Source: a virus | Lineage: Duplodnaviria > Caudoviricetes | IMG/VR virus record: IMGVR_UViG_3300000872_000018 | Coordinates: 1 to 32,265 of that record | DNA: 32,265 bases | Direction: 5' to 3' (one strand) | Part shown: positions 1 through 32,265 of the stretch, in pieces | Layout of the letters: each line of letters starts with the position of its first letter | How positions within the stretch are numbered: the first letter of the stretch is position 1 | The notes under the pieces: model-generated | What the model saw: the letters and a program-made list of their open reading frames with translations, nothing else | What the model was told of the DNA's origin: nothing | Databases searched by the model: none | Made by a program: the position numbers and the translations under genes

Positions 1-429
1 TCAAACAGGGTTTCCCGGTAGTGGCGTCGTCCCTTTCAAGGCCTGCATCACCCGTGCGAGCTGTGCGAGATCAAGGTCTTTACCCTGGCCACCGCTTTTC
101 CTCTGGTGGGCCTGCAGGCGCAGGAGCTCGAGCACAGTCTCAGCGAGCCTGCTAAGGGCTTCGGGATTCTGCTCGATGGCAGCCGCAGCCTGCTCGCTGT
201 ATAACGGGTTCGGTACCTCGAGGCCCCTTTCAGGCAGTGATGTATTGGTAAAAAAACGCAGGACTACGTTCACAAGGGCAAAGAGCAATGTCACCGCAAT
301 GGTCGCCGTAGCCGGATCAAGCGGGATCCCTTTGGCGGCCGCCCAGGAACACAATAAAGCCGCCAGTACCGCATTGATCTTGATGGTTTTGCTTTTGAAC
401 ATGCCTTTCAACAGATTGCCGTCTCCCAT
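1..429 (-). CDS. Putative holin-like membrane protein
   Basis: KSKT motif, then two hydrophobic segments (INAVLAALLCSWAAA; ATIAVTLLFALVNVVLRFFT). GGAGGAG RBS upstream. Located at the distal end of the late operon. Confidence 0.55.
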   Translation of the reverse strand: MGDGNLLKGMFKSKTIKINAVLAALLCSWAAAKGIPLDPATATIAVTLLFALVNVVLRFFTNTSLPERGLEVPNPLYSEQAAAAIEQNPEALSRLAETVLELLRLQAHQRKSGGQGKDLDLAQLARVMQALKGTTPLPGNPV

Positions 430-438
430 GATCTCCTC

Positions 439-864
439 CTATTTTGCCTTCGCTTTCACAGCCTCGAGTTCTTTGGAAAGCTCGCCATAGCGGTCCTCGA
501 TTTTCTCGATCTTCTGCCGGCATTCCTGTCGCGCCTCAAGGCATTTGCCAGCATGCACATAATAAGGAATACCATCGGTGCCGAAGAGGCGCCTGTCGAT
601 GGTCTTGCGAGCCTTCTCGAATTCCTCCCGGATGGCTTTTTCAAGATTGCGGCCAGCCTCTTGGAGGACCGCCTCGAAGGATTCGATCTGGCTGCGCAGG
701 TCGCTGACAGTATCGTCCTGGCGGTCCTGGCGGGTTTCAAGTTTATGGTGGGTGCGCTTGATGCCCTTCACCTGGTACCGCATGACGGCCCAGGCCCCGC
801 CGATGGCCAGAAGGGCCCCTGCCAGTCCGATACCCGCTCCCACCCATGCCGGATTGAATGCCAC
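439..864 (-). CDS. Single-pass membrane protein with coiled-coil tail (lysis-region protein)
   Basis: GTG start with AGGAGGTG RBS; N-terminal TM (WVGAGIGLAGALLAIGGAWAV) followed by a charged helical region. Confidence 0.6.
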   Translation of the reverse strand: MAFNPAWVGAGIGLAGALLAIGGAWAVMRYQVKGIKRTHHKLETRQDRQDDTVSDLRSQIESFEAVLQEAGRNLEKAIREEFEKARKTIDRRLFGTDGIPYYVHAGKCLEARQECRQKIEKIEDRYGELSKELEAVKAKAK

Positions 865-1044
865 GTCACCTCCTATCCCGTTGTTTTAATCATCCCTTCC
901 AGGCCGGGATGAATGCTCCAGAAAACGATTTTCTTTCCCCGTCGATTTTCCCTTTTACGGGCCGCAAATCGTAGAAGATCAATCAGGATCTGGGCGCAGT
1001 CGACATTAGCCAATCCAACCGCATTACCTTCCTGAGCTTCCACC

Positions 1045-1287
1045 TCAGACTTCCAGGAGGCTTTCACCGGGAGGCTGTTCGGCCGGGCGGTGGACGATAA
1101 AGCGCTGGCCGTCGCGGGCCACGATAACGGGCTGGCCGACCGCTGGCGCCTCACCATCCCCATACCCTACCCAGGTAGCCAGCCCGCTTTGCAGCTTCAC
1201 CAGGGCCCGGCGCTGGCCCGTAGAAACGGCCTGCACCGTGCCGGTGGTAAAGGCGCTGGGTTTGCGCTTTAGGATCTGCTCCAGCAT
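1045..1287 (-). CDS. Small tail-tip protein, probable OB-fold (spike/gpV N-terminal-like)
   Basis: TGTVQAV...ALVKL...PAVGQPVIVARD pattern; start overlaps the upstream stop (TAATG). Confidence 0.5.
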   Translation of the reverse strand: MLEQILKRKPSAFTTGTVQAVSTGQRRALVKLQSGLATWVGYGDGEAPAVGQPVIVARDGQRFIVHRPAEQPPGESLLEV

Positions 1288-1868
1288 TAGCGGGTTATCT
1301 CCAGATAAAAATCTATGTCCAGCTCACTGGTCAGGCTGTTTTGCTCGCCGATGATACGGTGGCCGCTCACCTGGCCGGTTATATCGTAGCCACGCCGGGC
1401 GCTGTTTAGCCGGGCCGCCTGGCCCGGCTCCAGCCCGGGCAGGTGCGTGCCCAGGGTAACCGTGCGGGCTTTGTTGCCGTGCGTGTGCGCGTCGATTTCG
1501 GCCGTGGCCCGGCGCTCGATCAAGCGGGCATCGCGGTAAATGCTATGGGAGATTTCGGGCAACTCCACAAAAGGGCCCACCCGCAGCACCCGGGCCGGGT
1601 CGGCGGCCTGGCCGCTGGCCTTAACGTGCCAGGAATACTCGGCCTGGAGCATTGCAATGCTGTCCGCGGCGCCGCCGTCCAGGATCAAAATAATTTCCAC
1701 ACCGCTGCCATAGGCGGCGGAGGTGCCGTAAGCCTGCCGGGCGGTCCCGGCCAGGGCGTCCGTTTCCGATAAATACAGCCCCACCAGAATGCCGCTGCCG
1801 GCATCCTCCAGGCGCACCCACCATTGCCGGTTGTCGGCCAGGTTCCAGGCGGCGATATCAAAGGCCAT
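1287..1868 (-). CDS. Tail/baseplate protein with hub-like C-terminus
   Basis: C-terminal RTVTLGTHLPGLEPGQAARLNS...ITGQV...TSELDI resembles the end of tail hub proteins; coupled to its neighbours. Confidence 0.5.
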   Translation of the reverse strand: MAFDIAAWNLADNRQWWVRLEDAGSGILVGLYLSETDALAGTARQAYGTSAAYGSGVEIILILDGGAADSIAMLQAEYSWHVKASGQAADPARVLRVGPFVELPEISHSIYRDARLIERRATAEIDAHTHGNKARTVTLGTHLPGLEPGQAARLNSARRGYDITGQVSGHRIIGEQNSLTSELDIDFYLEITR

Positions 1869-2808
1869 GTTTAACGCTCCTTAGTCGCTGGGCGATAATC
1901 GCCCGATAGCCGGGCACCTGCCGGATGGCCCGGCAGCTCACGGCCAGGTCCGCCAGGGTGGTGCCGTCGGTGGCCTGAAGGCGGGCCGCCAGGTCGCGCA
2001 TGATCGTGCCATCGGTGGCCATTAGCAGGGCCTTGAGAAACTTGCGGGCCCAGCCCACCGCATGCAAGGGGGCCTGGAGGCTTTGCGTTGCGATAAGCCC
2101 GGCGGTCAGATCAAGGGGCAGGTCAATGCGGACATCCGCGCACATTGCCAAAAAGGTGGCCATGTCCATAAACTCGGTGGCGCTGGCGCGCAGGTCCAGC
2201 CGGGCATCCTCTCTGACCACCGTGCCGGTTTCACCAAAAAAACCGGAACTAAAGCCGGTAGGCACTGAATACGTGAAAGACTCCTGGCCGGCATTGATGG
2301 TCACGTTATAGCCGGACACATTGCCGCCGGCCACCGCCGGATAAAGATCATTCGACACCGTAAACGTTCCCGCCGGGTTCGTGCCAGCGGCGGGGTTACC
2401 GCGCACACCACTAATAAAGCCCCAGCCGGCATTTTCACGATACCAAATTTTGCCATTATCCAAATCGAGGGCCACGCCGACCACTGCGGGGCTGTCAATG
2501 TCTTGAAGGTATAAATTGACGAGTGTGCCCTCATTTCTCACCTGGCCGTTATTATAGACGTAAATATAACACCCCCAGCTCCCCGATACCTGGCCTGGAT
2601 ATTGGCTGGTGCTGAAGGTGGCCGGAACCACGCCGATGGCCTGCCTGTAGGTGGAGCTGGTTATTTCCCAGTACCATTTCCCGGAACTTTTCCCCATGTT
2701 GGCAATAGCGGTTTTCCAGCCGCCGGTGCCGGAAAATGTACGGTTGCCGTTGGAAAGGGTTAAGTCCGCATGCTTGTTGTCCGGGTCCCAGGTGGCCGGC
2801 GTCGTCAT
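1858..2808 (-). CDS. SPRY/concanavalin-A-like domain virion protein (candidate receptor-binding protein)
   Basis: ATG at 2808 with GGAGG-like RBS (GAGGTGG). SPRY signature TWDP...LTLSNGNRT...KSSGKWYWEI...VVGVALDLDNGKIWY...LYPAV...INAGQESFTYSVPTGF. Confidence 0.8.
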   Translation of the reverse strand: MTTPATWDPDNKHADLTLSNGNRTFSGTGGWKTAIANMGKSSGKWYWEITSSTYRQAIGVVPATFSTSQYPGQVSGSWGCYIYVYNNGQVRNEGTLVNLYLQDIDSPAVVGVALDLDNGKIWYRENAGWGFISGVRGNPAAGTNPAGTFTVSNDLYPAVAGGNVSGYNVTINAGQESFTYSVPTGFSSGFFGETGTVVREDARLDLRASATEFMDMATFLAMCADVRIDLPLDLTAGLIATQSLQAPLHAVGWARKFLKALLMATDGTIMRDLAARLQATDGTTLADLAVSCRAIRQVPGYRAIIAQRLRSVKHGL

Positions 2809-3221
2809 GGCACCACCTCGGAAACGCGCCGGGCGGGCGTCCCGGCCAGCCAGCCGCGGGTGGGTCCGCCGCCCCACTCATGGCCGCTGGGCCGCACATC
2901 ATGCACCACGCGCCCGCCGCCGATGCGCCACATATTCACCTGGCCGTCCGCCCGGCCGCAAAGCCAGACAGCCTCCAGCCGAGCCGGGCCGCCGGCCAGG
3001 TTGCGGGACGCCTCAATAAAAAAGTTATAGGCCTCAAAGCCCGCCAGGCGCACCCGGTGGCCGGTGGGCAGGCCAAACGCCAGGGCCTCGATGGCGTGCC
3101 GGGGGTCCATTGCCCCCCAGCCGGGGTCAGTCACGCGCACGTCCCGGGTGGTATGGGTGCCGCCGCCGGCAAACGCAATTTTTAAAGTCCAGGCTTTCAT
3201 GGTCCGATGTCCCGGGGTCAA
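2805..3221 (-). CDS. Hypothetical tail-region protein
   Basis: ORF overlaps its neighbours by 4 nt at both ends; alternative ATG at 3200. Confidence 0.6.
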   Translation of the reverse strand: MTPGHRTMKAWTLKIAFAGGGTHTTRDVRVTDPGWGAMDPRHAIEALAFGLPTGHRVRLAGFEAYNFFIEASRNLAGGPARLEAVWLCGRADGQVNMWRIGGGRVVHDVRPSGHEWGGGPTRGWLAGTPARRVSEVVP

Positions 3222-3874
3222 CTGTAAGTGTAGCGCAGGGCCAGCACGATGGCGCTGTCGGTTTGGGCCGTAAACCCGCTGGGGATCACCTGTTTAATAT
3301 TGAAATACAGGTTTTTGGCGGCGGCCAGGGGCGCCGTGTCCAGGCTCACGCGGCTACTCTCACCCGATAGCGGGGTGCCAGACCAGGTAGCGCTGCCCGG
3401 CGCGGCGTTGGTAGTGGCAATCGCCAAAAGGGTGGAGTCGGCCGGCGTGCCGCCCCCTAGAAAGGCGTCGTCCGCCGCGGCATGGGTGTTGTCGTTCCAG
3501 GCCTCCAGGTAGGGCAGGCCGGCGGTGGGGCCGTCAAAATAAATGGCGAAAACATAACGGGTGTCGCCGCCGTTTTGCCCGCCGTTGGTTGTCCCGGCCA
3601 GGGGCACCTGGTCCAGAATGCTAAGGGAATCATCATTAATAAAAGTCTTGGGCACCTCGATGCTGCCCGAAGCTGGGATGATGGCCGGGTAAATGGCGCC
3701 GGTGTCGCTGTCGCCGTCGTCCTGTTGGGTGTCCAAAAACATCAGCTTGTCATTGGCAAGATCGATCACCACCCAGTTGCTGGAGGCGCCGCCGGTGCCA
3801 CCGGAGGCGTTGCCCGTGTTGGCGCCGTCATTGGCGGTATTGTTATAGAGAAATGTCGTATTAGGCTGCGCCAT
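3218..3874 (-). CDS. Putative virion structural protein (beta-rich, G/T/N/D-rich)
   Basis: ATG with AGGAGGTG RBS; composition typical of tail-appendage proteins; ends LALRYTYS. Confidence 0.7.
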   Translation of the reverse strand: MAQPNTTFLYNNTANDGANTGNASGGTGGASSNWVVIDLANDKLMFLDTQQDDGDSDTGAIYPAIIPASGSIEVPKTFINDDSLSILDQVPLAGTTNGGQNGGDTRYVFAIYFDGPTAGLPYLEAWNDNTHAAADDAFLGGGTPADSTLLAIATTNAAPGSATWSGTPLSGESSRVSLDTAPLAAAKNLYFNIKQVIPSGFTAQTDSAIVLALRYTYS

Positions 3875-4310
3875 TGCAGCACCTCCTTTTAGGGGTTGTG
3901 GTCCGGGGGGCCCGGGGTGCCGGTACGGCCAGGCCCATATCGCGCAGTATTTCCGCCGGGGGTTCGGTATTGTAAAGGGTTTCGCCGCAAAGCGGGCACA
4001 CCCATTGCGAGCGCCAGGGGCCGCCCACCTGGTCCCGGGGGCCGGAGTTGACCGGGAAAAGACTCATGCCGCCGCCGCAGGCCGGGCAGCGGCGCGCCCG
4101 CCGGGCAAAAAGCCGGGCCCGCTGGCGCAGGCGCCGCTCCTTGGCTTGCGCGTTTTCCCGCTGCCGCGCCAGGTAGGCGCGCACGTCATCAAGGGACAGG
4201 TCCTGGGCCTGGAGGCTGTCGGCCAGGGCGACCAGCTCATGCAGGCGCCCGCGGCCAAAGGCGGCCAGGGCGGCGTCAATCGTGGTGGTGCGGCTTTTGC
4301 GCGTTGTCAT
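3861..4310 (-). CDS. Basic zinc-ribbon protein (CPAC...CPLC)
   Basis: ATG at 4310 with GAGGAG RBS just after the hub stop; two CxxC pairs; Arg-rich. Confidence 0.7.
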   Translation of the reverse strand: MTTRKSRTTTIDAALAAFGRGRLHELVALADSLQAQDLSLDDVRAYLARQRENAQAKERRLRQRARLFARRARRCPACGGGMSLFPVNSGPRDQVGGPWRSQWVCPLCGETLYNTEPPAEILRDMGLAVPAPRAPRTTTPKRRCCNGAA

Positions 4311-4317
4311 GTTCTCC

Positions 4318-7188
4318 TCAGCATTGCCATTCGTAATTTTCACGGTAGCGAATATAGTTGCAGGCCACGTCGCGGCGTTCGGTGTCGCCGTCCACCCAGT
4401 CCACCTTGCAGCATTGCTCAGAAACCCGCTCATAGGGCGGACTGTGGGGGATGCAATCGATATCGACGCAGGCCGCGCCATCGAATCCATACCAGTTGTC
4501 CGGGCATGCGCCGCAGGTGCAGCTTTCGAGATAGGGCGCCGTTGATCCACAAGTCAGCCTGATGGTGCGCTCCTCGTAGACTTTCCAGCGGCCGTCAATG
4601 CGCTCGGCCCAGCCGTCCTCAGTGCCGGCTGTCTTTGGCCCGGTGGTCACGCATTCGGCCTTTGTGGCCGGCTGCCCCAGGGGCACCCATTGGCCGTCCG
4701 TGTGGCGCAGGGTGCAGGTGATACTTTCCGCCCGGGCGTCGGTAATGGTGACGCTCACCCCGCCGCAGGCGCCGTCCTCGGCGGTCAAGCTGTTCATGGG
4801 CGTCAGGGTTTGCGGGTTGCCCAGCGTGAAGTTGCCGTCCACCGTCCAATTGTAGGGTGGGGCACCACCGCGCACGCCAATGGTCACCGTTTGGTGGTGG
4901 CCGATCACCTGGGGGTTGCCCGGCGCGCACTCAAATACGGCGGCGTTGCATTCGTCAATACAGTCCTGGAGGGCGTCCGCCTGAATCTCGTTATAGGCCT
5001 CCCAGTAAGCAGAATTGTCGCCGCCCTCCTGCTCCTCGATGCCGCGGTCCTGCGCCACGATTTCGGCAATGGTGCGCCCGCTGGCGTCGTCGTAGGTTTG
5101 GGTCGTGCCGTAAATGGCCAGCTCCGCCCGGCAAATCTGCTCGCAGCTACACCCGATGGCCTGGGCCGCGGTGAAACGCTCGGCCGGGTCCTGGTCGGGG
5201 TTGTCGCTCAAGTTGCCGGGCGCACATAGACCCTCGGGTTGGTAATTGTCGCAGGCCTGCCGCGGAAAGCACCCGGCCACCCCGCCAGACTGGCAGCAAA
5301 CGCGCTCGGTGTTCCAGTCGTCGCCCCCCTCGCAATTGGTGACGCTGCCGTCCTCGGTCATGCACCCGTATTCCAAGTCCTCCAGGCCGTCGGTGTCGCC
5401 GCCGCTGCCGCCGTATCCGCCGGCGTCGGTGTAGTCGTCCGGGGTCTCGCCCGCCAGGGGGTCGGTGGGGTCGGTCACCCTCACGCTGGTCTCGGCCTCT
5501 ATGCCGGCCTCGCGGTTGCTTTTAATCCAGGCCTTGAGGTAGGCCGTGCCGGCCATATCGCCCCTGAACCAATTGCGGGCGCAGCCGTCGGCCGTGTAGG
5601 TCACGGCCAGGTCCTGGCCGGTGGTCAGTTGGGTGGTCAGGTCGATGCGCTTGCCGCTATGGGAGGCGTAGAGGTTGCCGCCGTAGGCCGCGCCGTTGGC
5701 GTCCACCCGGCGCACGTCCACGCTGCCGCCGGCGGCAATATAGTGGTCCACCTGGCACTGGCTCAGGCCCGCCACCTCGTTGGCGGCAGCCGTGCGCTCG
5801 CCGCGGATCTGCACCCGGCCCAGGCGGGCCGTGCCCCAGGACAGGGCCCCCAGCGGCAGGGCGCCGCGCTCGTAATTGTAGGCCAGGCGGCCATCGATCA
5901 CCGGGCCGCTTGCTTCCGCGCAGGTGATCACCTCGGACAGCCCCGCAATGACGATGCTGGAGGGGTTGGCGCGCATGGACAGGGTGGCCGGGCAGCGGCA
6001 GTCATTGCCGATATAAAGCGCAGCCCCGGCGCTGCCGTCGCCCACCTCGGCCGTCACGGTGATATCTTCGGCCACGCTGCCGGCAATCACGTCATTGACG
6101 GCCACGCCGCCCACCATATAGGCCACCCGTACTAGCTGGTCGCAAAAGTCCAGGGGGCGGGCCAGCACAATGGTTTTGTCCTCCAGCGTGTAACCGTAGC
6201 GCAGGAGGTTGTCGGCCCGGGCCAGGTCGGCATAAAGCCAAAGACCTAAAACCTGGCTGGGCGCATATTCCAGGGCCACCTCATAGCGGTTTTGGGCGCG
6301 CACCTCCTCCACCGGCATGAGGGCCTCAACGGTGTTGGTAACGGCAAAGGCCAGGGTGGCCCCCAGGGCATCCAGGCGCCAGTTGACCGCGGCGCCGTCC
6401 ACCGGGTTGCCGTCCGGGTCGGTCAGGCGGGCCAGCACCCGGGCCCGGCTGGCGCCGTCGGCGGGCAGGCAGGGCTCGGGCACCCAAACCGCAATATTGA
6501 GGCTTGCCAGGCTGCCGGCCGGGATGATGCGCACCCGGTTGCCGAAGTCGGGCCACTCGGGGGCCTCGCTGATGGTCTGCCAGTCGTCATCAATAATTGT
6601 GGCCGCGGGTGCTGCCGGGGCATACTCGCGGGCCCGGATCAGCACCCGGCCCAGCCGGTCGCAGGTCAAAAGCGCCCCGGCCAGTTCGGCCAGCTCGCTC
6701 AAAACATCCACGGGGTAGGCGTTTTCCACCTGGTAGGTGTGGGCAAAAATATAAAAGTCCTCGATATCGGCCTGGCTGTCGTCCCAGGAAAGGCCGGCCA
6801 GGGCGCACATTTCGGCGCAGATAGTAAAAAAACTGGTGTCCTGGTCCCACATTTTGGACACCCGGGGGGCAAAGGGGCTGCCCAGGCGGGCGGTCTCCCC
6901 GCGGCCCCAAAGGCCGTCAACCACGTCCTGGTTGATGTCGGAGGATAGCGCCGGCCGCTCGATAAAATACTTGCCCTGGCTCACCCAGGTGTCGGCGGTT
7001 TTGGTGAACACTTCCAGGCTGGGGGCCGCGGGAATGGTGGAGAAGTCCAGGGCGGCATAAAAGGCCGGGTCCGCTATCGTCACGGTCACCTCCCGGCAGT
7101 ACTGGGCCAGGTCGGCGGTGATCTCAAAGCGGGCCACCTTGGCGGTGATATCCACGCCGTCCACTTCTATTTTCCAGTCATAGGGCAT
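4318..7188 (-). CDS. Large tail hub/tip protein with Ig-like segments and a Cys-rich acidic C-terminus
   Basis: 956 aa, two genes after the tape measure. Hub-like N-terminus (WKIEVDGVDIT...), Ig-like LPADGASRARVLARLTDPDGNPVDG, and 26 Cys in the last ~350 aa. Confidence 0.75.
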   Translation of the reverse strand: MPYDWKIEVDGVDITAKVARFEITADLAQYCREVTVTIADPAFYAALDFSTIPAAPSLEVFTKTADTWVSQGKYFIERPALSSDINQDVVDGLWGRGETARLGSPFAPRVSKMWDQDTSFFTICAEMCALAGLSWDDSQADIEDFYIFAHTYQVENAYPVDVLSELAELAGALLTCDRLGRVLIRAREYAPAAPAATIIDDDWQTISEAPEWPDFGNRVRIIPAGSLASLNIAVWVPEPCLPADGASRARVLARLTDPDGNPVDGAAVNWRLDALGATLAFAVTNTVEALMPVEEVRAQNRYEVALEYAPSQVLGLWLYADLARADNLLRYGYTLEDKTIVLARPLDFCDQLVRVAYMVGGVAVNDVIAGSVAEDITVTAEVGDGSAGAALYIGNDCRCPATLSMRANPSSIVIAGLSEVITCAEASGPVIDGRLAYNYERGALPLGALSWGTARLGRVQIRGERTAAANEVAGLSQCQVDHYIAAGGSVDVRRVDANGAAYGGNLYASHSGKRIDLTTQLTTGQDLAVTYTADGCARNWFRGDMAGTAYLKAWIKSNREAGIEAETSVRVTDPTDPLAGETPDDYTDAGGYGGSGGDTDGLEDLEYGCMTEDGSVTNCEGGDDWNTERVCCQSGGVAGCFPRQACDNYQPEGLCAPGNLSDNPDQDPAERFTAAQAIGCSCEQICRAELAIYGTTQTYDDASGRTIAEIVAQDRGIEEQEGGDNSAYWEAYNEIQADALQDCIDECNAAVFECAPGNPQVIGHHQTVTIGVRGGAPPYNWTVDGNFTLGNPQTLTPMNSLTAEDGACGGVSVTITDARAESITCTLRHTDGQWVPLGQPATKAECVTTGPKTAGTEDGWAERIDGRWKVYEERTIRLTCGSTAPYLESCTCGACPDNWYGFDGAACVDIDCIPHSPPYERVSEQCCKVDWVDGDTERRDVACNYIRYRENYEWQC

Positions 7189-7634
7189 TAAAGCATTTTC
7201 TCCACGGGCACCAGGGTGATTTCATAGGACCAGCGGGCATGCCCGTGATAGCTCCATAGAAGATTGCGCCGCAGCTTTAAGCCGTCGGGCCGCAGAAAGC
7301 GCACCCGCCAACAGTTGTAACCGTCGGTAAAAAACCACGCCCCGCCGGTGGCGTAGAGGTTTTGCAGGGCGGCCACGATGGCGGCCGTGAGGGCGTCGGT
7401 GTCGGCAAAGTAAATGCGCTGGTCCGTGATGCGCTCGGGAAACTCCTGAAACACGGCTCCGCCCGCGGTGGCAATCACGCTGCCGCGGCCGGCCTGGCCC
7501 GTAGCGGGGTCGTACTCGCCCCCCAGGGTGGGGTCCTGGTCCAGCTCCACCAGAGTGGCGGGGGCCGGCACGGCGTTCACCGGGTCCAGGGTGGCGCTGA
7601 TGTCCGTACTATAGATGCAGAAACTATGGGGCAT
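7188..7634 (-). CDS. Distal tail protein-like
   Basis: 148 aa, immediately after the tape measure; TAATG coupling to the hub gene. Confidence 0.55.
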   Translation of the reverse strand: MPHSFCIYSTDISATLDPVNAVPAPATLVELDQDPTLGGEYDPATGQAGRGSVIATAGGAVFQEFPERITDQRIYFADTDALTAAIVAALQNLYATGGAWFFTDGYNCWRVRFLRPDGLKLRRNLLWSYHGHARWSYEITLVPVEKML

Positions 7635-7642
7635 GGTTCACC

Positions 7643-10600
7643 TTACCGATGACTTAGACGCATGCGGTCGAGCTCTTTTTCGATCGTTTTGACTGCCTGG
7701 CGGGTGGCGGCCGGCGATCCCACCACGCGCAGGGGGGCTGACACGCCGCCGGCCCGAAGATCCAGGATCATGGTCTCCGTCGGGCCGGCGATGCCGCCGG
7801 AAGCCATCGCCGGCACAGGAATTCCGGCCACCAGACCGCCCAGCTGGGCGCGCACCATACCGGCCACGTCCGGCAGGGCCAGGCGCATACCGTTTAAAGC
7901 GTGAAACAGGCCCGCCCCGTACTTTTGCACCGCTTCCTTGCGGATGATGTATTCCCCGGCCTCCAGAAGACTTCGGATGCGGTCTCCGCCACCGAAGCCC
8001 GGCAGCTTCCCGGAACGGCGCCGGAAGCCCGCCATGCCGCCCCCGGCGTGCTCTTCCACCGTGCGCTGGTGCACGGTGACGTATATATGCTTGGTTTCGT
8101 CGCGGGTGAGATCGTTGATGGCGGCCTGGGCATCTTGCAGGCGCCTAAGGACAATGTCGATATTGGCCTCACGATCGCGGGTGAGCTGCTCCAGCTGCTG
8201 CTCGATGCCGGCAGCCATCTCCTCGGCCTGCTTCCTCATGCGCTCGATCCAGCCGATCTCGGCCTGGTCCAGGGCATCGAGGCCCGTCTTGATCTGCTCA
8301 AGCCCCTGGATGGCCTCGGTGGTGGCCTCTTCGCCCTGGCCGGCGTAGCGCTCCCAGAGGCGCGCAGCATCGTCGAAAAATCGTTTCGCATCGTCCCGGG
8401 CGGCCTCGCTGTCCTCGGCCTGGTAGCGGGCCAACGCTGCGTTGGCCGCCTGGATCTTCTCGATGGCCTGCAGGCGGATGTCGGCAGCCTGTTCTTCCTC
8501 GCTGAGATTGGCGCGCTTGAACTCCCGGATCTTGTCCTCGGTGTCGCTCTCCCGGTCGGCGATGCGGCGGTTGATTTTCTCGATCTCGGCGGCGTATTTC
8601 TCGGCTTCGGCCTTGGCTTTCTCGTAGGCGTCCTTGGCCTTTTTCTCGAATTCGTCGAGCTGATCGGCCGTGGCCTTGACCGCCTCGGCGGGCTTATCCA
8701 TCTCATCGGCCGCATCGGCCGCCGCGTCCCGGACCTTCTCCAGGCCCCTGCGCACCTCACTCAACCGCTTCTTGGCTTCCTCGAGGCCCGCCTGGTTGTC
8801 CGTGCGGTTCATCTGCCCGACGAGCTGCTGGTAGTAAAGCTTGGCCCGGAAGAGTTCCCACTTGAGCGCCTCCAGTTCCTCAGGCGCCTTGCCTGTGATG
8901 TCGTCCGGCACCTGCACGTCCTTCCAGCTGGCGAGGCTATTGACCGCCTTATCGTTTGCGGCAGCGGCTCGCTCGGCAGAGGCCTCGGCCCTCTTGCCCG
9001 CCTTGTAGGCCTGATACATGGCCGTGCCCAAGCGGGCGAGCTGAATCCCCGTAAACACCACCACTCCCGCGAAGGCCGCCTTCATGCCGATCCCGGCGGC
9101 CTTCCACTGGTTGGACATGGCCGTCGCTGCGGCTCCGGCGGTGCGCATTGGGTGCCGGAGCTTTCCCAGGCCCAGAACAATGTCGCCCAGACCCATCTTC
9201 CACAGCTTGAACGCCACGCCGGCAGTGAGCAGCGTGGCGATAAAAATCTTGGTTGGCGTGTCCATCTCGCGCATGCCGTCCATGACCCAACGCATGGCCT
9301 TGAACAGCGGAATCAGGCCCTCGGCCGCCAGGGCCGAAGCGGAAAACAGCAGGTCGGTAAATTCGTTTTTGAGCAGCTTGATCTGGTTTTCCGGGGTGTC
9401 CTTCATCTTGTCGTAGGCCTCTTCCATTGCCCCGGCCGCGCCGTCCATCTTGCCCAGGATCTCCTCGAGCTGCTCGAAATTCTGGGTCAGGGCCAGCACG
9501 CCGGTGCGCGCCTCCACATCCGGGATGAGGAGACGCATCTGGTCGATAGAAAGGCCCTTCTTGCGGATCTGGTCCAGGGTCGGGATCAGTCCCTGCCAGG
9601 TGATACCCAGGGCCTCGAACTGCTTGCGGGCCTCGGGCGCCGGCGCCGCCAGGGCGTTGATGGCGCCCTTCAGGGCCGTGGTGGCCTGGGGCGTGCGGAT
9701 GCCGGCCTTGGTCATGGCCGCGATCGCGGCGGCCACGTCCTGGAACTCGACGTCCGCGGCCCGGGCCGTGGGCAGCACTTCGCCGATGTTCTTGGCGAGC
9801 TGGGGGAACGTGGTGACGCCGGATTTCACCGTCTGGAAAAGCAGGTCATAGACTTCGTCCAAATCGTCGATGGACTTGCCATAGGCGTTGATGACACCGA
9901 TGCCGGCGTTGGCGGCCGTCTTGGTGGTGGTGAGCCCTGCCACAGCCGCCCGCGAGGAGAGCTCCAGGGTGCGGGTGGACTTTTCGAGGGAGACGCCGGC
10001 GGAAAGGATGTCGTATTCGGCGGCCGCCAGTTCACTGGCCGTCTGGGGAATGCGCAGCGCCAGCTTGCGGATCTCTTCCGAAAGCTGTCCCATGCGCTCG
10101 GCGCTGGTGTCGGCAATGGTGTCGATCTCGGCCATGCGCTGGCGGAATTCGCTGTAGTTGCGGAAGGACTGGATAAAAGCGTAGCCGGCCGTGGCCATGC
10201 CCAGAAGGGCGGCGTGGGCCTTGCCGATGGCCGCCGTCCAGCCGCCGGTCTCGGCTTTGAGCTGGGCGGTCTGGCGCCGCAGCTCGCGCTTGGCCCGGAT
10301 CAGCTCGGCCGTGGAAAGGGTGCCGGATTTCTTCAGGGTATCGTAGGCGGACCGCAGGCGACCTATCTCCGCGCGCACCTCGCGGTAGGGGGCCACCTTG
10401 AGCTGGCCTCGGGCGGCCAGCACCTTCTGGGCTTCCCGGGTGGACTGCTCCAGGCGCTTCTGGGCCGCGCCCAGGCGCCGGGTGTCCACCCCGGCCGCCA
10501 CAAGGGACTGGCGCATGGTCTGCAGGCCGTCCCGGTTGGCAATATACGCCTGCTTGAGGGCGCCGGCCTGGCGCTTGGCCTGCTCGAATTCCCGTGCCAT

Positions 10601-10819
10601 TTTTTGGGTGGCGGCCCCGCCCGCCTTCATATCGCGGGCCATCGCGGCCACCTGCTGCTGGGCCGCGCGCCACTGGCGCTCGGCGGCCGCCGTGTCGCGC
10701 TTGAGTTTTTCGAAAGCCTTGATCTTGCCCAGGGTCTCGAGCTCTTGTTTGAGCTTCTGGACCTCGGGCGAGGCCTCGTCCCTGGCACCCAGGGTTATGG
10801 ACAGTTTGGGATCGGTCAT
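7643..10819 (-). CDS. Tail tape measure protein (TP901 family core)
   Basis: 1058 aa, Ala-rich and helical; core ELAAAEYDILSAG...LFQTVKSGVTTFPQLA...; C-terminal GFGGGDRIRSLLEAGEYIIRKEAV. Confidence 0.93.
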   Translation of the reverse strand: MTDPKLSITLGARDEASPEVQKLKQELETLGKIKAFEKLKRDTAAAERQWRAAQQQVAAMARDMKAGGAATQKMAREFEQAKRQAGALKQAYIANRDGLQTMRQSLVAAGVDTRRLGAAQKRLEQSTREAQKVLAARGQLKVAPYREVRAEIGRLRSAYDTLKKSGTLSTAELIRAKRELRRQTAQLKAETGGWTAAIGKAHAALLGMATAGYAFIQSFRNYSEFRQRMAEIDTIADTSAERMGQLSEEIRKLALRIPQTASELAAAEYDILSAGVSLEKSTRTLELSSRAAVAGLTTTKTAANAGIGVINAYGKSIDDLDEVYDLLFQTVKSGVTTFPQLAKNIGEVLPTARAADVEFQDVAAAIAAMTKAGIRTPQATTALKGAINALAAPAPEARKQFEALGITWQGLIPTLDQIRKKGLSIDQMRLLIPDVEARTGVLALTQNFEQLEEILGKMDGAAGAMEEAYDKMKDTPENQIKLLKNEFTDLLFSASALAAEGLIPLFKAMRWVMDGMREMDTPTKIFIATLLTAGVAFKLWKMGLGDIVLGLGKLRHPMRTAGAAATAMSNQWKAAGIGMKAAFAGVVVFTGIQLARLGTAMYQAYKAGKRAEASAERAAAANDKAVNSLASWKDVQVPDDITGKAPEELEALKWELFRAKLYYQQLVGQMNRTDNQAGLEEAKKRLSEVRRGLEKVRDAAADAADEMDKPAEAVKATADQLDEFEKKAKDAYEKAKAEAEKYAAEIEKINRRIADRESDTEDKIREFKRANLSEEEQAADIRLQAIEKIQAANAALARYQAEDSEAARDDAKRFFDDAARLWERYAGQGEEATTEAIQGLEQIKTGLDALDQAEIGWIERMRKQAEEMAAGIEQQLEQLTRDREANIDIVLRRLQDAQAAINDLTRDETKHIYVTVHQRTVEEHAGGGMAGFRRRSGKLPGFGGGDRIRSLLEAGEYIIRKEAVQKYGAGLFHALNGMRLALPDVAGMVRAQLGGLVAGIPVPAMASGGIAGPTETMILDLRAGGVSAPLRVVGSPAATRQAVKTIEKELDRMRLSHR

Positions 10820-10955
10820 GGTGTATCCGATGCGGTGGGAAGGGTCTTAACGGCCTCGTCCAGGGCGGTCAGGAAGAAGCCCCAACCATAGTCCCAGGCA
10901 TTGTGGTGGCCCAGCATGATCAGCCGGCAGACGCACCGGTCGAGGATTTCGCCTG
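10816..10955 (-). CDS. Probable -1 frameshift extension of the tail assembly chaperone (gpGT-like); 5' coordinate approximate
   Basis: The -1 frame reads EILDRCVCRLIMLGHHNAWDYGWGFFLTALDEAVKTLPTASDTP*. Its TGA overlaps the tape-measure ATG (ATGA). Confidence 0.65.
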
Positions 10956-11258
10956 CAGGGCGGCGGCCCCGACTTTGGCCAGGCGCTTGATCAGGGCCGC
11001 CAAAGAAGGGTTTACCGCGGTGGCGGCCTCCATGATGGGGTCCAGCTCGCTGGGCGCCATTTTCTCCAGGGCGGCCAGTTTTTTACCCACGCTCATGGCG
11101 GCGGCCGCCGCCGGTATCGCTTCCGGGTACATGATGTCCACAATACTGGCCCCCGCCTTGTCGTCGGCATCGTCCAGCAGGTCCCGGATCTGGACCGCCG
11201 TGAGCTCCCGGGCCGTCATATCCTTGCCGTTAACGCTAAAATCTTTGTGCTTCGCCAT
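10920..11258 (-). CDS. Tail assembly chaperone (gpG-like)
   Basis: ATG at 11258; 112 aa between tube and tape measure; RELTAVQIR and VNP motifs. Confidence 0.75.
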   Translation of the reverse strand: MAKHKDFSVNGKDMTARELTAVQIRDLLDDADDKAGASIVDIMYPEAIPAAAAAMSVGKKLAALEKMAPSELDPIMEAATAVNPSLAALIKRLAKVGAAALQAKSSTGASAG

Positions 11259-11276
11259 TGCGCCTATCCTTGAACC

Positions 11277-11298
11277 GCCCCGGCCCACAGGCCGGGGC
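11277..11298. other. GC-rich hairpin downstream of the tail tube gene
   Basis: GCCCCGGCC-caca-GGCCGGGGC, perfect 9-bp stem; no U-tract on the minus strand. Confidence 0.6.
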
Positions 11299-11313
11299 TC
11301 GCTTTAAGGTTTT

Positions 11314-11336
11314 GCTTTCAGCTTTGAGCTTTCAGC
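11314..11336. repeat. Tandem heptamer GCTTT(C/G)A x3
   Basis: gctttca gctttga gctttca gc, plus a related gctttaa at 11301-11307. Confidence 0.75.
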
Positions 11337-11354
11337 ACCGCGCGATCGCGCGGC

Positions 11355-12314
11355 CTACATCATCTCCGCCTTGTAGTAGCCCTGTCCGGACGGCTGGGCG
11401 CTGTCCTCTATCACCGAGCCCTGCAGGGTGGGGGCGGAAACCCCGTCGCCGATCAGCGGCATGTCGCCGTTCATGGCGAGCTTGACCTTGTGGAAGGTGT
11501 AGCGCTGGCGCGGGCCGATATCGTCCTTGTCGGTCACCACGATGATCTTTTTTTCCACGCTGCCCGAGCTCATGCCGTGGAGGTATTTGCGGTCCACGGC
11601 CTCATGGTCGAAGGAAACCACGTCCGTGTCGGCCATACTGCCCGTGGAGAGTTTGCGCAGCATGCCGTAGTCCGGATCCAGGGAGTAGTCCGTGCCCTGG
11701 GCTCGCAGCGTGCTGCCCGCGGCGTCGGTAATGCAGACGTCCTCCAGGGTCTCGATGGAGGTGGCCGTGATGTAGTTGGTGTCAGCGGTCTCTTCTAGCT
11801 GCTCGCCGGCGGAAATGGTGCCCGCGAGATTCACCAGGATCACGAAGCCGCTGCCCACGTGAGCGATCCGGGCCGTGGCCCCGGAGCTGTCGCCGGTCAC
11901 CGTGTCGCCCACGGAAAGCGATCCGTTGATCGCGCCGGTGATCTTGGTCACGAACACGTTGAGCTTGCCCAGGTCGATGAAGCGGTCGTTCACATAAGCC
12001 GGCACGGTTTGATAAACATGGCTGGCGGCCTGGTTGTCCACATTGATGGCGCTGCCCAGGAAGGCCACCTGCAGGTTTTCCTCGGAGAGCTCGCGCAGGC
12101 CCAGGTTGAGGGCGGCCTCGCGCTCCTGGTCAACCTCCAAGATGGTGGCCCGGGCCGCGTGGCGGTTGGATTTGAGCTTTTCCGTCGAAGCCGTCTGGCC
12201 GAAGGTGAGGCTTTCCAACTCGCCGATCTCGACGAAGCTGACGCCGCCCACCTCCCCCATGTAGACCCGGCCGGTGCCGTTGTAGCGGATGTTTTTAGTG
12301 TCGGATCCCAACAT
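11355..12314 (-). CDS. Major tail tube protein
   Basis: 319 aa; GTGRVYM...IGELESLTF...LRELSEENLQVAF... tube-like pattern; AAGGAGG RBS; precedes the chaperone and tape measure. Confidence 0.8.
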   Translation of the reverse strand: MLGSDTKNIRYNGTGRVYMGEVGGVSFVEIGELESLTFGQTASTEKLKSNRHAARATILEVDQEREAALNLGLRELSEENLQVAFLGSAINVDNQAASHVYQTVPAYVNDRFIDLGKLNVFVTKITGAINGSLSVGDTVTGDSSGATARIAHVGSGFVILVNLAGTISAGEQLEETADTNYITATSIETLEDVCITDAAGSTLRAQGTDYSLDPDYGMLRKLSTGSMADTDVVSFDHEAVDRKYLHGMSSGSVEKKIIVVTDKDDIGPRQRYTFHKVKLAMNGDMPLIGDGVSAPTLQGSVIEDSAQPSGQGYYKAEMM

Positions 12315-12341
12315 GACAATTTCCTCCTTGTGGTGTGTCGC

Positions 12342-12812
12342 CTATCGGTAAAGGGGCGTGCGGCTCGATCCGGCCGCGGCCGCCGTTATGGTGATCAGCC
12401 CGCCGAAAAGCGGGTAGTCGCTCTCGACGCCTGTTTCAGCCTCGAGGGAGATCCGGGGGAATTGGCGGCGGAGATGCGCGATCACGGCCGCTTCCACGAG
12501 CTCGGCAAGGTCCCCGGCCTCCACCATGCCGCGGTAGGTCGTCAGCCCGCCGGCCGTCGTCACCGTCTCGTTGTTGACGGCCACCAGAAACCCCAGGGTG
12601 TATTCCGCCGCGTTGCGGGCCAGGCTGGTGCTGCGCACCGCGTCGGTAACGGCCACGATGGGGTAGTCCCCCTGGCCGGGCGGGTTTTCCGGATCGATGC
12701 CGTGAATCAGGCTCGGGCCCCGGCCGTAGGATTTCTGGCAGAAGGCCTGTACGGCGGCATCGGCCGCCACGGCGTTCAGGCACTGCACGGCCAGATCGGT
12801 GACGCTGCCCAT
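12342..12812 (-). CDS. Putative tail terminator/completion protein
   Basis: 156 aa just upstream of the tube gene; GDYPIVAV motif; TGATG coupling. Confidence 0.55.
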   Translation of the reverse strand: MGSVTDLAVQCLNAVAADAAVQAFCQKSYGRGPSLIHGIDPENPPGQGDYPIVAVTDAVRSTSLARNAAEYTLGFLVAVNNETVTTAGGLTTYRGMVEAGDLAELVEAAVIAHLRRQFPRISLEAETGVESDYPLFGGLITITAAAAGSSRTPLYR

Positions 12813-13426
12813 CAGATGCGCTCCCCTCTCAGTTTGCGGGCCCAGTTGGCCTGGATGTTGGCCGCCGCCTCGGCCCGGTACCGCTCCCAGAAAGGCGCGA
12901 TCATGGGTCGGGCCGGCAGCTTGGCGCGCCCGGTCTCCCGGCGCAGGAAAAAGAATTGGGCGTCCGGTTCGCCGCGTTTCTTGAGGCGGCCGCCGATCCT
13001 GGCCAGGCGCCGGCCCAGTTCGGTGCGGCTGCCGGTGTAGAGGACCCGGGCCCCGGCCTGGTGCTTCTGCAGCAGCTTTTTCCAGCTTCCGCCGATGGTG
13101 CCGCGGCCTCGCACGAACCCGAAACGAAACGACAGTTCGCCGTTTTCATAGCTGACCACGTAGCGCAGCAGGCGGGCCAACCGGTAGAGCGGAGCCTGGT
13201 TCTTGCGCAGGCGGCCGGCCTTGGTGTAGGCGGCAATCCGGCTGAGCTTGGCGGCATAGGGCCTGGCGCCCGGCTCCCCGGCCCGGATCTGTTCCCGCAG
13301 AAGCTTGAGCTGCCTGAAGCCCTCCACCTTGATGGCGGTCTCCAGCGCTTTTTTCTTCTCTTGGGTGTCCGCATCGAGATCCTTCTGCAGCTGGCGGATG
13401 CCCTTGATGGTGTAGGCCAGCCTCAT
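12812..13426 (-). CDS. Putative neck/tail-completion protein (basic)
   Basis: ATG at 13426 overlaps the upstream TGA; IKGIRQL N-terminus and LPARPMIAP C-terminus are typical of morphogenesis proteins. Confidence 0.6.
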   Translation of the reverse strand: MRLAYTIKGIRQLQKDLDADTQEKKKALETAIKVEGFRQLKLLREQIRAGEPGARPYAAKLSRIAAYTKAGRLRKNQAPLYRLARLLRYVVSYENGELSFRFGFVRGRGTIGGSWKKLLQKHQAGARVLYTGSRTELGRRLARIGGRLKKRGEPDAQFFFLRRETGRAKLPARPMIAPFWERYRAEAAANIQANWARKLRGERI

Positions 13427-13731
13427 CGCCCGAGCCTTTCGTCGTTGGCGATGGCCAGGCGCCAACCCCACTCGTCGCCCGAGATCACATGCCGCACCCG
13501 CCAGGTCGCTCCGTCGATCAGCACCGTGTCGCGGTAGACCGGCGCCGGCACGTCGCGTTTCAGGACCTCGATCTCGGCCTCGGCCATCATCCCCGGCCGG
13601 CCCGTTCCGGCGGCAAGGTCCCGGCCGTAGGTCACCGAGCCCGGGATGTCCGTGCCGTTGTAAGTCACGGTCTCGGCCATCCGTTCAAAGACGCCCTCCC
13701 AAACGTTGCGGTTGTCGCTGAAGATGCCCAT
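13423..13731 (-). CDS. Head-tail joining protein (gpFII-like)
   Basis: 102 aa; AETVTYNG...PVYRDTVLIDGATWRV pattern. Confidence 0.7.
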   Translation of the reverse strand: MGIFSDNRNVWEGVFERMAETVTYNGTDIPGSVTYGRDLAAGTGRPGMMAEAEIEVLKRDVPAPVYRDTVLIDGATWRVRHVISGDEWGWRLAIANDERLGR

Positions 13732-13738
13732 AGCGCCT

Positions 13739-14116
13739 TTAGAACTTCCGGTGGATCAGTTCGCGCCGGGCCTGGGCGGCTTGAACGGCCGCCAGGATCT
13801 CGGGCTTGTTCATGGTGGACGGCAAGGTCAGACCGCATTCTTTGGCCGCCTCGAGGAGTTCCGTCTTGTTCATTTCGTCCAGCGGTTTGGCCGGCGCCGG
13901 AGCTTCCATGCCGGTTTCGATTTCCGGCGGGATGTCCTTGAGCGCCAGCACCATGGCGTAGCGCCGCTGGTGCCGGAAGGTGCGCGTGCGCCGGCCCGTG
14001 CCGAACTCGCGTGTGTCCTCGATCTTGGTGTCGGCAAAAGCCGTGAAGCCGGCCGCGAGCAAGGTGTCGATGGCCGCCTTCTGCTCCTCCGTGAAAACAC
14101 GGCTGGGGTCGATCAT
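13739..14116 (-). CDS. Small protein with C-terminal Rho-N/HeH-like helical domain
   Basis: ATG at 14116 with GAGAGGA RBS; LDEMNKTELLEAAKECGLTLPSTMNKPEILAAV; sits directly after the capsid gene. Confidence 0.65.
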   Translation of the reverse strand: MIDPSRVFTEEQKAAIDTLLAAGFTAFADTKIEDTREFGTGRRTRTFRHQRRYAMVLALKDIPPEIETGMEAPAPAKPLDEMNKTELLEAAKECGLTLPSTMNKPEILAAVQAAQARRELIHRKF

Positions 14117-14133
14117 GGTTTCCTCTCTTTCAA

Positions 14134-14167
14134 GCCGCCCGGCAGCTGATGATCGCTGCCGGGCGGC
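14134..14167. other. Strong hairpin after the major capsid gene (mRNA stabiliser or weak terminator)
   Basis: GCCGCCCGGCAGC-N8-GCTGCCGGGCGGC, perfect 13-bp stem starting 9 nt past the stop. Confidence 0.65.
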
Positions 14168-14175
14168 GACGCGGC

Positions 14176-15177
14176 CTAAATGGTGGTCACGTTTCCGATC
14201 AGGTAGTGGCAGGCCGCGGCAATGTCGCTGACCACGGCGCCTGTGTCGTTCGTACTGCACATCAGCGATTCATCCACATGGTGGCGCACCCGCAGGATAT
14301 CGCTGCGCGTCTGCTCCTCGCGGTAGCTTTCCACGATGGGATTCTGGGGGCTGTCCGCCGTCCACAGGAAGGTGCGCCCGAAGCCCGGGGCCATCATGTC
14401 CAGCCGGTCGGCCACCTTGATCAGGCAGGCGTATTCATCGCTCCAGATGTCGGTGACATCCGCCGTGAGCCCCTTGCCGGTGGCGTCGTAGACCGCGCCG
14501 CCGACCCACACGCGCGGGACGCCCAGCACCTGGGCCAGCTGCTGGGGCAGCAGGTTGGTGAGATCGATGCCCGGAAAGGTGTACTTCAACTGGTCCACCA
14601 CCTGGTCGCAGCGTTTGACGTTCATGAACTGCTTGAAGTTGATCTGCAGACCGTCCGGCAGCATGCCGCACTGCAGGCGGAAGGCGAGGATGGCGTCCTT
14701 GACGTCGTCGATTGGCGTGGCATTGGCCGCGTCGTCCCATTCGTTGGTCAGGTTGTGCGCCGTGAAACGGCTGCTGTCCTGCACCTTGGCGGCAATGCGC
14801 TTCTCCTGCGCGCGCAGGATCCGGCTCCAGGCCCGCCGGGTGGCCACCAGGTCACAGAGCCCCTGGCTTTCCTCATCGAACAAATCCCGTTCGGTGTCAT
14901 CGACGGGCTCCTCGGTGCCTTTTTCCGCCGTCTGATACTGGCCGCGCTCGTATTCGAAGTCGTCGCGCTTGTAGTTGCCGCGCGGGGCGCGGTCCACGTC
15001 GATGAGTTTGAGCAGGGCTTCCTTGGGGATCACCGGGTAGGTGGAGGCGTTTTTAGCCGTGGGAAACAGCGGCATCAGCTCCAGCCCGATGAAGTTCATG
15101 GTCGTTCCCTCGGCAAACTCCAGAACCGCGATGCCGAGGTCCGGCCGGTAAATGGCGGATCCGCTTGTGGGTCTCAT
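14176..15177 (-). CDS. Major capsid protein (lambda gpE-like)
   Basis: 333 aa with AAGGAG RBS; EWDDAANATPIDDV, QLAQVLGVPRVWVG and PGFGRTF motifs; follows the protease and cement genes. Confidence 0.88.
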   Translation of the reverse strand: MRPTSGSAIYRPDLGIAVLEFAEGTTMNFIGLELMPLFPTAKNASTYPVIPKEALLKLIDVDRAPRGNYKRDDFEYERGQYQTAEKGTEEPVDDTERDLFDEESQGLCDLVATRRAWSRILRAQEKRIAAKVQDSSRFTAHNLTNEWDDAANATPIDDVKDAILAFRLQCGMLPDGLQINFKQFMNVKRCDQVVDQLKYTFPGIDLTNLLPQQLAQVLGVPRVWVGGAVYDATGKGLTADVTDIWSDEYACLIKVADRLDMMAPGFGRTFLWTADSPQNPIVESYREEQTRSDILRVRHHVDESLMCSTNDTGAVVSDIAAACHYLIGNVTTI

Positions 15178-15221
15178 GATGCAATTCTCCTTTTAATTGG
15201 CAAAGGTTTCATCCGCCCGGC

Positions 15222-15587
15222 CTATACCGGAAGGACCTCGATGTGCTCGTTGCTGGCCCCGGCCGCCTGCAGGGCGGTGAACTGGGCCGATCCGCTTACG
15301 GCGTCGCTCACTTTCCCGTCGGCCGCGCCGTAAAGGCTGGCGCCAACCGCGATGGCCGTGCTGACCGTGCATTCAACTTCAAGTGTGCCTTCCGTGTTTT
15401 TGAGGCGCACGGTTACATCCTCCCCACTTGCCACGCCGTACTCGCTGACGCCGATGTAATCCTCGCCGGCCCCGGCATGCTCGACCTCGGGCGGCGTGGT
15501 GGTGGTTCCGGAAGACAGCTTCACCCGCCGTCTGGCCTCGATCGCCGCGCCGGCTTTAAACGTTTTCTTGCCTTCGTTCCAACTCAT
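15222..15587 (-). CDS. Capsid cement/decoration protein (DUF2190-like)
   Basis: KTFKAGAAIEARRRVK...IGVSEYGVASGEDVTV...AIAVGASLYGAADGK; GGAGG RBS. Confidence 0.8.
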   Translation of the reverse strand: MSWNEGKKTFKAGAAIEARRRVKLSSGTTTTPPEVEHAGAGEDYIGVSEYGVASGEDVTVRLKNTEGTLEVECTVSTAIAVGASLYGAADGKVSDAVSGSAQFTALQAAGASNEHIEVLPV

Positions 15588-15656
15588 GATGTGCCTCCGT
15601 CGTCACCCGGCTGTTTTGCAGCCGGTCGTTGATGAGAAAAACAATTGCCCGGCCGT

Positions 15657-16190
15657 TCAGTGGGCGTTCACGCTTTTGAGGTACGCCGCGTGCGCCTTGG
15701 GGTGCGACTTGATCACGGCCTGCAGGGCCTCGGCCTTGCCGCACTTGTTGGCTGCCCGGTACTCCTCCACCAGGGCCAGGAAGTCTTTGCCGTCCCCGCC
15801 CGGCGCTTCCGCGCCGCTGCCCGGGTTGGGCGCGCCGGCCGCGGTGATGGCGTCCAGCATTTCCTGCTTCTTGGCCTCGATGCCGGCCGCTTCCTGGATG
15901 GCGTGGGCAAGCCCCGGGGCCGTGTCGCCGGCCGTGGCCTTGTACTGATCCGGGGTGATCCCGGTGGCCGCAATGGCCTGGAACTTCTCCGCGGCGGCCT
16001 CGCCGAAATGCACGCCAATCAGCCCCAGCAGGCGCTCGGCTTCGGCCTGTGCCCCTTCGGTGCGGATCGCGTCCGGGTTAATGGATTCTGCCCCCTGCCG
16101 CCGCAGGGCTTCGGCCAGCTCCGGAAAGGCGGCCGCCAGCTCGTCGGCGGTTCTGGGAGCACCTTCGGCCTTGTTCTTCTTCGGGTCCAT
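15657..16190 (-). CDS. Probable internally initiated scaffolding protein (Nu3-like)
   Basis: In-frame ATG (MDPKKNK) preceded by GGAAGGAG at 6-nt spacing, after a low-complexity linker. Confidence 0.65.
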   Translation of the reverse strand: MDPKKNKAEGAPRTADELAAAFPELAEALRRQGAESINPDAIRTEGAQAEAERLLGLIGVHFGEAAAEKFQAIAATGITPDQYKATAGDTAPGLAHAIQEAAGIEAKKQEMLDAITAAGAPNPGSGAEAPGGDGKDFLALVEEYRAANKCGKAEALQAVIKSHPKAHAAYLKSVNAH

Positions 16191-17087
16191 CGGTGTCTCC
16201 TTCCCAGGGGACAGGGCCCCTGAATAGGGTTGATAAAAACGTGGTTGCGCGGTTTCCGCCGCGTCGGCCAGCTCGCGGGCCACGTTCATGGCGTCCTGGA
16301 AGTTGCCCACGGCATCGGCCAGACCCGCCGCCACGGCCGTCCGGCCGATAAAGACGCGTCCGTCGGCCATGTCCTTGCGAACGGCCTCGGCATCCACCCC
16401 GCGGTTCCTGGCCACGGTGTCGATGAAAATGGCGTAGATGGTGTCCAGCTCGGCCTGGATCACGGCGCGATCGCGGTCGCTCAAGGGCGCCACGTCGCTG
16501 CCCACGGCCTTGAACTCGCCGGCGTGCAGAACCGTGTATTTGACCCCCATGCGCTCGTCGAACTTGCTCCAGTCCGCATGCAGGCAGAGCACCCCGATGG
16601 AGCCCACATCCGCCGTGCGCTCCACGATCACGCGGTCGGCGGCACTCCCCGCCCAGTAGGCCGCCGAGCACATCTGCCCGTTGCCGAAGGCCACCACCGG
16701 CTTCTGCTGCCGGGCCGCGTAGATGATGTCGCTGAAGGCCTCCGTACCGCTCACCGTGCCGCCGGGCGAGTCGATATCCAGCAGCAGGGCCTCCACGTCC
16801 GGATCCTCCAGGGCGGCGGTTACGGTTTCCGCCAGGGCCACGGTGCCGGCAGCTCCCCCGAAAAAGGTCGCCCGCTTGCGCATGACACCCGTCACCGGGA
16901 TGATCGCCACCCCGTCGCGCAGGCGGTAGTCGTCGCGCTCGTCTTCATCGGCGGCCGCCAGGGCCTCGATGTCGACTGCGCCCGAGCGGAAGCGCTCCAT
17001 GGCGGCGTCCAGGGCGGAGAGCGCCTCGGGCCGAATGCTCCACAGGATGTCGATGCCGGGAATGGCGTTGGACTTCTTACTGGTCAT
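15657..17087 (-). CDS. Prohead protease, S49/SppA family, fused to scaffold (lambda gpC-like)
   Basis: LLLDIDSPGG, MCSAAYWAGSAAD, VGSIGV, AGEFKAVG and ADGRVFIG motifs. Confidence 0.92.
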   Translation of the reverse strand: MTSKKSNAIPGIDILWSIRPEALSALDAAMERFRSGAVDIEALAAADEDERDDYRLRDGVAIIPVTGVMRKRATFFGGAAGTVALAETVTAALEDPDVEALLLDIDSPGGTVSGTEAFSDIIYAARQQKPVVAFGNGQMCSAAYWAGSAADRVIVERTADVGSIGVLCLHADWSKFDERMGVKYTVLHAGEFKAVGSDVAPLSDRDRAVIQAELDTIYAIFIDTVARNRGVDAEAVRKDMADGRVFIGRTAVAAGLADAVGNFQDAMNVARELADAAETAQPRFYQPYSGALSPGKETPMDPKKNKAEGAPRTADELAAAFPELAEALRRQGAESINPDAIRTEGAQAEAERLLGLIGVHFGEAAAEKFQAIAATGITPDQYKATAGDTAPGLAHAIQEAAGIEAKKQEMLDAITAAGAPNPGSGAEAPGGDGKDFLALVEEYRAANKCGKAEALQAVIKSHPKAHAAYLKSVNAH

Positions 17088-18708
17088 TGTTGCTCCCTCC
17101 CTGGGCGGGCGCCGCTGTCGGCTGCTTTTCCGGGCCGAAGGGCGGCAGGCCGCGGGATTCGAGATCGTTTTTCTCCTCCTCGAGCTGGCGCACCGTGCGC
17201 TGGGGATCCCCGCCCCGCTCGATGATGCAGGCCTCGCGGGTTTTCAGATTGTTCTTGATCAGCAGGATGTCGGCCTGGGCCTCCTTGATGGGCTCGATGT
17301 TGCCCTTGGGCGATCCGCGAAATTCGCAGGCCGTGAGGGCGGTCATGTCGCGGTAGAAATCCGGGTAGTCCAGGCCGCTGACGAGATAGTTTTCCTCCTG
17401 GAGCATGGTCCAGATGGGCTGGCAGAACCCCTGGCCGAACCAGGTGCGCTCCATGGTGAACACCCGCCAGGCGTCCAGCATGACCGCCCGCATGCCCGCG
17501 TACTGGGTGTCGGATACATCCTTGAAGGCCACGGCGTAGGGCAGGTTGCAGGCCATGGCCAGGGAACGCTTGACCGTCTTGGTGAACGGTTCGAAAGTGG
17601 TGCCCGGCCGGTTGGCGGAAAGGAGATGCGGTTTCTCGCCGGGCGCGCCGTACATGATGCGGCCGGGGTAGGTCTCCTCGTAGCGCTGCCACTTGGTGGC
17701 GCCGTTTTCGCCCAAGCGCCGGTCCGTCATGGTGGCAGCACCGCCTGCCACGTCCCAGGGATTGACCCCGGCCTGCACCTCGATAAAGTAGGATAGCGCC
17801 GCCGTCACCACGTTGGAGACCAGTTCGGCCGAGACCAGATCGTTGAAGTCGCGGAAGAACTTCATGGCCGGCGCCAGGAACGGCCAGCCGCGCACCTGCT
17901 CGGGCTCCTTGCACACGAAGCCGTGCAGCACGTTCCAGCGATGGCCGGTTTTGAAAGGAACCCGCAGGAAATGTTTCGAGACGTCCGGCAGCCGCAGGCT
18001 GTTGCCGGCACCGCTCTTCTTGATCCAGGCTGCCACGGGCTGGCCGTAATCGCCCAGCTCGATGCCGTCGCGGATGTTGCCGGCGTTCATCAGGTCGGTG
18101 GGGGTTTTGACGCGCAGGGGATGGATCACCTGGCAGGCCAAACGAAACGGCCGCATGGGATCCTCGATCATCGGCAGCAGCACGAAGTACTCGCCGTAGC
18201 GCATCATGGACAGCTTGGCCAGGTACTGCACCTGCCCGAAGTTAAGCCGCCCGCCGGCATCCGCTGTGGGGGCCCACTGGCGGTAGGCCCCGCGCATCTG
18301 CGCCGCGAGCTCGGCCTCGCGCTCCGGGTCGAGATCCAGGGTGTCCGGATCCGGCGCCGGGTGCGGCATGAGGCCCGCGCCGATCACGGTGGTGGCGTAG
18401 GTGTCGATGATGCCGGCGGCATGGGGGTCGTTGTTGGCGAGATCGATTGAGCGCTTGACGATCTCGTAGCGCTCCTGGGCCTCGATATGGTTGGAGAAGA
18501 CTTCCTGGGGCCGCCAGTTCTTCATGCTGCCCGTGCGTTTGGCCGCTTCGCGCCGAATGGTGTAGCTGCCCGTGGGGGCCAGCGGCTTGCCGTTGGGGCC
18601 GTATAGCATCGGCGCACCGCCCGGCAGCGCCGCCATGGCGGCCATGGCCCGGCCGAACATCTCGAGCTGGGACTGCATGCCCGCTTCGTATGCTACTGGC
18701 GCCCGCAT
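17077..18708 (-). CDS. Portal protein, lambda family
   Basis: RSIDLANNDPHAAG, IRDGIELGDYGQPVA, PEQVRGWPFLAP and IEPIKEAQA motifs. Confidence 0.93.
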   Translation of the reverse strand: MRAPVAYEAGMQSQLEMFGRAMAAMAALPGGAPMLYGPNGKPLAPTGSYTIRREAAKRTGSMKNWRPQEVFSNHIEAQERYEIVKRSIDLANNDPHAAGIIDTYATTVIGAGLMPHPAPDPDTLDLDPEREAELAAQMRGAYRQWAPTADAGGRLNFGQVQYLAKLSMMRYGEYFVLLPMIEDPMRPFRLACQVIHPLRVKTPTDLMNAGNIRDGIELGDYGQPVAAWIKKSGAGNSLRLPDVSKHFLRVPFKTGHRWNVLHGFVCKEPEQVRGWPFLAPAMKFFRDFNDLVSAELVSNVVTAALSYFIEVQAGVNPWDVAGGAATMTDRRLGENGATKWQRYEETYPGRIMYGAPGEKPHLLSANRPGTTFEPFTKTVKRSLAMACNLPYAVAFKDVSDTQYAGMRAVMLDAWRVFTMERTWFGQGFCQPIWTMLQEENYLVSGLDYPDFYRDMTALTACEFRGSPKGNIEPIKEAQADILLIKNNLKTREACIIERGGDPQRTVRQLEEEKNDLESRGLPPFGPEKQPTAAPAQGGSNNDQ

Positions 18709-18926
18709 CAGTCGCGCCTCGGGATGCCGTAGGTGGATGCCGGCCCGGCGCTAGCCGCCTGCTCGCGGTGGTACCGCGCCAGGAGCTGCTCCTCGCGCCT
18801 GTAGAGCACGGCCAGATCGCCCATGCGGTACCGCTTGCCGTTGACCGAACCTTCCTGCCCCGTCTCGCACAGCGCGATCGCGGCCTGCACTGCTTCCAGC
18901 TGTTCCAGGGTGGTCTTGATTGCCAT
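18708..18926 (-). CDS. Head completion protein (gpW-like)
   Basis: MAIKTTLEQLEAVQAAI...GQEGSVNGKRYRMGDLAVL; TGATG coupling to the portal gene. Confidence 0.75.
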   Translation of the reverse strand: MAIKTTLEQLEAVQAAIALCETGQEGSVNGKRYRMGDLAVLYRREEQLLARYHREQAASAGPASTYGIPRRD

Positions 18927-18931
18927 ACGCA

Positions 18932-19069
18932 AAAACCCCATGATCTGGTGGTCGACTTTAATGCCGCCACCGTATCATGGGGTTTTAGGCCATCGGCGAA
19001 GATACCCCCTAATCGGGGTCAAAAAGGGGGCGAATAAGGGTGACAAAGGGGGTTGACACTAAATTGTCA
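18932..19069 (-). promoter_or_regulatory. Putative late promoter region with an RBS-occluding hairpin and phased repeats
   Basis: 13-bp inverted repeat AAAACCCCATGAT (18932-44) / ATCATGGGGTTTT (18974-86). G-runs start at 19015, 19026, 19038 and 19048. TGACA-N6-TGTCA at 19054-69. Confidence 0.55.
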
Positions 19070-19530
19070 CAAGGCTGAATAGCGGCAGGTAATCACTGCA
19101 TTTAACCGCTATGGATTTCGTGTTATTATCTCAATGTATCACAGATCGAGCCGCCCCCTGATATTTATTACCCCTATTTTTCAGAACTTATTTTCCTGAT
19201 AGGCAATTTAATTCCTATAAAATTCCTGCATCTTGATGCTCTGACTCCTTGGCCTACAATATATTGATTGCACGATTTGTGCATTAGGTATGTAAGTTCA
19301 CTTTCCAACGACACTTCCCTTTCGAAAATTGATTGCGCAATACACGCTTCGGGCATCCCCTTCTGAGTCGATTCCTCCGATCCGACCCTTTTTGCAATCT
19401 CGCTATCCATAAGCTGACAGAAAAGCAATTCGTCCAGGAACATTAATAATCCGGTGGGAAAGGAGGTGATGAAGAAATAACCACTGGGATGTTAGGCAAC
19501 CACCCTTTTACGACAGGAGGTGATTGGAAA

Positions 19531-20187
19531 ATGAAAAAAATGTTAGTAATTAGCGTTGCAACATGGTTTGTTTTAGGCTTCGCGCTGTCGGCCCATGCAT
19601 TGTTAATCGATCGTGGAGGAGGAATGATCTATAGCACTGATATGGATATAACCATTCTTCAGGATGCTAATTATGCCATGACCTCCGGCTATGACGACGA
19701 TGGCTATATGACATGGACGGAGGCCAATAATTGGGTGCAAAATCTAGACTATGGCGGCTATGATGATTGGCGCTTGCCCACCTTTGACCCTGCTTATAAT
19801 CGCGAAGACGTGGCTGTTTACCCTTCGCAGTCGGCGGAATTAAGTGAATTGGCCTATCTCAGGTATGCTGAATTGGAGCCAGATGTCTCAATTATTTCCT
19901 TTGATCCAGCTCCTTTTATCAACTTGGGGGTTTCGGGGGGAGAACAGATGGAGCCCTGGTATTGGTCTGGGACTCTCGACGCGTCATCGCCTGAGCCCGA
20001 CGCATGGCGATTTGACTTCTCGTGTGGCTGATGGGATTCGCCCAGTATAGTCGGTGACTATACAAATTTTGCTTTAGCTGTACGAGATGGTGATGTCGCT
20101 CCCGTCCCTGAACCTACAACAGTGCTTTTACTTGGTACAGGTCTAATTGGTCTTGCCGCATTCGGCCGAAAACGGTTTAGAAAATAA
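19531..20187 (+). CDS. Secreted DUF1566/Lcl-like PEP-CTERM protein with an in-frame TGA (candidate selenoprotein, U167)
   Basis: AGGAGGT RBS and signal peptide ending AHA. MTWTEA...GGYDDWRLPT...YWSGT...AWRFDF motifs. TGT GGC TGA at 20023-31, then in frame WDSPSIVGDYTNFALAVRDGDVAPVPEPTTVLLLGTGLIGLAAFGRKRFRK*. Confidence 0.88.
20029..20070 (+). promoter_or_regulatory. Candidate bacterial SECIS element
   Basis: Perfect 8-bp stem GTATAGTC (20045-52) / GACTATAC (20056-63) with a GGT loop; 21 nt separate the TGA from the loop. Confidence 0.7.
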
Positions 20188-20203
20188 TTTTTTTTACGTA
20201 ATG

Positions 20204-20248
20204 ACATGAAAGGCAGAGCTGGCTTGCTTTGCCTTTCGTGTTTTGTTT
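20204..20248 (+). terminator. Rho-independent terminator of the PEP-CTERM gene
   Basis: ACATGAAAGGCAGAGC / GCTTTGCCTTTCGTGT stem followed by TTTGTTT. Confidence 0.85.
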
Positions 20249-20318
20249 GTGGGTTAATGATTACTCCAACTAGTCTGTAACCTCGTTAACATTGAGATAT
20301 TTGATATCAATCGCATCC

Positions 20319-20567
20319 TTAAAGAGATGATAATTCATGGTCTCGTGGCAATTCGGCCCCGTTCCGGGTATCGATTGTTTTTCCCCTGTTGGCGATAAAA
20401 AACTCCGTCATCCACCGATCTAATGCATCCACGGACGAAAACCAGCGCCCATTGATAAATGTCACCGGAAGTCCGATACGCACTAAAGTGTCGACCACGT
20501 GATCCGTTGTCACGCCAATATGGGCTTTGATGGCCTCCTTGCCGATAAGAATTTTTTTGCTGCTCAA
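20319..20567 (-). CDS. Small Xis/MerR-like winged-helix DNA-binding protein (candidate late regulator)
   Basis: ILIGKEAIKAHIG...GLPVTFINGRWFSSVDALDRW; TTG start overlaps the terminase stop. Confidence 0.65.
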   Translation of the reverse strand: MSSKKILIGKEAIKAHIGVTTDHVVDTLVRIGLPVTFINGRWFSSVDALDRWMTEFFIANRGKTIDTRNGAELPRDHELSSL

Positions 20568-22480
20568 CGTCCCTCCAACCAGCTCGGCCGCTCATACTTC
20601 ACCCGTGGCGGCGGACCCGGAATATTTTTCGGTTTCGGCGCTGGCTTTTCCTCCGGCGGCTTTTCCCAGAACCTCACCTGAAGAATCTCTGCCGCGCAAG
20701 AGCTCAGCACCCCGCAGTCCCAAAGGTGGTTGGGCACGTTCGGCCGGCAGTCCCAGTCGCCCTTCTCGTTGATGAACTCCGCCGTGTAGTGGACCGCATA
20801 GTCCCGCGGCAGGTCCTCGGGCATGCGGATGCTGCCCGGGTCGCCGCCTTTTACCGTGAGGGCCGCCGCGAGCTGGTCTTTGAAATATTTTGTGTTTACG
20901 CGCACGAGCTGCAGCGCACCTGGGATAGGTTTTTTCGTGCCGGGGTAGTATTCGATGCGCGTGTAGGCCAGGGGCTGATTCATGATCTTCTCGCCCTTGG
21001 CCGGCATGATCCTTCCCGGATGGGCGCGGCAGAAATCGTAGACTTCGCCGGTGCGGTGCCCCATGGCATCGATGAGGCCGAAGCGCACCACGTAGCGCGT
21101 GCCGGCGGCATCCTCGTAGGCGTCCGACCACAGCACCCGGGCCAGGGCCGCGAAATTGGGCACGAACCCGCAGCGCACCACCCAGGCGTCGCGCTCCAGC
21201 CCCCAGCCGTTGGCCACGATTTTGAACCAGAAGCCGTTGTCCTGGGTGTCGGCGCCGAAGGTAAGGCAGCTCACCAGGCCGTCGCCGGGAACGCGCCCCA
21301 TGGGCCGTGGCTCGCGCAGGGCCAGGATGGCGTCCTCCTTGCGTTCCTTCTCTCGGATCACCCAGGGCTCAGCCGCATAGCGGTTGAAAAAGTCCTTCAG
21401 GGCCGTCTTGTCCGTCTGCCCTTTGAACCAGGCTGCCATCACCTCGGAGAGGCCCACGAAGGGGCTGTTCCAGCTCGGCAGATGAAAGCCGATGGTCTTG
21501 GGCTTGAAGGCCTCGAGGTAGGCGAACATCTCAACGCCCTTTTCCCGGTGGCGCCACTGCCCGGCGGCCACGGCGCGATCGCGCAGGTGGTCGTCCCATT
21601 GCTCGCCGCAGCCGGCACACGCGTACCAGGCCAGATCCCGGTCCTTGATCTCCTCCGGATCCCTGACGTCCTTGGGCACCCGGACCCGGGCAAGCTCCAT
21701 CCGCTGCCATTTGCCGCACAGGGGACAGCGCACCCAGTAGACGAAAACGGCCCGGCACTTCTTGAGGGCCTGCCAGATAAAGGCGCTCGGCACGGTGGGG
21801 GTCGACGCCCGGATGAACTTGCGCCGGCCGCGAAACACTGTGGCCCGGGCCTCGGCCAGGCCCACCGGCCCGGCCTCCTTTTTGCTGGCGGTCTCGGGAT
21901 ACTTGTCGGTCTCGTCGCAGACCACGTAAGGCAGCGGCTTGTTGGCCAGGCTGGCCGGCGAGCTGGCCCAGCCGAAATAGAGCGCCATGTGCTCCAGGGC
22001 CACCCGGGTGGCCGCCATGTCGTCGGCATAGCCCGTGGCGAACTCCGACAGGCGCCGGGAGCTCGTTATCATGGGCTGGATGCGGTCCCGGCTGTTCTCG
22101 TTGGCCGTCTTCTCATCCGGATAGACGAAAAGCACATCACCCGGGCGCCGGTCGATCAGCCAGCCCACGAAGGTGTTGATGGTTTCCGACTTCGCGCTCT
22201 GGGGCGACCAGCAAAGGTTGACGGTCTCCACGTGCGCCCGCGCCATGGCGTCCAGCACCGGCTGGGCATAAGGCACGGTCTCGTTACGCCAAAGCCCCCG
22301 CCGGCTGCCCTTGGTCACCACCCGGTGCCGCGGCGCCCACTGGCTGGGCTGGATGGGCTTGCGTTTGCGCAGCACCTTGCGCTCCCCGCGGTATGGCCGG
22401 AAGGTATATTCGGTCACATCGCAAAGCTCCGCCGGCAGCCAGCGATCGGAAGTATTTATTGGATGAAGATGTGTGGTCAT
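20564..22480 (-). CDS. Terminase large subunit, lambda GpA family
   Basis: WRNETVPY, SPQSAKSE (Walker A-like), VVCDETDKYP (Walker B), ASTPT, CPLCG, FGADTQ and NHLWDC motifs. Confidence 0.95.
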   Translation of the reverse strand: MTTHLHPINTSDRWLPAELCDVTEYTFRPYRGERKVLRKRKPIQPSQWAPRHRVVTKGSRRGLWRNETVPYAQPVLDAMARAHVETVNLCWSPQSAKSETINTFVGWLIDRRPGDVLFVYPDEKTANENSRDRIQPMITSSRRLSEFATGYADDMAATRVALEHMALYFGWASSPASLANKPLPYVVCDETDKYPETASKKEAGPVGLAEARATVFRGRRKFIRASTPTVPSAFIWQALKKCRAVFVYWVRCPLCGKWQRMELARVRVPKDVRDPEEIKDRDLAWYACAGCGEQWDDHLRDRAVAAGQWRHREKGVEMFAYLEAFKPKTIGFHLPSWNSPFVGLSEVMAAWFKGQTDKTALKDFFNRYAAEPWVIREKERKEDAILALREPRPMGRVPGDGLVSCLTFGADTQDNGFWFKIVANGWGLERDAWVVRCGFVPNFAALARVLWSDAYEDAAGTRYVVRFGLIDAMGHRTGEVYDFCRAHPGRIMPAKGEKIMNQPLAYTRIEYYPGTKKPIPGALQLVRVNTKYFKDQLAAALTVKGGDPGSIRMPEDLPRDYAVHYTAEFINEKGDWDCRPNVPNHLWDCGVLSSCAAEILQVRFWEKPPEEKPAPKPKNIPGPPPRVKYERPSWLEGR

Positions 22481-22749
22481 TATTTTTTCCTGGAACAAAT
22501 ATGATGGGCCTTCTATCCGATTAAGTTTTTTTGGAGATCACAATTGCGGATAACAGTATTTGAAGGACTTTTTCTTTCTAGCAATAACTTATAATAACAT
22601 ATTTTGAAGCTCTTTGATCAACAAAGATGATTATTAGAATTCTTTTTAATTGCCGATATTAATAGAAAAAATTGACATTGAATTTATTTGCCTGTATCAA
22701 TTTAGTCTCTCTTACCGCAACAAAAACCGTAACGAAAAACATAGCCGGC

Positions 22750-23133
22750 ATGAGTATAAATTATTATTTCGAAAACGGGTTGGCGGTCTTCACGGCTGAT
22801 GGTATCTCCCCATACGAGGAATTCATTTCCGTTTTTAATTGCCTATCTCACGACCCCTCTGCGGCTACTCCCCTTAAAATTATTTTCGATACGCGCCATA
22901 CGGATTACGCACCGCCTTCCAATGAAATTAAATCTTTAATCGGACATCTGGGAAAAAACACAATTTACCTGGACAGCCGGTGGGCCATCGTAGCGTATAG
23001 GAATTCTCTTCAGTTTGGCGTAGGCCGCATGTTTGGGAGCTTGGCAGAAAGTCACGGCATTTGCTCTGAGACTTTTTCGGATATCGATGTTGCCCGCTCC
23101 TGGCTACTTCAACCCGAAAACAAGACGGTTTGA
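22750..23133 (+). CDS. STAS/SEC14 (SpoIIAA-like) domain protein, moron 1
   Basis: IIFDTR, RWAIVA, LQFGVGRMF and FSDIDVARSWL motifs; AT-rich; TTGACA at 22672-77 upstream. Confidence 0.75.
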   Translation: MSINYYFENGLAVFTADGISPYEEFISVFNCLSHDPSAATPLKIIFDTRHTDYAPPSNEIKSLIGHLGKNTIYLDSRWAIVAYRNSLQFGVGRMFGSLAESHGICSETFSDIDVARSWLLQPENKTV

Positions 23134-23179
23134 GGTTCCGACTCCAAGCGACCTGCATTTCGCTTGTTCTTTTGAACCC

Positions 23180-23917
23180 CTAACTTCTCTTCTTCTTAAA
23201 CAGCACATGCGCCATGTCCATGGTGGCATAGTCGTTCATCACCAGGTCCTTTTGCGCCAGCATGGCGTCCACCAGGAGCTGCTCCTTTTTCGGGTTGCCG
23301 CCGACGAGCTGGATCCAGGTGGCGGCCTTGGCCCGGATCACGCTCTCGAGCTGGGCGTCCATCCACCCGGCCCGGGCCGCGAACTCGAGCCCCAGGTCCT
23401 TTTTGGGCAGCCACTTGCCCATTTCCTTTTCCATCTCCCAGGCAATCTGGGCGTCCTTGCGCCGTTTGATGGAGATGTCGAGGCGCTTCTCCTCCTGGAC
23501 CAGCGGCCGCAGCTCGGCATCCTGCTTGCCGTCATCAGACGGTTTGAGATTCTCGTAAGCGTAGGCCATAAGCGCGGACTCGCGCACCCGGTTGCCGTCC
23601 GCGGTCTGCAGCAGGCCGTCGGCCGCATCCTTGTAGAGCTTGCTCTTGGAGACCTTCCAGCCCTCCTCCTGGAGATAGGCCAGCGCCGCCATGAGATGCG
23701 GAAACACCTCTTCGTGCGGAAAATATTTCTCGTAGATCCGGTTGACCGCCGCCTCGAGGCCCTGCTTGGCATCCTCCCAGTTCTTGCGCCGGACCGCCGT
23801 GAATTCCGCCTGGTACGCCTCAAGGTTTTCGGTTACCGCCCGCTGCAGCACCTCGATCTCGGCCAGTTCGCCGGACAGGGCCACATCATTCAATTGTGCG
23901 ATCTTCTCTTCCATCAA
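23180..23917 (-). CDS. Putative terminase small subunit (Nu1-like)
   Basis: Central wHTH-like segment (GWKVSKSKLYKD), then coiled coil and EMGKWLPK; nearest same-strand gene upstream of GpA. Confidence 0.55.
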   Translation of the reverse strand: MMEEKIAQLNDVALSGELAEIEVLQRAVTENLEAYQAEFTAVRRKNWEDAKQGLEAAVNRIYEKYFPHEEVFPHLMAALAYLQEEGWKVSKSKLYKDAADGLLQTADGNRVRESALMAYAYENLKPSDDGKQDAELRPLVQEEKRLDISIKRRKDAQIAWEMEKEMGKWLPKKDLGLEFAARAGWMDAQLESVIRAKAATWIQLVGGNPKKEQLLVDAMLAQKDLVMNDYATMDMAHVLFKKKRS

Positions 23918-23933
23918 AACTCCTGACTACGCA

Positions 23934-25430
23934 TCAGCACGAAAAAAAATTCCTGCCGTTCACCTTCGCCGCTTTGTGTTCCAGGATGTGCTCCAGCACT
24001 CCGTCGCCGAGGAAGATCAGGTTGCACAGCTCGCGGGTCAGGGCGGGCCGCTCCTGGAAGTATTCCGGCTCCACCACCCGCACACCGTCGTAGGTAATGA
24101 TCAGGCCGCACGCCGCGTGGGCCCGGTGCTCCCGGTACTTTTCGACACAGACCTGGGGGAATTCCCGCAATAGGGCGCCCACCCTCTGCACATCCGCCGA
24201 TAAGTCCGCCAGGCCGTCCGCCGGATCCGAATTGCGCGGCGGTTGCGCCGCCGGCTGCGCGCCTTCCACCGGCAGCTCAGAATCAGCAGATACATCAACT
24301 GCTGCAGGTACATGCCCTCCCCCTTTCCGCTTCAGATGGTCCATGGCCAGACGCCGCATGGTGACCGCCTCGGGCAGCCCGGCCATGATCCAGCGCCGCA
24401 CGTCCTGGCCGGCCTCGAACATCTCGCCCACATCCTTGGCCCCCACGGCAGGCCAGCGCCGGGCATTGGGAAACGCCGCCCGCCATTTGTCCCAGGCCGC
24501 CTTGCCCGCCCGGTCGAAATCCAGCGCCACCAGGATCACCTGGCAGCCTTCGAGGAAGGCCAGATCCTGGGGCTGGGGCAGGGCCCCACTGGTGCCCGTG
24601 GCGACAACCCCCACGAGATCACCGACCGCTTCGGCTGCGGCCAGGCCGTCGAGTTCGGTCTCCAGCACCACGGCCGCCGGCTGATCGCGGTAAACCGCCG
24701 TGTGAAGCACCGTGGACCCCGGCACCACGTAATATTTGTTCTTGGCCAGGGGCGGCATGTCCGGCGGATGGCGCCGGATCCGGATCTTGCGCAGGCACCC
24801 GCTGGGATCCCGCCATGGGATCACGATGCCCCGGGGCAGCCAGAGTGGCTTCGGCCGCCCGTTGTCCCTGGTCTCTCGCGGCAGGCCCCAGGCCTTGCGG
24901 GCCCGGTAGAGGCACGGCTTGCCGTTCTCCCCGGGGTTCCATCCCAGGCCCCACCGCTCCACAGCAGTGCGTTTCACACCGCGTCGGTCCAAATAGTCCA
25001 GGGCCTCCGGGTTATTGAGAAGCTGCCGGTGGGCCCAGTCCGCGAACTTGCCGGCATGCTCGCGCCACAGGGCCAGATCCCCCTCGGGCACGTTCACCGG
25101 CCGCGGGGCCCAGGCCGGCGGCTGCGGCTTCGGGTCAAACGGCCGCCGCGGCGGGCGCGGCCCCGGATCCCGTCCGCACTTGTCGCAGGCCTCCTGGAAA
25201 CCCAGGCCCATGTAATCCCGGCAGAACTGGATGTTGTCACCGCCGCGATCGCAGTTGCGGCACCACCAGGAACCGGTACCGCCGTTCTGCTCGGGCCACA
25301 CGTGAAAGCCATCCTCCTGGGAGCAGCCCGCCTTGGGGCAGCGGCTCCAGTACTCGGCGCCGCGCTTGCCGCCGCGTTGGGCCAGCCTGGGCTCGATGCC
25401 CATTTCTCGAAGCAGATCCAGGACGTTCAT
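23934..25430 (-). CDS. DNA primase (CHC2 zinc finger + TOPRIM)
   Basis: CPKAGC...FHVW...WWCRNCDRGGD; VLETELD and VALDFDRAG TOPRIM acidic motifs; KDVGE. Confidence 0.88.
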   Translation of the reverse strand: MNVLDLLREMGIEPRLAQRGGKRGAEYWSRCPKAGCSQEDGFHVWPEQNGGTGSWWCRNCDRGGDNIQFCRDYMGLGFQEACDKCGRDPGPRPPRRPFDPKPQPPAWAPRPVNVPEGDLALWREHAGKFADWAHRQLLNNPEALDYLDRRGVKRTAVERWGLGWNPGENGKPCLYRARKAWGLPRETRDNGRPKPLWLPRGIVIPWRDPSGCLRKIRIRRHPPDMPPLAKNKYYVVPGSTVLHTAVYRDQPAAVVLETELDGLAAAEAVGDLVGVVATGTSGALPQPQDLAFLEGCQVILVALDFDRAGKAAWDKWRAAFPNARRWPAVGAKDVGEMFEAGQDVRRWIMAGLPEAVTMRRLAMDHLKRKGGGHVPAAVDVSADSELPVEGAQPAAQPPRNSDPADGLADLSADVQRVGALLREFPQVCVEKYREHRAHAACGLIITYDGVRVVEPEYFQERPALTRELCNLIFLGDGVLEHILEHKAAKVNGRNFFSC

Positions 25431-25442
25431 GGGCGCAATTTC

Positions 25443-25690
25443 CAAAGGTCCTGATGGTCCTAGTATGGTCCTGTCGCGCTTTTAAAGTTATTTCAATTCG
25501 TTAGGACCTTTAGGACCTTTTTACCCCTAAATAAAAAAAGTAAATTGAAAAAAAATTTTATTTATAAAAAGATTTCGGAATCCGGTCCTGATGGTCCTAA
25601 AGGTCCTGCAGCTATCCCTTTTCCGAAGCATTTCGGATAGTTTTAAACCTTCAGGTTGTCAGGACCATGCCAGGACCATTAGGACCTTTG
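25443..25690. repeat. Iteron array, probable replication origin
   Basis: 11 copies of GGTCCT/AGGACC in four clusters around an A/T-rich core (~25520-25575), lying between the helicase and primase genes. Confidence 0.85.
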
Positions 25691-25694
25691 AGTG

Positions 25695-27326
25695 CTACAC
25701 CTTCCGGTCCGGCATGATTTCTTCGATAATTTCTGGATTGGGCTGGATCCCGTAGTACCAATACACCCCGCCCACCTTCTCGGAGCGAAACCGCTCCTTG
25801 AGATAGGTGCCCAGTTTGCGCTGCTTGGGCGGGAAATTCCCCACGTACTGCTTCCACCAGGCGAAGAACATGTCGTAGATCTCCTTGGCCCGGCACATGA
25901 ACTCGGACGCGTCGCCCGTGTCGCAGCAGTAATCCACGAAAGCCCCCATGTTGTCCTCGCTGGCAAAGTAATCCGCCGTCTCCTCCACCACCTTGGGCGG
26001 CGGCGCCAGCCCCTTGCGCTGCCAGGCCAGGCACCCGCGCACCATCCAGGCCAGGATCCCCGAGGCCTCGCACCGCAGTTTTTCGTCGAGGCCGATGTCG
26101 GCCGCGCGCTCGTTGTCGGCCCGGGGCTCCCGGTTGCGGATGAAGCGCAGCTTGAAGGGGATCGAGATCAACCGCTCCCAGAAGGCCGCATCGTTGGTGT
26201 CCGCGTGCGGCCGGAAATTGGAAAGCAGGATCAGGGTGTGGGAAGGCTCGAAGGAAATGTTGTGCTTGTCGTGCGGGTAACGCCCCACCAGGGTGTCCTT
26301 GCCGGTCAGCCATTTGACCTTGCCGCAGGAAACCCGGGCCCCGTCCTCGGGCTCGCTCGCCCAGGCCAGACGAAGGCCCCGCAGCGCCATGATCTCGGGC
26401 GTGGGCGAGTTGGCGCTGGAGGCCTTGTAGGATGCCATCAGCATTTCATTGGGGATCGGTCCTGCCAGGGGCCCCAGCACCGCCTTGATGGTCTCCATGA
26501 TGGTGGACTTGCCGTTGCGGCCGCCGGGCCCGATCAGCGCCGGAAAGATCGCCTCGTAAACGGCCCCGATCAGGGCATAGCCCAGCAGCCGCTGGAGAAA
26601 TTCCACCAGGGTCTCATCCCAGTCGAATATCTCGAGCAGGGTGCGCACCCATATGTCGCAGGGCTCGAAAAGCCCGCGCCACTCGGCATGGGTGGCCTTC
26701 ATCAGGAAATCGTCCGGACGTCCCGGGCGGTCCTGGCCGGTCTTGAGGTCGACCACGCAATTGGGGCAGGCCAAAAGCCACGGCCGGGCATCCAGCTCGT
26801 CACCATAGATGGCCAATGGGTTGAGGCTGGTGTGGGCCCACTTCAGACACTTGTCACGGCGATCGCCGCGCAGGGCCCAGATGCGTTTGTTGATCCTTTC
26901 GCGCAGCTTCTCTTTGGATTTCCGCGCATCCTTCTCATCGATCTCGCGCAGCTCGGACGTCAGCCGGGCCGCCTCGGCCTGGTAGGCTTCGACCACGGCT
27001 TCCACGGCGCCGGCGGCTTCGTCCAGGTTGTCAATTTCCCAGTGATGCCCGGCCCACTTCAACCACTGCTTCATGGCCTTGTTGAAAACGAAGAGGCCCT
27101 GGTGCAGACGCTTGAAGAGTTCACCGTCGCCCATCTCGTTGTGGTTGATGCAGTCCTGGATGAACCGGGAGTCGATGCCGCCCTCGCCGTCACCACCACC
27201 GCCGCCCGGATCCGCACCCTCTTCCCGAACCCGGTCTTCCACCTGGCGGCGGATCTCATCGAGGCTCAAAACGGCGCCGCCGCCGGCCTTTTCAGTCCCG
27301 CCGATCCCTTCAGATCCGCCCGTCAT
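25695..27326 (-). CDS. P4-family/D5-like SF3 helicase
   Basis: D5-N-like WLKWAGHHW...LDARPWLLACPNCVVDLKTG; Walker A GPGGRNGKST; LRGLRLAWASE; VKWLTGKD; FWERLISIPF. Confidence 0.93.
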   Translation of the reverse strand: MTGGSEGIGGTEKAGGGAVLSLDEIRRQVEDRVREEGADPGGGGGDGEGGIDSRFIQDCINHNEMGDGELFKRLHQGLFVFNKAMKQWLKWAGHHWEIDNLDEAAGAVEAVVEAYQAEAARLTSELREIDEKDARKSKEKLRERINKRIWALRGDRRDKCLKWAHTSLNPLAIYGDELDARPWLLACPNCVVDLKTGQDRPGRPDDFLMKATHAEWRGLFEPCDIWVRTLLEIFDWDETLVEFLQRLLGYALIGAVYEAIFPALIGPGGRNGKSTIMETIKAVLGPLAGPIPNEMLMASYKASSANSPTPEIMALRGLRLAWASEPEDGARVSCGKVKWLTGKDTLVGRYPHDKHNISFEPSHTLILLSNFRPHADTNDAAFWERLISIPFKLRFIRNREPRADNERAADIGLDEKLRCEASGILAWMVRGCLAWQRKGLAPPPKVVEETADYFASEDNMGAFVDYCCDTGDASEFMCRAKEIYDMFFAWWKQYVGNFPPKQRKLGTYLKERFRSEKVGGVYWYYGIQPNPEIIEEIMPDRKV

Positions 27327-27603
27327 CGCAACCCCGTTCCATATTCCATTCCATTTTCAAAATTTACCTGGGCCCATCCATCGGGCCCCCCATAACCGTG
27401 TTTTGCAGGTTTCCAGGAAGGACCCGCGGTGTTGATCCGCAGGTTAGGACCTTTGGTTTGAAAGCCTGAAAGGTAAGGAGGCGGGGCGGCGGATCCGGGG
27501 CGGGTGGTTGATAAGGAATTCTGTCTGTTTGGATTCCGTCCAAAGGAGAAGCGGTGCATGGTCAATCCTCGATCGATGGCGCAGTAGAGCCGTTGTGGCT
27601 GCG

Positions 27604-27987
27604 TTACCACTGGTATATGAACCCCCGGAAGATCCCTCCCCGAGGAGAGAAGAACGAAAAGAAGGCGTCGATATCGTTGAACCCGTCCGCTATGGCGAGC
27701 GCTACGGTCTTATCCGGCGTCAGCAGCATGCTGTCGGCATGGACCTCGTACAGATCGCCGCCGGTGATTCGAACCGGTGTGCGGCTCTCCAGCACGGTCT
27801 GGCCCAGCTTCATGCAGAGCGCCGTCCGTTGTCCTGTGTACAGGGTGATGTGTTGGCCCGGCTTGGGGTCGCGGCCGTCGGCGCGCCGGGCCCGGATGGT
27901 CTGGCGTTTGGCCAGAGGGTGCTCGGGGCGCAGGAGGCCCAGGCGCACCCTGGGAGCAAAACGCAGCTGGAAGTTAAAAGCGGGCAT
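27604..27987 (-). CDS. ASCH-domain protein
   Basis: MPAFNFQLRFA...KRQTIR...PKPGQHITLYTGQRT...AIADGF; GGAGGGG RBS. Confidence 0.75.
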   Translation of the reverse strand: MPAFNFQLRFAPRVRLGLLRPEHPLAKRQTIRARRADGRDPKPGQHITLYTGQRTALCMKLGQTVLESRTPVRITGGDLYEVHADSMLLTPDKTVALAIADGFNDIDAFFSFFSPRGGIFRGFIYQW

Positions 27988-28188
27988 GCCTGATCCCCTC
28001 CCGCGGATCGGCCGCACCGGCCATCTCCTGCACCGGTGCGGCGCTCCTCTCCGCGATCCATGGGATGCTTTTTGTGCCACTAAATATTTTGTCCGCCCAT
28101 CGGCTTGACATACGGTTAAATTCTGTCATCTTTATAGACTGTTAATCACACCGAACTGCTTGGCTTATCTCAAAAGGGCCGTGTTGCT

Positions 28189-28563
28189 ATGCCTGTAAAT
28201 TACCTCATCGGAAATGGATATGTTGAGCTCATCCTAAGGGGTAATTTTACAGACGAGGAGTTGGAGAATGCACAAAACGCGGCTATCGCCGATCCGGCCT
28301 TCAAAGCTCCCATGAAACTTCTCGTCAATGCCCTCGAATCAACAGCAACCCCCTCTTCCGAGACAGTCCATCAGCGGGTCGGTCTGTATCTATCGTTCAA
28401 AGACAAATTCGCTCCTTACGCGGTGTTTCTATCTAGACGGGGAAGTCTGGAATTCGGGCTTTCACGTATGTTCTCGGCGATGATCGAGGAAGAAGGTGTC
28501 AAAATAGATGTCTTCTCCGACCGCGAGCAAGCGTTGAAGGCCCTTTTCGAGTACGATTCCTGA
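28189..28563 (+). CDS. STAS/SEC14 (SpoIIAA-like) domain protein, moron 2
   Basis: DPAFKAPMKLLVN, LEFGLSRMF and VFSDREQAL motifs; TTGACA at 28105-10 upstream. Confidence 0.75.
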   Translation: MPVNYLIGNGYVELILRGNFTDEELENAQNAAIADPAFKAPMKLLVNALESTATPSSETVHQRVGLYLSFKDKFAPYAVFLSRRGSLEFGLSRMFSAMIEEEGVKIDVFSDREQALKALFEYDS

Positions 28564-28585
28564 GCCCCTAAGAGCTACTCGTCCA

Positions 28586-28846
28586 TCAAGCCCTCTTTTC
28601 CCGCGCCCTGTGCTGGCTGAAGATACGCCGGTCCAGCCAGCGCTGGATAAAGATGATCTGCCCATTCTGTGCCATCACCTGATCCTGGCGGATCACCACC
28701 GGTTTGCCGGTCTCGGCGGCGATCACTTCCAGCTTGCCGCCCGGCAGGCAGCGTAGGTCCAGCACCCGCATGCTCGTCAGCGTGTGCTCAGGCGATTTCC
28801 TGGGCTGCTTCCCCTTGCGTCGCTTGTATTTTTGGCCATAGCGCAT
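28586..28846 (-). CDS. Small basic hypothetical protein
   Basis: GAGGTG RBS; lies within the early operon. Confidence 0.6.
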   Translation of the reverse strand: MRYGQKYKRRKGKQPRKSPEHTLTSMRVLDLRCLPGGKLEVIAAETGKPVVIRQDQVMAQNGQIIFIQRWLDRRIFSQHRAREKRA

Positions 28847-28855
28847 GGTTTCACC

Positions 28856-29344
28856 TCACTTCACCCCCCGCCGCACCACGTCCCTGGCCATCGCCGTCAC
28901 CCGAATCACGTCGTCCAGCTCGGCCAGCAGGGCCTCGGCCTCCTTGGGCTCCAGCTTGCCGTCGGCCATGTGCAGGCCGAAGGTTTGCAGGGCCTCGCCC
29001 ACCTCCTGGGACATCCGGCCGAACTTCTCGGCCAGCTCCGCATACTCCGGCGCAATATTGCGGGGCACTTCAAACACCACCCGGTCGAACAGCCCGCACA
29101 GGTGGTCCATAAAGCCCGCCGCCGCCCGTCTGCTTTCCGCCGGGGCCTCCTCGTCCAGGGCCAGGGCCAGCATGCGCACCGCCGTCAGCAGCCCCAGCTT
29201 GCTGGTCCCCCGCCCCGCCAGCTCGTTGTCGAAGGTGGAGTAAACCTTGCCCAGGTCCGCCGCCATGGCCTTGGTGGGGTACGGCGCCGCCACCGCCTTC
29301 ATGCGGTCCAGCAGCTCGTCGGGGTCGATGCGTCGCGCTCTCAT
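28856..29344 (-). CDS. Phage regulatory CII-like protein
   Basis: KAMAADLGKVYSTFDNEL HTH-like N-terminus and EVGEAL...ADGKLEPKEA C-terminus; GAGGAG RBS. Confidence 0.7.
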   Translation of the reverse strand: MRARRIDPDELLDRMKAVAAPYPTKAMAADLGKVYSTFDNELAGRGTSKLGLLTAVRMLALALDEEAPAESRRAAAGFMDHLCGLFDRVVFEVPRNIAPEYAELAEKFGRMSQEVGEALQTFGLHMADGKLEPKEAEALLAELDDVIRVTAMARDVVRRGVK

Positions 29345-30000
29345 GGGGTCTCCTCGTGTGAGAAATTTTGCCGGACAATCTTATTGATTTGCTTTTCCGG
29401 GGGGATATGCTGAGGCTGGCGGGATAGGGCCTCAAACCCTTTGCGGGCGGCAAGCCGCTCAAAACCGGCAAAGGCCCATTCGCGGATGCCGTCCGTCTCC
29501 CCCATGATGCGGGAGACCATCTCCGTGTCCAGCGGCCTTTCCAGCCGGTGAAACTGCACCGTCAGCGTGCGCCGGTAAACCTCCGGCGGGAGCTCTTCCA
29601 GATGAACGGATTTTTCACCCAGGAAGATGAAATTGCAGCGCGGCGTAAAATACGCCCCGTCACCGGCATTTACCGGCAGCCCCCGCAGCAGGTTCATAAA
29701 ATGCGGGCTGCCCGCCGCCGCAAAAAAGTCCGTCAGATAGGCCAGCTTCCGGCCCTTAAGCCGCCTGCGGCAGGCCGCATCGTCCAGGAAGCAGCCCCCG
29801 AAGTGGATGGCGTGCCGCTCGCCCACCAGGGCCACCAGCACTTTGATGAAAATGAATGTCTCCGCGATCGATCCCGCCAGCCCCAGCAGCCGCCCCCGGC
29901 CCGCCGTGCCCCAAATGCAGTGCCCGCAAAACGCCTGCAGCAGGCCCACCGCCGCGGGGTTGAATCCCGTCACGTTTTCCAGATAGCTGATCCATTGCAT
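29341..30000 (-). CDS. Degenerate SF3 helicase-like protein lacking Walker A
   Basis: Colinear with the ATPase domain of 25695-27326, but GSIAETF replaces GRNGKST; GGAGGGA RBS. Confidence 0.7.
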   Translation of the reverse strand: MQWISYLENVTGFNPAAVGLLQAFCGHCIWGTAGRGRLLGLAGSIAETFIFIKVLVALVGERHAIHFGGCFLDDAACRRRLKGRKLAYLTDFFAAAGSPHFMNLLRGLPVNAGDGAYFTPRCNFIFLGEKSVHLEELPPEVYRRTLTVQFHRLERPLDTEMVSRIMGETDGIREWAFAGFERLAARKGFEALSRQPQHIPPEKQINKIVRQNFSHEETP

Positions 30001-30012
30001 GGCCGTCCCTCC

Positions 30013-30219
30013 CTACAGGGCCCCGCCCTGCTTGAGATATTGCTGCCAGTCCTTTTTTTTGAAGCGCTTCATCCGCTTCTGCTCCTTGGTCTCGGGCGGC
30101 GGCGCCAGCCGGTCGATATAGGTCCGCCACGCCTGGCACCGGATCCGGATCTCTTTCTCCAGGGCGTCGATCTCCCGCCGCATCAGCTCCAGCTCCTGGG
30201 GCATCGTCTGCTTTGCCAT
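30013..30219 (-). CDS. Small coiled-coil hypothetical protein
   Basis: 68 aa; fills the gap between coupled early genes. Confidence 0.6.
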   Translation of the reverse strand: MAKQTMPQELELMRREIDALEKEIRIRCQAWRTYIDRLAPPPETKEQKRMKRFKKKDWQQYLKQGGAL

Positions 30220-30222
30220 GGC

Positions 30223-30543
30223 CTAGGCCGCCTCGGTTTCGCGGGTTGCGGTTTCCCCGGCGGGCCGCAGCACCGCCCCCGTCTTGGCCTGCAGCTCGGC
30301 CCAGCCCTCAAACAGAATTTCCGGCCGCACCTCCAGCTCCTGGGCCAGCAGGGCCTGCACCCCCAGGTTGGCCCGCCCCCCTCGGATGTGGGCCGCCACC
30401 GTGGCGCGGGTCACGCCGCAGGCCTCGGCCAGCTTGGGCTCGGTCTTGCCCGCCAGCTTGATCAGCGCCCGCCGGATGTTGGGCAGCGCGAACCCCTGGT
30501 CTCTCAGAAAAAGGACGGCGGCTTCGTTGATGGTGGTTTCCAT
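30223..30543 (-). CDS. Cro/Ner-like HTH protein
   Basis: KTEPKLAEACGVTRATVAAHIRG...LAQELEVRPEILF. Confidence 0.75.
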   Translation of the reverse strand: METTINEAAVLFLRDQGFALPNIRRALIKLAGKTEPKLAEACGVTRATVAAHIRGGRANLGVQALLAQELEVRPEILFEGWAELQAKTGAVLRPAGETATRETEAA

Positions 30544-30617
30544 TGTGAAATTGATCCTTTTCCTTGTAACGTTCGGTACGTTGTGGTACGGGTGGGTCGT
30601 TTGTCCCCTTGTACTTG

Positions 30618-30830
30618 TTAGAGAATTTCGAATTGGCAGGACGCCGCGGTCACGATGTCGCCGTTGGCCATTTTGAAATCGGTCTCGATATCCCCGGCGA
30701 TATTGGTGAATTTCTTAATGGCGACGACCTCGCCCGTTTTGATTTCCCGGTCGTAATGTTTGCGGTACCGGGCGACCTTGCCGATGCAGCTTTCGGGGCT
30801 CAGACAGGCTCCTTGTTTTTCCGTAGTCAT
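30618..30830 (-). CDS. Small hypothetical protein (70 aa)
   Basis: ATG at 30830 with GGAG RBS (MTTEKQGACL...CQFEIL); the longer upstream ORF is a shadow of the DUF2513-like gene. Confidence 0.5.
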   Translation of the reverse strand: MTTEKQGACLSPESCIGKVARYRKHYDREIKTGEVVAIKKFTNIAGDIETDFKMANGDIVTAASCQFEIL

Positions 30831-30857
30831 GATGGTCTCCAATGATGGAAGGTTGTT

Positions 30858-31217
30858 ATGGATCGGGACATGGATGCCATCCGGCAAATCCTCCTGGCCG
30901 TCGGAGAATCCGACGAGCGCGTGAATCGCGTCGAGGGCATGGACGAGGAGGTGTTCCGGTTCAACGCCATGCTTGCGATCCAGGCCGGTCTCGTGGAGGG
31001 CGGCTTCGAGCGCGCCAAAACCAGCCGGCGGCAGGCTCCGGCCGTGGCCGAGATTTTCTCGCTCACCTGGGCCGGGGCTGATTTTCTCAGCCTCGCGAAA
31101 AGCGATTCTTTTTGGCAAAAGATGAAAAAGACCATTTTGGCTACCGTTCCGGCATTGTCGTTCGATCTGCTTAAAAAATGGCTTGAGCACGAGGCCGCCA
31201 GGCATCTTGGGTTTTAA
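30858..31217 (+). CDS. DUF2513-like winged-helix protein
   Basis: MDRDMDAIRQILLAV...LTWAGADFL...FWQKMKK signature; GGAAGG RBS. Confidence 0.8.
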   Translation: MDRDMDAIRQILLAVGESDERVNRVEGMDEEVFRFNAMLAIQAGLVEGGFERAKTSRRQAPAVAEIFSLTWAGADFLSLAKSDSFWQKMKKTILATVPALSFDLLKKWLEHEAARHLGF

Positions 31218-31734
31218 ATACGCGCCTCGCTGTTGGGATCGCGGGAACGAAAAAGGCCCCGAGAAAATCATCGTTCCGAAGGCCGGGCGCGCCTTCGGGG
31301 CAGACAATGGCCTCGATCTCGCGCGCCACGTTGAGGTTCATGAAGCTGGCAAGGCGAAACAGCAGGTATTCCTGCTCGCGCCCTCTTTCGATGGCGCCTT
31401 CGGCATCGCGGATGCAGGTTCGCGCCCAGCGGGCATGGTGCCACATGATGTCGATCAGCTTTTTGCGGCTGTCCCCGGTGATCTTTGCGGGTGCCGCGCA
31501 GGCCAGTTTGCGATAAACCCAATTGCGCAGGCCGTTGCCCTGCGCGGGCTTCAGAACGCGTTCGATATCGCTGGCCGCGTTGAAATGCAGAAAGGCCGCA
31601 TGGCGGATCAGCTTGTGCTCCAAATCGCGCCCTTGGGCCTTGGCCAGGTCGGCGTTCAGGAAGCAGCGGCGCGCCATGCGGAGATACGCGCGCATGAGGG
31701 TTTTCAGTTTTTTGCGGGCGGGGCCGGTGATCAT
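31171..31734 (-). CDS. Hypothetical protein with a two-copy internal repeat
   Basis: ATG at 31734 with GGAGG RBS; ITGPARKKL...NAASDIERVL and ITGDSRKKL...NVAREIEAIV. Confidence 0.7.
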   Translation of the reverse strand: MITGPARKKLKTLMRAYLRMARRCFLNADLAKAQGRDLEHKLIRHAAFLHFNAASDIERVLKPAQGNGLRNWVYRKLACAAPAKITGDSRKKLIDIMWHHARWARTCIRDAEGAIERGREQEYLLFRLASFMNLNVAREIEAIVCPEGAPGLRNDDFLGAFFVPAIPTARRVFKTQDAWRPRAQAIF

Positions 31735-31781
31735 GATGGCCTCCAATAGGATTTTGTATTTGCGCAACTAATTTCCAAAAC

Positions 31782-31854
31782 TTCCATATGGGTAACATTT
31801 GATACTAAATTATCCGTACGGATGTTAAAGTCAAGGAAAATTATCTGTATGGAA
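31782..31854. promoter_or_regulatory. Three putative repressor operators in the divergent switch region
   Basis: TTCCATATGGGT (31782-93), ATCCGTACGGAT (31812-23, perfect palindrome) and ATCTGTATGGAA (31843-54). Leftward TTGACT-16-TAATTT promoter candidate at 31834-31807. Confidence 0.65.
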
Positions 31855-32265
31855 GGATTTTTTCGGAGATTAGAATGGCTTGTTGAACGCCATGCTAATG
31901 GTAAATATAAAAAATTCGCTGACTTGGCTGGCATACCGAGCGGGACTTTTTACAAATATAAAAATGAGCGCCTCCCCCATCCGGAACACTTATCTAAATT
32001 CCATGATGTGTTCGGCGTAAATATTGATTGGCTGATAACTGGGGAAGGAAATCCTTACATTGAAGAGGGGAAAGCCCCTCCGCTGAATTCAGCTTTATTG
32101 CGAGAGGTCATCGAGGTTGTCGAACTGGTGTTAGGCAAGCACGGGCTGGTGCTCGAGCCCCACGACAAGGCCGAGGCCGTCACCGTGCTTTATGAAATGT
32201 ATCTGGATTCGGGTAAGAAACCCGAGGAGCATACGACGGAGAGGATGTTGCGCTTGGTGGCATGA
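31849..32265 (+). CDS. XRE-family prophage repressor (no S24 autoprotease domain)
   Basis: KKFADLAGIPSGTFYKY...FGVNIDWLITGEG HTH; divergent from the early operon; short helical C-terminus. Confidence 0.85.
   Translation: MEGFFRRLEWLVERHANGKYKKFADLAGIPSGTFYKYKNERLPHPEHLSKFHDVFGVNIDWLITGEGNPYIEEGKAPPLNSALLREVIEVVELVLGKHGLVLEPHDKAEAVTVLYEMYLDSGKKPEEHTTERMLRLVA

Follow-up and report, generated by a model that had tools for sequence, protein, structure and literature searches.

A candidate selenoprotein with a lectin-like fold and a PEP-CTERM anchor carried as cargo in a lambda-like prophage

In the window (the whole 32,265-nt stretch of viral DNA that was analysed), we found a bacterial cargo gene in a lambda-like prophage whose reading frame is interrupted by one UGA codon. 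We consider it likely that this UGA is read as selenocysteine (Sec) and that the product is an exported, exosortase-anchored surface protein with a lectin fold; by this we mean that the window's own copy yields a surface-sorted protein in which Sec is the predominant residue at the site. That the UGA of this family is recoded at all is close to certain, and the recoding is most likely to Sec. In the mechanism that we propose, SelB of the host would bind a hairpin behind the UGA and insert Sec there, and the insertion would complete both the domain and the anchor. The signal peptide would export the protein, an exosortase would process its VPEP motif, and a thiol/selenol pair (C-G-U here, U-G-U in relatives) would lie on a beta-turn of the exposed face and point outward.

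A low-GC gene between phage head genes

The features of the gene and its surroundings are collected in Table 1. In frame from ATG 19531 there is a single internal stop, TGA 20029-31 (codon 167), and we confirmed in the sequence what the preliminary description had stated: the frame stays open for another 51 codons past this TGA, to TAA 20185-87, and C165 is the sole Cys of the read-through product. The terminator that it had placed after the gene corresponds to a 17-pair terminator-like stem. The read-through gene has a GC of 0.47 and a GC3 of 0.44. A contig from a second study (run X2; assembled contigs, not raw reads) is identical to the window over 19803-20871, and locus L021 is identical to the window product at the protein level; L021 stands on a 432-kb contig, which suggests that the prophage is integrated there.

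Table 1. Positions of the gene, its signals and its phage flanks in the window, and of the selC*-like operons in two proxy genomes.
Feature	Position	Strand	Remarks
Lambda-type portal, flank	17077-18708	-	
Head-tail adaptor, flank	18708-18941	-	
Low-GC slot between gpW/portal and terminase	18986..20563	.	GC 0.46 vs 0.62 for the window
Cassette common to the window and the run X3 contig	19125..20277	+	44 differences in 1153 nt
Ribosome-binding site AGGAGGTGA	19515..19523	+	7 nt upstream of ATG 19531; seen in the sequence
Full gene with UGA read through, 218 aa	19531..20187	+	signal peptide, lectin-fold domain, PEP-CTERM anchor
Likely signal peptide, residues 1-23	19531..19599	+	by eye: basic start, hydrophobic helix, A-x-A end
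C-type-lectin-fold domain (Lcl_C/DUF1566-like), about residues 24-187	19600..20091	+	Pfam E 7e-8 (below cut-off); structure model
TGT-GGC-TGA, the C165-G166-U167 motif	20023..20031	+	relatives: C-x-U, U-G-U, C-x-C
SECIS-like hairpin, 8-bp stem, GGU loop	20045..20063	+	folding, conservation, consensus model as given in the accessible text of PMC13188914
PEP-CTERM sorting signal, residues 191-218: VPEP, transmembrane helix, basic tail	20101..20184	+	Pfam/TIGR02595, structure model
Intrinsic-terminator-like hairpin, 17 pairs, at the cassette end	20203..20242	+	sequence folding
Lambda-gpA-type terminase large subunit, flank	20564..22498	-	
selC*-selB*-cysS*-like operon	L177:1859-5366 (G249); L121:1377 onward (G001)		tRNA identical in both genomes

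The gene lies on the strand opposite to the lambda-like head module. In the closest related prophage that we found, which is in genome G249 (portal 93% identical in amino acids, terminase 92% in nucleotides), the same slot (L150:15007-16792) holds two other reverse-strand ORFs, one of 356 aa with an ion-channel domain and one of 228 aa and unknown type, and G249 itself does not carry the TGA gene. On the contig from run X3, the cassette is bordered on both sides by DNA unrelated to the window, and the corresponding terminase-portal slot of another lambdoid viral contig is occupied, in the same orientation, by an Lcl-type gene of non-Sec form that is frameshifted and has a PEP-like tail (L102:5968-6800). 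Because the slot is refilled in G249, the cassette stands in unrelated DNA in X3 and L102 has a relative in the same place, we conclude that the gene is a moron: it is an extra gene between conserved phage flanks, replaced in a close relative, of atypical composition and with its own terminator. The preliminary description had called it a moron, and slot exchange, low GC and the terminator agree with this.

The backbone edges of the slot are marked by two features that have counterparts in the G249 prophage: an inverted repeat of 20 bp where the head-tail adaptor gene starts (18932-18986) and a short ORF that follows the terminase (20335-20595). A second low-GC island at window 22500-23150 holds a 153-aa plus-strand ORF (22672-23133) of no known family, and the G249 prophage has no match to window 21954-24564. 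Within the slot, Rfam gave three weak matches, all far below the gathering score; the leader of the gene folds no better than shuffles, and the upstream DNA has nothing in common with other loci except the short backbone ORF. A second strong ribosome-binding motif lies about 65 nt before the start, within a hairpin, and is followed by ATG-AAG-AAA-TAA (window 19441-19497); similar motifs are present at L001, L036, L037, L040 and L043. Further upstream, a short inverted repeat (TGCAC-N5-GTGCA, window 19269-19283) is a possible regulator site.

A scan of genes next to members of the family covered 52 of 88 ORFs picked from 14 loci, with 11 TGA-form loci and one Cys-form locus contributing. The neighbours that could be named encode GlnRS, TetR, transhydrogenase, RNA cyclase, HepT/nucleotidyltransferase pairs and, near the TGA gene in L037, an exosortase-like protein, and none of the scanned neighbour ORFs at the 11 other TGA-form loci belonged to a virion or packaging family. 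No relative appeared in a single-protein scan of viral contigs or among 50,697 GenBank phage records, and an alignment-based scan of viral contigs gave 19 loci, with TGA in 0 of 14 aligned rows. The family is mainly chromosomal or cellular, not phage-specific. Among 401 genomes sampled from the class, eight had matches, with two TGA-form genes among them; among 401 sampled from the phylum, 11 had matches and the TGA form was found in G001 only. The TGA form is rare, not absent, in the genomes searched.

It is unlikely, in our view, that the family is one of true selenoproteins while the window's copy is silent or stranded, being either untranscribed or in a host unable to decode or anchor the product. 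The evidence for sel genes and exosortase does come from proxy genomes (G001 and G041, which carry the TGA form, and G249, the host of the closest prophage, from the class sample) and not from the window's own host. Promoter-like matches upstream of the gene are at chance level (4 vs 2.7 ± 1.5), contigs from an RNA run (X7) reach just 19482-19729, belong to a relative and are uninformative on expression, and the frameshifted L102 gene indicates that such cargo can decay. However, the ribosome-binding site, frame, hairpin, anchor and terminator of the window's copy are all intact, and the genome of the closest prophage has all the sel genes, an exosortase and several PEP-CTERM-like matches.

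The internal UGA and the residue that it encodes

A homolog search returned 627 proteins, and the best 120 of these, nearly all of which bear the PF07603 label, were listed and classified. Among these 120, 51 stop at exactly the codon of the UGA (...C-G) and nine stop two codons earlier, ten are full length with C-A/G-C-W at the site, 49 are full length without Cys at either site and one has an unrelated tail. All 25 of the top homologs (57-95% identity) end at codon 164 or 166, as do 60 of the 120 listed, and a profile search of cluster representatives gave more ...C-G ends among its best 150. At the DNA level, the aligned codon is TGA, and always TGA, at 26 other loci (L001, 24 of 80 retained metagenome loci and L129; the window and its identical copy L021 are not counted). 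These 26 loci include near-copies and hold 19 distinct downstream sequences besides the window's; the identity of their upstream parts to the window is 43-78% when the 13-residue stub of L048 is set aside. Coding sequence after the TGA is as conserved as that before it (60-68% vs 52-78% in five pairs), with many synonymous changes. Such conservation to either side of an in-frame UGA is expected of a bacterial selenoprotein gene.

The preliminary description had held that the UGA is recoded at a position aligned with Cys. Position 167 does alternate between TGA (at the 26 other loci) and Cys (C-A/G-C in ten of the 120 listed homologs), the sister group has Cys at the aligned position, and none of the results that the description had named as contrary to recoding appeared. 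Elsewhere in the phage TGA is an ordinary stop, the commonest one in the window (18 of 35 tallied ORFs, including the terminase, head protease and head-tail adaptor genes), which points to site-specific recoding at 20029-31 and not to a change of code.

In a quick tree, built from few columns (residues 24-163, motif omitted), all 71 stop-type and C-x-C proteins fall to the same side of one branch (SH-aLRT 99), and the ten C-x-C proteins group together (SH-aLRT 99). The nine early-stop proteins, of which only two were seen as TGA at the DNA level, are scattered, with eight changes, at least three of them forced by strong branches. In the other TGA loci, codon 165 is Cys in 25 of 26 and TGA in L022 (TGA-GGC-TGA, L022:1360-1368). 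Codon 165 is likewise TGA (20025 T>A; codon 167 is not in view) in contigs from runs X3 and X4, whose identity to the window is about 96%. U-G-U alleles, in which the codon of the partner Cys is also TGA, apparently arose more than once. In such alleles, two UGAs, at distances of 27 and 21 nt, would share a single hairpin.

Behind the UGA lies a SECIS-like hairpin, which the preliminary description had given as an 8-bp hairpin 21 nt downstream. The 8-bp stem is as described; however, 21 nt is the distance from the UGA to the loop, and the stem starts 13 nt after the UGA. With its GGU loop, 8 bp and 21 nt, the hairpin lies within the geometry stated in the accessible text of PMC13188914 (loop of 3-9 nt, stem of 4-16 bp, G at loop position 1 or 2, spacing of 16-37 nt). 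The energy limit given there is –7.5 kcal/mol or below, and the window hairpin is borderline in this respect, with –8.9 kcal/mol, or –7.2 kcal/mol as an isolated stem. Taken alone, it is modestly above chance (z –2.2 over 49 nt, –0.9 over 62 nt), and its weight therefore comes from conservation across homologs, not from its own folding score.

We compared pairing in the TGA loci with several controls. Across the 19 distinct TGA sequences, pairs form in 99 of 133 stem cells, as compared to 72 ± 4 after synonymous re-coding (0 of 2000 as high). In the alignment, 75% of cells pair as compared to 37-49% in slid registers, and the stem has 27 two-sided changes (0 of 500 shuffles); both of these alignment controls are inflated, since the structure that was counted is that of the window itself and the rows are relatives of one another. 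A G is present at +22 in 16 of the 19 TGA sequences and in 34 of 81 other rows. A simple SECIS-like rule picks out 16 of 20 TGA loci, none of the 3 Cys loci and 11 of the 81 other rows, a set with some repeated or off-register members. The folding energy of the 60-nt stretch behind the UGA barely exceeds that of synonymous controls (mean z –0.6) and separates TGA loci poorly from controls, whereas position-specific pairing does separate them. Geometry that fits the consensus, and co-varying pairs across the TGA loci, which the preliminary description had proposed to look for, both speak for its SECIS-like hairpin with a G-initiated loop.

In the proxy genomes G001, G041 and G249, we found selA, selB, selD with an internal TGA, a tRNA-Sec match above cut-off and an exosortase; the exosortase is above cut-off in G075 as well. 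On this count G041 and G249 have the complete selA/B/C/D set, and G001 has selA, selB and selD. In G001 and G249, a UCA tRNA with A1:U72 and U73 stands directly before a second selB and a second cysS, and in G001 this tRNA is the only tRNA-Sec-like match above cut-off. The arrangement resembles the selC*-selB*-cysS* operon that Mukai et al. describe for Desulfobacterales, whose selC* tRNA was shown to be able to insert Cys in E. coli at a UGA meant for Sec (PMC5389517, in the sections accessible to us). With an operon of this kind in G001 and G249, insertion of Cys at the UGA, wholly or in part, has to be taken seriously. We nevertheless regard it as improbable that the UGA is read mainly as cysteine, by selC* tRNA(Cys, UCA), SelB* and CysRS*, to give a C-G-C surface protein or a mixture of Cys and Sec set by selenium supply. 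In favour of it, sister proteins with C-x-C exist; against it, the same sections report that every genome with selC* also has the complete Sec apparatus, the TGA gene occurs in G041 together with one selB and one tRNA-Sec match above cut-off, and the repeated change from Cys to stop at codon 165 is easier to understand as selection for selenium than as a harder way of coding Cys. Sec thus remains our preferred residue at the site.

A real stop at the TGA, whether a nonsense allele, a sequencing error or a programmed short secreted form, is very improbable. Gene callers do end the homologs at this codon, and TGA is the commonest stop of the phage; however, the TGA recurs at the same codon in the other loci down to 43% identity, conserved coding sequence follows it, the sister group has Cys at the site, the contig of the second study is identical, and termination would remove two strands of the predicted domain. 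Judged from the sequences compared, conservation largely refutes a real stop. Genome-wide reassignment of TGA to Trp or Gly (codes 4 and 25) in phage or host, for which we found no supporting point, has a negligible probability: it is refuted by the ordinary use of TGA as a stop across the window's ORFs, and all eight Trp codons of the gene are TGG, the aligned sister residue is Cys and not Trp or Gly, and the window has no tRNA genes.

Predicted fold, anchor and possible function

The match of the window protein to Lcl_C/DUF1566 (PF07603) falls just under the gathering cut-off (33.2 vs 34.9 bits, E 7e-8), and a search of the PDB by sequence gave no match. A structure model, built with C in place of U (mean pLDDT 87.6), has a C-type-lectin-like fold, as the preliminary description had proposed, and its best match is the C-terminal domain of Lcl (8q4e; Z 11.2, rmsd 4.9, 121 aligned, 22% identity), which is also top by Foldseek; lower matches are other bacterial lectin-fold and FGE-type domains. 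The signal-like region is helix 2-19 in the model, and A23 is invariant in the homolog alignment. The extension past the TGA holds the PEP-CTERM signal that had been claimed for it: residues 191-214 match above cut-off in both Pfam (28.1 vs 20.7 bits) and TIGR02595 (25.7 vs 16), and none of the named PEP-CTERM families in NCBIfam reaches its cut-off for the window protein.

In the model, a turn that carries C165-G166-U167 joins strands 157-162 and 167-169. A backward count from the ends of the alignment (187 to 401) would put the site near K380 of Lcl, which is part of the sugar-binding surface described in the accessible text of PMC11162425. The preliminary description had placed C-G-U in the ligand-binding segment, and this holds as a rough placement, since it depends on counting back from the end of the structural alignment. 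DUF1566 domains are described as the variable, exposed ends of DGR targets (PMC5758913, accessible text). Since the last strands of the domain and the anchor are both encoded behind the UGA, surface display would depend on its decoding.

In 11 of the 26 other TGA loci, PEP-CTERM follows right behind the domain, and the others have longer tails. In L032, L035, L039, L041, L042, L045, L051 and L060, the TGA-bearing lectin domain stands before long non-PEP-CTERM tails; these tails behind the UGA are repeat-rich, with thrombospondin type 3 in L039 and L041, and reach more than 950 residues.

A C-x-C-type spacing suits the ligation of soft metals better than a disulfide of the thioredoxin type, and for this reason we rank metal capture first among putative jobs. 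Capture of soft metal ions or metal sulfides is a serious possibility, though one that we would stop short of calling probable; thiol/polysulfide redox chemistry is conceivable, and covalent adhesion or cross-linking is doubtful. A defence role was considered, and PADLOC, without a match, gave no sign of one.

Tentatively, we would go further and suggest that a lectin-fold binding site has been turned into a selenol site (C-x-C, C-x-U and, repeatedly, U-x-U from one hairpin), that it is displayed by way of an exosortase with an anchor made only upon recoding, and that the prophage may actively deliver this selenium-gated surface trait to sulfate-reducing hosts for soft-metal capture or extracellular redox.

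Relation to known systems

We searched catalogues and literature for the family. The 2026 inventory of 119 prokaryotic selenoprotein families contains, in its accessible text and tables, no Lcl/DUF1566 (PF07603) or PEP-CTERM entry (PMC13188914). In NCBIfam (June 2026), no selenoprotein model matches at E up to 0.1, and only PEP-CTERM-type models match the window protein. A lectin-fold/PEP-CTERM family is absent from the BSepDB main text and from the deep-Sep text and four supplements, PEP and DUF terms are absent from the Olavius paper, and a literature search, with most subscription papers outside its scope, found neither this family nor any natural phage selenoprotein described. We judge the selenoprotein family to be real and probably undescribed, here riding as prophage cargo; it is apparently unlisted in the catalogues searched, with an unusual fold and location.

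If true, this would add to the bacterial selenoproteome a lectin-like fold and a surface-sorting route, neither of which is in the 2026 inventory. At least 60 database proteins are cut at the UGA and have lost the anchor, so that the family is systematically mis-annotated. Alleles with C-x-C, C-x-U and U-x-U occur in nature, one of them in a cassette that shares about 96% identity with that of the window; they offer a ready test of what selenium contributes at a surface site, and the U-x-U alleles a test of one hairpin serving two UGAs six bases apart. The prophage would also be an example of cargo in need of recoding by its host, within a group in which UGA may stand for Sec or for Cys.

Among viruses, the selenoproteins named in the accessible text of PMC8310308 are poxviral, namely the glutathione peroxidases of molluscum contagiosum and fowlpox, whose genes are derived from the host. 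They differ from the window's gene in belonging to eukaryotic viruses, to a known enzyme family and to another SECIS system. Among bacterial selenoproteins that depend on SelB and SECIS, the nearest are C-x-U families such as rhodanese form 3 (NF041203), the UshA-like family (NF041198), ferredoxin-thioredoxin reductase (NF041072) and Sec.1, in which the UGA is likewise aligned with Cys (PMC13188914, its Table 1). The window's gene shares with these the hairpin with a G-led loop 16-37 nt downstream, the C-x-U spacing and the two-Sec forms, as given in the accessible text of PMC13188914; unlike them, its protein has a C-type lectin-like fold and a PEP-CTERM anchor.

In structure, the best match is the Lcl C-terminal domain (DUF1566, PF07603; 8q4e), also a lectin-like domain displayed at the surface. 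It is described as a trimer that binds glycosaminoglycans via basic residues and has no disulfides (PMC11162425, accessible text). In contrast to Lcl, the window protein has no collagen stalk, ends in PEP-CTERM, carries a Cys/Sec pair and stays just under the Pfam cut-off. With PEP-CTERM proteins (TIGR02595, PF07589; exosortase TIGR02602) it has in common the likely signal peptide, VPEP, transmembrane helix and basic tail, and it differs from the others in that its anchor would be made only if the UGA is recoded.

The concept of the moron is an established one for lambdoid prophages. Like lambdoid morons, the window's cargo is a low-GC gene with its own ribosome-binding site and terminator that lies between head genes and is replaced in a close relative; unlike other morons, it would need two systems of its host, UGA recoding and exosortase.
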